The notes beneath the pieces are model-generated. The model had not been told where the DNA came from. It ran no database searches and worked only from the letters and a program-made list of their open reading frames with translations. Source: Clostridia bacterium (lineage in GTDB: Bacteria; Bacillota; Clostridia; UMGS1883). From it: a stretch of DNA of 64,000 nucleotides. The position numbers were made by a program, and so were the translations under genes. Of this stretch, positions 1-64,000 are shown piece by piece. The number at the start of each line of letters is the position of its first letter. The stretch's first letter is position 1. The DNA is taken from assembly GCA_045591265.1 (NCBI GenBank), contig JAZNSQ010000019.1, positions 16,067-80,066 of the forward strand, in the 5' to 3' direction.

Positions 1-1
1 G

Positions 2-2164
2 ATGGAAAATAAATTAGCATTAGATGGTAAGACAATTGAATTATTTGAAAGATTTTCCGTGCGCGAAAAGGACATAAAAAGTCTTGTGAAATGCGATATG
101 AAAAGCCACAACCAGTATGGTAATGTGTATGTTTTACTGACGGACTCTTTTATCGCTACCATAGGCGAGGACGGAGAATTTTATAAAATAGAGGCAGATA
201 AGATAAAGGACATTTTTGTAAGAACGTATGTGTCCTCGGCAAGCCTTGTGCTTCTTTGTGATGAAGAGGAGATTGTGCTTGGTTACTTTTCTCTAAAATG
301 TGCAAAGGCAGTTGAAAAATTTGTTTTCGATGTTTTAAAAAGAAATGAAGAGAATCTACAAAAGTCCGCTTATATTCCGGAGGGTGACTCCGTAACAAAG
401 GGCAGGAAAAAGCTTTTTCTTCGCGTTCTTTCATACATCCCCAAATACAAAAAGGACCTGTTTTTAACAATACTCGTAATTCTTTCTTCAAGTCTTGTAA
501 ATATTGTTAATCCCTATCTTACCGGTACAGTCCTTTACGATAATGTATTAGGTGGAAAAGGACCTCTTTCAGGTAAAATATTTACACTTGTAGGGATGCT
601 TGTCATAATCTCCGCAGTAAGTGTGTTTTTAGGCATTATGCGCGGGCGAATCGGCGCAAACCTTTCGGGAAATATCGTTTACGATATAAAGACGGAGGTT
701 TTTGGTGCAATGCAAAAGCTCGGCATGCGCTTTTTTACCTCCAAAAGAACCGGCAATCTCTTAAATCGTGTAAACAGTGATGCGCTTGACATTCAGTACT
801 TTTTAAATGACGGATTGCCGATTTTTATAATTAATGCAATGACTATTTTAGGCGTGGGACTTGTTTTGTTTTTTACAAATCCGCTTCTTTCTGTCACGGT
901 TTTAGTGCCTGTTCCGCTTATAGCATTAATAATAAAGGCATCAACCCGCAAATTCAAAAAGCTTAAATGGCACACATGGCGCCGTAGCTCAAAGCTTAAT
1001 TCTCTTATAAACGATACACTTTTGGGAATAAGGGTTGTAAAGGCATTCGGCAGAGAAGAAAATGAGGTAAAGCGCTTTGAATATGCAAATGAAGAATTTT
1101 ACCAAAACAGACTTCGTGAGGGGATTGCGGCAGCAAAGGTATTTCCGTTTTTAAGCTGGATTATGTCATCGGCAGGCGTTATTGTCTGGGCACTTGGGGG
1201 TACTCAGGTACTTTCAGGCGCGCTTACTTTTGGTGAGCTTATGACTTTTGCAGGCTATCTTACTCTTCTTTACGAACCGGTAAACTTTATGGTAAGAACC
1301 TTTGACTGGTGGACAAATTGTATGAACAGTGCCCAAAGAATTTTTGAGGTGATTGACAGAACCCCCGATGTTCCGGAATCGGAAACTCCGGTGCATCTTG
1401 AAAAAATACGCGGTGAAATAGAACTTAAAAACGTCACCTTCGCGTATGAGCCGAACAGAAACGTGCTTAAAAATGTATCTTTAAAAATAAATGAGGGCGA
1501 AATGATTGGCCTTGTCGGGCACAGCGGTGCAGGGAAAAGCACTATTACAAACATCATAACAAGGCTTTATGATGTAAATGAGGGTGATGTACTGCTTGAC
1601 GGAGTAAACGTAAAAGACATTAAAAAGGATGACCTCCACTCAAATATCGGTATGGTACTTCAGGATACGTTTTTATTTTCAGGCACAATCCGTGAAAACA
1701 TCTCCTACGGAAAGCCTGACGCCACTTATGAAGAAATTGTGCAGGCTGCAAAAAGTGCATATGCGCATGAATTTATTATAAGACTTCCCGAGGGGTATGA
1801 AACAAAAATCGGGAAAAGAGGTATTAACCTTTCAGGCGGTGAAAAGCAAAGAATTTCAATCGCGCGTGCAATTCTTATGAATCCCAGAATTCTTATTCTG
1901 GATGAGGCGACTTCCTCGCTCGATACTGAAACGGAAAAGAAAATTCAGGATGCACTCGATAAACTAATTGAGGGCAGAACAACAGTTGCGATAGCACATC
2001 GTCTTTCCACTCTCCGTAATGCAGACCGCCTTGTAGTTGTCGAAAACGGAGAAATTGTTGAAAGCGGAACTCACGAGGAGTTATTTAATAAAGTAGACGG
2101 AGTGTATCAGCGTATGGCAAAAAAACAGCTTGAGGCACTTCATCTTTACAGTGAGGTAGATTAA
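2..2164 (+). CDS. ABC transporter permease/ATP-binding protein (exporter half-transporter) with ~150-aa N-terminal cytoplasmic extension
   Basis: Walker A GHSGAGKST, ABC signature LSGGEKQRISIARA, Walker B ILILDEATS, and a six-helix TMD precede them. The N-terminal ~150 aa is homologous to the N-terminus of the downstream ABC protein. The ATG is at nt 2, so the gene could be 5'-truncated by the window edge. Confidence 0.85.
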   Translation: MENKLALDGKTIELFERFSVREKDIKSLVKCDMKSHNQYGNVYVLLTDSFIATIGEDGEFYKIEADKIKDIFVRTYVSSASLVLLCDEEEIVLGYFSLKCAKAVEKFVFDVLKRNEENLQKSAYIPEGDSVTKGRKKLFLRVLSYIPKYKKDLFLTILVILSSSLVNIVNPYLTGTVLYDNVLGGKGPLSGKIFTLVGMLVIISAVSVFLGIMRGRIGANLSGNIVYDIKTEVFGAMQKLGMRFFTSKRTGNLLNRVNSDALDIQYFLNDGLPIFIINAMTILGVGLVLFFTNPLLSVTVLVPVPLIALIIKASTRKFKKLKWHTWRRSSKLNSLINDTLLGIRVVKAFGREENEVKRFEYANEEFYQNRLREGIAAAKVFPFLSWIMSSAGVIVWALGGTQVLSGALTFGELMTFAGYLTLLYEPVNFMVRTFDWWTNCMNSAQRIFEVIDRTPDVPESETPVHLEKIRGEIELKNVTFAYEPNRNVLKNVSLKINEGEMIGLVGHSGAGKSTITNIITRLYDVNEGDVLLDGVNVKDIKKDDLHSNIGMVLQDTFLFSGTIRENISYGKPDATYEEIVQAAKSAYAHEFIIRLPEGYETKIGKRGINLSGGEKQRISIARAILMNPRILILDEATSSLDTETEKKIQDALDKLIEGRTTVAIAHRLSTLRNADRLVVVENGEIVESGTHEELFNKVDGVYQRMAKKQLEALHLYSEVD

Positions 2165-2671
2165 ATGAGTGAATTGAACTACATAAATAAAGAAGATGCC
2201 CACTTTTACGAAAATGAAAGCGGACTTCTGATGCTTAAATATAAGGGTGAGGATTTTGGTCGCGTCAGCATAAGAAGAATATTCCCCCTGAAATTTTCGG
2301 AGGAGTACCTATCCGTTGCCCGCGAAAATTATGCAAGAACGGATAAAAATGACGAGATTGGGATTATCCGTGACCTTAAGGAATTTGATACGGAGCAGTC
2401 AGAAATTGTAAGAAGGGAACTTGACAGGCGCTACTTTCTTCCCGAAGTTACAAAGGTTATAAGTGTTACCGAGGAATTCGGAAACACTACCTGGAAAGTA
2501 GAAACAACGGCAGGCAGTACCGATTTTACGGTTGAGGATATGTCTGCAAACATAATAAAGCTGAGCGAAAACACAGTAATTCTCATTGACGTGTTCTCAA
2601 ACAGATATCTTTTTAAGGACATCAAAAAGCTTGGCGACAAAACGGTGCAGGCACTGGAAATCTGGATATAA
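2165..2671 (+). CDS. small soluble protein sandwiched between the two ABC half-transporter genes (possibly a DUF1854-type ABC-associated protein)
   Basis: 168-aa ORF starting 1 nt after the upstream stop. Its end overlaps the region just before the next ABC gene's start. There are no TM segments. The family assignment is from memory only. Confidence 0.55.
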   Translation: MSELNYINKEDAHFYENESGLLMLKYKGEDFGRVSIRRIFPLKFSEEYLSVARENYARTDKNDEIGIIRDLKEFDTEQSEIVRRELDRRYFLPEVTKVISVTEEFGNTTWKVETTAGSTDFTVEDMSANIIKLSENTVILIDVFSNRYLFKDIKKLGDKTVQALEIWI

Positions 2672-2684
2672 AGAAGGGAAAAAT

Positions 2685-4904
2685 ATGAAACGCGGTTTTC
2701 TTACAACTGAATATGAAAGTCAAATTAACCGCGTTTTATGTGGCGAAAAAATCATCTTTAACTGCGAGTATGATTTGACTAACAACGATAAATACACAGA
2801 GGGCATATTTATAGTAACTAAAAAAAGCATTGCCGTTTTTGAAAATGGCGAAATTAAAGTTCTTGCTTCTCTTAAAAACATTCAGAAAATCTGTGTGGGC
2901 GAATTAATAGGCTGCGGAATTTTAGAGGCTTTTATAAACGAAGAAAGAAAGATGCTTGCACGCTTTTCTATGCGTCATATTGAAGCCTTCAGTGCAGCGG
3001 CAGAGGTAATAAACAGTCTTATAAACGGCGAAACCGTAGGCGAGATAGAGTTTGAAGAGGAAGAGAAAATCTGCCCCAAATGCGGCGGCACCTTTATCCA
3101 CGGAACTAAAGTGTGCAGAAAATGCACAAGCAGATTCAGTATGATAAAAAGGCTCTGGCAACTTTCAAAGTCCTGCAAGGGGATATATGCCTTTTTGGTT
3201 ATATTCTTTTTGGTGGCAAGCGTTATAAATATACTTACGCCTCACCTTAAAAAGAATCTTGTAAATGACGTTTTGACAGTTAAAAACGCAAGCAAGGAAG
3301 CACTTTTAGGCGTTGTTTTATTTATGTTTGTGCTGGGGGTAATCACATATCTTTTAAATGTTTTAAGAGATATCGCGTCATCCAAGGCAAGTAATCTTTT
3401 AGTTAAAAATTTGCGTGGTGCAATATACGAAAAACTGCAAAGAATGCCGCTTGGCTATATAGAAGAAAAAAACGCCGGCGACCTTATGCAGCGTATAAAT
3501 AATGACACACAGCGTATACAAAGCTTCATTCAGGATATTTTTATTCTCGCCGTGGGCGAAGTTATTATGGCAGTGGCAATCGGGATAATAACCTTTTCCA
3601 TAAACTATGTTATGGCGCTTTTAATCTTTGTGCCGATTCCCCCGTCAATTTATATGATTTATAAAATCCGTCTCAGCATCGGCAGGCGCTACAGAAAACA
3701 GTGGCGCGTGATGGATGTTTTAACAAGCAGACTTACCGATGTTTTAAACGGAATTAATGTTGTAAAGGTCTTCGGGCGTGAAGATGACGAGACAAGAAGA
3801 TTTAAGGATACTGCCCGAAATGTTAGAAACCTGACCTGCAAAAACGAAAAATATGTGTATACAATCTTTCCTATAATTAAATTTATTATGGGTTTTGGCA
3901 GTTATTTTGTTCTCCTTTACGGCGGAAGCAAGGTAATAGACGGCTCTCTTTCAGTAGGTGAGCTTGTGCAGTTTTCGGCATACGGAAGCTATCTTTACAG
4001 TAAGCTTGAGTGGTTTAGTATGGTTCCCCGCCACTTTACTATGGCGATGGCAAGCTCAAGCCGTGTGTTTGAAATACTTGATGCGCCGGAGCCTGAGGAA
4101 AAAGAAACAATAAGCGATATAGAAAACATAAACGGCGAATTTGAATTTGACAATGTGTCTTTTGGATATAAAAGCTACAGAAGAGTGTTGCGCGGGATTA
4201 ATGAAAGCGTAAAAAAAGGCGAGATGATAGGTCTTGTCGGTCACAGCGGTGCAGGAAAAAGCACACTTATAAATCTTATTATGAAGCTTTATTCTCCAAA
4301 CAAGGGGAAAATTATGCTTGACGGAAAAAATCTTGATTCCTATAGCGATAAGGACTACAAAAGCACGCTTGGAATTGTCCTGCAGGAAAACTATCTGTTT
4401 AGCGGAACGATACTTGATAATATTGCTTACGCTGCACCTAATGCCACGTATGAAGATATTATTCTCGCTGCAAAAAAGGCAAGTGCACATGACTTTATAG
4501 TAAATCTTCCCGATGGATATAATACCTATGTCGGCGAAAAGGGGCACCGTCTTTCAGGCGGAGAAAGGCAAAGAATTTCAATAGCACGTGCAATCGCGGC
4601 AAACCCTAAAATTATAATTCTTGATGAGGCAACTGCCTCGGTAGATACGGAAACGGAAATAAAAATACAAGAGGCGCTTTTAAATGTAACGCGTAATAAA
4701 ACAGTTTTCGCGATAGCGCATCGCCTTTCTACCCTTAAAAATGCAGACAGACTTTTTGTGCTTGACGAAGGAAGGGTAAAGGAAAAAGGCACTCATAAAG
4801 AGCTGGAGGAGAGTGGCGGAATATATTCATCACTTCTTCGTGCACAGCAGGATATGGTAAAATCAAAAATAACGATAGACAATATAAGCTTAAAGGAGTT
4901 CTGA
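2685..4904 (+). CDS. ABC transporter permease/ATP-binding protein with N-terminal cytoplasmic domain and Cys4 zinc ribbon
   Basis: Start chosen at ATG 2685 (RBS GAAGGGAAAAAT). Motifs: CPKCGG...CRKC ribbon, TMD, Walker A GHSGAGKST, LSGGERQRISIARA, IILDEATAS. Confidence 0.85.
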   Translation: MKRGFLTTEYESQINRVLCGEKIIFNCEYDLTNNDKYTEGIFIVTKKSIAVFENGEIKVLASLKNIQKICVGELIGCGILEAFINEERKMLARFSMRHIEAFSAAAEVINSLINGETVGEIEFEEEEKICPKCGGTFIHGTKVCRKCTSRFSMIKRLWQLSKSCKGIYAFLVIFFLVASVINILTPHLKKNLVNDVLTVKNASKEALLGVVLFMFVLGVITYLLNVLRDIASSKASNLLVKNLRGAIYEKLQRMPLGYIEEKNAGDLMQRINNDTQRIQSFIQDIFILAVGEVIMAVAIGIITFSINYVMALLIFVPIPPSIYMIYKIRLSIGRRYRKQWRVMDVLTSRLTDVLNGINVVKVFGREDDETRRFKDTARNVRNLTCKNEKYVYTIFPIIKFIMGFGSYFVLLYGGSKVIDGSLSVGELVQFSAYGSYLYSKLEWFSMVPRHFTMAMASSSRVFEILDAPEPEEKETISDIENINGEFEFDNVSFGYKSYRRVLRGINESVKKGEMIGLVGHSGAGKSTLINLIMKLYSPNKGKIMLDGKNLDSYSDKDYKSTLGIVLQENYLFSGTILDNIAYAAPNATYEDIILAAKKASAHDFIVNLPDGYNTYVGEKGHRLSGGERQRISIARAIAANPKIIILDEATASVDTETEIKIQEALLNVTRNKTVFAIAHRLSTLKNADRLFVLDEGRVKEKGTHKELEESGGIYSSLLRAQQDMVKSKITIDNISLKEF

Positions 4905-4905
4905 A

Positions 4906-5790
4906 ATGAAGGATTTTAAAATCATTACCGACAGTAACTGTGACATCCCCGTAGAAACAGTTGAAAAATTAGGAATAAGGGTACTTCCTATTTCATTTAC
5001 ATTTGACGGAGAAAACTACTATCGTGACGGGATTGATATAACCCACGAGGAGTTTTATGAAAAGCTTACACAAAACGCTCAAATCCCGAAAACAACGCAG
5101 GTTACTCCAATAGAATATTTGGACGCTTATAACGAAGAATACGATAACGGGAATGATAACTTACTTGTAATTACCATTTCCTCACGCGGAAGCGGAATGC
5201 ACAGTAACGCCGTAATGATGGCAAATGAGATAATGCAGGAACGCGGTGGAAATATTACGGTTGTTGATTCCATGGGCTTTTCGTGCATTACGGGCGCAGG
5301 CGTTATAAAAGCCGTTAAAATGAAAAATGAGGGTAAAAGTAAAGAAGAAATCGTAGAATTTTTAAATGATTTCTTCACAACAGTTCACGCATATTTCCTT
5401 GTAGGTGACCTTGAGCATCTTAAAAAAGGCGGAAGAATAAACACTGCAACGCTTGTTTTAGCTAATATGCTTGACATTAAGCCAATTCTTACAATTAAAG
5501 ACGGCATAGTAGTACAAAAAGATAAAATCCGCGGAAGTAAGCGTATCCTTAAAAAGCTTATAGAAAATATTGAAGATGACGGCTACGAGCTTGACGGAAA
5601 AGCAGTGATGGTGGCAAGTGCGGGAAACAAGGAAAAATTTGAAGAGCTTAAGGAAGAGCTTACAAAGCTTTTCCCAAATGTAAAGGTAAACAGATGCTCT
5701 ATCGGGCCTATCGTTGGATGCCACGGCGGACCTGACCTTTGCGGAGTTATTTTTTCCGATAAATACGATTTAGATGACTTTGAGGAATAA
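4906..5790 (+). CDS. DegV family fatty-acid-binding protein
   Basis: N-terminus MKDFKIITDSNCDIP and overall DegV pattern; 294 aa. Confidence 0.8.
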   Translation: MKDFKIITDSNCDIPVETVEKLGIRVLPISFTFDGENYYRDGIDITHEEFYEKLTQNAQIPKTTQVTPIEYLDAYNEEYDNGNDNLLVITISSRGSGMHSNAVMMANEIMQERGGNITVVDSMGFSCITGAGVIKAVKMKNEGKSKEEIVEFLNDFFTTVHAYFLVGDLEHLKKGGRINTATLVLANMLDIKPILTIKDGIVVQKDKIRGSKRILKKLIENIEDDGYELDGKAVMVASAGNKEKFEELKEELTKLFPNVKVNRCSIGPIVGCHGGPDLCGVIFSDKYDLDDFEE

Positions 5791-5792
5791 TT

Positions 5793-6647
5793 ATGTGGAT
5801 AGCAGAAAACTGGAAAGACTACGAGTGTATAGATACTGCAAGCGGTGAAAAGCTTGAGCGTTGGGGTAGCATTATCCTCCGCCGTCCTGACCCGCAGGTA
5901 ATCTGGGACGAAAAGTCAGTGCCAAAAAAATGGGAAAGTGCTGATGCATGGTATCACCGTTCACAAAGCGGTGGCGGAAAATGGGAATATAAAAAGGAAA
6001 TCCCTCAAAAATGGCAGATAAAATATAAAGACCTGACCTTTAATATTACTCCCACAGGCTTTAAGCATACAGGCCTTTTTCCCGAGCAGGCAGTAAACTG
6101 GGACTATATGATGGAAAAAATTAAAAAAGCACAAAGACCGATAAAGGTGCTTAACCTTTTTGCCTATACGGGCGGTGCAACTATCGCATGCGCCAAGGCA
6201 GGAGCAATGGTAACACACGTTGACGCGTCTAAAGGCATGGTTTTATGGGCAAAGGAAAATGCACAATCAAGCAATCTGGGGAATGCGCCTATCCGCTACC
6301 TTGTTGACGACTGTATGAAATTCGTTGAACGCGAAATAAGAAGGGGGAATAAGTATGATGCTATACTTATGGACCCACCGTCATACGGGCGCGGACCCGG
6401 GGGAGAAGTGTGGAAAATGGAGGACTCCATAGCGTCCTTTGTAAAAAGAACAGCGCTTCTTTTAAGTGATAATCCCCTTTTCTTTATAATTAACTCATAC
6501 ACAACGGGGCTTTCCCCTACAGTACTTACAAACCTTATGAAAATAAGCCTCCCTAAAGGGCGTGTGGAGGCAAGCGAAATAGGACTTAACATTACAGGCT
6601 CATCCATGGTGCTCCCTTGCGGTGCAACGGGAAGATGGGAAGGATAA
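5793..6647 (+). CDS. class I SAM-dependent methyltransferase (RlmI/YwbD-like catalytic domain)
   Basis: Motifs LNLFAYTGGATIACAKAGA (SAM binding) and DPPSYGRG (motif IV). Confidence 0.7.
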   Translation: MWIAENWKDYECIDTASGEKLERWGSIILRRPDPQVIWDEKSVPKKWESADAWYHRSQSGGGKWEYKKEIPQKWQIKYKDLTFNITPTGFKHTGLFPEQAVNWDYMMEKIKKAQRPIKVLNLFAYTGGATIACAKAGAMVTHVDASKGMVLWAKENAQSSNLGNAPIRYLVDDCMKFVEREIRRGNKYDAILMDPPSYGRGPGGEVWKMEDSIASFVKRTALLLSDNPLFFIINSYTTGLSPTVLTNLMKISLPKGRVEASEIGLNITGSSMVLPCGATGRWEG

Positions 6648-6648
6648 A

Positions 6649-7512
6649 ATGAACATTATCGAAGCAGAAAACCTTTTCTTTAAGTATGATGAGGAGGGAA
6701 ACTCCTACGTGCTTAAGGATTTAAACTTAAATATAGAAAAAGGAAGCTTTACCGCAATAATCGGTCATAACGGAAGCGGGAAAAGCACCTTTGCAAAGCA
6801 TCTTAATGCAATACTGCTTCCAAGTGGCGGAAGTGTGACGGTTTGCGGGATAGATACTTCCGACAAAAAGAAAATCTACGAGCTTCGCAAAAATGCAGGG
6901 ATGGTATTTCAAAACCCCGACAACCAAATTGTTGCAACTATTGTAGAAGAAGACGTTGCTTTCGGTTTAGAGAATATCGGTATTGAAAGAGAAGAAATGC
7001 ATTCGCGCGTTAAAGAAGCACTTACGGCAGTTGATATGTATGAATTTCGCACTCGCGCACCGCATCTTCTTTCAGGCGGGCAAAAGCAGCGCGTTGCAAT
7101 AGCAGGAATTCTTGCGATGAACCCCATGTGCATTATTCTTGATGAGCCAACCGCAATGCTTGACCCTCTTGGTCGCCGTGAGGTGCTTTCAACCATAAAA
7201 AAGCTAAATCGGGAAAAAGGCATAACGATAGTACTCATCACTCACTATATGGATGAAGCGTGCAGTGCCGACAGGGTGGTTGTGATGAATAAGGGGGAAA
7301 TTTCGCTTGACGCATCCCCAAAAGAAATATTTAAGGACGAGGAAGCACTTAAAAAACTCGGGCTTGACGTTCCGCAGAGTGTTGCTCTTTTAAACAGACT
7401 TAAGGAAGAAGGATTTAATCTTTCAGATAGTGCGCTTACTCCCGAAGAATGTGCACAGGAGATACTAAAGCTTTTTAAGAAAAATTCCGAAGGTAAGGAA
7501 AACCCAAAATGA
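6649..7512 (+). CDS. ecfA1: energy-coupling factor transporter ATPase EcfA1
   Basis: Walker A GHNGSGKST, LSGGQKQRVAIAGILA, ILDEPTAMLD. Start at ATG 6649 after GGAAGGA. It lies in the conserved ecfA1-ecfA2-ecfT-truA order. Confidence 0.9.
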   Translation: MNIIEAENLFFKYDEEGNSYVLKDLNLNIEKGSFTAIIGHNGSGKSTFAKHLNAILLPSGGSVTVCGIDTSDKKKIYELRKNAGMVFQNPDNQIVATIVEEDVAFGLENIGIEREEMHSRVKEALTAVDMYEFRTRAPHLLSGGQKQRVAIAGILAMNPMCIILDEPTAMLDPLGRREVLSTIKKLNREKGITIVLITHYMDEACSADRVVVMNKGEISLDASPKEIFKDEEALKKLGLDVPQSVALLNRLKEEGFNLSDSALTPEECAQEILKLFKKNSEGKENPK

Positions 7513-8351
7513 TAAAACTTAAGAATATATCACATTTATATAATAACGGGCCTGATATGACTCCTTCCGTAACAGATATAAACCTTGAAATTAAAGAGGG
7601 CGAATATATCGGAATTGCGGGCCACACGGGAAGCGGAAAAACAACAGTTGCCCAAATTCTTGCAGGGCTCATTTTGCCACAGAGCGGTGAAATAGAAGTA
7701 AGCGGCGAGGCATCTTGCGATTTTAAAAAAACTGCAAGAATGCTGCGTGAAAAGGTTGGCATCGTTTTTCAGTATCCCGAGCATCAGCTTTTTGAAGAAA
7801 CGGTTTATAAAGATATTGCCTTTGGACCTAAAAATAAAAAGCTTTCGGAAAAAGAAATTGACGAATGTGTCAGAGAAAGTGCGCGTCTGACTCATCTTGA
7901 CGAATCACTTTTTGACAAGTCCCCGTTTGAGCTTTCGGGCGGTCAGAAAAGGCGCGTTGCAATAGCAGGCGTGCTTGCAACTAAACCTAAGGTTCTTATT
8001 TTAGATGAGCCTGCTGCAGGACTTGACCCATTAGGCAGAAAAAAGCTTTTTTCGGAGCTTAACCAGATACGAAAATTAAATAACACCGCGATTGTCCTTA
8101 TCTCTCACAGTATGGAGGATTTGGCGGAAAATGTTGAAAGAATAGTAGTTTTAAATAAAGGTAAAAAGGTGGCAGATGCACCGGTAAAAGAGATTTTTTC
8201 AAACTATTCTCTTTTAAAGGAGAGCGGGCTTGATGTGCCTGAAATTACCCGCATTGCGCACCTTATCCGTAAAGGCGGAGTAGATTTAGGCCACGATATC
8301 TATACAATAAATGATGCCGTGCGCGAAATAAAAAAGGTGCTGGGGGTGTAG
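7509..8351 (+). CDS. ecfA2: energy-coupling factor transporter ATPase EcfA2
   Basis: GHTGSGKTT, LSGGQKRRVAIAGVLA, ILDEPAAGLD. ATGA overlap with ecfA1. Confidence 0.9.
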   Translation: MIKLKNISHLYNNGPDMTPSVTDINLEIKEGEYIGIAGHTGSGKTTVAQILAGLILPQSGEIEVSGEASCDFKKTARMLREKVGIVFQYPEHQLFEETVYKDIAFGPKNKKLSEKEIDECVRESARLTHLDESLFDKSPFELSGGQKRRVAIAGVLATKPKVLILDEPAAGLDPLGRKKLFSELNQIRKLNNTAIVLISHSMEDLAENVERIVVLNKGKKVADAPVKEIFSNYSLLKESGLDVPEITRIAHLIRKGGVDLGHDIYTINDAVREIKKVLGV

Positions 8352-8354
8352 AGT

Positions 8355-9161
8355 ATGCTAAAGGACATTACAATCGGTCAGTATTATAATTCAAATTCCC
8401 CCATTCACGCTCTTGACGCGCGCACAAAAATTCTGTGGACCATTTTTTACATGGCGCTCCTCTTTATGATTAATTCGCCTTTAATGTATGCAGTGATAAT
8501 TCTTTTTACGCTTTTTGTGATAAAGCTTTCAAAAATACCTTTAAAGTTTATTTTAAGAGGAATAAAGCCTATTATGGTGCTTGTAGTATTTACCGCAGTC
8601 ATAAATCTTTTTATGACCCCGGGCGAAAATGTGCTTCTTTCCTTCGGGATATTTAAAATAACAACGCAAGGCGTGCTTCTCGCAATAAAAATGGTTGTAA
8701 GGGTGGTGCTTCTCATTGTCGGAACTTCACTTCTTACTCTTACCACAACGCCCACAGTTCTTACAGGCGCGATAGAGGTTTTGCTTTCTCCTTTAAAAAA
8801 ATTAGGCGTTCCCGTAAGCATTTTTGCTATGATGATGGGGATTGCACTTCGATTTATCCCTACTTTAATGGACGAGATAGACAAAATAATGAAAGCGCAG
8901 ATTTCCAGAGGTGCAGATTTTGAAAGCGGGAATATGCTTGCAAGGGTAAAAGCCATAATTCCTATACTTATACCGCTTTTTGTAAGTGCGTTTCGGCGCG
9001 CGGATGAGCTTTCGGTTGCAATGGAATCAAGATGCTATAACAGTGAAGCTCAAAGAACAAGCTACAGAAGTTATGAATTCAGAAAAAACGATTATATATC
9101 CTTTTTGGTTTCGTTCTTACTTATCGGGGTTATGATAATTATAAAGGTTGTGCAAAGATGA
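8355..9161 (+). CDS. ecfT: energy-coupling factor transporter transmembrane subunit EcfT
   Basis: Polytopic membrane protein immediately after ecfA2; synteny. Confidence 0.85.
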   Translation: MLKDITIGQYYNSNSPIHALDARTKILWTIFYMALLFMINSPLMYAVIILFTLFVIKLSKIPLKFILRGIKPIMVLVVFTAVINLFMTPGENVLLSFGIFKITTQGVLLAIKMVVRVVLLIVGTSLLTLTTTPTVLTGAIEVLLSPLKKLGVPVSIFAMMMGIALRFIPTLMDEIDKIMKAQISRGADFESGNMLARVKAIIPILIPLFVSAFRRADELSVAMESRCYNSEAQRTSYRSYEFRKNDYISFLVSFLLIGVMIIIKVVQR

Positions 9162-9892
9162 AATATAAGCTGACGTTATCTTATGACGGCACCAATTACC
9201 ACGGGTGGCAGTTTCAGAAAAACGGAATAACAATTCAGGAAGTTTTGGAAAATGCTCTTTCCAAAATCTTTAACTGCAATATAGCCGTTACGGGCTGTTC
9301 ACGCACCGATGCAAGAGTTCACGCAGAAAAATACGTGTGCTCTTTTGAAGGGGAAACCACAATTCCCACTTCGAAAATTGCAACCGTCATAAACACAAAA
9401 CTACCCGAGGATATCCGCGCGTATCACTGTGAAGAAGAAAAAGAAGACTTTAACGCAAGGTTTGACACCAAAAAAAAGGCGTATGAATACAGAATTTTAA
9501 ACAGGGAGGTAGCCGACCCCATTCTTCGCAACTACGTCTGGCACTATCCTATAAAGCTTGATGTAAAAAAGATGCAAAAAGCCGCGAAAATAATTCAGGG
9601 CAAGCGTGATTTTGCCTGCTTTTGCGCGGCAGGATCAAGTGCTAAAACAACGGTGAGAAATCTTATGCACCTAAGCGTAAAAAAAGAGGGGGATATAATC
9701 ACCATTCGTGCCGAGGCAGATGGGTTTTTATATAATATGGTGCGCATAATTGTAGGCACTCTTATCTATATTGGTAACGGCAAGCTAAAAGTGCAGGACC
9801 TTAAAGAACTTATGGAAAATAAAGACCGGCGTCTTATGGGCGTTACAGCACCGCCCGAGGGACTTAGGCTGGTGGAGGTTTGCTATGAATAA
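9158..9892 (+). CDS. truA: tRNA pseudouridine(38-40) synthase TruA
   Basis: MKYKLTLSYDGTNYHGWQFQ N-terminus and catalytic RTDARVHA motif; follows ecfT as in Firmicutes. Confidence 0.9.
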   Translation: MKYKLTLSYDGTNYHGWQFQKNGITIQEVLENALSKIFNCNIAVTGCSRTDARVHAEKYVCSFEGETTIPTSKIATVINTKLPEDIRAYHCEEEKEDFNARFDTKKKAYEYRILNREVADPILRNYVWHYPIKLDVKKMQKAAKIIQGKRDFACFCAAGSSAKTTVRNLMHLSVKKEGDIITIRAEADGFLYNMVRIIVGTLIYIGNGKLKVQDLKELMENKDRRLMGVTAPPEGLRLVEVCYE

Positions 9893-11012
9893 GGAAAAAA
9901 TTTTGAAGGTATTAAAAAATACTGCAGTAATAATTGTAATAATTTCTCTGTTTACAATCATATACTATCAGAACAGAGACAGGGCAATCGGAAAAATCTT
10001 AAGTGGAGAAAACCAAAAAAGCAAAGAAGAGCAAAGCATTATGGATGGCCTTGTAGACGCCGGCATATGCAAAATTGGAGAAAAGATAGGTATAATTACA
10101 ACTCACAGCTACAGTGTAATTGATGAAAATGCAAAGACAACGGATAGCGAAATAGCTCTTTCGGAACCAGTAATTTATTCAGACAGTGACTATGCAGTTT
10201 TTTATTCTGCTGATTCAAAAGAGGCAACAGTTTCTAAAAATGAGAGAGTCCACTATACAATAAATGCCGAAAACCGCATTATAAAGGCAAAGGTGAACAG
10301 AAACGGCTATGGCATAATTGTAACTGAAAAAGAGGGCTACACCAGTGAAATAGTAGTCTACAACAGACTTGGTGAGGCGATTTTCAGGTGGGACTTAAGC
10401 AGCAGTGAGCTAATTGATGCAGACCTTAATTCAGATAATAACAAGCTTATTTTAAGCGTGCTCGAGTCAAATGAAAAGAAAATGTGCACAAAAGTAATGC
10501 TTATAGACATTACAAGCGCAAAGGTGGAAAACAGCGAGTATTTTGATAATGAGGCGATATATAAGGTTGAATTTAACAGAAATTCAACGTGCTATGGCCT
10601 TGGAAGCAGTAAGCTTTTTTACTTTAATTCTGACGGAACGGTTAAATGGGAAAAAAGCTACAAAGGGAAAACTCTTCTCAAGGCAGATTTAACAAATCCC
10701 GATATGGTAGTTTTAGCTTATTCAGGCGCGGGAAGCGGAATTAAGGGAAACTCAACAGAGCTTGAGGTTGTATCAAGACTTGGAAAGGTCACAGCCTCAA
10801 AAACGATTGACGGCCTTGTAGAAGACATCAGCGTCAACAAAGCAAAAATTGCCGTGGCAATAGGAAAAAATGTTGAAATATACACGCAGGCACTTAAGCT
10901 TAAGGAAACACTTATGTCAAAGTCCGTTATAGAAAAAATAGAGTTTTTTGAAAATGATAACTATTTATTTGTGCTGGGAAACACCGGCGGAGATATTTTA
11001 AAGGTTAAATAA
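9885..11012 (+). CDS. membrane-anchored hypothetical protein (N-terminal TM helix, ~340-aa extracytoplasmic beta-rich domain)
   Basis: Hydrophobic segment AVIIVIISLFTIIYY; repetitive beta-strand-like segments; no recognisable catalytic motif. Confidence 0.5.
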   Translation: MNKEKILKVLKNTAVIIVIISLFTIIYYQNRDRAIGKILSGENQKSKEEQSIMDGLVDAGICKIGEKIGIITTHSYSVIDENAKTTDSEIALSEPVIYSDSDYAVFYSADSKEATVSKNERVHYTINAENRIIKAKVNRNGYGIIVTEKEGYTSEIVVYNRLGEAIFRWDLSSSELIDADLNSDNNKLILSVLESNEKKMCTKVMLIDITSAKVENSEYFDNEAIYKVEFNRNSTCYGLGSSKLFYFNSDGTVKWEKSYKGKTLLKADLTNPDMVVLAYSGAGSGIKGNSTELEVVSRLGKVTASKTIDGLVEDISVNKAKIAVAIGKNVEIYTQALKLKETLMSKSVIEKIEFFENDNYLFVLGNTGGDILKVK

Positions 11013-11022
11013 GGGGTGTAAA

Positions 11023-11568
11023 ATGGGCGATATCATTATCCTTCTGGTTATTGTTTTAAGCAGTTTTATAGGGATGAAAAGAGGTCTCTTAAAAACACTC
11101 ACGGGCGTACTTTCAACCGTAATGAGTGTAGTTTTAAGTATGGTTTTTTACAGACCTGTTTCAAAAATCCTCGAAAGCTCGCCTCTTATGCTCGTTATAG
11201 AAAAAAAGACGGAGGAATTTTTCTTAAGAGGAGATGCTTCAATTCTTTCAAAGGTAGGGGAGCTTACAAAGGATAAGGCAAGCGCTCTTGTAATGGATGC
11301 AATAAGCTTTATTTTAGTAATTGTGCTTGTAAAAATAATTCTTCTGTTTCTTATAAAAGCAGTTAGATTTACCGCAAAATTACCCGTAATCAAAGAGTTA
11401 AATGCCCTTTTGGGCGGTGTATTGGGTTTTGTTGGCGGAGTCATAATTTGCTACATATTAATTGAGGTTTCAGATGCCTTGTCAGTAGGCGGAATTCTTA
11501 AGGAGCTTGACGGTGCATTTGATAAATCCATCCTCGCCTCGTTTTTCTACAAAATAGATATTATTTAG
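11023..11568 (+). CDS. cvpA: CvpA family membrane protein
   Basis: MGDIIILLVIVLSSFIGMKRGLLKTL N-terminus typical of CvpA; 4 TM helices. Confidence 0.65.
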   Translation: MGDIIILLVIVLSSFIGMKRGLLKTLTGVLSTVMSVVLSMVFYRPVSKILESSPLMLVIEKKTEEFFLRGDASILSKVGELTKDKASALVMDAISFILVIVLVKIILLFLIKAVRFTAKLPVIKELNALLGGVLGFVGGVIICYILIEVSDALSVGGILKELDGAFDKSILASFFYKIDII

Positions 11569-11581
11569 GAAGTGACATTTT

Positions 11582-11979
11582 ATGATAAAGGTGGACAAGA
11601 CCATAAAAAAAGAGACAAGCTATATAATAGTTGTATCAGGAATTTTAAGTGTGCTTATGCAAGCTGTCTTTTTAATTATAAATAAATGGGATTACACAGT
11701 TTTACTCGGAAATATTTTATCTCTTTGTATATCCGTTTTAAATTTCTTTTTTATGGGAATAACAATACAAAAAGCACTGGATATGGAAGAAGGGGACGCA
11801 AAAAAACTTATGCGCGCTTCGCAAAGCATAAGAAATCTTTTAATGTTTGCCATATTAGCCGTGGGAGTAATACTTCCTATGTTTAATACGGTGGCACTCA
11901 TTGTTCCTTTGTTCTTCTCAAGAATAGCCGTCTTTTTAAGACCGCTTATAAAAAAGGACGGAAAGGATGTGAATAAAAA

Positions 11980-11983
<4 letters not shown>
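11582..11983 (+). CDS. atpI: ATP synthase protein I (AtpI/AtpZ-like small membrane protein)
   Basis: 133-aa hydrophobic protein directly upstream of atpB, overlapping its start. Confidence 0.6.
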
Positions 11984-13169
<1,186 letters not shown>

Positions 13170-13187
13170 TAGCGAAAGGAATTTGTT

Positions 13188-13694
13188 ATGCAGTCATTAG
13201 AGGTTATTTCTGTCAATTTGTGGCAGATAGTGATTTCACTGTTAAACTTAGTAATTCTTTTTGTCCTCGTAAAAATGTTTTTGTTTAAGCCCGTAAACAA
13301 GATGCTTGAAAAACGTCAAAGCGAAATTGACGAGAGATACAATCAGGCGGATGAGGCAAAACGCATCGCTGAAGAGGACAGACTTTTATGGGATGAAAAG
13401 ATGAGCGCAGTTAAGAGTGAATCGGAAGAAATACTTAAAAAAGCTCACTCTAGTGCTATAAAGAAAAGTGATGCAATCGTTTCTAAAGCAAAGGAAGAGG
13501 CAGAGGGTCTTCTTCGTCAGGCTGAAAATGAGATAAATCTCGAAAAGAAAAAAGCCCGCGAAGAAATGAAAAAGGAAATTGTTGACGTTTCAGTATCCTT
13601 AACCAATAAGCTACTGGAAAGAGAAATAAACGAAGAGGATCATCACAAGCTTATAGATTCGTTTATAGGGAAAATAGGTGAAAGCGATGAGTGA
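13188..13694 (+). CDS. atpF: F0F1 ATP synthase subunit b
   Basis: N-terminal TM helix followed by a long charged coiled coil; operon position. Confidence 0.85.
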   Translation: MQSLEVISVNLWQIVISLLNLVILFVLVKMFLFKPVNKMLEKRQSEIDERYNQADEAKRIAEEDRLLWDEKMSAVKSESEEILKKAHSSAIKKSDAIVSKAKEEAEGLLRQAENEINLEKKKAREEMKKEIVDVSVSLTNKLLEREINEEDHHKLIDSFIGKIGESDE

Positions 13695-14217
13695 GATAAG
13701 CACTGAATATGCAAAGGCTTTATTTATGCTGGCACTTGAAAATGATAAAAAGGAAAACTATCTTCAGGATTTATGCACTGTAAACGAAGTTTTACTTGAT
13801 AATCCCGAATATAAGGACTTTTTATCCTCGCCAAAGATTCCGCTTAATGAAAGACTTGGCGCACTTGAGAAGGCGTTCGGAGAAACGCTTTCGCGCGATG
13901 TTCTTTCCTTTCTGAAGCTTCTTTGCGAAAAGAAATATATTAAGTATTTTAAAGAATGTAAAGAAGAATATGAAACCTTATTTGAAAGAAGCAAAAGGGT
14001 TTCAAACGCAAGTGTAAAAAGCGCTGTAAGCCTCAGCGAAAAGGAAAAATCAGCAATAAAAGAAAAACTTGAAAAAATCAGTGGACACACAGTTAATCTT
14101 AACTGCGTTGTTGACGAAGGTGTCTTGGGCGGATTAATTATTGAACTTGACGGGAAAATAATAGATTCAAGCCTTAAAAGACAGCTAAAGGATATAGAGG
14201 GTGTGATAATTAAATGA
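13678..14217 (+). CDS. atpH: F0F1 ATP synthase subunit delta
   Basis: OSCP-like, 179 aa, position between b and alpha. Confidence 0.85.
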
Positions 14218-15707
14218 GTTTAAGACCTGATGAGATTAGTCAAATAATAAAAGAACAAATAAAAAACTACGAATCCAAAATTGAAATGCAGGAAACCGGA
14301 AGCGTAATACTCGTTGGTGACGGAATTGCAAGGGTGTACGGCATCAAGGCTTGTATGTCAAGCGAGCTTTTGGAGTTTGAGGACGGAAGCTTTGGCATGG
14401 CGCAAAATCTCGAGAACGAAACTGTTTCCGTTGCGCTTTTGTCAGACACTAACGATATCCGTGAGGGTACAAAGGTTAAAAGAACAGGGCGCGTTGTATC
14501 TGTCGGCGTTGGCGAGGCGCTTTTAGGAAGAGTTGTTGATGCGCTTGGTAACCCCATCGATGGAAAAGGCCCCGTAAACACAACGGAGACAAGACCGATT
14601 GAGTCTGATGCCCCCGGAATTATTGAAAGAAAGAGCGTGTCTGTTCCTCTCCAGACGGGAATTAAGGCTATTGACAGTATGATTCCTATTGGCAGAGGCC
14701 AAAGAGAGTTAATCATTGGTGACAGGCAGACAGGTAAAACAGAAATTGCCATAGATACAATTATAAACCAGAAAAACACAGATGTAATTTGTATTTATGT
14801 TGCAATAGGGCAAAAAAATACTGCAGTAGTTCAGCTTGCAAATGAGCTTGCGCGCGCCGGTGCGATGGATTACACAATCATTGTTTCTGCATCAGCATCG
14901 GAAACTGCACCGCTTCAGTATATTGCTCCGTATTCAGGCTGTGCGATGGCAGAGTATTTTATGCAAAAGGGTAAGGACGTTCTTATTATCTATGACGATT
15001 TATCCAAGCACGCTATAGCATACCGTGCGCTTTCGCTTCTTATCCGTCGTCCTCCGGGACGAGAGGCGTACCCCGGTGACGTATTCTACCTTCATTCAAG
15101 ACTTCTTGAAAGGGCAGCCTGCGTTGCTCCCGAATACGGCGGTGGCTCAATAACCGCGCTTCCTATTATTGAAACACAGGCGGGTGACGTTTCGGCGTAC
15201 ATTCCCACAAACGTTATTTCAATAACAGACGGGCAGATTTTCCTTGAAACAGAGCTTTTCCATGCGGGTATTATGCCTGCAATAAACCCGGGTATCTCAG
15301 TAAGCCGAGTTGGCGGCTCTGCACAGCTTAAGGCTATGAAGAAGGTTTCAGGTGAGCTAAAGCTCCTTTACGCGCAGTATCGTGAGCTTCAGTCGTTTGC
15401 CCAGTTTGGAAGCGACCTTGACGAAGACACCAAAAAGCGTCTTGCACTCGGTGAGCGTATAGTTGAGGTGTTAAAGCAAAAGCGTAATTCTCCCGTAAGG
15501 GTAGGGTGTCAGGTTGCAATTGTATATGCGGTTACAAAAGGATATCTAAATGAAGTTCCGGTAGATAAGGTAAAAGATTACGAAGAAAAGCTCTTTGACC
15601 TTTTAGAGAGCGAATATGGTGAGCTTCTTAATAGGTTTGAAAATAACTACTACGAGGAAGAAGACGTAGCGCTTCTTAAAAAAGCCCTTGAAGAAATGAG
15701 GGGTTAA
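14214..15707 (+). CDS. atpA: F0F1 ATP synthase subunit alpha
   Basis: P-loop GDRQTGKT, 497 aa, strong alpha-subunit conservation. Confidence 0.95.
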
Positions 15708-15708
15708 A

Positions 15709-16512
15709 ATGGGAGTAGATACAAAAAGCCTGAAAAATCGCATAAAGAGTGTTGACTCCACACTGCATCTTACAAAGGCGATGGGGCTTGTTGCATCCGC
15801 CAAGATAAGAGGCGCAACAAAAGCCATGCAAAAAAGCCGTGAGTACTATGGGGCTATGGAAGAAACCATTGGTATGCTCACAAGCTCCAAAGCTTGCGAG
15901 AAAAGTGAGTATATGAAAAGAAATGAAAACGGCAAAATTCTTCTTATAGTAATTGCAGGTGACCGAGGTCTTGCGGGCGGATATAACTCAAATGTCTTTA
16001 AAATGGCAGAAGGTATAAAAGCCGACAAGATAATTGCTATAGGGAAAAGGTCGTGTGACAGATACTCCGGCGCACTTATAAAGGCAGAAACCTTTACGTA
16101 TGAGGATGCAATTAAAATTTCAAAAACCCTTTGCGAAGAATTTAAAAACGGGGAGTATGAAAGGATAGGCATAGTTTCAACAAAATATGTTTCAATGCTT
16201 ACCCAGACGCCCCAAACACAGTGGATTCTTCCTCTTTCAAAAGGTGAAAAGAAGTCCCGTGGAGATATGCTTTTTGAGCCTGATGAAAAAACTGTGCTTG
16301 AATCTATTATAGAAGAGTATGTTGCTTCTTGCATTATTTCATCAGTGCGTGAGAGCTTTACTTCCGAAGTAGTTGCAAGGCGTTTTGCAATGGATTCTGC
16401 AGGCAAAAATGCAGGAGAGATGATAGAGTCACTCCGTCTTGAATACAACCGCGCAAGGCAGGGCGCAATTACGCAGGAAATTACAGAAATAGTAGCCGGA
16501 AGCGGTATATAA
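15709..16512 (+). CDS. atpG: F0F1 ATP synthase subunit gamma
   Basis: MGVDTKSLKNRIKSV N-terminus and C-terminal ARQGAITQEITEIVAG typical of gamma. Confidence 0.9.
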   Translation: MGVDTKSLKNRIKSVDSTLHLTKAMGLVASAKIRGATKAMQKSREYYGAMEETIGMLTSSKACEKSEYMKRNENGKILLIVIAGDRGLAGGYNSNVFKMAEGIKADKIIAIGKRSCDRYSGALIKAETFTYEDAIKISKTLCEEFKNGEYERIGIVSTKYVSMLTQTPQTQWILPLSKGEKKSRGDMLFEPDEKTVLESIIEEYVASCIISSVRESFTSEVVARRFAMDSAGKNAGEMIESLRLEYNRARQGAITQEITEIVAGSGI

Positions 16513-17921
<1,409 letters not shown>

Positions 17922-17922
<1 letters not shown>

Positions 17923-18185
17923 TGAATACCTTTAAGCTTATAATTTCAACGCCTGACGGTAACCTCTTTAGTGATGAGGTTTATAAGATATCGCTTCGCG
18001 GAACTGAAGGTGACCTTGCCATTATGGCAAATCACATTCCGTTTGCAACGAGCGTTAAGCCGTGTGTATGCCACATAGAAACGAAGGATGAAAAGAACCT
18101 ATCACTTGAGGTTGAAAGAGGTCTTTTAAGCGTTTCCGGAGATAAGACAACATTAATGTCAGGCAGTGCCAGATGGATAGATTAA
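17922..18185 (+). CDS. atpC: F0F1 ATP synthase subunit epsilon (short form lacking the C-terminal helical domain)
   Basis: 87-aa N-terminal beta-sandwich only. The stop is followed directly by a terminator, and no downstream ORF continues it. Confidence 0.8.
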
Positions 18186-18209
18186 ATGCAAAGTGCAAAA
18201 TGCAAAATA

Positions 18210-18252
18210 AAAAATCCTGTGAGGGTTACAATCTCACAGGATTTTTTTTTTA
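18210..18252. terminator. bidirectional rho-independent terminator between atpC and mscL
   Basis: Perfect hairpin ATCCTGTGAG-GGTTACAAT-CTCACAGGAT flanked by an A-tract and a T10 tract. Confidence 0.85.
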
Positions 18253-18642
18253 TTTGTTTTTTAATTCTTCGAGGATTTGTTCTAAAAGAACTGTCTCATC
18301 GCTTTTAGTAGGAGCAGGCTCTCCTTCTTCTTCCTTCTTTTCGTAGAGTGATTTAATTTTATTCATCATCTTTACTACAAGGAAAAGGCAGAATGCAATA
18401 ATTAAGAAGTTAATGATTGCCTGAATTAAAAGTCCGTAATTAATTGAAGCGTCACCAACTTTAACTGCAAGTTTTGAAAAGTCCTTTCCACCGAGAATTA
18501 TACCAAAGATTGGCATAAGCACGTCATTTACAATAGATGTTACGATGGCGTTGAATGATGTAGCAATAATAACACCAATTGCTAAATCAAGCATATTGCC
18601 CTTGAGTGCAAAGCTTTTGAATTCTGCAAAAAATTTTTTCAT
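18250..18642 (-). CDS. mscL: large-conductance mechanosensitive channel MscL
   Basis: [30 protein letters not shown]...MPIFG conserved N-terminus. Confidence 0.9.
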
Positions 18643-19481
18643 CAGTTTTCTCCTTTAATTATATTTTTTATATTTTCTACCGCCTCTTTATAATTTGCAA
18701 GCGGTATTTCATCTAAAATAAGCTCGGGAAGTTTTTTAAGGCCGGAAAGCTTTTTAAAGAGATAACCTATATCATAAAGCCCCGTTCCCGCAACGGCAAA
18801 GTACTTTTCACCATCAACTAATTTAAAGTCTTTAATGTGAACGGCGTAGATGTCGTCTCCCAATAGATTAAAGGCATCGTCTAAAATCTTATACTGCTCC
18901 TTTGTATTATCTTTAGTAATAAGATTTGAAAGGTCAAAAATGACTTTAAGGTTCTCTGAACCCACGTCATCAAGAAGCCTTCTCATAATCTGCGGGGAAT
19001 AGATTGTGAACTGGTAAACAGGCTCAATCGCCATAATTACCCTCTCTTTTTCAGCAACGGAAACAAGACGTTTTACATTTTTTAATAAATATTGATAGTT
19101 TTCCTCACTTCTTGTCTCTTCCATAGTAGAAAGACAGCCCGTCTCGGTACCGATAACTGTTGCGCCGAAGTCTTTAGCGTAACGGATAAAATTTTCAAAT
19201 CTTGTAAGCTGAGCCTCAAGTGATGCTTCATTTCTGTCTATTGGGTTTATGTAGCAACCAAGGACTGACACATGAAGATTATTTTCCTTAAGCGAAGAGA
19301 GAATTCCCTTTGAAATTTCACTGTCATAGCCAACTTCATCAAACTTAACCTCACTTACGGTTTTTGCAAGCGCAAACTGAAGATTAGGAACACCGTATTC
19401 TTTCGCATTTTTAATCATTTCACTAAAAGAATTTCCAACGTCATGCCCGCGCATACCAAATTTTAATGTATCAAAATTCAT
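18642..19481 (-). CDS. sugar phosphate isomerase/epimerase (xylose-isomerase-like TIM barrel)
   Basis: 279 aa with AP-endonuclease-2/TIM-barrel pattern (HxKD, EPV segments). Confidence 0.6.
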
Positions 19482-19600
19482 ATGAACACTCCTATAAATA
19501 TTTATCTATATTTTACATTAAAAAGCAAATTATGTCAAACAAAAAAATGCGTTATGAAACCCCATAACGCATTTATGTGCTGTAAACAATTAAACGTCAA

Positions 19601-19870
19601 TTATTTGTTTTTAGCAAAGCATTCACTACAGTAAATAGGTCTGTCGTTCTTAGGAACGAAAGGAACCTTTGCTTCACCGCCACATTCTGCACATACAGTT
19701 GTATACATCTCTCTGTTCTCTCTAAGTGATGCTTTCTTTGCAGCTCTGCAGTCCTTACATCTCTGAGGCTCATTCTGGAAGCCCTTCTCAGCGTAGAATT
19801 CCTGTTCGCCTGCTGTGAACACGAATTCCTGTCCACAATCTTTGCAGACGAGTGTCTTGTCTTCGTACAT
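19601..19870 (-). CDS. double zinc-ribbon protein (two CxxC...CxxC modules)
   Basis: The 89-aa ORF has CKDCG...CKDCR and CAECG...CSECF modules; highly charged. The overlapping ORF at 19597..19836 is rejected. Confidence 0.6.
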   Translation of the reverse strand: MYEDKTLVCKDCGQEFVFTAGEQEFYAEKGFQNEPQRCKDCRAAKKASLRENREMYTTVCAECGGEAKVPFVPKNDRPIYCSECFAKNK

Positions 19871-19952
19871 TTTCGATCTCCTTATCTTTACCTATAAATA
19901 TATTTTTTTACTCCTTACGGATGTTTCCCGTAAGTGAGCATATAGCAAAATT

Positions 19953-20027
19953 GTGGAGCGGGTGACGGGAATCGAACCCGCGTTGCCTGCTTGGGAAGCA
20001 GGTACTCTGCCATTGAGCTACACCCGC
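19953..20027 (-). tRNA. tRNA-Gly (anticodon CCC)
   Basis: Reverse complement GCGGGTGTAGCTCAATGGCAGAGTACCTGCTTCCCAAGCAGG...GGTTCGATTCCCGTCACCCGCTCCA. It has a cloverleaf with a TTCCCAA anticodon loop and an encoded CCA. Confidence 0.85.
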
Positions 20028-20030
20028 GAT

Positions 20031-20666
20031 TTAATCATGCGCGGCTGAAATTTTTTCCATCTTCTTTTTAATACGCTGAAGCGCATTATCAATGGATTTG
20101 GAATCCCTACCGATTTTTTCGCCAATACTTACATAGTCATAGCCCTGCAGGAAGTAGGATAATACCAATAGCTCAAAATCTGACAAAGCCTCACTCATCT
20201 TGGTTCCAAGCGAGTTTGCTTTTTCCTTGTTTAAAACAATCTGTTCAGGATTTATGTTTTCGCTCCCCTCGATATATTCAAGCAGGGTCGCGTCACCACC
20301 ATCATTTTCTGACACGGACTTATTTAAAGAAACATAAGAATTAAGCGGAGCATGTTTATTTCGGGAGGCATTTTTAACAGCTGTTAGAATATGCCTTGTA
20401 ATGCACAAATCCGCGAATGTTTTAAAAGAAACGCCGCGCTCGACACTAAAATCCCTGACTGCTTTAAACAGCCCTATCATACCTTCCTGAATTATGTCAT
20501 CACGGTCGGCACCGGCAATAAAATAGGAAAGAGACTTGTTTCTGACAACGACACGGTATTTTTCACACAAAAATTCAAAAGCACTGTTATCACCCTTTTG
20601 TGCAATAACAACAAGCTTTTCATCACTTAAAGAGGAGAAGCCATCTAATGAATGATTTGTTTTCAT
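20031..20666 (-). CDS. sigH: RNA polymerase sporulation/transition-state sigma factor SigH
   Basis: Near-identical blocks to B. subtilis SigH: GADRDDIIQEGMIGLFKAVRDF, FADLCITRHILTAVKNASRNKHAPLNSYVSL, SIDNALQRIKKK. Start at the internal ATG preceded by GGAGG. Confidence 0.85.
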   Translation of the reverse strand: MKTNHSLDGFSSLSDEKLVVIAQKGDNSAFEFLCEKYRVVVRNKSLSYFIAGADRDDIIQEGMIGLFKAVRDFSVERGVSFKTFADLCITRHILTAVKNASRNKHAPLNSYVSLNKSVSENDGGDATLLEYIEGSENINPEQIVLNKEKANSLGTKMSEALSDFELLVLSYFLQGYDYVSIGEKIGRDSKSIDNALQRIKKKMEKISAAHD

Positions 20667-20771
20667 TTCAGCGCCTCCATTCCATTTAATTATAACGCTT
20701 TCATATAGGGTTGTCAAGAAAAAAGTTCTTACAAATACCAAATTTTAGCATTTATAAGAACTTTTGTAAAT

Positions 20772-23210
20772 TTATTCATCATCAGAAGAAAGCATCATTT
20801 CCTGATACTCTGTCCGTGACATAAGGACATTTCTTGGCTTGCTTCCCTCATGCGGACCTATAATTCCGCGTTCTTCGAGCTGGTCAATTAGTCTTCCGGC
20901 TCTTGAATAGCCGACCTTAAGCTTTCTTTGAAGAAGTGAGGCACTTGCCTGACCAAGCTCTACCACTATTTCAATAGCCTGAGGAAGAAGGTCATCGGCA
21001 TCGGAGTCATCTGTGCCGCGCTGATTTTCTTCAACGCCGTTATCAATATGCTCAATAATATCCTCATTATAGTGTGCAGAGGATTTTTCCTTTACGAATT
21101 CAACGATTCTTTCTACTTCCTTATCAGAGATAAACGCACCCTGAATACGTTTGGGCTTACTTGCACCCATCGGTAAAAACAGCATATCGCCCTTGCCGAG
21201 AAGCTTTTCTGCACCACCCATATCAAGTATGGTACGGCTGTCTATCTGGCTTGAAACGGAGAAAGCTATTCGGCTTGGTACATTTGCCTTGATAAGACCT
21301 GTAATAACGTCAACAGACGGGCGCTGTGTTGCAATAACAAGGTGCATTCCTGCAGCTCTTGCCATCTGTGCAAGTCGGCAGATGGAATCTTCAACATCGT
21401 GTGGGCTTACCATCATAAGGTCTGCAAGCTCGTCTATTATAATAATAATCTGCTCAAGCTCATGCTCGCCTGACATTTGCGCATATTCGTTATATCCCTT
21501 GATGTCGCGCACATTGGAATCTGCAAAAAGGCGGTAACGCTTAACCATTTCCTGAACTGCCCAGTTAAGTGCACCTGCCGCACGCCTCGGATCAGTTACA
21601 ACGGGGATAAGAAGATGAGGGATGCCATTATATACGCCAAGCTCAACAACCTTGGGGTCAATTAAAATAAGCTTTACCTGATTAGGATCTGCCTTATAAA
21701 GAATACTTGTAATAAGTGAATTTATGCACACACTCTTACCGCTGCCTGTAGCACCCGCAATAAGCATATGTGGCATTTTGGATATGTCTGAAATAACGGG
21801 TTCGCCCGCAATATCCTTACCCATAGCAAATGCAGTTTTTGACTTGAATTTAGTAAATGCATCGCTGTCAATAACATCGCGAAGGCATACCATAGAGGTT
21901 GTCTTATTCGGAATTTCTATTCCAACGGCTGCCTTCCCCGGAATGGGCGCTTCAATTCTTACACCGAAAGCCGCAAGGTTAAGCGCGATATCGTCTGCAA
22001 GATTTACGATTTTACTTACCTTTACGCCGGCTGATGGCTGAAGCTCAAACCTTGTTACAGACGGGCCCTTGCTGACTTCAAGGACTTTAGCCTCAACCCC
22101 GAAGGAATGAAGCGTTTCAACAAGCTTTTTAGCTTGCGTGCGAAGGTCATCGGGACGGTCTTCGCTTTGTGAGGAAGATTTATCCTTATTAAGAAGCTCG
22201 ATAGGGGGGAAGGTGTATTCTATATAGTCGTTTGATATTTCATCCTCTGTTACGTCAATAGGAGTAGTATCAACCTTTTCTTCCTCCACACCGCCCGACT
22301 CTGAAAGGGCAAGCTCCTTGATATCTTCGGGAATATCAACCTTTTCTATCTTTTCGGGAGAGGGGGGAGCGTCTTCCTCTTTTTTATCAAACAGGTTAAT
22401 TTTAAAGTCGATATCATCTTCGCTGTTTTCTTCGACTTCACTCTTTTCAGGCGTGCGATTAATTTTCTTTTTAGGCGTTTTCTCGGGAGTAGCTTTACCT
22501 TCGGCATCCTCCTTTTCGCCTGCAATCTTTCTCTCCTCACCCATATCATTTATGAGATTTTTTATCTTGGATGATATAAATGAAATTACTCTTGTTATAG
22601 GCTCTGTTCCTGTTGCAGTAACAAAGCAAACAAGTGAAATGCACGAAAGAAGCACTGCCGTACCCGCGTTTGAAACAACTGCACGGAGAGGAAGCGACAA
22701 AAGCGCACCAACAAGCCCGCCTGATTCGCCCGATTTTCCGCTTAAGAAGGCAGTTTCTATAACTGAAAGAAATCTTGCATTACTTCCCGTAAAAAGCACG
22801 GCATCGACAGTTGAATAGTAAAGCGTGTGAAGACCGCTTAAGGAAATTATACCAAGGGAAGAAAAAACATATCGGTGCTTGTGCGGAGAAAGTGTTCCCT
22901 TAATAAAGTAATGAACTGTTGCAATAATAAGTATTACAGGCGCGGCGTAGCTGCAAAGACCGAAAACACCGCCACACAAATTTTTAATTAATCTGCCTAA
23001 AAAGCCAAAGGAATTAAGATAAAAAGACAGCACAAAAACAATTGATAAGAATATAAGCCCGATAGTAATAAGCTCCTTACGGGGATAAATAACCGAAGAA
23101 GACTTTTTTGTTGCGCGCGTCTCAGTTTTTTGGGAGGTGCTTCGGTTTTTAAGCGCTTTTCCTGAGGGAGACTTCTTTTTACTTGCTTTTTTTGTTTTAG
23201 CTTTATTCAT
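20772..23210 (-). CDS. ftsK: DNA translocase FtsK/SpoIIIE
   Basis: N-terminal TM domain, acidic linker, Walker A GATGSGKS in the motor domain, C-terminal gamma winged helix. Confidence 0.9.
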   Translation of the reverse strand: MNKAKTKKASKKKSPSGKALKNRSTSQKTETRATKKSSSVIYPRKELITIGLIFLSIVFVLSFYLNSFGFLGRLIKNLCGGVFGLCSYAAPVILIIATVHYFIKGTLSPHKHRYVFSSLGIISLSGLHTLYYSTVDAVLFTGSNARFLSVIETAFLSGKSGESGGLVGALLSLPLRAVVSNAGTAVLLSCISLVCFVTATGTEPITRVISFISSKIKNLINDMGEERKIAGEKEDAEGKATPEKTPKKKINRTPEKSEVEENSEDDIDFKINLFDKKEEDAPPSPEKIEKVDIPEDIKELALSESGGVEEEKVDTTPIDVTEDEISNDYIEYTFPPIELLNKDKSSSQSEDRPDDLRTQAKKLVETLHSFGVEAKVLEVSKGPSVTRFELQPSAGVKVSKIVNLADDIALNLAAFGVRIEAPIPGKAAVGIEIPNKTTSMVCLRDVIDSDAFTKFKSKTAFAMGKDIAGEPVISDISKMPHMLIAGATGSGKSVCINSLITSILYKADPNQVKLILIDPKVVELGVYNGIPHLLIPVVTDPRRAAGALNWAVQEMVKRYRLFADSNVRDIKGYNEYAQMSGEHELEQIIIIIDELADLMMVSPHDVEDSICRLAQMARAAGMHLVIATQRPSVDVITGLIKANVPSRIAFSVSSQIDSRTILDMGGAEKLLGKGDMLFLPMGASKPKRIQGAFISDKEVERIVEFVKEKSSAHYNEDIIEHIDNGVEENQRGTDDSDADDLLPQAIEIVVELGQASASLLQRKLKVGYSRAGRLIDQLEERGIIGPHEGSKPRNVLMSRTEYQEMMLSSDDE

Positions 23211-23225
23211 TGGTTAACCCCCGAT

Positions 23226-24056
23226 TTATAAAGTAAAATTGAGAATAATCGAAACTATGCCTGCAAAAATGCAGTAGTATGAAAAATAGGAAAGCTTACT
23301 TTTTTCGACAAGCTTTGTAAGAAATTTTATTGAAAAGTACCCGCTTACCGCGGCAGTAACCATACCCACTATAACACAAGGAATAGTAAAAATTTGCTCT
23401 CCCACAGAGAAGATATCCTTTAAGTCAAGAAGGAGTGCGCCAAGGATTGCGGGAATGGAAAGAAGAAACGAAAATCTTACGGCAGCGTTTCTGTTTAGCC
23501 CTGAAAAAAGTCCGCCGACAATCGTGCTTCCGCTTCGGCTTATGCCGGGAAGCACCCCGAACGCCTGAAAAATACCAACGCAAAGCGCGTTACGTGCGCC
23601 TAAATTTTCGATTTCGGTTTTTCCCGAAAACTTCTGACTGATGTAAAGAAAAATTGCAGTAATAAAAAGGAATATTCCAATCTGCCACAGCGCAGGGTTT
23701 TCAATAATATCCCCAAATAAAAGGGCAGAAACAACTGCTGGAAGTGTGCCTAAAATAAGCATAAGGATAAGCTTGCGGTAAGGGTTTTTTGAAAGCTTAA
23801 GTCCCTTTCCTTTAAAAACATCTCCAATCATTGAGAAAAAAGCGCATATAAGCTCATAAATATCCTTTTTAAAGGCAATAAAAACTGCAACAAGAGTTGC
23901 GATATGTAAAAGAATATTAAAGGATAAAAGGGAAGAGGCTTCCGCATCTATTCCCATAACTTTTCCAAGTATTGCAAGGTGGCCCGAGCTTGAAATGGGC
24001 AAAAATTCGCTAAGCCCCTGCACAAGCCCAAGTATAAAAGCATTAAAAATAGTCAT
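23226..24056 (-). CDS. uppP: undecaprenyl-diphosphate phosphatase UppP/BacA
   Basis: LGLVQGLSEFLPISSSGHL and PGISRSGSTI motifs. Confidence 0.9.
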   Translation of the reverse strand: MTIFNAFILGLVQGLSEFLPISSSGHLAILGKVMGIDAEASSLLSFNILLHIATLVAVFIAFKKDIYELICAFFSMIGDVFKGKGLKLSKNPYRKLILMLILGTLPAVVSALLFGDIIENPALWQIGIFLFITAIFLYISQKFSGKTEIENLGARNALCVGIFQAFGVLPGISRSGSTIVGGLFSGLNRNAAVRFSFLLSIPAILGALLLDLKDIFSVGEQIFTIPCVIVGMVTAAVSGYFSIKFLTKLVEKSKLSYFSYYCIFAGIVSIILNFTL

Positions 24057-24121
24057 TTTAACCTCCTAAAAGACATATATAGTATATTTTATCATAGAAA
24101 TAAAAAAAAATCTACTATTTT

Positions 24122-24170
24122 TAGAAAAATAAAGAAAAACTTTGGTCGTATCAAAAACCAAAGTTTTCTT
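24122..24170 (-). terminator. rho-independent terminator after cysE
   Basis: Hairpin GAAAACTTTGGT...ACCAAAGTTTTC with a T-tract on the minus strand. Confidence 0.7.
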
Positions 24171-24175
24171 AATGG

Positions 24176-25066
24176 TTATTTTATTATCTCGAGTTCGGGA
24201 TTCTTAGCCACAACCTTTGCTTTTGCCTCGATTGAGCTTACTATAAACGCGTTACCGCCGATTGTTGCACCCTCACCGATTACGGTGTCGCCTCCAAGAA
24301 TTGTTGTGCCTGAATATACGGTTACGCCGTCTTTAAGGGTGGGATGCCTTTTAACACCGCGAAGTGCCTGCCCCTTTCTTGTAGAAAGCGCGCCGAGTGT
24401 AACGCCCTGATATATCTTTACGTTGTTACCGATATTTGTTGTTTCACCAATTACAATGCCTGTACCGTGGTCAATAAAAAAGTATTTGCCAATACTTGCG
24501 CCGGGGTGAATATCAATGCCCGTAAGGCCATGGGCGTATTCCGTCATAATTCTTGGAATCATCGGAACATTTAAAAGATAAAGCTCATGCGCAATTCTGT
24601 AGACCGTTACCGCAAAAAGTCCGGGATAAGATAAAATAATCTCATCAAAGCTTGTAGCCGCAGGGTCACCGGAAAGGGCGGCTTCCACGTCAGTTGCAAG
24701 ATACTCGCGGATTTTCGGGATTTTTTCTAAAAATTCGCGCGTAAGTTTTTCAGCTTTTTCAAGAAGAACGCTCTTTTCGCAGTTTATGCAATTTTCACCG
24801 CAACCGATTACGCCTGCAATCTGCTTTTTCAGATTGTATTCGACAAACTCAATCTTTTCGCCGATTACGTACTTTACGTATTCGCTTGAAATTTTGTTTG
24901 AACTGAAAAAACCAGGGAAAAGAATTTCGCGAAGAGTTTCAACGATTTCTATGATAAGACTTTTATTAAGCACCCTGTCAGAATCAAGCTTTGTCATAAA
25001 GGAGCTTTCTTCGTAGCCACTTACTATCTTATCAATTAACTTTTCAGTGTTATTCATATAGATCAA
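24176..25066 (-). CDS. cysE: serine O-acetyltransferase
   Basis: Hexapeptide-repeat C-terminus with GIDIHPGASIGKYFFIDHGTGIVIGETTNIGNNVKIYQGVTLGA. The start may be the internal Met 9 nt downstream. Confidence 0.85.
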   Translation of the reverse strand: MIYMNNTEKLIDKIVSGYEESSFMTKLDSDRVLNKSLIIEIVETLREILFPGFFSSNKISSEYVKYVIGEKIEFVEYNLKKQIAGVIGCGENCINCEKSVLLEKAEKLTREFLEKIPKIREYLATDVEAALSGDPAATSFDEIILSYPGLFAVTVYRIAHELYLLNVPMIPRIMTEYAHGLTGIDIHPGASIGKYFFIDHGTGIVIGETTNIGNNVKIYQGVTLGALSTRKGQALRGVKRHPTLKDGVTVYSGTTILGGDTVIGEGATIGGNAFIVSSIEAKAKVVAKNPELEIIK

Positions 25067-26388
25067 ACCTTCTTTACAGGCTCAAGCTTGGTTTTTCCTC
25101 CCATATATGGACGAAGCGCCTCGGGGATATTAACAGTGCCGTCCTCACAGTAGTTGTTTTCCAAAAATGCAATAAGCATACGGGGAGGAGCAACAACAGT
25201 GTTATTAAGAGTATGCACAAACTGATTTTTGCCGTCAATACGACTGCGGATTTTAAGTCTTCTTGCCTGTGCATCGCCAAGGTTAGAGCAGCTGCAAACC
25301 TCAAAATATTTTTGCTGACGCGGACTCCACGCCTCGATATCGCAAGACTTAACCTTAAGGTCGGCAAGGTCGCCCGAGCAACACTCAAGCTGTCTTACGG
25401 GGATATCCATATTTCTGAAAAGCTCAACAGAAAGCTTCCACATCTTTTCAAACCATTCTTTGCTTTCTTCAGGCTTACAAATTACAATCATTTCCTGCTT
25501 TTCAAACTGGTGGTTTCTGTAAATACCTCTTTCTTCAATGCCGTGAGAACCGATTTCTCTTCTAAAGCACGGTGAGTAAGAGGTGAGAGTAAGGGGCAGA
25601 TTTTCTTCAGGAATAAGCTGGTCAACATACTTACCAATCATACTATGCTCTGAAGTGCCGATAAGATAAAGGTCTTCACCCTCAATTTTATACATCATAG
25701 CTTCCATTTCTTCAAAGCTCATAACACCCTTAACAATGTTTGAACGAATCATAAAGGGCGGGATGCAATAAAGAAATCCTTGGTCAATCATAAAGTCACG
25801 CGCATAAGCCAAAATCGCCTCATGAATACGTGCAACGTCACCCATTAAGTAGTAAAAGCCTGCGCCCGACACTCTGCCTGCAGCTTCCTTGTCAAGTCCT
25901 CCAAGGGCTTGCATAATATCTGCGTGATAAGGAATTTCGTAGTCTGGAACTATCGGCTCACCAAAACGCTCAACCTCAACGTTTTCACTGTCATCCTTAC
26001 CAATCGGAACGGACGGGTCAATTATATTTGGAATGATCATCATTATTTTATTAATTTCTTCTTCAAGAGAGACTTGCTTTTCCTCAAGCTCCTTAAGTTT
26101 AGCTTCGTTACTCTTAACAGCAGCTTTTCCTTTTTCGATTTCTGCTTCTATTTCAGAAATTTCAGCACTATCCTGTGCCTTTTTAAGCTTGCCGAAAAGC
26201 ATACCATTAGCCTTTGAGATTGCGTTACGCTCTGCCTTTAAGCTTTCCGCCTCGGAAATGCATGCCTTACGCGCAGTGTTAAGCTCAATAACCTCATCCA
26301 CGAGCTTTATCTTTTTGTCCTGAAATTTCTTTTTGATGTTTTCCTTTACTAAATCAGGGTTGTTCTGAAGAAAATTAATATCAATCAT
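25063..26388 (-). CDS. serS: serine--tRNA ligase
   Basis: N-terminal coiled coil and class II motifs (FRRE, GSG, TLNNT). Its stop overlaps the cysE start. Confidence 0.9.
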   Translation of the reverse strand: MIDINFLQNNPDLVKENIKKKFQDKKIKLVDEVIELNTARKACISEAESLKAERNAISKANGMLFGKLKKAQDSAEISEIEAEIEKGKAAVKSNEAKLKELEEKQVSLEEEINKIMMIIPNIIDPSVPIGKDDSENVEVERFGEPIVPDYEIPYHADIMQALGGLDKEAAGRVSGAGFYYLMGDVARIHEAILAYARDFMIDQGFLYCIPPFMIRSNIVKGVMSFEEMEAMMYKIEGEDLYLIGTSEHSMIGKYVDQLIPEENLPLTLTSYSPCFRREIGSHGIEERGIYRNHQFEKQEMIVICKPEESKEWFEKMWKLSVELFRNMDIPVRQLECCSGDLADLKVKSCDIEAWSPRQQKYFEVCSCSNLGDAQARRLKIRSRIDGKNQFVHTLNNTVVAPPRMLIAFLENNYCEDGTVNIPEALRPYMGGKTKLEPVKKV

Positions 26389-26532
26389 GGCCGTCTCCTT
26401 AATCTAACTTTTGTAAATAATATTTCTTATTATTATGACATAATTTAAAAAAAATGTCAATGAAATACAAGGAAAAAGTCAGTCCCTTGCATAATTTAAG
26501 TTAAAATGCTACAATGTAAAAGAGGTGGGAGT

Positions 26533-27084
26533 ATGAGTTTTTTAGTTAACCTTGAATTTACGATACTTAATTTTTTGCAAAACGCATTTAAAAACCCTGT
26601 GATAGATAGCGTTATGACCTTTATTACAAAGCTTGGAAATAACGGATTTATATGGATTTTAATTGCGCTTATATTTCTTTTTACAAAAAAACATAAAAAA
26701 ACGGGAATAATAATTTTAGCAGGGCTTTTAGCGGGCCTTGTAATAGGAAATCTGTTTTTAAAAAATATTTTTGCAAGATTGCGCCCGTTTGAAGTGGTGG
26801 ACGGAGTAAAGCTCCTTATCCCTGCACCGACTGACTTTTCGTTCCCGTCAGGGCATACGCTGTCTTCCTTTATAGCGGCAACAATTCTTTATAAAAGGTA
26901 TAAAAAGGTGGGAAGGTGGGCAATCTTACTTGCAGTTTTAATAGCTTTTTCAAGGCTTTATCTGTATGTGCATTTTCCAACCGATGTGCTTTTTGGGGCG
27001 CTACTTGGAATTTTTATCGGCATAGGTACAAATAAAATTTTTACAAAGAATAATAAATTAAAATCTCCTAATAATAGTATTTGA
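26533..27084 (+). CDS. PAP2-family phosphatase (phosphatidic acid/undecaprenyl-PP phosphatase-like)
   Basis: PAP2 motifs KxxxxxxRP (KNIFARLRPF), PSGH (FPSGHT) and SRLYLYVHFPTDV. Start at ATG 26533 after AAAGAGGTGGGAG. Confidence 0.8.
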   Translation: MSFLVNLEFTILNFLQNAFKNPVIDSVMTFITKLGNNGFIWILIALIFLFTKKHKKTGIIILAGLLAGLVIGNLFLKNIFARLRPFEVVDGVKLLIPAPTDFSFPSGHTLSSFIAATILYKRYKKVGRWAILLAVLIAFSRLYLYVHFPTDVLFGALLGIFIGIGTNKIFTKNNKLKSPNNSI

Positions 27085-27099
27085 AGGAGGGGGATTTTG

Positions 27100-27273
27100 A
27101 TGTTTGGATGCAAAGGTGGTTTTGTAAAAGGACTTGTTTCAGGCATGATAATAGGCTCTGCAGCCTCAATGATGTGCGAAACGGACAGTCAAATGATGCG
27201 CAAAATGAAAAAGAAAGCCGGCAGACTCGTAAAAAGAATGGAATACACTCTTGAGGACCTGCTTGGGAAATAA
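27100..27273 (+). CDS. small unannotated protein (57 aa), hydrophobic N-terminal half and basic C-terminus
   Basis: RBS GGAGGGGG 7 nt upstream of ATG 27100; the stop is followed directly by a perfect terminator hairpin. Absent from the ORF track because it is under 60 aa. Confidence 0.5.
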   Translation: MFGCKGGFVKGLVSGMIIGSAASMMCETDSQMMRKMKKKAGRLVKRMEYTLEDLLGK

Positions 27274-27275
27274 AG

Positions 27276-27310
27276 AAAATCCATCTCTTATGAGATGGAT
27301 TTTCTTTATT
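27276..27310. terminator. bidirectional terminator (small ORF / pdxK)
   Basis: AAAATCCATCTC-TTAT-GAGATGGATTTT hairpin flanked by A and T tracts. Confidence 0.8.
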
Positions 27311-28133
27311 CATGCAGTAAATGCAAGCTTTTCTCAAAGTTAAGTCCGTACCAGTATTTTTCGCGCTCGTGCATTGAGTTTTCGATGCAGTCATTTACAA
27401 AAAATGACGCTTTTTTGACTGACTCCGTAAAGGAGTTTCCCTTAAGCAAATACCCCATAAAGGAGCTTGAGAATAAATCGCCCGAGCCGTAGAATATTCC
27501 CTCTTTTAAGGGATAGCTGTTTATTGAAAACTTACCTGTTTCTTTTTCGTAAGAGGCAGTTGAAACCGTGTCTTCCCCAAAAATTCCCGTAACAATGGGG
27601 TTAGGGGATATGCGTGAAAGCTCCTTTAAAAGCTTTTGTGAATCCTTTTCGTCAAAGTCTTTAAATTCACACCCGAAATCCGTTAAAATCAGCGCCTCGG
27701 TAAGATTTGGGGATATAAAATCCGCTTTTTTGCAAAGCGATTTGAGTGCGAGGGCATAGTTTTTATCAAGCCCCGAATAAAATTTTCCGTTATCCGCCAT
27801 TGCAGGGTCAATAAAAACGATTGTGTTTTCATTTTTAAATTCATCAATAAATTCGCTGACAAAATCAATAAGCTCAACAGAGCCTATGTAACCTACATAA
27901 ATAGCGTCAAACATTATATTAAGTTTTTTCCAGTGTGAGGATATCTCCTTAAATTGAGAGCTTAAGGAATGGAAGGAATACCCCTCGAACTCACCTGTAT
28001 GTGTTGAAAGAATTGCTGTCGGAAGTACCACAGTTTCAATCCCTGCAGAAGAAATTACGGGAAGTGCCACAGAAAGTGAGCATTTGCCAAAGCAGGAAAG
28101 GTCCTGAATACTTACAAGACGTTTAAAATCCAT
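27306..28133 (-). CDS. pdxK: pyridoxal/pyridoxamine kinase (PfkB ribokinase superfamily)
   Basis: N-terminus MDFKRLVSIQDLSCFGKCSLSVALPVISSAGIETVVLPTAILSTHTG typical of PdxK/PdxY. Confidence 0.8.
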   Translation of the reverse strand: MDFKRLVSIQDLSCFGKCSLSVALPVISSAGIETVVLPTAILSTHTGEFEGYSFHSLSSQFKEISSHWKKLNIMFDAIYVGYIGSVELIDFVSEFIDEFKNENTIVFIDPAMADNGKFYSGLDKNYALALKSLCKKADFISPNLTEALILTDFGCEFKDFDEKDSQKLLKELSRISPNPIVTGIFGEDTVSTASYEKETGKFSINSYPLKEGIFYGSGDLFSSSFMGYLLKGNSFTESVKKASFFVNDCIENSMHEREKYWYGLNFEKSLHLLHE

Positions 28134-28135
28134 AT

Positions 28136-28801
28136 TTATAGCCCCTTATTTTTTTCAATAATGCGGAGTATCTCGCTTGGGTGAGAGACGATGGCGTCTG
28201 CACCCTCTCTTTCAAGCTCATCCCTTTTTCTAAAGCCCCACAAAACTCCGATAGTATACAGACCTCCGTTTTTGCCTGTTTTCATATCGGTAGAGGTGTC
28301 ACCAATATAGAGGCACTCCTCCTTTTTAAGATTAAGCTTGTCAAGAATATACATAAGGCCGTCAGTACACGGTTTAAGCCTCATACCGTCTACTCCGCCA
28401 AGGCAGATGTCAATAAGCTCATCCCCAAAAAGTGCGTTTGAAATCTTTTTTGTCGTACCGTCAGGCTTGTTTGAAAGGATGGCAACCTTTATGCCTCTTT
28501 GTTTAAGCTCTTTAAGTAACTCCATTACTCCCTCATAAGGCTTTGCAAGATACAAAAAGTCGTTATCATAGGTAGAGCTATACTCTTTAAAAACAAGGTC
28601 AGTTTTTTCTGTGTTGCCACCTGTTTCCTTAATCATACGCTCTATAAGCACCCTTGCGCCGTCACCTACAAGCTCTTTATATTTTTCGGTGTCGATAGAG
28701 GGGAGAGAGTGTTTATTTAGTGCCTTATTTGCAAAATAGGCGATTGAATTTATGGTATCTACGGTAGTTCCGTCCATATCAAAGATGCATGCTTTAATCA
28801 T
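28136..28801 (-). CDS. HAD-family hydrolase (phosphoglycolate phosphatase-like)
   Basis: HAD motif I FDMDGT at residues 7-12; 221 aa. Confidence 0.8.
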   Translation of the reverse strand: MIKACIFDMDGTTVDTINSIAYFANKALNKHSLPSIDTEKYKELVGDGARVLIERMIKETGGNTEKTDLVFKEYSSTYDNDFLYLAKPYEGVMELLKELKQRGIKVAILSNKPDGTTKKISNALFGDELIDICLGGVDGMRLKPCTDGLMYILDKLNLKKEECLYIGDTSTDMKTGKNGGLYTIGVLWGFRKRDELEREGADAIVSHPSEILRIIEKNKGL

Positions 28802-28814
28802 TGTGGGGTCCTTT

Positions 28815-29222
28815 CTATCTGAGAATTTTTATAATTCTGCTTGTAAACCTTGTCGATTTGTGCGGAAGCTTGTCTATTATAAAGAAAATAAGGAGTGTAA
28901 CAACTATCGACAAAATCGCTAAAACATCGGATAAAATGATGTTATCGGTAAGGTTAAGCGTTATAAAGTAAGTAGCTATGCAAATTATAATAGGAAGTAT
29001 GTAACCAATAAATGCCAGAAACAAAAACGCGGGCGAATTCATTTCAAGCTTTACGGTGTCACCAACCTTTGCCGAAAGACCGTTTACCGCAGTAACGAGG
29101 CTTGCGGTGGGCTTACATTCACCACTGCAACTCGCGCAGTTTTCCCCGCAGGACGAGGTTCTTTTTATTCTTACTGTTGCGAGCCTTCCTTTAAGCTCAA
29201 CAACTTCTCCAATCTGTTGCAT
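28815..29222 (-). CDS. RseC/MucC-family protein (SoxR-reducing system / sigma-E positive regulator-like)
   Basis: N-terminal soluble Cys-rich segment (CGENCASCSGEC) followed by two TM helices, 135 aa. Confidence 0.6.
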   Translation of the reverse strand: MQQIGEVVELKGRLATVRIKRTSSCGENCASCSGECKPTASLVTAVNGLSAKVGDTVKLEMNSPAFLFLAFIGYILPIIICIATYFITLNLTDNIILSDVLAILSIVVTLLIFFIIDKLPHKSTRFTSRIIKILR

Positions 29223-30890
29223 TTAATTTTTATTTCTCCTTTCATTAAAGAAACCAAGAAGGTCACGCGCGTTTTCTATTGCAGTATCGTTTATCTTATC
29301 ACCGCTTATAATGCGCGCAATTTCAATTTCCCTTGATTTTTCGTCAAGCGTTTTAATTTCCGATTTAAATAAATCAGACTCCGTATTTTTTTCTACTAAA
29401 ATGTGATTATCCGCTGCCGCCGCAATAATGGGAAGATGAGTAATACTGATTAACTGAAAATGCTTTGAAAGCTCACTCATCTTGTGCGCAATCTTTTCTG
29501 CGGCACGCCCCGAAACTCCCGTGTCAATTTCATCAAAGACAAGGGTTGAGGATGAGTAAAAATCAGAAAATACCGATTTTATCGCAAGCATAACACGGCT
29601 TATTTCACCGCCTGATGCAATCTTTGTAAGCGGTTTTGGCGCGTCCTGAGGATTTGTGGAGATTAAAATTTCTACATTATCCATGCCAAGTGGGGAAAGG
29701 GGGCAAGTTTCAAACGAAAACTCCACCTTGCACCTTGGCATATCAAGGTCTTCAAGCTCCTTTGAAAGCTTTTCTGAAAGAATAAGCGCATTTTCTCGTC
29801 TTACGCGCGAAAGCTCTTTTGCAGTTTCAAGCGCCCTTTTTTCAAGACCATTTACTTTTTCTTCAAGAGCACCGGAGTTTTCCTCACAATTTAAAAGAAA
29901 GCTGAGGCGCCCAGTCGCCTCATCATAAAAATTAAGTATGTCCGAAACGCTTTTATTATATTTGCGCTTAAGATTACTTATTAAAGAAAGTCTGTCGTTT
30001 ATCTCCTCAAGTGCTGACGGACTAAACTCAATACTGTCACGATAAGAAGATATATCGCGCGAAAGCTCATCTATATCATAATAGATGCTCTGTATTTTAT
30101 CTGAAAAAGTGGCACTTCTTTCATCAAATGAAGAAATGCTTTCCGCCTCACGCTTTGCACTATACAAAAGGTCACGCGCTGCCCCGTCAGAAAAGAGTGC
30201 ATTATACAAAGCATTTGCACTTTTCTTAAGCGTTTCAGCGTTATTTAAGACGTTGCGCCTTGAGATTAGCTCGTCCTCTTCATCTAAAGAGAGGCGGGCA
30301 TTTTTTATTTCCTCCGTTTGATATTTAAGGTAGTCAATTTCATTTTTCCTCGACTCCTCACTCATACTGATGCTTTCAAGCTCTTTTTTGAGTAGCTTGT
30401 ACTCGCTGTATTCAGAAGTGTATTTTTCAAAAAGCTCACCATTTCCTGAAAAACTGTCAAGAAATTTAACGTGAGAGGAAGTATTAAAGATTTCTGCACT
30501 GTCACGCTGCCCGTGGCTTGTAACAAGCTTTTCGCCAATAGCCTTAAGCGTGGAAACACTGACGCTTTCTCCGTTAACCTGGCATATATTTCGCCCGTCA
30601 GGATAAATCTTTCTGTTTATCAAAATATTTCCGTCATCTGAAGAAATATCAAAATCCTCTAAAACAGAGTCAATATTTTTATCAAAGAAAGAGGCGCTTA
30701 CCTTTAAAAAAGGAGCACCCTCACGTATAAGCTCACGCGGGGTGCGAAGCCCTAAAATAATGCCGATTGAATTAATAAGAAGGGATTTACCCGCCCCTGT
30801 CTCACCGCTTATTGCGTTAAAGCCTTTCTCAAAATCAACGGAGGCTTTTTCAATAACGGCGATATTCTCAATATCAATATGAGTAATCAT
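29223..30890 (-). CDS. recN: DNA repair protein RecN
   Basis: Walker A GETGAGKS at the N-terminus, long coiled coil, C-terminal signature/Walker B (LVFDEIDTGVSG). Confidence 0.9.
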   Translation of the reverse strand: MITHIDIENIAVIEKASVDFEKGFNAISGETGAGKSLLINSIGIILGLRTPRELIREGAPFLKVSASFFDKNIDSVLEDFDISSDDGNILINRKIYPDGRNICQVNGESVSVSTLKAIGEKLVTSHGQRDSAEIFNTSSHVKFLDSFSGNGELFEKYTSEYSEYKLLKKELESISMSEESRKNEIDYLKYQTEEIKNARLSLDEEDELISRRNVLNNAETLKKSANALYNALFSDGAARDLLYSAKREAESISSFDERSATFSDKIQSIYYDIDELSRDISSYRDSIEFSPSALEEINDRLSLISNLKRKYNKSVSDILNFYDEATGRLSFLLNCEENSGALEEKVNGLEKRALETAKELSRVRRENALILSEKLSKELEDLDMPRCKVEFSFETCPLSPLGMDNVEILISTNPQDAPKPLTKIASGGEISRVMLAIKSVFSDFYSSSTLVFDEIDTGVSGRAAEKIAHKMSELSKHFQLISITHLPIIAAAADNHILVEKNTESDLFKSEIKTLDEKSREIEIARIISGDKINDTAIENARDLLGFFNERRNKN

Positions 30891-30894
30891 AAAA

Positions 30895-31347
30895 CTACCC
30901 CCGAAGATTTTTTAGTTTACTGCAAAGGCTTTGTGCCGCACTTTCACTGCGGGTAATTACAAAAATCGTATCGTCCCCTGCGATTGAGCCTAAAAAGTCT
31001 GGATTATGAAATGAATCAAGCACAGCTGCAGCACCCTGCGCCATACCGGTTAAGGTTTTTATAACAACTGTGTTTAAGGCATAATCAATCTCCGTCACAC
31101 TTTTTGAAAATATAAGACTCATATTATCAGCAGTGCTTTTTTCGTGATGAGGTGAATTTTCGGTGTAAGAGTATCTTCCGTTTTGGTTAAGCTGCTTAAG
31201 AAGACGAAGCTCTTTAATATCACGCGAAACAGTTGCCTGTGTAACATTAAAGCCAAGACTTGAAAGCGCCTCGGTTAATTCCTGCTGGGTCTCAATATTC
31301 TTGTCTTTTATTAATTTTAAAATAGCGTCATGTCTTTTATTTCTCAT
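30895..31347 (-). CDS. argR: arginine repressor
   Basis: MRNKRHDAILKLIKDKNIETQQEL winged-helix N-terminus; C-terminal GTIAGDDTIFV oligomerisation/arginine-binding motif. Confidence 0.9.
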   Translation of the reverse strand: MRNKRHDAILKLIKDKNIETQQELTEALSSLGFNVTQATVSRDIKELRLLKQLNQNGRYSYTENSPHHEKSTADNMSLIFSKSVTEIDYALNTVVIKTLTGMAQGAAAVLDSFHNPDFLGSIAGDDTIFVITRSESAAQSLCSKLKNLRG

Positions 31348-31361
31348 AATTAACCACTCCG

Positions 31362-32207
31362 TCAGTTAAGTTTCTTTTGCAGAATATCGTAAAAGCTTAA
31401 TTCTTTGCTGTGGGCAAGAAAGGCGTATTCCGATGATTTTTCAACAGTTATGTAGTCGCCCTCAAGTAAATTTATATTTATGCTTCCGTCAATCGAAAGC
31501 TGGCAGGGCTTATCCGCCTTTATAAGAATTTTTTTAGGCGGAAGCACAATACTTCTCGATTTTAGCATATGCGGGCAAATGGGCGTTAGAATAAGCGCAT
31601 CTGCATCAGGTGATACAATGGGCCCCCCCGCCGCCAACGAATACGCGGTAGAGCCTGTAGGAGTTGAAGCAATAATCCCATCTGCACGGTAAGAGCAGAT
31701 TGTTTTTTCATTTGAGTAGGCATTAAAGTTAATAAGCTTTGATGAATCTCCACGGCTTAAAACCGCCTCATTTAATGCATTGTGGGTAGAAACGAGCTTG
31801 CCCTCTTTATATACGCCGACATTTAGCATATAACGCGCATCATAATGAATGTCGTCAGAAACCAACAGGTCTGCCGCATAAGAAAGGTTTGACGCCTCCA
31901 CAGTAGATAAATAGCCAAGTCTGCCCGTATTTATTCCAAGCAGAATATTTTTGTAACGCGCACATTTTTTAGCAGTGGAAATTATCGTTCCGTCACCGCC
32001 AAGTACCGCCACGACCTTACATTCTGAAAAAAGCTCACTTTCAGAAAGCGGGGTAGCGCCTTTAAGAAAAGAAGCATCATCGCACAAACAAAAAATCTCT
32101 GCACGGCCTTTTAAAAGCTCTATAAGATTAAGAGAAATTGAAAGTGCATTTTCCTTTTCAAAGTTAGTTATTATTGCAATTTTTTTCAAGAACGCCGCCC
32201 CTTTCAT
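31362..32207 (-). CDS. nadK: NAD kinase
   Basis: GGDGT motif and NE/D short motif; conserved nadK-argR-recN order. Confidence 0.9.
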   Translation of the reverse strand: MKGAAFLKKIAIITNFEKENALSISLNLIELLKGRAEIFCLCDDASFLKGATPLSESELFSECKVVAVLGGDGTIISTAKKCARYKNILLGINTGRLGYLSTVEASNLSYAADLLVSDDIHYDARYMLNVGVYKEGKLVSTHNALNEAVLSRGDSSKLINFNAYSNEKTICSYRADGIIASTPTGSTAYSLAAGGPIVSPDADALILTPICPHMLKSRSIVLPPKKILIKADKPCQLSIDGSININLLEGDYITVEKSSEYAFLAHSKELSFYDILQKKLN

Positions 32208-32265
32208 AAAACATTAATTACTGTGTATAATTATACATCAATATTTATAGAACGTCAATATTTAA

Positions 32266-32940
32266 TTAAGGTATAATCCTGACGGGAGTGCCTACATTTA
32301 CTAAATTAAAAAGAGACTCAACATCTTCGTTATACATTCTTATGCATCCGTTTGATGATGCCGTGCCGATAGATGCGGGGTTATTCGTCCCGTGAATGCC
32401 GTAGCCAAGCGCCGAAAGTCCAAGCCATCTTGTGCCATAGGGCCCCCCGGGGTCAAGCTCTTTATTTATTATTTCAAAGTTTCCCGTAGGGGTGGGGGAC
32501 TCGGGCGCACCGGTAGCGATAATGTATTCACGATAAATGCGCCCGTCTCTAAATACAATAAGACGTTTATTTGATACATTTATTAAAATTTCAACAGGGG
32601 AAAAAGGAGACGGAATGCATATTCTTTGCCCTGGCGTAAGATTATTTGGGTTAAGGCTCGGGTTTTCATTTAGAATGTCACTGACCTCTACAGAAAATCT
32701 TTGTGCAATAGACGCTAAGGTATCCCCGCGGTTAATGTTATAGGCTATTGTGCCAAGCGGGCAGTTTACAGGCTGAAATGTCCCTGAAATAACGCATATT
32801 TCCTCTCCAACAGACAAATTGTTAGCATCTAATCCCGGGTTAAGCCTTAAGATTTTTTCGGGCGTGACATTAAACATGGCGGAAATTGAAAAAAGCGAGT
32901 CCCCGGGCTTTATAACATAAGACTGTGTGCACTCAATCAT
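32266..32940 (-). CDS. LysM-domain L,D-transpeptidase (YkuD family)
   Basis: Two LysM repeats (YVIKPGDSLFSISAMF, YNINRGDTLASIAQRF) plus YkuD catalytic motif SNGCIRM. Confidence 0.85.
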   Translation of the reverse strand: MIECTQSYVIKPGDSLFSISAMFNVTPEKILRLNPGLDANNLSVGEEICVISGTFQPVNCPLGTIAYNINRGDTLASIAQRFSVEVSDILNENPSLNPNNLTPGQRICIPSPFSPVEILINVSNKRLIVFRDGRIYREYIIATGAPESPTPTGNFEIINKELDPGGPYGTRWLGLSALGYGIHGTNNPASIGTASSNGCIRMYNEDVESLFNLVNVGTPVRIIP

Positions 32941-33593
32941 AAAATGCTCACCTCCGTACCAATCGGGATAAGGTTAAAGAGTGTGTCCATATCCTTGTCA
33001 GACAAAATAATACTTCGTCTTGAGCACCTTGCTCTTTCGCCGCAGATTGATATATCGCGCTCGGAAAGGTCAAGCCACTTGCTTCCGCCAACGGGATTAT
33101 CAAGCCTTTTTCTTATTACATAGGAATTAAGCTTTTCAGGCGGATAAAGAGCATCAAAGGAAACCTCGTCCCCGTTATCAAATTTTACGAAAAGCTTTCC
33201 GTCTGTTACAACAATTTGCGCGGGGGACGGGGCAATCGGAATGCATAAAATAAGACCGCGGTAAATGTTTTTTTCGTCTACACCGATATTATGGTAAAGA
33301 ATTTGATTTACGCTTACACCAAAATAGCGAGAGATTGAATAAAGCGTGTCATTTTCCTGTACGACATAGTAATTTGTCGTGCGGCAATATGGATAATACT
33401 GCGCAGTAAGAGGCACGCAAATAGTGCTTCCAATCTGCAGATTATAAACCTCCACCTCGGGATTTAACTCCAACAAACGCTTAACACTTGTTGAAAATTT
33501 TACGGAAATAGAATAAAGCGTGTCGCCCCTTCTTATTTTATAGGGGAAACACCCGGGTTTGCATATTTTATTGTTGCAAGACATAATTTTCAC
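32937..33593 (-). CDS. LysM-domain protein with L,D-transpeptidase-like C-terminal domain (catalytic motif divergent)
   Basis: Two LysM repeats (YKIRRGDTLYSISVKF, YVVQENDTLYSISRYF) and a YkuD-like fold whose catalytic segment reads ICGERARCSRRS rather than the canonical HGC/SxGC. Confidence 0.65.
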   Translation of the reverse strand: MKIMSCNNKICKPGCFPYKIRRGDTLYSISVKFSTSVKRLLELNPEVEVYNLQIGSTICVPLTAQYYPYCRTTNYYVVQENDTLYSISRYFGVSVNQILYHNIGVDEKNIYRGLILCIPIAPSPAQIVVTDGKLFVKFDNGDEVSFDALYPPEKLNSYVIRKRLDNPVGGSKWLDLSERDISICGERARCSRRSIILSDKDMDTLFNLIPIGTEVSIL

Positions 33594-33722
33594 CTCACTT
33601 CATTTGTATTCATAATTATATAAACAGGTGAAAATAGTTCCTCAAATTTTGTCGAAAAGAGGGGTAGTGGCATATTATAAAAAGGGGGCAGTCCCCGAAA
33701 TTTGACGAAAGGCAGGATATAT

Positions 33723-33965
33723 ATGCGAGATTTATTAGATTTTGATATATTCACTGATAAAGATATGTGTCCTTTAAAAAAGGAAGATAACTGTCAGTGC
33801 TTAGAGGATTTACCGCTTGCATATTCATACGTTCCTTATCAGCGCTTTGAAGAGCCGTACTCAAAACAAAAAGCGCTCGAGCGCGGAACGGCATATGCAT
33901 CACTTGACAAGCCATACGGCGTGTATGGAAACGAATTTAAGGTGAGGGGAGTGTATGATTTATGA
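33723..33965 (+). CDS. cotJA: spore coat-associated protein CotJA
   Basis: LPLAYSYVPYQ motif characteristic of CotJA; precedes cotJB/cotJC. The track ORF begins at an upstream TTG; ATG 33723 is preferred. Confidence 0.8.
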   Translation: MRDLLDFDIFTDKDMCPLKKEDNCQCLEDLPLAYSYVPYQRFEEPYSKQKALERGTAYASLDKPYGVYGNEFKVRGVYDL

Positions 33966-34231
33966 TGGAAAAAGAAAATATGTCACGGGCAGAAATGCTT
34001 AAAAAGGTACAGCAGGCAGATTTTCTGGCGTATGACCTCCAGCTTTATCTTAACACTCACCCAAACTGCAAAAGAACACTCAATATGTATACAAACGCAG
34101 TAAAAGAAGCAAAAAAAATAAGGGAAGAATTTGAAAAGGCTTATGGCCCGCTTACGGCAGGGGCTTCATCCTCACTTCCCCCGTGGCAGTGGATAAACAA
34201 TCCGTGGACATGGGAATATGAAAGGAGTTAA
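33962..34231 (+). CDS. cotJB: spore coat protein CotJB
   Basis: LLKKVQQADFLAYDLQLYLNTHPN motif typical of CotJB; overlaps the cotJA stop. Confidence 0.85.
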   Translation: MMEKENMSRAEMLKKVQQADFLAYDLQLYLNTHPNCKRTLNMYTNAVKEAKKIREEFEKAYGPLTAGASSSLPPWQWINNPWTWEYERS

Positions 34232-34236
34232 GATAT

Positions 34237-34821
34237 ATGTGGGTTTATGAAAAAAAGCTTCAGTATCCGGTAAAAATAAAAAATCCTGACCCCAGAATGG
34301 CGCAGGTAATTCTTTCACAATATGGTGGACCTGATGGTGAGCTTGGCGCATCGCTTCGCTACCTCAGTCAACGTTTTTCAATGCCAAACGAAATCTGTAA
34401 AGCAACACTAAATGATATCGGCAGTGAAGAGCTTGGGCACCTTGAAATGATTGGAACGATAGTCTATCAGCTTACAAGAAATTTAACTGAAAAACAGCTT
34501 AAGGAAGCAGGCTTTGACAAGTATTTTGTTGACCACTCGACTGCAATTTACCCTGCTTCTGCAGCAGGTGTGCCCTTTAATGCCTCATATATTCAGTCTA
34601 AAGGTGACGTAATAGCAGACCTCACCGAAGACCTTGCAGCAGAGCAAAAGGCACGTGCAACGTATGATAATATCTTAAAGCTTGCTGATGACCCTGATGT
34701 AATTGACCCGATTAAGTTTCTCCGTCAGCGCGAGGTAGTTCACTTCCAGCGCTTTGGCGAGGCACTTCGCACAGTTCAGGATATGAGTGACAGAAAGTAC
34801 TACCCGACAAAAATGAGATAA
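34237..34821 (+). CDS. cotJC: spore coat protein CotJC (manganese catalase family)
   Basis: Ferritin-like di-metal motifs (ELGHLEMIG, REVVHFQRFGEAL). The 3' ~75 nt is duplicated at 39231-39310. Confidence 0.9.
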   Translation: MWVYEKKLQYPVKIKNPDPRMAQVILSQYGGPDGELGASLRYLSQRFSMPNEICKATLNDIGSEELGHLEMIGTIVYQLTRNLTEKQLKEAGFDKYFVDHSTAIYPASAAGVPFNASYIQSKGDVIADLTEDLAAEQKARATYDNILKLADDPDVIDPIKFLRQREVVHFQRFGEALRTVQDMSDRKYYPTKMR

Positions 34822-34883
34822 ATTATAAGGAAATCTAAAAAAGTCCAGAGCAAAAGACAAATACTGTAATTGATATAAAAATA

Positions 34884-34920
34884 ATAAACCCGTTTATTGA
34901 GCTTCAATAAACGGGTTTAC
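34884..34920. terminator. bidirectional terminator (cotJC / XRE gene)
   Basis: AAACCCGTTTATTGA-GCT-TCAATAAACGGGTTT perfect hairpin. Confidence 0.8.
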
Positions 34921-35123
34921 TTATCTGTGCCTAAAATGTAATCTGCACTAACGTCATAATACTTACAAAGACTAATAAGATGATGTAAGGGCAATTCGTT
35001 TGCACCCCTTTCGTATCGTGCATACATGGTTTGCGATGTTCCCAAAATTTTTGCTATTTCGGCTTGCGTTTTATCATGGTCTTCCCTCAGGTCGCGTATC
35101 ATTTTAACATAATACGAGCTCAT
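34917..35123 (-). CDS. XRE-family helix-turn-helix transcriptional regulator
   Basis: 68 aa; HTH segment QAEIAKILGTSQTMYARYERG; divergent from the giant surface-protein gene. Confidence 0.8.
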   Translation of the reverse strand: MSSYYVKMIRDLREDHDKTQAEIAKILGTSQTMYARYERGANELPLHHLISLCKYYDVSADYILGTDK

Positions 35124-35243
35124 AAAAACACCTCATTACGCGTTATATACATATATTATACCAAGTAAACAAGTTTACTATTGACTTTAGTAAATATTTG
35201 TACTATAATCGCATTACGATAAATCAGGAAAGAGGAAATATAA

Positions 35244-38200
35244 ATGAAGAAATTTTTAAGCTTATTATTAATAACTATAATGTTATTTTCAACATTGATT
35301 AATATACTGCCAAGTACCGCTTTCGCGGAAAGTAGCGGGGCTTACTGGTACTATGGAGATTACTATGAAGGTAGTCCTTACACTATTTACCTATGCGGTA
35401 ATGGGACAATAGATCTCCGCGAGATTGATTGGGAAAGTTACCAATCCATTGTGATAGAGGATGGGGTTACTGTTGTAGGTGAGGCGGGGGTAAATGCCAT
35501 ATACTCATTTAACAGGGGCGTTCTGACAATTAGTGGAACGGGATCGACCTATTTTTTCCACGGACACTGGCAGGATTGGTCACGATGGAGTGATAAAATA
35601 ACAAAATATGTTTTCAACGAGGGCATTACTGAAATTGAAGAAGATACTGTAATAGGAGAAAATGTAACAAGCGTAGTTTTGCCAAGAAGTCTGGCAGTTA
35701 TGGACACAGCCTGGAACGGCGTTTTTAACTTAACACCTAACCTAACCGATGTTTATTATAGAGGAACGGAAGAAGAATGGAATAACGTAAAAATGGGAGC
35801 GGGCAGTGCACATATTGAAGGAGTGACAATGCATTATAATTATGGTTCAACAAACACAACTAACTCTACCTCTGATATGAAATCATATGCGCAAGAAGCG
35901 GGAATATCATATGGCGACTATTATTATAATATTTTTACACAATATGCCACAATAGCAAAGGACGATTCTACAGAAATGATGTTTTCCGCGAATGTTATTA
36001 CTAATGGTGAAAGTCATAGCAATTTAAAAATGTATCTTACTCAAGGTCCAGACAAGATGTTGCCTGTTGATACCTGGGCTAAGACCCCTATAAAACCAGG
36101 GGAATTTTTTGAAGCAGATAGAAAAATCTATTTGCTTTTACAAAATACCGCTACAGGTCAATCATCCTCAAAACTCACAAAATTAAAGGTTGTTTCTGAA
36201 AATATTAAAAATGACGTTATATGGGAACAAGATGATGTTGACGAGAAATTTTCTTTCAAATTGGGAAATATGATAAGCTTTACTATACCAGATACAGTGC
36301 CTGTGTTTGGTGGAGCTGAGGTTGGAATGGATTTGGACTTTATTCCCATATCTGTTGAATATGCACATCCTGATAAACTAAATATAGTTTTTGGCACTGA
36401 AATAGCGAGTCAAAAAGGTGAAAAAGACAGGGTGTGGGGTGATGTGAAATACTTTAAAGATTTCTCTTTCGAAAATTATAAAAAGGATTTTAAAAAAGCC
36501 ATTTCTAAGAGTAATCGTTCAATAAAGCAGCTTAGAAATGATTATAAAATGACAAATAAAGTTCCGTTGAAAAGTTTTAAAAATATAAGCGGAAATGTTG
36601 ATGTTGCTGGTTATGCAGAAATGAAATACATAAATGGCCAATGGCGATTTGTTGAAGGTATGCTTGGTCTTGATGCAGAAATCGGCTACAAATATCAGGG
36701 CAATAATGTTATTTATTTTATTCCCATCACATACAGTATAGGTGGAAACGTTGGTGCAGGTATTGATGGTGTTATGAAAAATCTTAGTGCGGATACATTT
36801 ACACCACAATTTGAGGGTTATTTAAATGGTAGAATATCTGCTACTATTGGTGGGGGTATAGGTGCAAGCTTTGCTAAACTTGTATATGCCGATGGCACAG
36901 GAACTCTTAATGTAAGAAAGTCGCTTAATGACGAATACTTAAAAAGTTGGGTAGATGCTCACGCTGACTTTGTTGTATGTGAGGTAGGTTTCTTTGCCCT
37001 CTTAAGAAAGACTTTTGCGCAAGGAGAGTGGTTAATATACGAAACGGGTAATCCTGATGGTCTTATACCATATAATACTATGTCTTTAATGAGTATTAAT
37101 GATATTTATTCAAATTATGATAAAGATACGGTTTACGAATTTACTCCACGAAACGAAGAAGAGACTACCTGGCTTGGCGATTCAGCACCAATTTCATTAT
37201 TCGAAGCTGAATATACAGGGCAAGATGCAAAACTTTTAAGTGAAAATGTCTATTATAGTGCAGAACCACAAATAGATTTTATTAATGGAAAAAAGGTTAT
37301 GGTATGGGTGTCTGATAACAAAGATAGAGATATCTATAATAAAACCATGCTTGTATATTCCATATATGACGAATCAAGCGATACATGGTCTGCACCCTTG
37401 GCTGTAAGTGATGATGGAACCTCAGATACATATCCTAATTTTAATAATGGATATGTTGTATGGCAAAACAATAACTCTATGATGGACGAAAACACTACTA
37501 TTTCAGGATACGCTAAAGACTGTGATATTTGTATTGCAAAATTTAATGGAACAGGCTTTGATGAAGCTATAAAAGTAACAGATAATCAGATAATGGATTC
37601 AATGCCTATGGTCTTTGCTGATGAAAATGGTGTTAATGTGGTGTGGATTACCAATACCGAAAATGATATATTGGGGACAACTGGAAAAAATAGTATTTAT
37701 TTTAAGAAACTTGGTGAGACAGAACAAATTATAGAAGATAATCTTAATGCTATTACAAGTTTATCTTTAGGAAATATTAATAATGAAGTAAGCATTGCAT
37801 ATTCATTTGATGAAGATAATGATTTGGCTACAATTGATGACAGAGATATTTATGTGTATAGTGATGGAAACACAATAAACTTAAATAATGATGACATTAT
37901 TAATTCAAATCCTTTGTTCTCTGGGAATAAGTTGTATTGGTATAGCGATAATAATATAGAATACACTTCGGACTTGAGTACGGTAAACCAAATGTTTAAC
38001 TCTACAGGCATCTCTACTGACCAATTTAATGTGTATACAAATAATAATGGTAAAAGTGCTGTTTTTTGGACAGAATCAGATGAAACGGCTACTGAGGTCT
38101 ATGTATCATTATTTGAAAATAATAAATGGAGCAATCCGATAAAATTAACTGATTTAAATATTAAAATAAAATCTCCTCATGGTATTTTAGATGGAAATGG

Positions 38201-39230
38201 AAATATAGCAGTTTCATTTACTGATATTGCAGTAGATGGTGAAAATATTATTGCAAACTTGTACGTGCTTGATGCAATTCCATCTTATGATATATCAGTT
38301 GCAAATGTGGAATTTAATGAAAACAACTTAGTTGAAAATTCGGATTTTCCAATTTCTGTTGACGTCGTAAATGATGGGGAAAAAGATATAAATGAATATC
38401 AAATAACTATTTCTGACGGACATGGAGTAAATAATACATATACTTTTAGTGATAAACTAAAGGCTGGTACTGCAGTAACACAAACCATACAATACAGTGT
38501 TCCAACTACAATGAGCAAACAAACAATAAGCATAAGTGTTACAATAACTGATGGTGAAGAATTTGATGTTTCAAATAATAGTTGTGATTTGATTTTGGGT
38601 AATGAAAGAATATCCCTTTCTAAAATTGAATTACATGAAGCGGGAGAAAGGTATCAAATAATATCTGAAATTATAAATGAAGGCTTTGCAGACTCTCCTG
38701 ATATTACTGTTAATTTAAGAAAAGACTCCGTAGATGGAACTATCATACACAAAAGATATATTTCTTCCTTATCTTCACAAGGCAGTAGCGAAATTGTTTT
38801 TGATGAGCCAATAGCTGGTATAGAATACGAGGATGGAATAAAGAAACTCTATGTAACTGTTGAATGTAATGATTCAGTAGAGGACTCTGAATATGTTTTA
38901 TTACAAGAAATGCAGGCAGATAAAGAATTTGAGCAAATGATTGTCTTAACCAACTATAATTCTGATACTAAAATTCTTAACAGTAATGCTATCGTAACGA
39001 ATAATACTGATACAAAACAAGATTTTGTAATGATTTTCGCTGTGTATGACGGGGATAGATTGCTCGGCATAGATTATAGTGACGGCAGTGTTTTGCCATA
39101 TAATGAAACATCTGTAGATGGATTTGTTAGTTTAAGTGATTATAAAACTCAATATACAGTACGTTCGTTTTTGTGGCAGGATTTAGAAAAAATTATGCCA
39201 CTATGTGAAAAAGATGAATATTTACAATAA
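35244..39230 (+). CDS. large secreted cell-surface protein (signal peptide, BspA-type LRR-like N-terminal module, CARDB-like repeats)
   Basis: Signal peptide MKKFLSLLLITIMLFSTLINILPSTAFA. The LRR_5/BspA-like block ends in YYRGTEEEWNNVKM. C-terminal Ig-like CARDB-type segments read ISVDVVNDGEKDINEYQITISDG. There is no LPxTG. The gene looks more AT-rich than its flanks by eye. Confidence 0.75.
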   Translation: MKKFLSLLLITIMLFSTLINILPSTAFAESSGAYWYYGDYYEGSPYTIYLCGNGTIDLREIDWESYQSIVIEDGVTVVGEAGVNAIYSFNRGVLTISGTGSTYFFHGHWQDWSRWSDKITKYVFNEGITEIEEDTVIGENVTSVVLPRSLAVMDTAWNGVFNLTPNLTDVYYRGTEEEWNNVKMGAGSAHIEGVTMHYNYGSTNTTNSTSDMKSYAQEAGISYGDYYYNIFTQYATIAKDDSTEMMFSANVITNGESHSNLKMYLTQGPDKMLPVDTWAKTPIKPGEFFEADRKIYLLLQNTATGQSSSKLTKLKVVSENIKNDVIWEQDDVDEKFSFKLGNMISFTIPDTVPVFGGAEVGMDLDFIPISVEYAHPDKLNIVFGTEIASQKGEKDRVWGDVKYFKDFSFENYKKDFKKAISKSNRSIKQLRNDYKMTNKVPLKSFKNISGNVDVAGYAEMKYINGQWRFVEGMLGLDAEIGYKYQGNNVIYFIPITYSIGGNVGAGIDGVMKNLSADTFTPQFEGYLNGRISATIGGGIGASFAKLVYADGTGTLNVRKSLNDEYLKSWVDAHADFVVCEVGFFALLRKTFAQGEWLIYETGNPDGLIPYNTMSLMSINDIYSNYDKDTVYEFTPRNEEETTWLGDSAPISLFEAEYTGQDAKLLSENVYYSAEPQIDFINGKKVMVWVSDNKDRDIYNKTMLVYSIYDESSDTWSAPLAVSDDGTSDTYPNFNNGYVVWQNNNSMMDENTTISGYAKDCDICIAKFNGTGFDEAIKVTDNQIMDSMPMVFADENGVNVVWITNTENDILGTTGKNSIYFKKLGETEQIIEDNLNAITSLSLGNINNEVSIAYSFDEDNDLATIDDRDIYVYSDGNTINLNNDDIINSNPLFSGNKLYWYSDNNIEYTSDLSTVNQMFNSTGISTDQFNVYTNNNGKSAVFWTESDETATEVYVSLFENNKWSNPIKLTDLNIKIKSPHGILDGNGNIAVSFTDIAVDGENIIANLYVLDAIPSYDISVANVEFNENNLVENSDFPISVDVVNDGEKDINEYQITISDGHGVNNTYTFSDKLKAGTAVTQTIQYSVPTTMSKQTISISVTITDGEEFDVSNNSCDLILGNERISLSKIELHEAGERYQIISEIINEGFADSPDITVNLRKDSVDGTIIHKRYISSLSSQGSSEIVFDEPIAGIEYEDGIKKLYVTVECNDSVEDSEYVLLQEMQADKEFEQMIVLTNYNSDTKILNSNAIVTNNTDTKQDFVMIFAVYDGDRLLGIDYSDGSVLPYNETSVDGFVSLSDYKTQYTVRSFLWQDLEKIMPLCEKDEYLQ

Positions 39231-39310
39231 GAAACAGCGCTTCGGTGAGGCACTTCGCACTGTTCAGGATATGGCAGACAGAAAGTACTACCCAACAAAA
39301 ATGAGATAAA
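39231..39310 (+). repeat. displaced duplicate of the cotJC 3' end (encodes ...QRFGEALRTVQDMADRKYYPTKMR-stop)
   Basis: About 68/75 nt identical to 34747-34821, starting immediately after the stop of the giant gene; followed by a terminator. Confidence 0.85.
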
Positions 39311-39344
39311 AAAAAGGGATGCAAATTGCATCCCTTTTTTATTT
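39309..39344. terminator. bidirectional terminator (ancestral cotJC terminator / GH3 gene)
   Basis: AAAAAAGGGATGCAA-TT-GCATCCCTTTTTT perfect hairpin. Confidence 0.8.
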
Positions 39345-41053
39345 TAGCAATAAACTTGTCTGAGCTTTGGTGTGGTATCAACAGGTGATTTTCCTACAAT
39401 CGGAATTTCGCCGTAAACTGCTTTTACAAAAGCTTTTTGCGCTTCTTCGCTTGGGTTATAAATGTTAAAGTATGTATTTGCACCGGGCATGACGTCATGA
39501 CCAATGTAAGGATAACCTAAAGATACACCGATAGATTTATCCGTCGCCTTACTAAAGGTGAACATAAACGGAAGAAGCTTATCCCCCGCGAAGTGTGGCA
39601 TACCTGACGGACGATGTCCTGCAAGGTGTGCCGCATGGATAATAAGGTCACATTCATTTACGAATTTATTGTAGATAGCAAGCATATCAAAATAATCAGT
39701 ACCATTTTCGGCAAAGTTATTTGTAAGTATAACCTCTGCACCGCGCTTTTCAAATTCCGCCTTCATAACCTTAAGAGATTCAAAGAAGTCATCAGAATAT
39801 GAAGAGAATGAAATAGCAACCTTCTTAATATTTTCTTTCTTAACAGGAACAATATTTGAAGTATTTCTTAGCATTGTAACTGATTTTTCGGAAAGCTGTC
39901 TGTTAATTTCTGCGGTTTCCTTTGCAAGCTCCTCAATTTCTATATCTTCGTCATAGAAAGAACCATCAAAAAGACCCATTTTTTCTTTAAGGTCAAGCAC
40001 TCTCTGGCATGAGTCATCAATTCTTGACATAGGAATTCTGCCGTCCTTAACAGCATTGCAGAGAGTATCTAGAGCGTTTAAGTCAGCTGCTAAAAGAAGG
40101 TCATTACCAGCATTTATCATACGGATAAGCTTTTCTTCTTCAGAACACATTGTTGAAAGTGCACCCATAGTAATAGCATCAGTAACAATAACACCTTCAA
40201 AACCAAGCTCTTCACGAAGAAGACCAGTGATAATCTTCTTTGAAAGTGTGGCAGGTACGTACTGACCGTTAAGCTTTTCATCATCAACTGCGGGGAAGGA
40301 AGTATGACCAACCATTACTGTCCATACACCATTATCAATTGCATGCTTAAAGGTTTTTGCCTGAGTTTCTTTCCATTCTTCATAGCTATAAAGCATTGAT
40401 GTAGAAACATAGTGGCTGTCGCGGAATTCATAGGGGTCACATCCCGGGAAGTGCTTTGCACAAGCGGGGATATGCGCTGACTGCATACCCTTGATTGCTG
40501 CAACAGAGTGCTTTTTGATTAATTCTATATCATCATCAGAAAATGATCTTCCCTGGCTTATACCATTAAATCTGTTACACAAGTCAACAACGGGTCCCCA
40601 GCGCCATGTTGCACCGCCGGATTTTATTTCGCGGGCAATATTTCTTGAAATCTTGAATGTAAGGTCTTCATCATCAGCCGCACCGATAGCATAGCCTGAT
40701 GCAGTTTTTGTAGCATCACAAAAAGTATATCCTGCGCCATTTTCGCAGTCCACACCTACAAGCATGGGTATACGCGCCTTTTTACCAACTCTGTCTAAAA
40801 AGTCCTTACTCTCTCTTGTGGTAAGGGGGTTAAGTCCGCCTATTTCTGCCATGTTAGCTGTTTGCATTCTTATTCTGCCACAGTACCACATACCCGAAAA
40901 CTGCTGTTTTTCCATAATTTCGTCCATTTCTTCGTAAGTGCGGGCAACCTGTTTTCCATCAACTTCTTTATCAAAGAAGTCAAGCTGATTTACCAAAAGA
41001 AGCTGGGAGACTTTTTCTTCCAAAGTAAGCTCATTTAAAGCCGGTTTTTTCAT
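39344..41053 (-). CDS. glycoside hydrolase family 3 (NagZ-like beta-N-acetylhexosaminidase / beta-glucosidase)
   Basis: GH3 N-terminal domain pattern (GVDCENGAGY, KHFPG, GHTSF). Start at MKKPAL, preceded by GGAGGTATAT. Confidence 0.75.
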   Translation of the reverse strand: MKKPALNELTLEEKVSQLLLVNQLDFFDKEVDGKQVARTYEEMDEIMEKQQFSGMWYCGRIRMQTANMAEIGGLNPLTTRESKDFLDRVGKKARIPMLVGVDCENGAGYTFCDATKTASGYAIGAADDEDLTFKISRNIAREIKSGGATWRWGPVVDLCNRFNGISQGRSFSDDDIELIKKHSVAAIKGMQSAHIPACAKHFPGCDPYEFRDSHYVSTSMLYSYEEWKETQAKTFKHAIDNGVWTVMVGHTSFPAVDDEKLNGQYVPATLSKKIITGLLREELGFEGVIVTDAITMGALSTMCSEEEKLIRMINAGNDLLLAADLNALDTLCNAVKDGRIPMSRIDDSCQRVLDLKEKMGLFDGSFYDEDIEIEELAKETAEINRQLSEKSVTMLRNTSNIVPVKKENIKKVAISFSSYSDDFFESLKVMKAEFEKRGAEVILTNNFAENGTDYFDMLAIYNKFVNECDLIIHAAHLAGHRPSGMPHFAGDKLLPFMFTFSKATDKSIGVSLGYPYIGHDVMPGANTYFNIYNPSEEAQKAFVKAVYGEIPIVGKSPVDTTPKLRQVYC

Positions 41054-41194
41054 AAAATATACCTCCAAATCAGTATTCAGGTTCATTATAGCATTACCAA
41101 ATTAAAAGTCAATACAATTTTGTAATTTTTCTGGCTAAATTGACAAAAATCATTTTAGCATATATAATGCTTTTTATAGAAATGGAGATAGATT

Positions 41195-42748
41195 ATGAGT
41201 ATACTTAATGCAGAAAATATAACACACGGATTTGGAGGAAGGCAGATACTTGAGGATGCAAGCTTTCGCCTTTTAAAAGGGGAACATATTGGTCTTATCG
41301 GTGCAAACGGTGAGGGTAAGTCTTCTTTTTTAAAAATTATTACAGGTGAAATTCAGCCTGACCAGGGAACAGTTGAGTGGTGCAGGCATATTACGTATGG
41401 ATACCTTGACCAGTATTCTTCTCTCGGCAAGGGTAAAACCATTATGGATGTTCTTCGTGATGCGTTTTCTAATCTTAATAGGCTGGAAAAGGAAATGCTT
41501 TCTTTATACGAAAAAATGGCAGACGCCACGGAAGAAGAGCTTCCTCTTATGATGGAAGAGGTGGGGGAGATTCAGGAGGTGTTAGAGTCTTCCGGCTACT
41601 ACACGATTGATGCCAAAATTTCAGAATATGCAAATGGACTCGGCCTTGGCGATATCGGACTTGACCGCGATGTTTCAGAACTTAGCGGCGGGCAAAGGGC
41701 GAAGGTGCTGCTTGCAAAGGTGCTTCTTGAAAATCCGATGATACTTATTTTGGACGAGCCGACAAACTTCCTTGACGAAAACCACATAAACTGGCTTACG
41801 GAGTTTCTTTTAAATTACGAAAACGCGTTTATACTTGTATCGCACGACATCCCTTTTCTTACAAAGGTAACAAATGTAATATATCATCTTGAAAACTGCG
41901 TTCTCACAAGATACAAAGGCACTTATGAAGACTTTTTGAGAATGTATGATATAAAGAAGCAACAAATTGAGCAAGCTTATAAAAAGCAACAAAAAAAGAT
42001 TGCCGACTTAGAAGAATTTGTTGAAAGAAATAAGGCAAGGGCGGCAACTGCAACGCTTGCGCGTTCAAGACAAAAGGAGCTTGATAAGATAGACAGAATA
42101 AGTCTTATGCAAGAAAAGGTTAAGCCCACATTTAATTTCCAGACGGACAGAGCGCCCGGAAGAGTAGTAATCTCTGCGGAAAATTTAGTTATAGGCTACG
42201 ATAGTCCGCTTACCAAAAAGATTGATATTAAGATTGAACGCAACAAAAAGATAGCCATTAAAGGAGTAAACGGTCTTGGAAAATCAACGCTTCTTAAAAC
42301 CCTTCTTAAATTAATCCCGCCCATTGAAGGCGAAATCGAGCATGACCAGTTTATAAATATAGGTTATTTTGAACAAGAGGAAATAACAAGCGACAAAACG
42401 GCGCTTCAGGAAATGTGGGACGAATTCCCGTCATACACCAATGCGCAGGTAAGGGCAGCACTTGCAAAATGCGGACTCACCACCGAGCATATCACAAGTC
42501 AGATGAAGGTGCTTTCAGGCGGAGAAAATGCAAAGGTAAGGCTGTGTAAAATAATGCAAAATCCGTCAAACATTTTAGTTCTTGACGAGCCGACAAATCA
42601 CCTCGATATTGATGCAAAGGAAGAGCTTATGCGCGCAATAAAGGAATACAAGGGCACTGTCCTTTTAGTAAGCCATGAGCCTGAATTTTACACTGCCGTT
42701 GCAGACGAGGTTTGGGACGTGTCTGACTGGAGCACAAAAATAGTGTGA
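41195..42748 (+). CDS. ABC-F family ATPase (tandem ABC domains, no TMD)
   Basis: Two Walker A motifs (GANGEGKSS, GVNGLGKST), two signatures (LSGGQRAKV, LSGGENAKV) and a charged linker between the domains. Confidence 0.85.
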   Translation: MSILNAENITHGFGGRQILEDASFRLLKGEHIGLIGANGEGKSSFLKIITGEIQPDQGTVEWCRHITYGYLDQYSSLGKGKTIMDVLRDAFSNLNRLEKEMLSLYEKMADATEEELPLMMEEVGEIQEVLESSGYYTIDAKISEYANGLGLGDIGLDRDVSELSGGQRAKVLLAKVLLENPMILILDEPTNFLDENHINWLTEFLLNYENAFILVSHDIPFLTKVTNVIYHLENCVLTRYKGTYEDFLRMYDIKKQQIEQAYKKQQKKIADLEEFVERNKARAATATLARSRQKELDKIDRISLMQEKVKPTFNFQTDRAPGRVVISAENLVIGYDSPLTKKIDIKIERNKKIAIKGVNGLGKSTLLKTLLKLIPPIEGEIEHDQFINIGYFEQEEITSDKTALQEMWDEFPSYTNAQVRAALAKCGLTTEHITSQMKVLSGGENAKVRLCKIMQNPSNILVLDEPTNHLDIDAKEELMRAIKEYKGTVLLVSHEPEFYTAVADEVWDVSDWSTKIV

Positions 42749-42755
42749 GGGAAAA

Positions 42756-43481
42756 ATGAAAAAAAGATATCCGCTACTTGATATAATTCGCGCAGTCGCC
42801 CTTATAAATATGATACTTTATCACACCCTTTGGGATATGAAATATATTTTTTCATTTAATTTAGGGTGGTTTTCAGAGGATAAGTTTTACTATTGGCAGC
42901 AAAGCATATGCATAACCTTTATTTTCCTTTCGGGCTTTTGTATTAGCCTTGGTAAAAATGCGCTTAAAAACGGAATAAAAGTATTTCTTTGCGGTGGGGG
43001 AGTCAGTGCAGTAACACTCATTTTTTCTTATGAATCGAGAGTTATATTTGGCATTCTTACTTTTTTGGGAACGTGTATGATTTTACATTTCTTCCTCTAT
43101 AAAGTGTGGGAAAGGCTAAATGCATCTTTTGGCTTTATAACCACATTGGCTTTATTTGTTGTTACAAAAACAGTCCCATTTGGGCGCATTTTTGGTGTGA
43201 AACTGCCTCAAACCATTTACAAAAACTTTTTCACGGCGTTTTTAGGCTTTCCGCAAAAGGAGTTTTATTCGTCTGACTATTTTTCAATTATTCCGTGGGC
43301 ATTTTTATTTCTGGCAGGGTATTTTCTATTTAGATTGTTTAAGGAAGAGGGTTTGCTTTCCCGAATTCCCGAGGTCAGAAATCCTCTTTTTGAGTGGATA
43401 GGAAAAAACTCATTGTTAATATACATGTTGCACCAACCAATTATATATTTTGTTTTAACAATAATAAAAAGGATGTGTTAA
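42756..43481 (+). CDS. DUF1624/heparan-alpha-glucosaminide N-acetyltransferase-like membrane protein
   Basis: YPLLDIIRAVALINMILYH N-terminus; polytopic. Confidence 0.55.
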   Translation: MKKRYPLLDIIRAVALINMILYHTLWDMKYIFSFNLGWFSEDKFYYWQQSICITFIFLSGFCISLGKNALKNGIKVFLCGGGVSAVTLIFSYESRVIFGILTFLGTCMILHFFLYKVWERLNASFGFITTLALFVVTKTVPFGRIFGVKLPQTIYKNFFTAFLGFPQKEFYSSDYFSIIPWAFLFLAGYFLFRLFKEEGLLSRIPEVRNPLFEWIGKNSLLIYMLHQPIIYFVLTIIKRMC

Positions 43482-43497
43482 CACATCCTTTTTTTAT
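43466..43497. terminator. bidirectional terminator (membrane protein / dagK)
   Basis: AAGGATGTGTTAACACATCCTT hairpin followed by T7; overlaps the stop codon. Confidence 0.75.
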
Positions 43498-44450
43498 ACT
43501 AAAACCAAGTCTTCTTTTTTTATTTCGCTTTCCTCGGGCAGTACAAAGTTAAATGCCTTGGGGCAAATCTCAAAGTGTGTTTTGCCCGCATCTGTAATTT
43601 CTCCGTCAATACAGATTTTAAGGTTTTTGCCAAGCGGTGTAATAGATATTTCCCGGCACTTTTCGCACAGTATTATCTTTTCTATATTTTTAAGCTTTAA
43701 AAAGCTACCCTTCATATAGCGGGGAAGAAGGGTTAAAAACCTTGTACGAGATATGTTCTTAATGATATTTACGCTTATAAGTCCATCACTTACAGAGGCT
43801 AGGGGGTTACTTTTAATTCCGCCCCCGCAAAATGACCCGTTTGCAACAGAAGTAAGAAGAAGACGCCCCGAGTGCTTTACTTTCCCGTCAAGCCTAATTT
43901 CAAGGTTTTCGCCTTTTTTAGTAATGAGCATAACTAAAATTGAAATAAAATATGCCAACGGCCCCGAAATAAAAGGCTTTTTCTTCATTTGAGCAGTAAG
44001 GTCAGCCACACGGCAGTCAAATCCGATGTTAAACATATTCGCCGAGTAGCCTGTAACAGTCTTTCCGCCTGATGTGGTAGTATATTTTATCGCATCGCAT
44101 TTCACGCTTTTGCCACAAATTTGATGAGTGATATCGCTAAAGGAGTATCTTTTATCAAAGTTACGGCAAAAGTCGTTACCCGTTCCTACTGGGATTACAC
44201 CAATTTCTGCATCTTCAAAGCCGATAGCCCCGTTTAACACCTCGTTTAGCGTTCCGTCACCACCGCAGGCAATAAACCTTGCCCCGCCAAAGCTTTTGCA
44301 AAAGTTTCTCACAAAGTCTGTCGCTTCGCCCGGGGCTTTCGTTATGTAAATCTGGGAGTTTGGATTATTTAAACTATTAATTTTTTTAATCAGGGAGTCT
44401 GCCCAGTTTCCCTGTCCTGCACAGGGGTTAACGATAAAAATTGTCTTCAT
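43494..44450 (-). CDS. dagK: diacylglycerol/lipid kinase (DagK/YegS family)
   Basis: ACGGDGTLNEV motif. Start at MKTIFIVNP, chosen over the longer track ORF. Confidence 0.8.
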   Translation of the reverse strand: MKTIFIVNPCAGQGNWADSLIKKINSLNNPNSQIYITKAPGEATDFVRNFCKSFGGARFIACGGDGTLNEVLNGAIGFEDAEIGVIPVGTGNDFCRNFDKRYSFSDITHQICGKSVKCDAIKYTTTSGGKTVTGYSANMFNIGFDCRVADLTAQMKKKPFISGPLAYFISILVMLITKKGENLEIRLDGKVKHSGRLLLTSVANGSFCGGGIKSNPLASVSDGLISVNIIKNISRTRFLTLLPRYMKGSFLKLKNIEKIILCEKCREISITPLGKNLKICIDGEITDAGKTHFEICPKAFNFVLPEESEIKKEDLVLV

Positions 44451-44575
44451 AAAATCTACCCTTGTCATTTTTTGACATATTTTATATATAACAATTATAT
44501 CACATAATAAAAACAATTCAATAAGGAAATAAAATCCACAGAAAACAATTAAAAGATTAATTAGTCTAAACTGTG

Positions 44576-44809
44576 TTAAAAATCATGACACCCCTCGACA
44601 AAAATATTATATTTTTCAAATAAGCATACAATTTCTTCGACCATTTCAAAATCGGAGTATTTATCGTTTTCAATTATTTTTTGTATTTCGGATAATAGCT
44701 CAAGAGCAGTAGAATTAACTATCTCATTTGCATCAATTTCAAAATCCTGGATATGATATTTTACATAGTTAGAAATATATTTGTTTAATAATTGAGTTTT
44801 AATAAGCAT
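44576..44809 (-). CDS. small acidic hypothetical protein (77 aa)
   Basis: ATG preceded by GGAGGTGATAAA; divergent from the XRE gene; AT-rich. Confidence 0.5.
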   Translation of the reverse strand: MLIKTQLLNKYISNYVKYHIQDFEIDANEIVNSTALELLSEIQKIIENDKYSDFEMVEEIVCLFEKYNIFVEGCHDF

Positions 44810-44931
44810 TTTATCACCTCCTGAGACAAAATTTAATTTTGTCTCATTTTTACAACCAATTATAACATTCTTTGATAGTAAAATCAAGACAGAAGTGTAA
44901 AAAACGAGACAAATTTGATGTGGTGAATGCT

Positions 44932-45177
44932 ATGAAACAGAGAACTGAAGCAAATGGCAAAAATCTTATAGGAGAGAGACTTAAGGAGTTAAGAAGAAAT
45001 TCTAATCTATCTCAACGTGATTTGGCAAGGCAACTGCAACTTATTGGAATTGATATGGATAAGAATGTGATAACTCGAATTGAAACAAATAAGAGATACG
45101 TGACTGATTTTGAACTTCAGGCGCTTAAGGAGATTTTTAAAGTCAGCTATGATTACTTAATCGACGGAGAAAAATAA
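44932..45177 (+). CDS. XRE-family HTH transcriptional regulator
   Basis: LKELRRNSNLSQRDLARQLQLIG HTH; 82 aa from ATG 44932. Confidence 0.75.
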   Translation: MKQRTEANGKNLIGERLKELRRNSNLSQRDLARQLQLIGIDMDKNVITRIETNKRYVTDFELQALKEIFKVSYDYLIDGEK

Positions 45178-45195
45178 AATAATATGTTTAGATAA

Positions 45196-45236
45196 GGAAA
45201 AGAGACGATTTACGGATGGTAAATTGTCTCTTTTTT
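45196..45236 (+). terminator. terminator hairpin H1 (copy of a repeated ~40-bp hairpin element)
   Basis: GAGACGATTTAC-GGAT-GGTAAATTGTCTC followed by TTTTTT. Confidence 0.7.
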
Positions 45237-45407
45237 GCAAAATAGTAAATTTATTTGTCGCTATTATTCTTTGCAGTGTCAAGCATTTTATCATCTCCTG
45301 CGTATTATAGCATATAAATTTTAATTTTACAACAGAAATTTCTAATATATTTTAAAATCTAATTTTATCATATAATATAAATAAGATATGATATAAGGAT
45401 GATTGAT

Positions 45408-45575
45408 ATGGCATTTACACCCAGAGAAACGAAAAAGAAGGTCAAGGCAGGATATAAAACTTTGTATATCACTGATGAATTGGTTGAAAAAATTGATAAT
45501 CTTGCGAAAAAGCACGAGACAAGCTTTAACAATATTGTGATAAGCATTATAGAGGATTTTTTTAAAGAAAAATAA
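45408..45575 (+). CDS. small ribbon-helix-helix (CopG/Arc-like) protein, 55 aa, unannotated
   Basis: RBS AAGGATGA. It has a beta-strand KTLYITDELVEKI followed by two helices. It is followed by hairpin H2. Under 60 aa, so absent from the ORF track. Confidence 0.5.
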   Translation: MAFTPRETKKKVKAGYKTLYITDELVEKIDNLAKKHETSFNNIVISIIEDFFKEK

Positions 45576-45580
45576 ATAGA

Positions 45581-45622
45581 AGAGACAATTTTACCATCGG
45601 TAAATTGTCTCTTTTTTTCTGG
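45581..45622 (+). terminator. terminator hairpin H2 (second copy of the hairpin element)
   Basis: GAGACAATTTTACC-ATC-GGTAAATTGTCTC followed by TTTTTTT. Confidence 0.7.
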
Positions 45623-45645
45623 TGTCGGCGAGGGGGACAGATGCT
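45622..45645. repeat. degenerate partial copy of the tmRNA 3' end (candidate distal att remnant)
   Basis: CTGGTGTCGGCGAGGGGG versus the genuine 3' end CTGGTGGAGGCGAGGGGGG at 45825-45843. Confidence 0.5.
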
Positions 45646-45824
45646 ACGCATCTTGCCTGCTTGACGACCCAAATGCTTTGCATTTCGGTACCCGTCTGCG
45701 CACCAAAAAGCTAAAAAACTTGCCACAGGCAACTTTTTTAACGCTTTTTGCCCACTTTGGGTTCAACCCCCCTCTATAGTAAAAAAAGAAAGAGTATACC
45801 TTGCGGTACACCCTTTCTTTTTTT

Positions 45825-46171
45825 CTGGTGGAGGCGAGGGGGGTTGAACCCCTGTCCGAAAACATATTCACACAGGCATCTCCGAGCGCAGTCACTTAAT
45901 TAACATTCCCTCTGCCGTATGGCAAGTGACAGCCTCACGGTTTTAGTAGCTTCATTTGTCATGTATGGCGCAAAGCTTTGCCATATCACGTTCACCACTT
46001 TGTGACGCCCTTATCCAAGCCGTGGTCCTCCCGGTAAGGACGGCTACCTAATTAGGCAGCGTAAGCTAAATTTTTGTTAGCGTTTAATTTTAAAGTTTGG
46101 AATTTTAACGTAGTTTCCGCTACGGCTCGCTTCCCATGCTTCAACATCCCCGTCGAAACCGGAACGCCCCC
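45825..46171 (-). ncRNA. ssrA: tmRNA (SsrA)
   Basis: 5' end GGGGGCGTTCCGGTTTCGACGGGGATG. 3' tRNA-Ala-like end CGGACAGGGGTTCAACCCCCCTCGCCTCCACCA. An internal tag ORF ends ...AAC AAA AAT TTA GCT TAC GCT GCC TAA (..NKNLAYAA). It lies just downstream of smpB. Confidence 0.9.
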
Positions 46172-46209
46172 ATTTAGCTATGTTAGTATACTATAAAACA
46201 CCCTTTTGG

Positions 46210-46679
46210 TCAATAGGTATTTCTTTCCTTGAGGGTCCTTTCAATAGTTCTTTTTGCATCACGTTTTGCAGCGTCTTCACGCTTGTCATAAAGCTTTTTA
46301 CCGCGCGCAACGGCTACTGTCACCTTAACCCTTTGCCCGCGAAGATACATATCAAGCGGGATAATAGTCAGCCCCTTTTGCTTTACGTAACCTAAAAGGC
46401 GCATAATCTCACTTTTATGCATCAAAAGTCTTTTCGGGCGGAGCGGGTCACGGTTAAAGATATTTCCCTTTTCGTAAGGAGAAATATGCATTCCGTGAAT
46501 AAAAATCTGCCCCGCGTCAATTTCGCAGTAGCTTTCCTTAAGGTTAACCTTTCCCATACGGATAGATTTAACTTCTGTGCCGAAAAGCTCAATGCCTGCC
46601 TCTATTTTTTCTTCTATGAAATACTCGTGATGAGCTGTTTTGTTTTGCGCGAGTATTCTTCTTGCCGTTTTGTCTGCCA
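46210..46679 (-). CDS. smpB: SsrA-binding protein SmpB
   Basis: [36 protein letters not shown] conserved N-terminus; start at MADKTA. Confidence 0.9.
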
Positions 46680-48766
46680 TTAGAGTAACTTCCTCCTTGA
46701 GTAAGTTCAAAATCAATTTTGCCTGCCGATTTATCGCAAGACACAAGCCTTACCTTAACCACGTCCCCTAATTTAAAGGTACGGGCGGTTCGCTTTCCTG
46801 TAAGCGAAAAATCTCTTTCACTGTATACATAATAGTCACCGCGGATACTTTCTATGCGCACTAACCCTTCAACTGTATTAGGAAGCGCTACAAAAAAGCC
46901 AAATTCAGTAATGGAGGAGATAACCCCCTCAAATTCGCTGCCAATAAAGCTTTCCATATATTCTGCTTTTTTAATGTCGAGAGTGTCGCGCTCTGTAAGT
47001 GTTGCGGAGTATTCTCTTTCACTTGAGGCGTCTGATGCTTCCGAAACAAAAGAAGAAAGCTTTCTTAACATCTTTTCATCTTTTTCGATTATCGCCTTGA
47101 GCGCACGGTGGCACACAAGGTCAGGATATCGTCTTATAGGTGAAGTAAAGTGGCAGTAATCAGAAAGCGCAAGCCCGAAATGACCAAGATTGTCAGAAGA
47201 ATACTTTGCCTTTGCCATACTGCGAAGAAGCATTGTGGAAACCACGCTTTCAAGGGGAGTCGCCTTTGTAAGTGAAAGCATATTTTTAATTGTGCCAAGC
47301 TTTTTATACCCTGCATTATACAAAAATTTTCGCACGCTTTCAAGCTTTTGTTCATTAGGATTCTCGTGAACTCGGTAAATCGCAGGAGCTTCGTTTTCGC
47401 TTAAAAACTTTGCAACAGCGCTATTTGCAAGCACCATAAATTCCTCAATCATTTTATGCGCAAAGTTTGTTTCTCTTAAAACAATATCAACTGCTTTGCC
47501 GTCATCATTTAGGATTGCTTTTGCCTCGGGAATATTAAAGTCGATTGTACCGCGGTTTTGAGATTTCTTTTCAAGCTTTTTTGCAAGTGAGTAAAGTGAC
47601 TTAAGCGTAGGAAGTGCATCCTTGTATTTTTTGGATAAATCCTCGTTGCCATCACCCAAAATACTCCATACATCATCATATGTCATTTTATGCGCGCTTT
47701 TTATATATGATTTACAGAAACTGCTTTTTATAAGATTACCGTCTTTATCAATTTCCATAACAGCCGTCATCGTAAGACGAAGCTCACCTTCATTCAGCGA
47801 ACAAAGTCCGTTTGAAAGCTTAACGGGAAGCATTGGCAAAACGCGGTCTGCAAGATACACACTTGTCCCGCGTGAAAATGCCTCGCAATCAAGCACGTCA
47901 TCCATTTTGACATAGTTACTTACATCTGCAATATGAACACAAAGCGTGTAGGAATTTTCATTTTCTCTTATTGAAACGGCGTCATCAATATCCTTCGTGT
48001 CGGCACCGTCAATAGTTATGACTAAATCATCTAAAAACGAGATTCTTCCCTCAAGATCGCTTTCATTTATGTCCTCAAGTGAATTTGCGCTCTTTAAAAC
48101 CTTTTTGGGAAACTCCGTCTCAAATCCGTACTTCTTTATGACCGACAGAATATCAACGCCAAAGTCGTTTGGAAAGCCCAAAATCTCCTTAACTCTTCCC
48201 GTAAGAGAAGTGGTGGGGCTTTCATACTCTATTATTTCACACGTTACCTTTTGTCCGTTAAGCGCACCGCAAAAATTATTTGATGACACAAAAATTTCAG
48301 GAAGCTTGTCACTGTCAGGAATAATTATGGCGTAATTTGCACCGGATTTAAACGTGCCCACAATGTTTCTCTTGGCACGCTTAAGTATCCTTACAACCTC
48401 ACCCTCGATTGTGCGATTTTGTTTTTTCTTGCTTTTTTTATCTGTACGGATAAGCACACTGTCTCCGTCTAAAGCGCCATACGTTTTTTCGCGGGGAATA
48501 AAAACGTCACCATTTTCCCCAAGCACAAAGCCAAAGCCACGTGAGGTGCTTTTAAAAATTCCGCTTACAAACCCAAGCTTTTTGGATGAAAATATGTGAT
48601 CCTTTTTTCCGACAATGATTACCCCGTCATCTTCTAAAGAAGAGAGTATTTTATAAAAATCATCGTAATTTTCGGGCGAAACCTTGAAATGTTCAGATAA
48701 TTTCTCAAATGACGCGGGAACATAATCATTACTTTCAATATATTTTGAAACAGTTTGTTTATCCAT
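46589..48766 (-). CDS. rnr: ribonuclease R
   Basis: RNB catalytic domain motifs ([11 protein letters not shown], RxxRR), C-terminal S1 domain and a basic tail. The C-terminus overlaps the smpB start by ~90 nt. Confidence 0.9.
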
Positions 48767-48814
48767 AATATAACTCCAATAAAAAAAGCGTTTTCATTGA
48801 AAACGCTTTTCGTC

Positions 48815-49051
48815 TTATTTAACCACATTAAGTGAAAGGAGAATTGATAAAACAAAGAAAACAACCGCCAAAACAGATGTTAACTTTTCAAGCATTCCTT
48901 CACGAGTGTTTGCCTTGTTCTTTGAGAAGAACGAATCACTTGATGTGCCCATAACAGCACCGGTGCTTTGATCCTTACCCTTCTGGAAGAGAACAATAGC
49001 AGTAAGCAAAAGCGCAATAACAATATAAATAATAGTCAATGCCAATTTCAT
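48815..49051 (-). CDS. secG: preprotein translocase subunit SecG
   Basis: 78 aa, two TM helices, LFQKGKDQSTGAVMG... motif; conserved secG-rnr-smpB-ssrA order. Confidence 0.85.
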   Translation of the reverse strand: MKLALTIIYIVIALLLTAIVLFQKGKDQSTGAVMGTSSDSFFSKNKANTREGMLEKLTSVLAVVFFVLSILLSLNVVK

Positions 49052-49274
49052 TTTCTACACCTCCGTAATAATGTCACATAAAGATACTTTAGCATAAGAA
49101 ATGAAAAAAATCAATACTTTTTTATAATTATTCCCATTTTTTTAGGTAGTATGAGTTTTTGTTGAAAGGAAAGAAATACATTTTTAATTTATGCTATATA
49201 AAAAAATCCAGAAATACGCCAGTATTACTGGATTTTTATTATCTTTCTTAAGCCATTAATCGCTTTTTTACTTC

Positions 49275-50012
49275 TTAAACGATGACCTTTCTTAACCATT
49301 CCAGCGTGCAGTTTACCATATGCTTGCCGGTTTCCTCACTTGCTTCTGTGGCGCTTTGGGCAAACCATTCTGTGTTACGTTCACAACGGCTAAGGTCTAC
49401 CAGCTCGGGATAGGTTCCCATCATAAGGCTCGTTTCCCATTTGCCTGCATGGTCAAAGCCACCGCACTTAATCTGTGCATCTGCTCCGATCAGGGGGAGA
49501 ACCTTGATGTAAGAGAAGGGATCATCTTCGCTACCCATATCCTCGTAATATGAGGCATAGTCATCGCTGCCCCACCAGCCTTTTCCAAGCTTTTCTTCCA
49601 TGTATTCCATGGTTACCTTTTTGGCAGCCTTATGGCAGGCAATTGTCATGGGCATCAAACCTGCGCCCTCTGTCTGATGATGAGCCACAAGGTATATGTT
49701 CTTATGACCAGCATTAATCATGGACTTCAGTATGTAGTACAAGTAGTTTGCATAAGCGTCCTCATCTACATGGAAATGGCTGGGCTTTGGAGCACATACT
49801 GCGTATGATGCCACACCGTACCAGATAGGAGGACAAACGACAATCTCCTTTTCCTTTTCAAGTTCTCTTAAGCAACCGGTAATAACAAGAGTATCCGTTC
49901 CGCAAGAAGCATGGCGGGCATGGTATTCCATAGTACCGATTGGAATAATAAATGGAACCTTTCTATCCACTGCATCTTGGATTTCATCATATAACATTTC
50001 AAGCATTTGCAT
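49275..50012 (-). CDS. creatininase-family amidohydrolase
   Basis: IIPIGTMEYHARHASCGTDT metal-binding N-terminal motif of the creatinine amidohydrolase family. Confidence 0.7.
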   Translation of the reverse strand: MQMLEMLYDEIQDAVDRKVPFIIPIGTMEYHARHASCGTDTLVITGCLRELEKEKEIVVCPPIWYGVASYAVCAPKPSHFHVDEDAYANYLYYILKSMINAGHKNIYLVAHHQTEGAGLMPMTIACHKAAKKVTMEYMEEKLGKGWWGSDDYASYYEDMGSEDDPFSYIKVLPLIGADAQIKCGGFDHAGKWETSLMMGTYPELVDLSRCERNTEWFAQSATEASEETGKHMVNCTLEWLRKVIV

Positions 50013-50363
50013 AATTTTTTCCTCCTATTTCTTTTAATTAATATAAATTATAAGCGAAATATCCGTAAAAGTCAAGGCACGTGGAGGATAAAAACTAAAG
50101 TACTGACTGTTATTACAGCAGGATTTGAGTTTAGAGTAAAAAGACTTTTTTACGAGAAAGCAGAACCATAGGAATATTTATATTTTAAATGGAATTGTTC
50201 GATTCTCTCACGATGAAATCCAAACAAGTTTTGATGAAATTAAATCCGTCTTTTATTCTTGCGAAGCAAGATTTCATCACGAAGTGATCTCATCTGCATA
50301 GCAGATTTATTCCGTCTTTGACGGATTTAGTAAAAAAACATCCACAAAGCAGATGCTATTTTT

Positions 50364-50545
50364 TGGTGGGCCTTTAGTTTGGGCGCAGGCAAACAATCCT
50401 GTGAATTGTTTGCCAGACCAAAGTCCCTGCGAGCTGAAAGCGAGTAGAAAACGAAGCTTGAAGCCGCCTTTAGGAAGGCCCCTTATAGGAATGCAGTCAC
50501 ACTGCAAAAAAAAACAGCACCCGCTAAAAAGCAGATGCTATTTTT
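50364..50545. repeat. 182-bp tandem-repeat unit copy 1 (begins with the 11-nt 3' end of tRNA-Met: TGGTGGGCCTT)
   Basis: Near-identical to 51397-51578. Contains a perfect 10-bp hairpin GGCAAACAAT-CCTGTGA-ATTGTTTGCC. Confidence 0.85.
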
Positions 50546-50575
50546 TGGAAGAGCCGAATGATTTAGATGCCAAAA

Positions 50576-50902
50576 TTAATATATATATGTAAATAAATTA
50601 CGAGCACCGCATTTCCTACAAATTTTTTCGCGGTTTTTTTCATTTGACCGTACTATACCAACAACTAATAAGTAAATAATCCCTGGGACAACACCTAACA
50701 AAAGTAGAACTAAACCGATAATAAAATCTATTCCTCTTAGTACCGGTCCCTTTTTCCATGGTGCTATATTACCACAACAAGTGCATTTTGGAATATCGTG
50801 TTCCTCTGGTTTTTCTTTTAATTCTGAACATGAACATCCACAGTTAGTACATACTATAGCCTCATCAATCATTTCTTTCCCACACTTTGAACAATACTTC
50901 AT
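50576..50902 (-). CDS. zinc-ribbon membrane protein (N-terminal CxxC...CxxC ribbon, one TM helix, C-terminal CxxC)
   Basis: CSKCG...CTNCGC, TM segment FIIGLVLLLLGVVPGIIYLLVVGIV, CRKCG; RBS AAGAGGTGAT upstream. Confidence 0.6.
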   Translation of the reverse strand: MKYCSKCGKEMIDEAIVCTNCGCSCSELKEKPEEHDIPKCTCCGNIAPWKKGPVLRGIDFIIGLVLLLLGVVPGIIYLLVVGIVRSNEKNREKICRKCGARNLFTYIY

Positions 50903-51020
50903 TTCAAATCACCTCTTAATATATTTCGTCGATATTTGTCAGTAGTATTTTATCCTACTTTATACTATTTGTCAATACTTTATAAGAAATAAGTATATAA
51001 TTATTTTTGAGGTGATTATT

Positions 51021-51179
51021 TTGAAACCATTAAAAGAGAAAATAAGTATAACCATTGATAGTGATATTTTGGAAAAATTACGAATCCTAGCTGAAAACGA
51101 TGATCGTTCGTTATCTCAATATATAAATATTATTCTAAAAGCGCATATAACCAAGGGAGTATCAAATTCTAATCATTAA
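51021..51179 (+). CDS. ribbon-helix-helix (CopG-like) DNA-binding protein, 52 aa, TTG start
   Basis: RBS GAGGTGAT 7 nt upstream of TTG 51021. ISITIDSDILEKLRILAENDDRSLSQYINIILKAHI fits the RHH beta-alpha-alpha fold; a terminator follows. Confidence 0.5.
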   Translation: MKPLKEKISITIDSDILEKLRILAENDDRSLSQYINIILKAHITKGVSNSNH

Positions 51180-51202
51180 AAAGATTCTAAATTGTTAAAT
51201 AT

Positions 51203-51245
51203 AAAAGCAGATTTATTTTAAAAAATAAATCTGCTTATTTTATTG
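51203..51245 (+). terminator. rho-independent terminator after the RHH gene
   Basis: AAAAGCAGATTTATTTT-AAAAAATAAATCTGCTT hairpin followed by a T-tract. Confidence 0.7.
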
Positions 51246-51396
51246 TCATTATAATTATTCTATTTGCCACAGTTCAAGTCTGGTTCAAAACTGCCTGTCA
51301 TCTACCCTTTTGGTTCAAAACTGATTTTTGCAAAAAGCCCTCAAATCATTGAAAAAAGCGAACAATTTAGATGTCATCTAAATCATTCGCTTCTTT

Positions 51397-51578
51397 TGGT
51401 GGGCCTTTAGTTTGGGCACAGGCAAACAATCCTGTGAATTGTTTGCCAGACCAAAGTCCCTGCGAGCTGAAAGCGAGTAGAAAACGAAGCTTGAAGCCGC
51501 CTTTAGGAAGGCCCCTTATAGGAATGCAGTCACACTGCAAAAAAAACAGCACCCGCTAAAAAGCAGATGCTATTTTTT
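51397..51578. repeat. 182-bp tandem-repeat unit copy 2, abutting the genuine tRNA-Met 3' end
   Basis: It differs from copy 1 at the sites that are visible by eye. It ends in AAAAGCAGATGCTATTTTTTGG, then runs directly into TGGGCC of the tRNA. Confidence 0.85.
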
Positions 51579-51654
51579 GGTGGGCCTTCAGGGACTCGAA
51601 CCCCGGACCGACCGGTTATGAGCCGGTTGCTCTAACCAACTGAGCTAAAAGCCC
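51578..51654 (-). tRNA. tRNA with CAT anticodon (elongator Met, or Ile2 if lysidinylated; sequence resembles Bacillus tRNA-Ile2)
   Basis: Reverse complement GGGCTTTTAGCTCAGTTGGTTAGAGCAACCGGCTCATAACCGGTCGGTCCGGGGTTCGAGTCCCTGAAGGCCCACCA. Confidence 0.85.
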
Positions 51655-51659
51655 TTATA

Positions 51660-51734
51660 TGGTGACCCGTACGAGATTTGAACTCGTGTTCCCGCCGTGA
51701 AAGGGCGGTGTCTTAACCGCTTGACCAACGGGCC
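51660..51734 (-). tRNA. tRNA-Glu (anticodon TTC)
   Basis: Reverse complement GGCCCGTTGGTCAAGCGGTTAAGACACCGCCCTTTCACGGCGGGAACACGAGTTCAAATCTCGTACGGGTCACCA. Confidence 0.85.
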
Positions 51735-51841
51735 ACAAATAAGACCGAATATTAGTATACATCATAGTTTTCCCTTTGTCAACGATTTTTTTCTCCCATA
51801 TTTAAAAAAATGCGGATATATTTTCATATACCCGCATCTTC

Positions 51842-52318
51842 TTATCGGTTCAAAAGATATACCCCAAAATTAAGATATGTTGCAAAGCTAACCCAGATTA
51901 AATATGGAATCTGAAGGTACGCGGCTAAAGGGCTGACCTTCTTGTAATTAAGAATAGTTGCAAGGATAAGTGCCCATAAAACGAGTATCCAAATAAACGC
52001 AAAGAAAAACGAGCGGAGGTTAAAGAAAATAATGCTCCACATAAAGTTAAAAAACAGGCTTATTGCGTATACTAAAAGACCGTCAGAGGAAGCCTTGGGG
52101 TTTACTTCTCTTTTTTTATAGACAAGAGCACTGCTTACTCCCATTAAAATAAAAAGAATTGACCACACAATCGGGAAAACTACGCCCGGCGGAGAAAACG
52201 GCGGCATTTTTATATCATTATAGATATCCATATTGTTTCTTGTCGAGAATGCCGAAAGTCCCCCAACCGCAAGTGCAATAAGTATCGAGATAATATAAGG
52301 CTTTGCTTTTTTTAACAT
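51842..52318 (-). CDS. tspO: TspO/MBR (tryptophan-rich sensory protein) family membrane protein
   Basis: Trp-rich 5-TM pattern (PPGVVFPIVWSILFILMG, WSIIFF). Start at MLKKAK after GGAGGG. Confidence 0.8.
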   Translation of the reverse strand: MLKKAKPYIISILIALAVGGLSAFSTRNNMDIYNDIKMPPFSPPGVVFPIVWSILFILMGVSSALVYKKREVNPKASSDGLLVYAISLFFNFMWSIIFFNLRSFFFAFIWILVLWALILATILNYKKVSPLAAYLQIPYLIWVSFATYLNFGVYLLNR

Positions 52319-52356
52319 ATTAAATCCCTCCATATATAATTTACAAATTTTTTTTA

Positions 52357-53085
52357 CTAAATATTCCTTGCTATATCTTTTTTAAGGCGCTTGATAATCT
52401 TTTTTTCAAGCCTTGATATGTAGCTTTGGCTTATTCCAAGCATATCGGCAACCTCTTTTTGAGTGCGTTCCTTTTTTCCGCCAAGACCGTAGCGCATTTC
52501 CATTATAATTCTCTCTCGTTCGCAAAGCTTATTCATAGCGGCAGTCAAAAGGTTTATTTCAACCTCCTCTTCAAGATGTCTGTCGACACTGTCTTCATCT
52601 GCACCTAAAATGTCACTGAGAAGTAACTCATTCCCGTCCCAGTCGGTGTTAAGTGGCTCATCAAGTGAGATTTCCGATTTTTTAGCGTTGTTTTTGCGAA
52701 GATACATAAGTATTTCGTTTTCGATGCATCTGCTTGCGTATGTTGCAAGCTTTATATTTTTATCAGCCTTAAAGGTGTTAATCGCCTTAATCAGCCCGAT
52801 TGTTCCCATTGACACAAGGTCATCAACACATATATTTGTATTTTCAAACTTTTTTGCTATGTAAACAACAAGCCTTAAATTATGCTCGATAAGCTTTTGA
52901 CGGCTGGCGTGCTCCGAAATAGTCGATATATAGTAAAGCTCATCTTCCATAGACAGTGGCGGGGGAAGATAGTCCCCGCTTCCTACGTAAAAGTTATAAT
53001 CACTTAAGTTAAGCTTGTTAAAAAGCCTTATGTAGCCTTCCTGCGCCTTGCTTTTCATAACATTTAGAATTTTCATTTTATACAC
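52357..53085 (-). CDS. sigE: RNA polymerase sporulation sigma factor SigE (pro-sigma-E)
   Basis: Near-identity blocks to B. subtilis SigE: [84 protein letters not shown]. Immediately downstream of spoIIGA. Confidence 0.9.
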
Positions 53086-53087
53086 TC

Positions 53088-53990
53088 CTATAAATATGGA
53101 TTAAATAACGCTGAATAGCTTTTGTCTTTTGACAGCTGATGAAAATACAGACCTATAACGCACTTATCTAAAACCCGCACTCCACAGTCATCGCGGATTT
53201 CTGCCTTATCGGGAACAAAGCCAAGAAGCATTCCGTTATCTTTACCGAGAGAATTAAATGGAATAAGTCTTGTGCGAAGTCCCATTTGTGAAACATCAGC
53301 CATAATCCAGTGGAGATTCTCCCCATGCATTCTGTCGAGGGAATTTTTGATTTCCTCGCTAAAAAGGTTTTTAATGCATCTGTATTCCGCAATTATAACG
53401 GGGGAGAGAGTTACGGGGTCTACAAGGGCGTTCCCTGTATCGAGCAGAGCAGTAATTTCAGCCGATTTATCTCCAAGACAAAGCCTTAAATGCTTTTTCA
53501 GATTTGCGTGGCGCCCGAATTTGTCCGATAAAAGAGAACAAAGCTTAAGCGAAAAATAAAAAAGCAGAGAGGAAAGAGCAAGCACAGTCCACGGAAGATT
53601 AAAATAAAATATTCCGTTAGAGTAAATTGCCCCAAGGTTTGCCCCGATACTGCTAAAGTAAAATACACCTAAAACGCATCCGCCAAAGCCAAAGGAAACC
53701 ATATAAAAAATAATCAGAGTTTTTATGTAGCTTCTTACAGAGTAAAAGGGGAAGGCGGCTCCTACAATCACCATTGATATAAGCATTTTTGAGATAGTTG
53801 TGTATATCACAGAAAAATCAGGGAAAAAGACAAGCACCGCATAGAGTGCACCTATAAATGCCCCGAAAAGAATTCGGAGTCTTTTACGCTTTACCTTTGA
53901 TAAAACCCCCGATGCCAAAAGTAAAACGTAATTAATAATTAAATTCACAACAAATAAAACATCTATGTAAACAGTCGGCATAATTATCAC
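53088..53990 (-). CDS. spoIIGA: sigma-E processing peptidase SpoIIGA
   Basis: Polytopic N-terminus, C-terminal aspartic protease motif [13 protein letters not shown]; position upstream of sigE. Confidence 0.85.
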
Positions 53991-54085
53991 CCAATAATAT
54001 TATAAATCCCCACGCGCAAAAATTTTGTCATATAATAGTTTAAACCTAAAAAAATTTACGACAAAATCAAATAAAACAAGCCAAA

Positions 54086-54120
54086 AACTTGACCTTTTTA
54101 TAATGTGTGATATAATAGAA
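54086..54120 (+). promoter_or_regulatory. candidate sigma-A promoter for the aminotransferase gene
   Basis: TTGACC, a 16-17 nt spacer, then TGaTATAAT (extended -10), ~30 nt upstream of the RBS AATGGAGG. Confidence 0.45.
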
Positions 54121-54145
54121 AGTAACTTAAAATGGAGGATTATTT

Positions 54146-55327
54146 ATGGATTTTCAGATTTCAGATAGAATGAGTAGCCTTAAAGGCTCCGCAATAAGAG
54201 AAATGTTTAAGCATATGGCAGATCCCGAGATGATTTCACTTGCAGGCGGAAATCCCGCGTCAGAGCTTTTTCCAAACGAAGAAATGGCGCAAATTTCCTT
54301 TGATGCACTCAAAAATACACCCGTTTCTGCTCTTCAGTACGGAATTTCAGAAGGGAACATCAGTCTCCGCGAAGAAATAGTTAAAATGCTTTCAGACCGC
54401 GAAAATATAAATACCACAATTGACGAAATAACTATTGTTTCAGGCGGTCAGCAGGCTATAGAAATTTGCTCTAAAATTATGCTTAATGAGGGTGATACAG
54501 TTTTAGTTGAAGAGCCTTCATTTGTCGGCGGATTAAATGCGTTTCGCTCATACGGGGCAAAGCTTGTAGGCGTGCCGATGGAGCATGACGGAATGAATCT
54601 TGATATCCTTGAAGAAAAAATTGCGGAAAATGAAAATATAAAGATGATTTATACCATTCCCAATTTCCAGAACCCATCAGCAATTACGATGAGTCTTGAA
54701 AAAAGAAAACGCCTGTATGAGATTGCAGTTAAAAATAAAATATTTATAATTGAGGATAACCCGTATGGTGAGCTTACATTTACCGGCGAAAAGCTTCCCA
54801 CAATAAAATCAATGGATAAAGAGGGCGTAGTTTTATACTCCGGCTCATTTTCAAAGGTGCTTGCGCCCGGTCTACGTCTTGGCTACCTCGTTGCACCCAA
54901 AAATGTAACGGAAAGAGTTGTTTTGGGAAAACAGGTTTCAGACGTTCACACTGCGCTTATCCCGCAGCTTATTGCGCTTGAATATTTAAAGCAGTATGAC
55001 CTTGAAGCACACATTGAAAAAATGCGCGCACTTTACAAAAGAAAATGCACTTGTATGATAGATGCGCTTGACAAATATCTTGGTGATAAAGTCACTCACA
55101 CTAACCCCGAGGGTGGACTTTTTGTATGGTGTGAGACGGATGGAATTGACACCTTAAAATTAAGTCAGGAAACGATAAAAGAAAAGGTTTTAATAGTTCC
55201 GGGAAATAACTTTATGGTAGATATGGAAAAAAAGTGCAGTGGCTTTAGACTTAACTTTTCAACGATGCCCGATGAAAAGATTACGGAGGGCGTAAAAAGA
55301 CTTAAAAAGGTGCTTGAAAACCAATAA
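54146..55327 (+). CDS. PLP-dependent aminotransferase (class I/II fold; 2-aminoadipate/MocR-core-like without HTH)
   Basis: N-terminus MDFQISDRMSSLKGSAIREMFK, SFSKVLAPGLRLGY PLP-lysine region. Confidence 0.75.
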   Translation: MDFQISDRMSSLKGSAIREMFKHMADPEMISLAGGNPASELFPNEEMAQISFDALKNTPVSALQYGISEGNISLREEIVKMLSDRENINTTIDEITIVSGGQQAIEICSKIMLNEGDTVLVEEPSFVGGLNAFRSYGAKLVGVPMEHDGMNLDILEEKIAENENIKMIYTIPNFQNPSAITMSLEKRKRLYEIAVKNKIFIIEDNPYGELTFTGEKLPTIKSMDKEGVVLYSGSFSKVLAPGLRLGYLVAPKNVTERVVLGKQVSDVHTALIPQLIALEYLKQYDLEAHIEKMRALYKRKCTCMIDALDKYLGDKVTHTNPEGGLFVWCETDGIDTLKLSQETIKEKVLIVPGNNFMVDMEKKCSGFRLNFSTMPDEKITEGVKRLKKVLENQ

Positions 55328-55339
55328 GGAGGACTTTTT

Positions 55340-55966
55340 ATGAGAGGTCGTTTTATTGTATTTGAAGGAATAGACGGTGCAGGCAAAAGCACGCAGATAG
55401 GATTACTTTCCCAAAAGCTTCAAAAAGAGGGAAGACGGGTTTTTCTCACGGCAGAGCCGACTGATTCTGTAACAGGCGGAATACTGCGTGATGCCTTAAG
55501 CGGCAACTATGAAAGAGAAAGCACGGAGCTTGCAGCTATGTTTCTTTCTGACCGCATTTTTCATAATGTAAATAAAAAGTGCGGGATAAAACAGGCACTT
55601 GAAAATGGATACGACGTTATTTGCGACAGATATTATTATTCTTCCTTTGCTTATCAGGGGATGGACAGTGATCTAAGTTGGGTAATGGATATGAACCTTA
55701 ATTGCCCTGATATTTTAAAGCCTGACGTATGCATTTTCCTTGATATTGATGCCGAAACCTCAAAAAAGAGGATTGACGAAAACCGCGCAACCGTAGAAAT
55801 ATTTGAGAACACAGAAACGCTAAACCGCATAAGACAGAAATTTTTTGAGGTTTTTAAGAAACTTGAAAACGAAAATATATATATCGTAAATGCGGGTGAC
55901 ACGGCAGAAAACGTGGCATCAGAAATATACAAAATTTTTGAGAAAGAAAATAAGTATGGAAACTAA
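55340..55966 (+). CDS. tmk: dTMP kinase
   Basis: MRGRFIVFEGIDGAGKSTQ P-loop and DRY motif. Confidence 0.9.
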   Translation: MRGRFIVFEGIDGAGKSTQIGLLSQKLQKEGRRVFLTAEPTDSVTGGILRDALSGNYERESTELAAMFLSDRIFHNVNKKCGIKQALENGYDVICDRYYYSSFAYQGMDSDLSWVMDMNLNCPDILKPDVCIFLDIDAETSKKRIDENRATVEIFENTETLNRIRQKFFEVFKKLENENIYIVNAGDTAENVASEIYKIFEKENKYGN

Positions 55967-56945
55967 AATTATTAAAATTGACCCTTTAAATATTGATTTA
56001 GACCTGATAAATGAGGCTGCCGAAGTTATTAAACGCGGCGGTCTTGTTGCCTTTCCGACTGAAACTGTTTACGGACTTGGTGCAGATTCTTTTAATGAAG
56101 AAGCTGTCAAAAATATATTTAAGGCAAAAGGCAGACCGCAGGATAACCCGCTTATTTCTCATATCGCAAGCGTTGATGACCTTTCTCTTTTTGCATCGGA
56201 AATTCCCGAAAATGCAAAAAAACTGGCAGAAGCCTTTTGGGGCGGACCTCTTACCATGATTTTAAAAAAGAAAGAGGGTATTCCAAACGCAGTAACTGCA
56301 GGTCTTGATACCGTTGCGGTAAGAATGCCCAGTCACAGCGTGGCAAATTTACTTATAAAGCAATCGGGCACCGCGATTGCCGCGCCGAGTGCAAATCTTA
56401 GCGGCAGCCCCAGTCCCACAACGGCAAAGCACTGTATTGATGACCTATTAGGGCGCGTTGATATGATTCTTGACGGCCAAAATTCAATGATAGGGATTGA
56501 ATCTACTGTGCTTGATTTAACAGGAGAAGTTCCAACTATTCTTCGTCCTGGCTTTATTACCCCTGAAGATTTAAAAGAAGTTATAGGGGACGTAATCTAT
56601 GGCGGTGAGGCAAAGGGCGCGCCAAAATGCCCCGGAATGAAATATAAGCACTACAGCCCCAAGGCAGAGGTTTACCTTGTCCGTGATATTAAAAATGCTC
56701 AAAAATACGTTGAAGATAAAACAAGTATAATTGCTAAAAATATAAGTAAGTTAAATTTTAGCGCTCACGCGCTTCTTGACGCGGGCGAAAATGACCGTGA
56801 CTTTGCAGCTCGTCTTTTCTACCTCTTAAGAACGGCAGATGAAAAGGGCGCAAAAAAAGTGCTTGTAGAAATGCCCGAAGAAAAGGGAATTGGAGTTGCG
56901 CTCATAAACAGACTTTTAAAATCTGCTTCCGGAAGGGTGATTTAA
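55956..56945 (+). CDS. tsaC: L-threonylcarbamoyladenylate synthase (TsaC/YwlC/Sua5 type)
   Basis: YrdC domain (GGLVAFPTETVYGLGAD) plus Sua5 C-terminal domain; start at METKII. Confidence 0.85.
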   Translation: METKIIKIDPLNIDLDLINEAAEVIKRGGLVAFPTETVYGLGADSFNEEAVKNIFKAKGRPQDNPLISHIASVDDLSLFASEIPENAKKLAEAFWGGPLTMILKKKEGIPNAVTAGLDTVAVRMPSHSVANLLIKQSGTAIAAPSANLSGSPSPTTAKHCIDDLLGRVDMILDGQNSMIGIESTVLDLTGEVPTILRPGFITPEDLKEVIGDVIYGGEAKGAPKCPGMKYKHYSPKAEVYLVRDIKNAQKYVEDKTSIIAKNISKLNFSAHALLDAGENDRDFAARLFYLLRTADEKGAKKVLVEMPEEKGIGVALINRLLKSASGRVI

Positions 56946-57788
56946 TTGGCACAAATCGTATTTGTTTGCACTGGAAACACCTGCCGAAGTCCAATGGCGG
57001 AGGTAATCTATAATAATATAAAAGGTGAAAAAAGTGCCATATCCCGCGGGATAAGTGTTTTTAGCGGGTCAGGCGCTTCGCTAAATTCAAAAAAAGCGGT
57101 TTTAAAATATGGATTAAATATTGAAAACCACATATCAAAGCAAATCACATATGACGATATAGAAAGCGCCCACCTTGTAATAACGATGACCATGGCGCAT
57201 AAATATATTTTACAAAATGCCTTTCCCCAATTTTCAGAAAAGATAATCACGCTTTCAGAATTTGCAGGAGAAACGGACGATGTAACTGACCCCTTTGGAG
57301 GGAATGAGTCCGTTTACGAGGAAACTGCCCAAATGATTTATGACTATATAGTTAAGGGCATCGGCAAAATAAGGCTTGCTAAAAACAAAGATGCAGAAGA
57401 AATATTTTTGCTTGAAAAGGAGATTTTTCCTGACTTCTGGAGTAAAAAGACGATAGAAGAAAAAATAGAAAAAGAAAGTGTTTTGATTTTTGAAAAAAAA
57501 GGCAAAACATTAGGCTACTGCATTTTTATGTGTGCAGCAGACGAGGGCGAAATTTTAAAGATTGCGGTAGATGTGGCGCATAGAAAAGATGGTATTGGAA
57601 ATGCGCTTTTAAAAGAAACGCTAAAAAAACTTTATTCTCTCGGCGCGAAAAATGTGTTTTTAGAAGTAAGAAGGTCAAATATAAATGCAATATCGCTCTA
57701 CGAAAAATCAGGCTTTAAAAAAATGGGCGAAAGAAAGAATTACTACCCTGACGGTGAAGATGCACTAATACTTATAAAGGAAAGATAA
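56946..57788 (+). CDS. fusion protein: low-molecular-weight protein tyrosine/arginine phosphatase (YwlE-like) + ribosomal-protein-alanine N-acetyltransferase (RimI)
   Basis: N-terminal half with CTGNTCRSPMAE P-loop and DP motif; C-terminal half GNAT fold (GIGNALLKETLKKL, VFLEVRRSNINAISLYEKSGF). One continuous 280-aa frame from TTG 56946. Confidence 0.75.
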   Translation: MAQIVFVCTGNTCRSPMAEVIYNNIKGEKSAISRGISVFSGSGASLNSKKAVLKYGLNIENHISKQITYDDIESAHLVITMTMAHKYILQNAFPQFSEKIITLSEFAGETDDVTDPFGGNESVYEETAQMIYDYIVKGIGKIRLAKNKDAEEIFLLEKEIFPDFWSKKTIEEKIEKESVLIFEKKGKTLGYCIFMCAADEGEILKIAVDVAHRKDGIGNALLKETLKKLYSLGAKNVFLEVRRSNINAISLYEKSGFKKMGERKNYYPDGEDALILIKER

Positions 57789-57790
57789 AA

Positions 57791-58801
57791 ATGGCTTATA
57801 TTCTTGGAATTGAAACATCCTGCGATGAAACGGCAGCCTCAATAACTAAAGACGGAAGAGAGGTTTTGTCAAACGTGATTTACACGCAAATACCCGTGCA
57901 CCAAATCTATGGCGGTGTTGTGCCTGAAATCGCGTCAAGAAACCATATTGAAAAAATTATCTATGTTATTGATGAGGCGATAAAGAAGGCAAACCTAACT
58001 AAAAAGGATATTGATGCAGTTGCGGTTACCTATAACCCCGGCCTTATCGGTGCGCTACTCGTTGGTGTATCGGTTGCAAAGGCGCTTTCGTACTCACTTG
58101 GTATTCCGCTTATACCGGTAAATCACATTCAAGGGCATATTGCCGCAAACTATATTGCATATAGTGATTTGAAGCCACCCTTTGTATGCCTTGTTGCATC
58201 AGGCGGGCACAGCCACATTCTTCATATAAAAGATTACAGAAGCTTTGAAATACTTGGACAAACAACAGACGATGCCGCAGGTGAGGCGTTTGATAAGGTC
58301 GCGCGCGTGCTGGGGCTTGAGTACCCGGGCGGGCCAAAGGTAAATGCTTTAGCCAAAGAAGGAAATCCCGAGGCGATTAAGTTCCCCCGCCCCCACAACG
58401 GATTTGACTTTAGCTTCAGCGGTCTTAAAACTGCAGTTATAAATTACGTTCACACAGAAACACAAAAGGGAATAGAAATAAATAAGGCAGATGTCGCGGC
58501 ATCATTTCAGCAGGCAGTGTGTGATGTACTGACGTCAAACACTGTTGAGGCGGCAAAAAGCGTAGGCTGTAACGCAATCGCGATTGCAGGCGGCGTTGCG
58601 GCAAATACCCACCTTCGCGCGCAGATGGAAAGCGATGCAAAGAAAAACAATATGGAATTTTACTGCCCGCCGATAAATCTTTGCACAGATAATGCGGCAA
58701 TGATTTCGTGCGCAGGGTACTATAATTATATTTCAGGCGTGAGGGGAGATTTAAGCCTTAACGCCATATCGCAATTAAGCATAGGTGATATTTATGAATA
58801 A
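57791..58801 (+). CDS. tsaD: tRNA N6-adenosine threonylcarbamoyltransferase TsaD
   Basis: MAYILGIETSCDETAASI N-terminus and His motif (HIQGH). Confidence 0.9.
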   Translation: MAYILGIETSCDETAASITKDGREVLSNVIYTQIPVHQIYGGVVPEIASRNHIEKIIYVIDEAIKKANLTKKDIDAVAVTYNPGLIGALLVGVSVAKALSYSLGIPLIPVNHIQGHIAANYIAYSDLKPPFVCLVASGGHSHILHIKDYRSFEILGQTTDDAAGEAFDKVARVLGLEYPGGPKVNALAKEGNPEAIKFPRPHNGFDFSFSGLKTAVINYVHTETQKGIEINKADVAASFQQAVCDVLTSNTVEAAKSVGCNAIAIAGGVAANTHLRAQMESDAKKNNMEFYCPPINLCTDNAAMISCAGYYNYISGVRGDLSLNAISQLSIGDIYE

Positions 58802-60542
58802 AATAGAGAGTCTTCGCCTCTTTATGAAAAAAGAAGGCGTATCAGCGTGTGTTATTCCAACCGATGACCCCCACCTAAGCGAATACACGTGTAGGCACTT
58901 TAAACTTCGCGAGTGGCTTTCAGGCTTTACAGGTTCAAATGGCACCTTGGTAGTAACTATGAATAAGGCAGGGCTCTGGACGGACGGAAGATACTACATC
59001 CAAGCCGAAAAGGAGCTTTCGGGAACAGGCATAACGCTTTTTAAAGCATCCGAAAAAGAAACCCAGAAGATAAGCGACTTCATTATAGAAAATGTGCCAA
59101 AAAGCTCACTTGTGGGACTTGATGGCACTCTTTTTTCAAAAAGAGTGCTTGACAACTTAAAACAAAAGCTTAAAGAAAATGAAATTATAATAAAAACAAG
59201 ATTTGACGCATCTGTATTATGGGAAAACAAACCCCCGATGCCTTCTGAAAAGGCATTTTTATTAGAAGACAGGTTCTCTGGCGAAAGTGCGGAGGAAAAA
59301 ATAAAAAGACTTCGCATAACTCTCAAGGGAAACGAAGTGGATTTTTACGCAACTGCACTCTCTGATAGTGTAATGTGGCTCTTAAATATAAGGGGCGGGG
59401 ATATTTTATATACCCCCGTAATGCTTTCATACCTTTTTGTGTCAGGCAGCCGCGTAATTCTTTTTGCACAAAAAGAAAAGGTAAGCGAGATTTCAGGCTA
59501 CCTTGAAAGTATAGGAGTAGAGGTTTGTGACTATAGTGCGGTTTACGAGTTTCTGGCGTCTTTAGATAAAGAAAAGCGTATGGCAGTTGATTTTGATAAA
59601 TCAAACTATGAAATGGTAAACAGTGCAAGCTGCCATATAGTAAATAAGCCTGATTTTATAGAAAATCTTAAAGCCGTTAAAAATAAAACGGAAATAAGTA
59701 ACATTAAAAAGGCATATATTAAGGAAAACATCGCTCTTCTAAAAAGCTTTTTTGAGATTTATAATACCAAAGAAGAAATAGACGAGTGTGATGTTCGGGA
59801 TATTATCGAGAAAAACCGAAAAAAACAAAAAGGGTATCTTTACCCCTCTTTTGAAACCATCGCGGCATATGGCATAAATGCGGCAATGATGCATTACTCT
59901 CCTAAAAGGGATAAATGCGCCATAATAAAAAAGGAAGAGATGCTTTTAATTGACACAGGCGCACAATATAGGGAAGGCACGACAGATACCACGCGCACGC
60001 TTGTATTTAAAATGCCAAATAAAGAAATGAGAAGGCTCTACACCCTGTGTTTAAAAGGAAATATCAATCTTTCAAAAGCTGTATTTAAGGAAAACACAAA
60101 GGGGAGTGAGCTTGACATTTTAGCAAGAGGGCCCCTTTTAAAAGAAAAAAAGGACTACCGATGCTCAACAGGGCATGGCGTAGGGTATCTTCTTTGTGTG
60201 CACGAAGGTCCGCAAAGGATTTCGCCGTCCTCCAGCGTCATTTTAAAACCCTATATGACAGTTACGAATGAACCGGGTGTATACGAAGAAAATAAATTCG
60301 GCATAAGAATTGAAAATCATCTTGCAGTAGTCTTAAAAGGCGAATCTGAATACGGCAAATTTTTAGGGTTTGAGGTATTAAATTACTGCCCAATCGGCAC
60401 AAACGTACTTCTTCCCGAGCTTTTAAATGAGGAAGAAAGGGCATTTTTAAACAGCTACAATAAAAAGTGCCAAAGTCTTTACAAAAAGAATCTGACTCAG
60501 GAGGAGTATAAATGGCTGATAAATTACACAAAAGAGATATAG
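58794..60542 (+). CDS. Xaa-Pro aminopeptidase (M24 family)
   Basis: N-terminal creatinase-like domain and C-terminal pita-bread fold (HGVGYLLCVHEGP, TNEPGVYEE). Start at ATG 58794. Confidence 0.8.
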   Translation: MNKIESLRLFMKKEGVSACVIPTDDPHLSEYTCRHFKLREWLSGFTGSNGTLVVTMNKAGLWTDGRYYIQAEKELSGTGITLFKASEKETQKISDFIIENVPKSSLVGLDGTLFSKRVLDNLKQKLKENEIIIKTRFDASVLWENKPPMPSEKAFLLEDRFSGESAEEKIKRLRITLKGNEVDFYATALSDSVMWLLNIRGGDILYTPVMLSYLFVSGSRVILFAQKEKVSEISGYLESIGVEVCDYSAVYEFLASLDKEKRMAVDFDKSNYEMVNSASCHIVNKPDFIENLKAVKNKTEISNIKKAYIKENIALLKSFFEIYNTKEEIDECDVRDIIEKNRKKQKGYLYPSFETIAAYGINAAMMHYSPKRDKCAIIKKEEMLLIDTGAQYREGTTDTTRTLVFKMPNKEMRRLYTLCLKGNINLSKAVFKENTKGSELDILARGPLLKEKKDYRCSTGHGVGYLLCVHEGPQRISPSSSVILKPYMTVTNEPGVYEENKFGIRIENHLAVVLKGESEYGKFLGFEVLNYCPIGTNVLLPELLNEEERAFLNSYNKKCQSLYKKNLTQEEYKWLINYTKEI

Positions 60543-61126
60543 ACGCAGACTTTAACAAAAGAATACAGTTTATTTCTGTGATAGATAAAATGAAAAGCAT
60601 CTACCGCCAAAATCTCCTGATTGATGCCTCGCGCGAAGAAACAGATGCCGAGCATTCGTGGCACCTTGCCGTGATGGCAATTCTTCTTTCAGATTACGCG
60701 CCCGAGGGGACTGATATACAAAAGGTTATAAAAATGGTTTTGGTGCATGACCTTATAGAAATCTACGCGGGGGACACCTTCTGTTACGATACAGAAGGAA
60801 TAAAGGATAAAAGAAAACGAGAGGAAGAGTCTGCTGACCGTCTTTTTAAAATTCTTCCCGAAAAAGATGGAAAAGAGCTTCGCGCACTTTGGGAGGAGTT
60901 TGATAAGGAAGAAACGAAGGAGGCGCTTTTTGCCGCCTCACTTGACAGACTTCAGCCCCTTATAAATAACTTTTTTACTAACGGCCACACCTGGAGAAAA
61001 GGCTCTGTTAAAAAGGAGTTGGTCCTAAAAAGAGAAGAAATTCTTAAAAAGGGACTCCCCAAAGCAATTCCGCTAGTAAACGAAATATTAGATGATTCGG
61101 AGAAAAAAGGTTACTTTAGTTCTTGA
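60512..61126 (+). CDS. HD-domain hydrolase (YfbR-like 5'-deoxynucleotidase family)
   Basis: H...HD motif (EHSWHLAVMA, VHDLIEIYAGD); RBS AGGAGGAG upstream. Confidence 0.75.
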   Translation: MADKLHKRDIDADFNKRIQFISVIDKMKSIYRQNLLIDASREETDAEHSWHLAVMAILLSDYAPEGTDIQKVIKMVLVHDLIEIYAGDTFCYDTEGIKDKRKREEESADRLFKILPEKDGKELRALWEEFDKEETKEALFAASLDRLQPLINNFFTNGHTWRKGSVKKELVLKREEILKKGLPKAIPLVNEILDDSEKKGYFSS

Positions 61127-61179
61127 CATATTAGCTAAAATAGTATAAAATTACAGATATTTTTTGTGGTGGTGAATTT

Positions 61180-62373
61180 ATGTATTTATCAAAAAAGTTT
61201 TCGTCAATTAATCCTTCAAGCACACTTGCCATTGACTCAAAATTCAAGGAAATGAAAGCCAATGGTATGGATGTTGTAGGATTTGGCGCGGGGGAGCCTG
61301 ATTTTGACACCCCCAAGCATATAAGAGATGCAGCAATTAAAGCTATAGAAGATGGCTTTACACGCTACACACCTGCATCAGGAACAGTTGAGCTTAAAAG
61401 CGCAATTGTGGAAAAATTTAAGCGTGATAACGGACTTTGCTATGAGAATGCAAATATCGTTGTTTCAAACGGCGCAAAGCATTCGCTTGTAAACGTGCTC
61501 GGCGCAATTCTTAATCCGGGGGATGAGGTTATTGTTCCGACTCCCTGCTGGGTAAGCTATGTTGAAATGATTAAGATTAATGACGGCGTGCCGGTACTTG
61601 TTAAGGCAGACGAAAGCGAGGGCTTTATCGTTTCTGCAGAGAAAATTGAAAAGGCAATTACTCCTAAAACACGTGCAGTTATTATAAACACACCTTCTAA
61701 CCCAACGGGTATGATTTATTCAGAGGAGGAGCTTCGTAAAATCGCCGATATCTGCGTTAAAAATAACATCTATGTTATTTCGGATGAGATTTATGAGCAT
61801 CTTATCTATGGCGACAAAAAGCACGTTTCAATCGCATCCTTTAATGAACAAATTAAAGACCTTACAATTATTGTAAACGGCGTAAGTAAAACATACGCTA
61901 TGACAGGGTGGAGAATTGGATACACTGCGTCAAATAAAACAATCGCAAAATTAATGGCAAATGTGCAGAGCCATTCTACAAGTAACCCTAACTCTATCGC
62001 GCAAAAGGCGGCAGTCGCTGCTCTTAACGGCTCTATGGATGAGGTAAAGGTAATGCGCGCCGAATTTGAAAAAAGAAGAAATTATATGGTTGAGCGCTTA
62101 AATAAGATTGATGGCGTTTCCGCTATTATGCCCCAAGGCGCGTTTTATGTTATGATGAACCTGTCAAAGCTTATCGGTAAGAGCTATGAGGGAACAGAGA
62201 TAAAAGGGTCAGACGATTTTGCAAATCTTTTCCTTGAAAAAGAGATGGTAGCAGTCGTTCCCTGCAGTGGCTTTGACAGTGACATTCACGTTCGCTGGAG
62301 CTATGCAACAAGCATGGAAAACATTAAAGAAGGTTTAGACAGACTCGAAAAGTTTGTAGCAAAACTTAAATAA
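61180..62373 (+). CDS. aspartate/aromatic aminotransferase (PLP-dependent, class I)
   Basis: SKTYAMTGWRIGY PLP-Lys motif, GAAIKAIEDGFTRYTPASG N-terminus. Confidence 0.85.
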   Translation: MYLSKKFSSINPSSTLAIDSKFKEMKANGMDVVGFGAGEPDFDTPKHIRDAAIKAIEDGFTRYTPASGTVELKSAIVEKFKRDNGLCYENANIVVSNGAKHSLVNVLGAILNPGDEVIVPTPCWVSYVEMIKINDGVPVLVKADESEGFIVSAEKIEKAITPKTRAVIINTPSNPTGMIYSEEELRKIADICVKNNIYVISDEIYEHLIYGDKKHVSIASFNEQIKDLTIIVNGVSKTYAMTGWRIGYTASNKTIAKLMANVQSHSTSNPNSIAQKAAVAALNGSMDEVKVMRAEFEKRRNYMVERLNKIDGVSAIMPQGAFYVMMNLSKLIGKSYEGTEIKGSDDFANLFLEKEMVAVVPCSGFDSDIHVRWSYATSMENIKEGLDRLEKFVAKLK

Positions 62374-62427
62374 TATATTAAATAAAAAATGCAAGCCGTA
62401 TGAGGTGTACTCTAAAGGACAGTAAGC

Positions 62428-62450
62428 GGAGCAGTGAAATTCACTGCTCC
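62428..62450. terminator. perfect 11-bp stem hairpin between aspAT and the transposase-like gene
   Basis: GGAGCAGTGAA-AT-TCACTGCTCC; overlaps the stop of the minus-strand gene. Confidence 0.6.
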
Positions 62451-62950
62451 GTTTCGCTATTATAAAAACAATCTAATTCCCATTTTAAAGGGTTAGTGTC
62501 TATGTATTTCCATATTTTCTGATAATCTTTTTCACCGCGAATTATGTGGTCGTGAAACGATTTCTGAAACAATCTCTTATTAAATGGTTTAAGAATACCT
62601 TTTTTAACACAGCGAATATATTCATTCGTAACCATTGTTTCAAACCATCGCATCACATCGTGTAGGGAACGACCTGCGTGTCGTTCCGTTATTGCGACAA
62701 TAATATGAATATGGTTAGGCATAATTACATATTTATCTATTTTTATGTTATCAAATTTGTTTTCTGTTTCTTTTAGCCATTTATGAATAATTCTGTTTTG
62801 TTCAGACGGAACGACACATAGGTCGTTCCCTACGTTTTCCATTTCAAATAACTGTTCTTTATTTTGCGTGCATATCGTAATAAAATATGCTCCCGGTGTG
62901 CTATAATCATATCCTTTTAATCTTGTTGGTTTTCGTCTTGGGACGTCCAT
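62441..62950 (-). CDS. HUH (Y1) transposase-like protein, IS200/IS605-RAYT superfamily
   Basis: GYDYSTPGAYFITICTQN N-terminal motif and HUH motif MPNHIHIIV. No IS terminal structures beyond the nearby hairpin, and no tnpB. Confidence 0.7.
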   Translation of the reverse strand: MDVPRRKPTRLKGYDYSTPGAYFITICTQNKEQLFEMENVGNDLCVVPSEQNRIIHKWLKETENKFDNIKIDKYVIMPNHIHIIVAITERHAGRSLHDVMRWFETMVTNEYIRCVKKGILKPFNKRLFQKSFHDHIIRGEKDYQKIWKYIDTNPLKWELDCFYNSETEQ

Positions 62951-62951
62951 A

Positions 62952-63182
62952 TTATTTTACTCCATAAAAGATTGAATCAAAATCTGTGCATAATATTTCT
63001 TTTATTAGCATAATTTCATCAGGATAAAGATGCCTTTGTCCTACCTCTATCTTTGCAATAGCACTTCGTGTTATATCACAACCTTTTAACTGTAATTTAG
63101 CTGAAAGTATATCTTGTGTCATTCCAACAGATTCTCTGATTTTTCTGATGTTATTACCTATTTCTTTTTCTATTATCTTATT
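62952..63182 (-). CDS. XRE-family HTH regulator, apparently co-transcribed with the Y1 transposase-like gene
   Basis: HTH IRESVGMTQDILSAKLQL. Its stop lies 1 nt before the downstream ATG. Confidence 0.7.
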   Translation of the reverse strand, partial: NKIIEKEIGNNIRKIRESVGMTQDILSAKLQLKGCDITRSAIAKIEVGQRHLYPDEIMLIKEILCTDFDSIFYGVK

Positions 63183-63300
63183 CATAAAATCAATCCTTTG
63201 CACTTAAATTAGAACAAACATCTTGACTTTATTATAGATTTAAATTATAATATCAATGCACTTGTATAGGTGCAATGATATTATATGGAGGTAAAACAAA

Positions 63301-64000
63301 ATGAAAAGGAGATTACAAGGATTAATTGCAGGCATGCTGATTGGTGCAATGCTGACAGGAGGGATTGCTATAGCAGCAAATACAACTACACTTTACAACG
63401 TACTTGCTAACGGAATTAAAATTGTTGTTGACGGGCAAAAGCTCAATCCAACTGATGCGAGTGGCAACAAGGTTGAGCCGATTATTTACAATGGAACTAC
63501 ATATTTACCCGTAAGAGCAGTTGCCAATGCACTTGGCAAAGCTGTATACTGGGATGGGCCCAATTATACTGTTTATCTTGGGAATATGAATGGTAAATTG
63601 GAATACCCGACCGTTGAACTTGAAGATCTAAAAAGTATAAACCATGTAGCAAAATCCACTAAAAGATTAACTGATAACTACGGAAATAAATACGGAAGGG
63701 CAATATACAATGCGCCAAATAATTATCAATTTCAATATTTACTTAATATGAAATACAGCCGATTTAAAGCAACCCTATATGTTCCCGAAGGCGAAACAGA
63801 CGAAAATGTTCGTTACTTGACAATTGTTGCTGACGGAAAAACAATATATACATCTCCCGAAATGACCAGAGCATCTGCCCCGGTAAAAATTGATGTAAAT
63901 GTTACAGGGTATAATGATGTTAGAATAGAATTCAATGATGATAATACAAATTTAGCAAGCTTTCATAAGTTGGAAGTTTGTCTTGGAGATGCAGGTTTTT
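63301..64000 (+). CDS. secreted protein, 3'-truncated by the window edge: copper-amine-oxidase N-terminal-like (stalk) domain followed by an NPCBM/F5/8-like carbohydrate-binding domain
   Basis: Signal/TM MKRRLQGLIAGMLIGAMLTGGIAIAA; stalk motif YNGTTYLPVRAVANALG. The frame stays open to the end of the window. Confidence 0.6.
   Translation, partial: MKRRLQGLIAGMLIGAMLTGGIAIAANTTTLYNVLANGIKIVVDGQKLNPTDASGNKVEPIIYNGTTYLPVRAVANALGKAVYWDGPNYTVYLGNMNGKLEYPTVELEDLKSINHVAKSTKRLTDNYGNKYGRAIYNAPNNYQFQYLLNMKYSRFKATLYVPEGETDENVRYLTIVADGKTIYTSPEMTRASAPVKIDVNVTGYNDVRIEFNDDNTNLASFHKLEVCLGDAGF

Follow-up and report, generated by a model that had tools for sequence, protein, structure and literature searches.

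The window analyzed in this study is a 64-kb stretch of DNA that harbors a tRNA operon on its minus strand, with a promoter-like site at 51782->51754 as detected by promoter scan. Behind tRNA-Met(CAT) of this operon two units are arranged head-to-tail, unit 1 (50364-50545, 182 bp) and unit 2 (51397-51577, 181 bp), and an 847-bp insertion, termed E element, lies between them. The units contain a module each and, towards the tRNA, a hairpin (t1), and the locus is composed of the following features:

51660-51734, minus strand: tRNA-Glu(TTC), the first gene of the tRNA operon (ARAGORN; Rfam)
51578-51654, minus strand: tRNA-Met(CAT), the host gene, whose terminal 14 nt (CTGAAGGCCCACCA) reappear in the modules (ARAGORN; Rfam)
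51539-51577, minus strand: hairpin t1, proximal copy, between the tRNA and module 2 (fold; sequence)
51508-51515, no strand assigned: module 2, acceptor 3' strand of the tRNA in inverted copy, plus-strand sequence AAGGCCCC (folds; host-match matrix)
51411-51507, no strand assigned: conserved type A interior of module 2 (alignment, RNAalifold, pair counts, covariance model 113 bits)
51397-51410, no strand assigned: module 2, closing direct copy of the 3' end of tRNA-Met, plus-strand sequence TGGTGGGCCTTTAG (13/14 nt match the tRNA)
50549-51395, no strand assigned: E element, 847 bp (repeat search, ORF list, comparison of ends)
50506-50548, minus strand: hairpin t1, distal copy, with the first TGG of the direct copy of module 2 (repeat search; sequence)
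50364-50505, no strand assigned: module 1, distal (blastn/alignment; covariance model 116 bits)
50337-50363, minus strand: array end (blastn/alignment; promoter scan)

A 182-bp tandem repeat beside tRNA-Met(CAT), with units that start with the last 11 nt of the tRNA, had been described in the original prediction, and both observations were borne out by the sequence, find_repeats, blastn and pairwise alignment. The duplication is not exact as had been stated, since the units are 98.9% identical and differ in one G/A substitution and in one A fewer in an A-run. Both units begin with TGGTGGGCCTT, the final 11 nt of tRNA-Met(CAT) as annotated by ARAGORN and Rfam, and terminate with ...AAAAAGCAGATGCTATTTTTT(GG). 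The similarity to the tRNA extends to 14 nt with one mismatch (CT[A/G]AAGGCCCACCA). Moreover, the shared junction, for which TGGTGGGCCTT was correctly predicted, is longer than 11 nt: together with the preceding 18 nt it amounts to 29 identical nt, or ~31 nt with neighbouring positions, at all three junctions. A partial third copy is present at 50346-50363, so that the array comprises ~2.17 periods. The resemblance of the units to the tRNA end and the repeat structure are not due to chance. Further copies of the unit were not detected within the 64-kb window by blastn or with the covariance model R1 (see below), and no credible ORF was found inside the units.

Hairpin t1 resembles an intrinsic terminator in the tRNA sense, with an A-tract, an 11-12-bp stem (AUAGCAUCUGCU/AGCGGGUGCUGU) and U8, and a 42-nt stretch of its proximal copy is 100% identical to 50507-50548 in the repeat search. 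The inverted copy AAGGCCCC, which is absent from the earlier description, occurs once per unit (50475-50482 and 51508-51515), and in the folds it pairs with the direct copy and thereby closes the module. Just before the inverted copy of module 2 the conserved CCTTTAGG is located (51500-51507). The type A interior of module 2 harbors a stem TTTGG/CCAAA, a perfect hairpin with the loop CCTGTGA, the invariant CAAAGTCCCTGCGAG and a second stem-loop; the perfect 10-bp hairpin had been predicted, and its 10 pairs (GGCAAACAAT/ATTGTTTGCC) are extended to a stem of 12 in the fold. Module 1 is composed of a direct copy (50364-50377), an interior (50378-50474), the inverted copy (50475-50482) and a small hairpin (50493-50505). 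At the array end, a third copy of the t1 start (50346-50363, 18 nt) is followed by a weak terminator-like hairpin (AGCATCTGCTTTGTGGATGTT) and T5.

The splitting of the array by a later insertion was supported as well. The 847 bp of the E element are bordered by 24-nt inverted ends, which are 88% complementary (AAGAGCCGAATGATTTAGATGCCA / TGTCATCTAAATCATTCGCTTCTT) and of the type CATCTAAA...CTCTT. TTGG is duplicated around it at 50545-50548 and 51396-51399; the target duplication, originally set at 4 bp, could be anything from 4 bp to 6 bp long (TTGG to TTTTGG). The element carries a 108-aa zinc-ribbon membrane ORF (50576-50902, minus strand) and a 55-aa ribbon-helix-helix ORF (51012-51179, plus strand), and no transposase was found among its ORFs. 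It is located exactly at the ...CCA/AAAA junction of the direct copy of module 2, and related ends abut CCAAAA at loci L056 and L029 and are also present in a viral contig. Since the 847-bp element landed there, the copied tRNA-end junction is still usable as a target. The E element is presumably unrelated to the modules and was probably inserted after the duplication of the module.

A module family behind tRNA and tmRNA genes

To characterize the units beyond the window, the covariance model R1 was built from eight type A sequences, all from other genomes (L129, L131, two from L094, two from L132, L130 and L081). R1 matched the window at 50363-50485 with 116.1 bits (E ~1e-32 to 4e-32) and at 51396-51518 with 113.3 bits (E ~1e-31), and the next-best match in the window reached 16 bits. 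The units are thus not a private duplication but belong to the type A family. Other Clostridia MAGs carry type A modules behind tRNA-Met, and in two metagenome contigs the modules follow tRNA-Lys (L129 and L131; direct copy TGGTGCGCCATCAG, inverted copy ATGGCGCACCA). A second type, type B, is located behind tRNA-Met, behind tRNA-Trp (L090) and behind the tmRNA gene of the same window (45826-46171, minus strand):

45620-45825, no strand assigned: type B module behind the tmRNA gene (blastn; nhmmer E = 1.3e-22; alignment; host-match)

In this module, a direct copy of the tmRNA end (45620-45638) and the interior are followed by the T-arm of the tmRNA in inverted copy (~45756-45775), with a terminator hairpin at 45780-45825. 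Type B modules harbor a terminator-like, A/U-flanked hairpin mid-module, and their direct copy of the gene end is 18 nt long; that of type A modules is 14 nt long. The single-stranded block CAAAGTCCCTGCGAG and the hairpin loop CCUGUGA are invariant and common to both types. In total ~10 type A and ~10 type B copies, mostly from MAGs, were sampled.

In every module examined the 3' end of the neighbouring gene is repeated directly at the far end and in inverted orientation at the near end, and a variable terminator hairpin sits between gene and module. A metagenome search with an interior-only pattern gave four matches, all of which adjoin a copy of a tRNA-type 3' end; two of them are located directly behind tRNA-Lys (L129 and L131) and the other two reach the contig end (L130 and L132). 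When inverted copies were compared with the 3' ends of all hosts in a cross-matrix, seven of nine modules matched best with their own host, one gave a tie and one matched slightly better with tRNA-Lys, which has an almost identical T-arm. In the window the arms of the type A modules match their host over 13 of 14 nt in the direct copy, and the inverted copy spans just 7-8 nt, compared to 11-28 nt in other members.

Lineage-specific variants of these copies accompany the module. The direct-copy variant CTAAAGGCCC was found in the window, in one module of L094 (L094a), in L132 and in L130, and the inverted-copy variant TGGTGAGGYTT in type A and type B modules from different MAGs. As tRNA-Met itself keeps CTGAAGG, these module-borne variants fit a crossover located 3' of that position. 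L094 and L132 harbor two type A units each with different hairpins, and composites of types A and B are present in L052, L130 and L081. Such arrays, in which units and hairpins are mixed, point to accretion rather than simple slippage.

The modules are distributed sporadically. Among 115 loci with an identical tRNA-Met, an inverted T-arm copy was present downstream in 13 and missing from ~90%. Two loci (L133 and L134) share the gene order spoIIGA-sigE-TspO-tRNA-Glu-tRNA-Met with the window and lack type A units, carrying only a decayed type B fragment; these syntenic relatives are distant, with TspO being 75% identical. The spacer between tRNA-Met and tRNA-Asp is empty in L097, L113 and L054, and filled in L096, where it is flanked by a 31-bp direct repeat. 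Across loci, a copy of a tRNA 3' fragment was found within 450 nt downstream of 20 of 379 tRNAs, versus 6 upstream. The creatininase gene (49275-50012) was of no use as synteny anchor, as its close homologues (85-93% identical) lie in unrelated neighbourhoods, and exact-protein look-ups of window proteins gave no match.

No recombinase was found beside any module. In tblastn searches with two queries, one tyrosine integrase and one large serine recombinase, nothing was detected in the 64-kb window or in the unit-bearing loci, which is a weak test. Likewise, pattern or blastn searches for an autonomous relative or parent with the same ends were negative in phages, plasmids, viral contigs and the fetched loci, as were four scans of viral contigs with unit or core patterns including the type A and type B motifs.

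The shared interior bears on the possibility that the repeat arose by local replication error, in which template switching at the terminator hairpin would produce an inverted and then a direct copy and slippage would produce the array, with no mobile element involved. The geometry of direct copy, hairpin, inverted copy and distant direct copy is like that of a tandem inversion duplication, the inverted copy usually starts 0-3 nt from the T-run of the terminator, and template switching is known to make and perfect hairpins (PMC8794818; quasipalindrome, PMC7202029). However, the interiors are not host-derived, as their local alignment scores against host sequence were no better than those of shuffles, and the same interior is found behind different genes in different organisms. 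Also the inverted-copy variants are inherited with the module. The common foreign interior largely refutes a purely local replication error, which we regard as very improbable. On the same alignment scores, which equal those of shuffles, an origin of the interior by inverted copying of a host tmRNA or tRNA was rejected.

Alternatively, the units might be inert debris that is now neither mobile nor functional, left by an integrase-bearing island or prophage in tRNA-Met that decayed to its two att arms and was then locally duplicated, the modules elsewhere being independent decays of related islands. Integration of an island is classically recognized by a displaced 3' fragment of the tRNA (Islander, PMC4383910), Dehalococcoides harbors tandem arrays in which tmRNA-gene ends are repeated (PMC3146451), and the 99% identity of the two copies fits a local duplication. 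The locus is furthermore a hotspot: apart from the E element, a large serine recombinase island is present in L056 and a tyrosine-integrase island splits tRNA-Lys in L129. Independent decay, however, is expected to yield varying end-points, but type A modules behind tRNA-Met and tRNA-Lys share interior and junctions, as do type B modules behind tRNA-Met, tRNA-Trp and tmRNA. In addition, hairpin pairing is kept through compensatory changes and a full-length element with these arms was not found by the above searches. We consider debris an unlikely explanation.

Three further identities were rejected. A retroelement primer-binding site was discarded since the CCA complement faces outward and the type A copies are 14 nt long; a reverse transcriptase context was not noticed beside the modules, for which no dedicated search was done. 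The proximal copy contains the complement to ACCA and in type B also to the T-loop (ACTCGAA, not TTCGAGT), and is therefore an inverted 3' end and not a 5' strand, so that a tRNA paralogue or pseudo-tRNA does not apply; ARAGORN called no tRNA within the units. For a MITE, target duplications at the outer edges were missing in the instances compared by eye and no dispersed copy was found in the window.

RNA structure, covariation and transcription signals

The original prediction alternatively considered a CCA-ending structured RNA that is co-transcribed with the tRNAs, and proposed folding of the minus strand and an Rfam search. The minus-strand fold of the unit is strong (-69 kcal/mol, z = -5.0; plus strand z = -3.0), which favors such an RNA. 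On the other hand, Rfam 15 gave no match for the units at gathering thresholds and permissive scans yielded weak chance-level matches only, a promoter-like site for the units was not detected on either strand by promoter scan, and in the tRNA sense each unit is preceded by a good or strong intrinsic terminator as judged from the fold.

To analyze conservation of the structure, alignments of both types were subjected to RNAalifold and pair counts. In the type A interior 10 of 31 pairs are compensatory, and 98% of cells are paired versus 35-54% with slid partners; in type B modules 14 of 39 pairs are compensatory. For neither type did any of 500 shuffles give covariation as high. One-sided (wobble) changes are rare and without strand bias, with 5 versus 7 in type B and in one clade only in type A, and a few G-U intermediates are found on the plus strand. 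The module interiors are under constraint. Replication template switching can also change both hairpin sides at once (PMC8794818), so that covariation by itself is no proof of selection.

These data bear on a reading in which the unit encodes a small structured RNA and the copies of the tRNA end serve the function of this RNA instead of being recombination scars. In the tRNA sense, read-through of the operon would give an RNA with an acceptor-like stem (GGGGCCUU/AAGGCCC) that ends with ACCA and would thus mimic a tRNA end and be handled by the enzymes of tRNA processing. On the opposite strand, the first 14-18 nt of the RNA would be complementary to the 3' end of the tRNA, and the RNA would hence be an antisense regulator. 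Besides the fold and covariation above shuffled and slid controls in both module types, this reading is favored by the G+C content of the units (47%, compared to 39% in the window and ~30% in the adjoining spacers), by the invariant CAAAGTCCCTGCGAG block and CCUGUGA loop of types A and B, by the few plus-strand G-U intermediates and by the orphan Gut-1 RNA motif (RF01706), which lies directly beyond the modules in L104 (71.5 bits) and has a weak relative beyond unit 1 (50266-50333, 27.8 bits). Apart from the missing Rfam match and promoter-like site and the strong terminator before every unit, it is opposed by the terminator-like hairpin in the middle of type B, by wobble changes that are rare and lack strand bias, and by the absence of the unit from the syntenic relative and from ~90% of genomes with the same tRNA. 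Further, an RNA function leaves unaccounted for that the termini change with the neighbouring gene. We consider a small RNA gene improbable; if the modules were RNAs, they would form a new class of tRNA-end-mimicking or tRNA-end-binding RNAs.

A proposed recombinase-less insertion module

Since a hairpin-rich module recurs behind tRNA and tmRNA genes with ends that match each gene, it is most likely a mobile element lacking a recombinase of its own that uses gene ends as landing pads. Specifically, we propose with moderate confidence that type A is a small non-coding mobile module of ~140 bp plus a 40-bp hairpin, found only at tRNA/tmRNA 3' ends in Clostridia. That the repeat behind tRNA-Met(CAT) represents two copies of such a non-autonomous, site-specific insertion module, duplicated by recombination between the 31-bp flanking repeats, has in our estimate an even chance of being correct. 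The anatomy of the modules, their membership of a family, the match of their termini to the host gene, the covariation, the sporadic distribution and the lack of the units in a syntenic relative are observed, and we infer unit mobility, a recombination mechanism, a helper enzyme and an order of events as outlined below.

In the tRNA sense the order at these loci is gene 3' end, variable terminator hairpin, inverted copy, hairpin-rich interior, direct copy and downstream DNA. The module, in circular or some other free form, might recombine site-specifically with the last ~14-18 bp of the gene, the crossover being located 3' of the T-stem. Upon integration the gene would stay intact and gain a fresh terminator, and its own 3' end copy would be displaced to the far side, as known for genomic islands. 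As the module encodes nothing, the recombinase must act in trans, and dependence on it would be like that of a cis-mobilizable element or a MITE. The direct copy and its inverted counterpart make up a palindromic junction, which is probably recognized by the putative helper enzyme. It counts against this reading that classical tRNA-targeting integrases neither need an inverted copy of the gene end nor are known to leave one. In the window, a single resident module would recently have been duplicated (99% identity), most simply via unequal recombination between the 31-bp flanking repeats, and later the copied ...CCA/AAAA junction would have been taken as target by the unrelated 847-bp inverted-end element.

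The suggestion of the original prediction that the units are reiterated att scars is thus retained in part. Modules behind other tRNA and tmRNA genes with matched termini, their sporadic presence and their absence from a syntenic relative are in line with it; however, the covarying interior, the additional inverted copy and the lack of an integrase go beyond an 11-nt core scar, and the two copies in the window resemble the product of a single resident module that was recently duplicated, not of two integrations.

Genomic islands and prophages in tRNA/tmRNA genes are marked by a displaced 3' fragment of the gene (Islander, PMC4383910), and tandem ssrA islands were described in Dehalococcoides (PMC3146451). 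As in these cases, the gene itself is intact at the module loci and foreign DNA lies between it and a direct copy of its 3' end; identity starts in or near the T-arm and may pass CCA into the terminator, and tandem accretion at one gene and sporadic presence among relatives are shared as well. With respect to the marks of an Islander-type scar, a displaced 3' copy and absence from the locus in relatives were found, and an integrase in the segment was not. In contrast to genomic islands, the modules are only ~180 bp long, are without integrase or cargo, carry an extra inverted copy and have a conserved hairpin interior. Similarly, in the accretion model of streptococcal ICEs and IMEs, CIMEs (reviewed in PMC5704250) are att-flanked, lack recombination genes, are thought to need a recombinase from another element and form tandem arrays that share att sites. 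The units are likewise flanked by att-type direct repeats and are devoid of recombination or transfer genes. However, CIMEs are kilobases long and derive from a known ICE, whereas the site here is palindromic, with a direct and an inverted copy.

Small promoter-less units arrayed at one locus are also represented by integron cassettes (attC) and by the pdif modules of Acinetobacter plasmids. Between these units lie imperfect palindromes with conserved arms and a variable central hairpin, and each pdif module is enclosed by sites in inverted orientation. By analogy, the layout of array and palindrome appears to be the same in our modules. They differ in that they carry no ORF, their arms are the tRNA/tmRNA 3' end and not R''/R' or XerC/D boxes, and no IntI or Xer-type enzyme was identified. 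It is conceivable, yet quite doubtful, that the modules constitute a new class of recombinase-less cassettes, whose site is a folded palindrome of gene 3' end, variable hairpin and inverted copy. Analogous to attC and pdif, such cassettes would build arrays behind tRNA/tmRNA genes and would be re-targeted simply by changing the two arm copies. In a variant of this cassette reading, the arm copies may be RNA guides complementary to the tRNA end. MITEs, which are non-autonomous derivatives of DDE transposons, resemble the insertion modules in being small, non-coding and structured with inverted termini, but the modules are not dispersed, are found only at tRNA/tmRNA 3' ends, have termini that change with the neighbouring gene and lack a target-site duplication.

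If the modules move as units, they would be the smallest known passengers of the tRNA-gene integration niche, and the 14-28-bp copy of the gene 3' end, which is present in both orientations and tracks the target, would represent a natural re-targetable insertion. With each module the tRNA operon gains a new terminator, so that read-through and 3' processing of the tRNA may be affected as well. Moreover, the modules give a genomic context to the Gut-1 RNA motif, an orphan hairpin-array motif from gut metagenomes (RF01706; Weinberg 2010, PMC2864571), from which the 182-bp unit differs in sequence and structure, without a Gut-1 match. They would account for the hypervariable spacers downstream of tRNA/tmRNA genes in gut Clostridia, and may account for breaks of MAG contigs at these sites. 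The contig of L134, for example, stops exactly at ...CCAAAAAA.

Tandem array behind tRNA-Met(CAT)

The original prediction described a 182-bp tandem repeat seeded by the 3' end of tRNA-Met(CAT) and later split by an insertion. This observation is confirmed with small corrections. The array and its surroundings comprise the following features.

51782 to 51754: promoter-like site upstream of tRNA-Glu and tRNA-Met (promoter scan)
51660-51734, minus strand: tRNA-Glu (Rfam and tRNA gene prediction)
51578-51654, minus strand: tRNA-Met(CAT) (Rfam and tRNA gene prediction)
51397-51577 (181 bp): unit 2, downstream of tRNA-Met at lower coordinates
50549-51395: 847-bp insertion, 24-nt inverted ends (88% complementary)
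50364-50545 (182 bp): unit 1, head-to-tail with unit 2

The units are arranged in tandem, as predicted, but are not exact duplicates, since they share 98.9% identity, the differences being a single substitution and one A of a homopolymer run. On the plus strand both start with TGGTGGGCCTT, the complement of the last 11 nt of tRNA-Met that had been proposed as a shared core. The shared junction is longer than this core: unit and tRNA-Met end are alike over 14 nt with one mismatch (CTAAAGGCCCACCA versus CTGAAGGCCCACCA), and TGGTGGGCCTT together with the 18 nt before it forms a junction repeat of 29 identical nt, or about 31 nt including neighbouring positions. The 29-nt repeat is present three times, once at the tRNA, once between the two units and once at the distal end (50346-50374); because of this third copy the array amounts to about 2.17 periods. 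Within the 64-kb window no further copy of the unit or of the 847-bp insertion was found. The G+C content is 47% in the units, 39% in the window and about 30% in the adjacent spacers.

Read in the sense of the tRNA, one unit is composed of five parts.

(a) hairpin after the tRNA CCA, resembling a good intrinsic terminator (A-tract, 11-12-bp stem, eight U)
(b) small hairpin after the terminator-like hairpin
(c) GGGGCCUU, complement of the tRNA acceptor 3' strand (inverted copy)
(d) interior of about 100 nt, with a stem UUUGG/CCAAA around a perfect 10-bp hairpin, and a further stem-loop
(e) CUAAAGGCCCACCA, direct copy of the tRNA-Met end

The perfect 10-bp hairpin noticed earlier in each unit thus lies in the interior. 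When the minus-strand 182-nt unit was folded, a strong structure was obtained in which (c) pairs with (e) (-69 kcal/mol, z = -5.0); the plus-strand fold is its mirror (z = -3.0). A search of Rfam returned no matching family for the unit at any threshold.

Module families and constraint on their interiors

Species-representative genomes were scanned with the tRNA-Met 3' 38-mer, which gave at least 120 loci. Homologues of the unit (blastn, about 82% identity) were located in two MAGs (loci L094 and L081), immediately after the same tRNA-Met, with two tandem copies in L094, as in the window. A metagenome scan with an interior-only pattern added four contigs (L129-L132): in L132 the units are in tandem (n=2), in L130 a unit is joined to a module of another type, and in L129 and L131 the gene ahead is tRNA-Lys(CTT). 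A covariance model of this family, termed type A, was trained on eight foreign sequences only, excluding the window units. It recovered all its training copies (122-152 bits) and scored the two units at 116 and 113 bits, everything else in the window remaining at or below 16 bits. As a model without window sequences matches both units, their membership in type A has been tested and holds.

A second conserved interior of about 200 bp (type B) emerged from the search for repeated tRNA ends behind tRNA-Met at the at least 120 loci and is carried by L029, L068, L104, L115, L052, L056, L081 and L130. Type C was found in L096 and L028, and a type-B-like module lies behind tRNA-Trp in L090, its end copies fitting tRNA-Trp. 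Types A and B have a hairpin in common (stem AAAACARU, loop CCUGUGA), which in both stands just after the TGGTG... copy on the same strand, at opposite module ends. The sample of modules is small and was drawn mostly from MAGs. Neither Rfam nor the literature found by full-text search contained an earlier description of such modules.

The window itself harbors a type B module.

45826-46171, minus strand: tmRNA gene
45620-45825: type B module, directly behind the tmRNA gene

The type B match spans 45631-45807 (nhmmer E = 1.3e-22). The tmRNA 3' end recurs, slightly diverged, as TGGTGTCGGCGAGGGGGAC at the start of this module; at its finish the tmRNA T-arm is present in inverted form as TTGGGTTCAACCCCCCTC, and the module's own terminator hairpin comes next. 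Beyond it, small XRE-type and ribbon-helix-helix ORFs (44576-45575) suggest the remnant of an old island.

In type A (10 sequences) 31 pairs were defined, 10 of which show two-sided changes; 98% of cells are paired, compared with 35-54% after a shift of the partners by 1-3 columns. Type B (9 sequences) has 39 pairs, 14 of them compensatory, with 96% of cells paired and full flips among the changes, for example from TTTTTGC/GCAAAAA to AAAAAGC/GCTTTTT. The covariation was reached by 0 of 500 shuffles in either family. One-sided (wobble) changes are few and without strand bias, so the data fit selection on RNA or DNA hairpins alike. Replication template switching can produce two-sided changes in a single step (PMC8794818). 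It is unlikely that the unit is a structured small RNA from either strand: the stable fold, the covariation and the G+C content agree with such an RNA, but each unit is preceded by a terminator, no promoter for the unit was found, there is no strand signal, the unit is missing in relatives and the host-matched termini would be left without explanation.

Module ends, distribution and origin

In every instance the far end of a module directly repeats the 3' end of the gene ahead, over 14 nt for type A and over about 18 nt, ending in the T-loop, for types B and C; in some cases the direct repeat runs 13-45 nt further into the downstream hairpin. The near end is an inverted copy of 8-28 nt. The type B inverted copy contains the T-loop complement and is therefore a genuine inversion, not the tRNA 5' strand. 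When nine inverted copies were scored against four host 3' ends, the own host scored best for seven; one copy of L094 (L094b) tied with tmRNA, and that of L104 scored slightly better against tRNA-Lys, which has almost the same T-arm as tRNA-Met. Small variants of the end copies (CTAAAGGCCC for the direct copy in type A, TGGTGAGGYTT for the inverted copy in both A and B) are passed on together with the module in different MAGs, and the tRNA remains CTGAAGG throughout. Judged from these sequences, a conservative crossover 3' of the T-stem would give such a pattern.

A direct copy of the last 14 nt was present within 450 nt downstream for 20 of the 379 tRNAs in the loci examined, some of the 20 being true gene duplicates, and upstream for 6. 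Among the matches listed, an inverted copy of the T-arm lies no more than 600 nt downstream in 13 of the 115 loci whose tRNA-Met is identical. With TspO as anchor, two contigs of one relative (TspO 75% identical) were found, with the window's gene order aminotransferase-spoIIGA-sigE-TspO-tRNA-Glu-tRNA-Met. Behind tRNA-Met, one has only a terminator and a decayed type B fragment; the other (metagenome contig L134) ends at 4767, exactly at the tRNA-Met ...CCAAAAAA, and repeated junctions probably break short-read assemblies. The tRNA-Met to tRNA-Asp spacer measures 30-90 nt in some genomes, and in L096 it holds a 167-bp module between 31-bp direct repeats. Given this patchy presence, with empty and filled sites, the modules are sporadic and without vertical fixation. 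The creatininase gene adjoining the array has no synteny in relatives; homologues of this creatininase-family gene (49275-50012) at 85-93% identity have quite different neighbourhoods elsewhere. It may be part of the variable region that follows tRNA-Met and not of the conserved secG-rnr-smpB-ssrA block.

The best-supported explanation is that the unit would be a small insertion module, non-autonomous and site-specific, with the 3' ends of t(m)RNA genes as its targets. It would recombine inside the last 14-18 bp of the gene, the insertion restoring the gene end and bringing a new terminator, and the 3'-end copy would stay on the far side of the module. Analogues for this mechanism are tRNA-targeting islands (PMC4383910), tandem tmRNA-gene islands (PMC3146451) and cis-mobilizable elements (PMC5704250). 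The modules contain no ORF, and no recombinase was found in the window or beside other modules in a weak test of two queries only, so that a helper in trans must be assumed. Classical integrase sites do not account for the inverted copy, and we rate the modules as probable miniature t(m)RNA-gene-targeting integrative DNA with an inverted arm that is not accounted for. Inverted copy, hairpin and gene end (or the direct copy of the previous module) would form a palindromic junction reminiscent of integron attC or pdif sites, which we offer as a reading and not as a finding.

That the units are inert decay products of ordinary islands combined with local duplication agrees with the locus being a hotspot, but is improbable, as identical interior junctions behind different genes would not be accounted for. 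A pure template-switch or slippage origin agrees with the direct-inverted-direct geometry; it is contradicted by the foreign interior common to modules and appears very unlikely. Compared with the host genes, the interiors proved not to derive from them. As for the tandem, the window copies are 99% identical including their hairpins, and the simplest origin is therefore unequal recombination between the flanking 31-bp repeats of one resident module. The two units differ within each locus in L094 and L132, as do their hairpins, which suggests successive insertions there.

The 847-bp insertion and neighbouring repeats

The insertion has the predicted length, but its target duplication is 4-6 bp (TTGG to TTTTGG) and not fixed at 4 bp. 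It contains only two small ORFs, encoding a zinc-ribbon membrane protein and a ribbon-helix-helix protein. Ends like its inverted ends (CATCTAAAnCnTTCGGCTCTT) were detected three times in L056 downstream of tRNA-Met, once in L029 and once in a 73.8-kb predicted viral contig. The adjoining sequence is CCAAAA (tRNA CCA plus terminator A-tract) in the window and L029 and for two of the L056 ends; the third L056 end adjoins a type B terminator hairpin instead. The window element uses the same CCAAAA junction, but in the copy borne by the tRNA-proximal module. The duplicated junction is thus still usable as a target, and the insertion is later than the duplication, in line with the predicted order of events. 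From L056 only, we infer that a serine recombinase may move the element. There, an island of about 6.5 kb (537-7075) between tRNA-Met and the type B module encodes a 521-aa large serine recombinase, a KilA-N protein and a SocA-like antitoxin, and carries two units of about 187 bp in tandem, both finishing with such an end followed by CCAAAA and a terminator.

Between unit 1 and the creatininase promoter lies an array (50180-50345) of short perfect hairpins spaced by GAUGAAAU. It matches the orphan RNA motif Gut-1 (50266-50333, minus strand) at 27.8 bits, below the gathering score of 50; a true match (71.5 bits) occurs just past the type B module in L104. Arrays of this kind also come after modules in L056, L119, L029 and L122. 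Gut-1-like arrays flank an end like those of the insertion (AAGAGCCGAACGGTTTAGATG) in L056 (7320-7530) and in L135 (600-1056), the latter being the end of the predicted phage contig IMGVR_UViG_3300031555_007195. From this arrangement, Gut-1 may be, or overlap, arm-type DNA repeats by the attachment site of a phage or island that targets tRNA-Met.

Directly behind tRNA-Phe, a tRNA-end tandem repeat of another and shorter kind was seen: the last 25 nt of the gene (GGTTCGATTCCACCTTAGGGCACCA) recur 2-3 times with a period of about 80 nt (L026 4930-5110, L028 and L124). In L129 (about 4600-5230) the tRNA-Lys anticodon loop is interrupted by an island with a tyrosine integrase and TTTAGTCAAAA arm repeats, and the type A module is still attached to the displaced tRNA-Lys 3' half.
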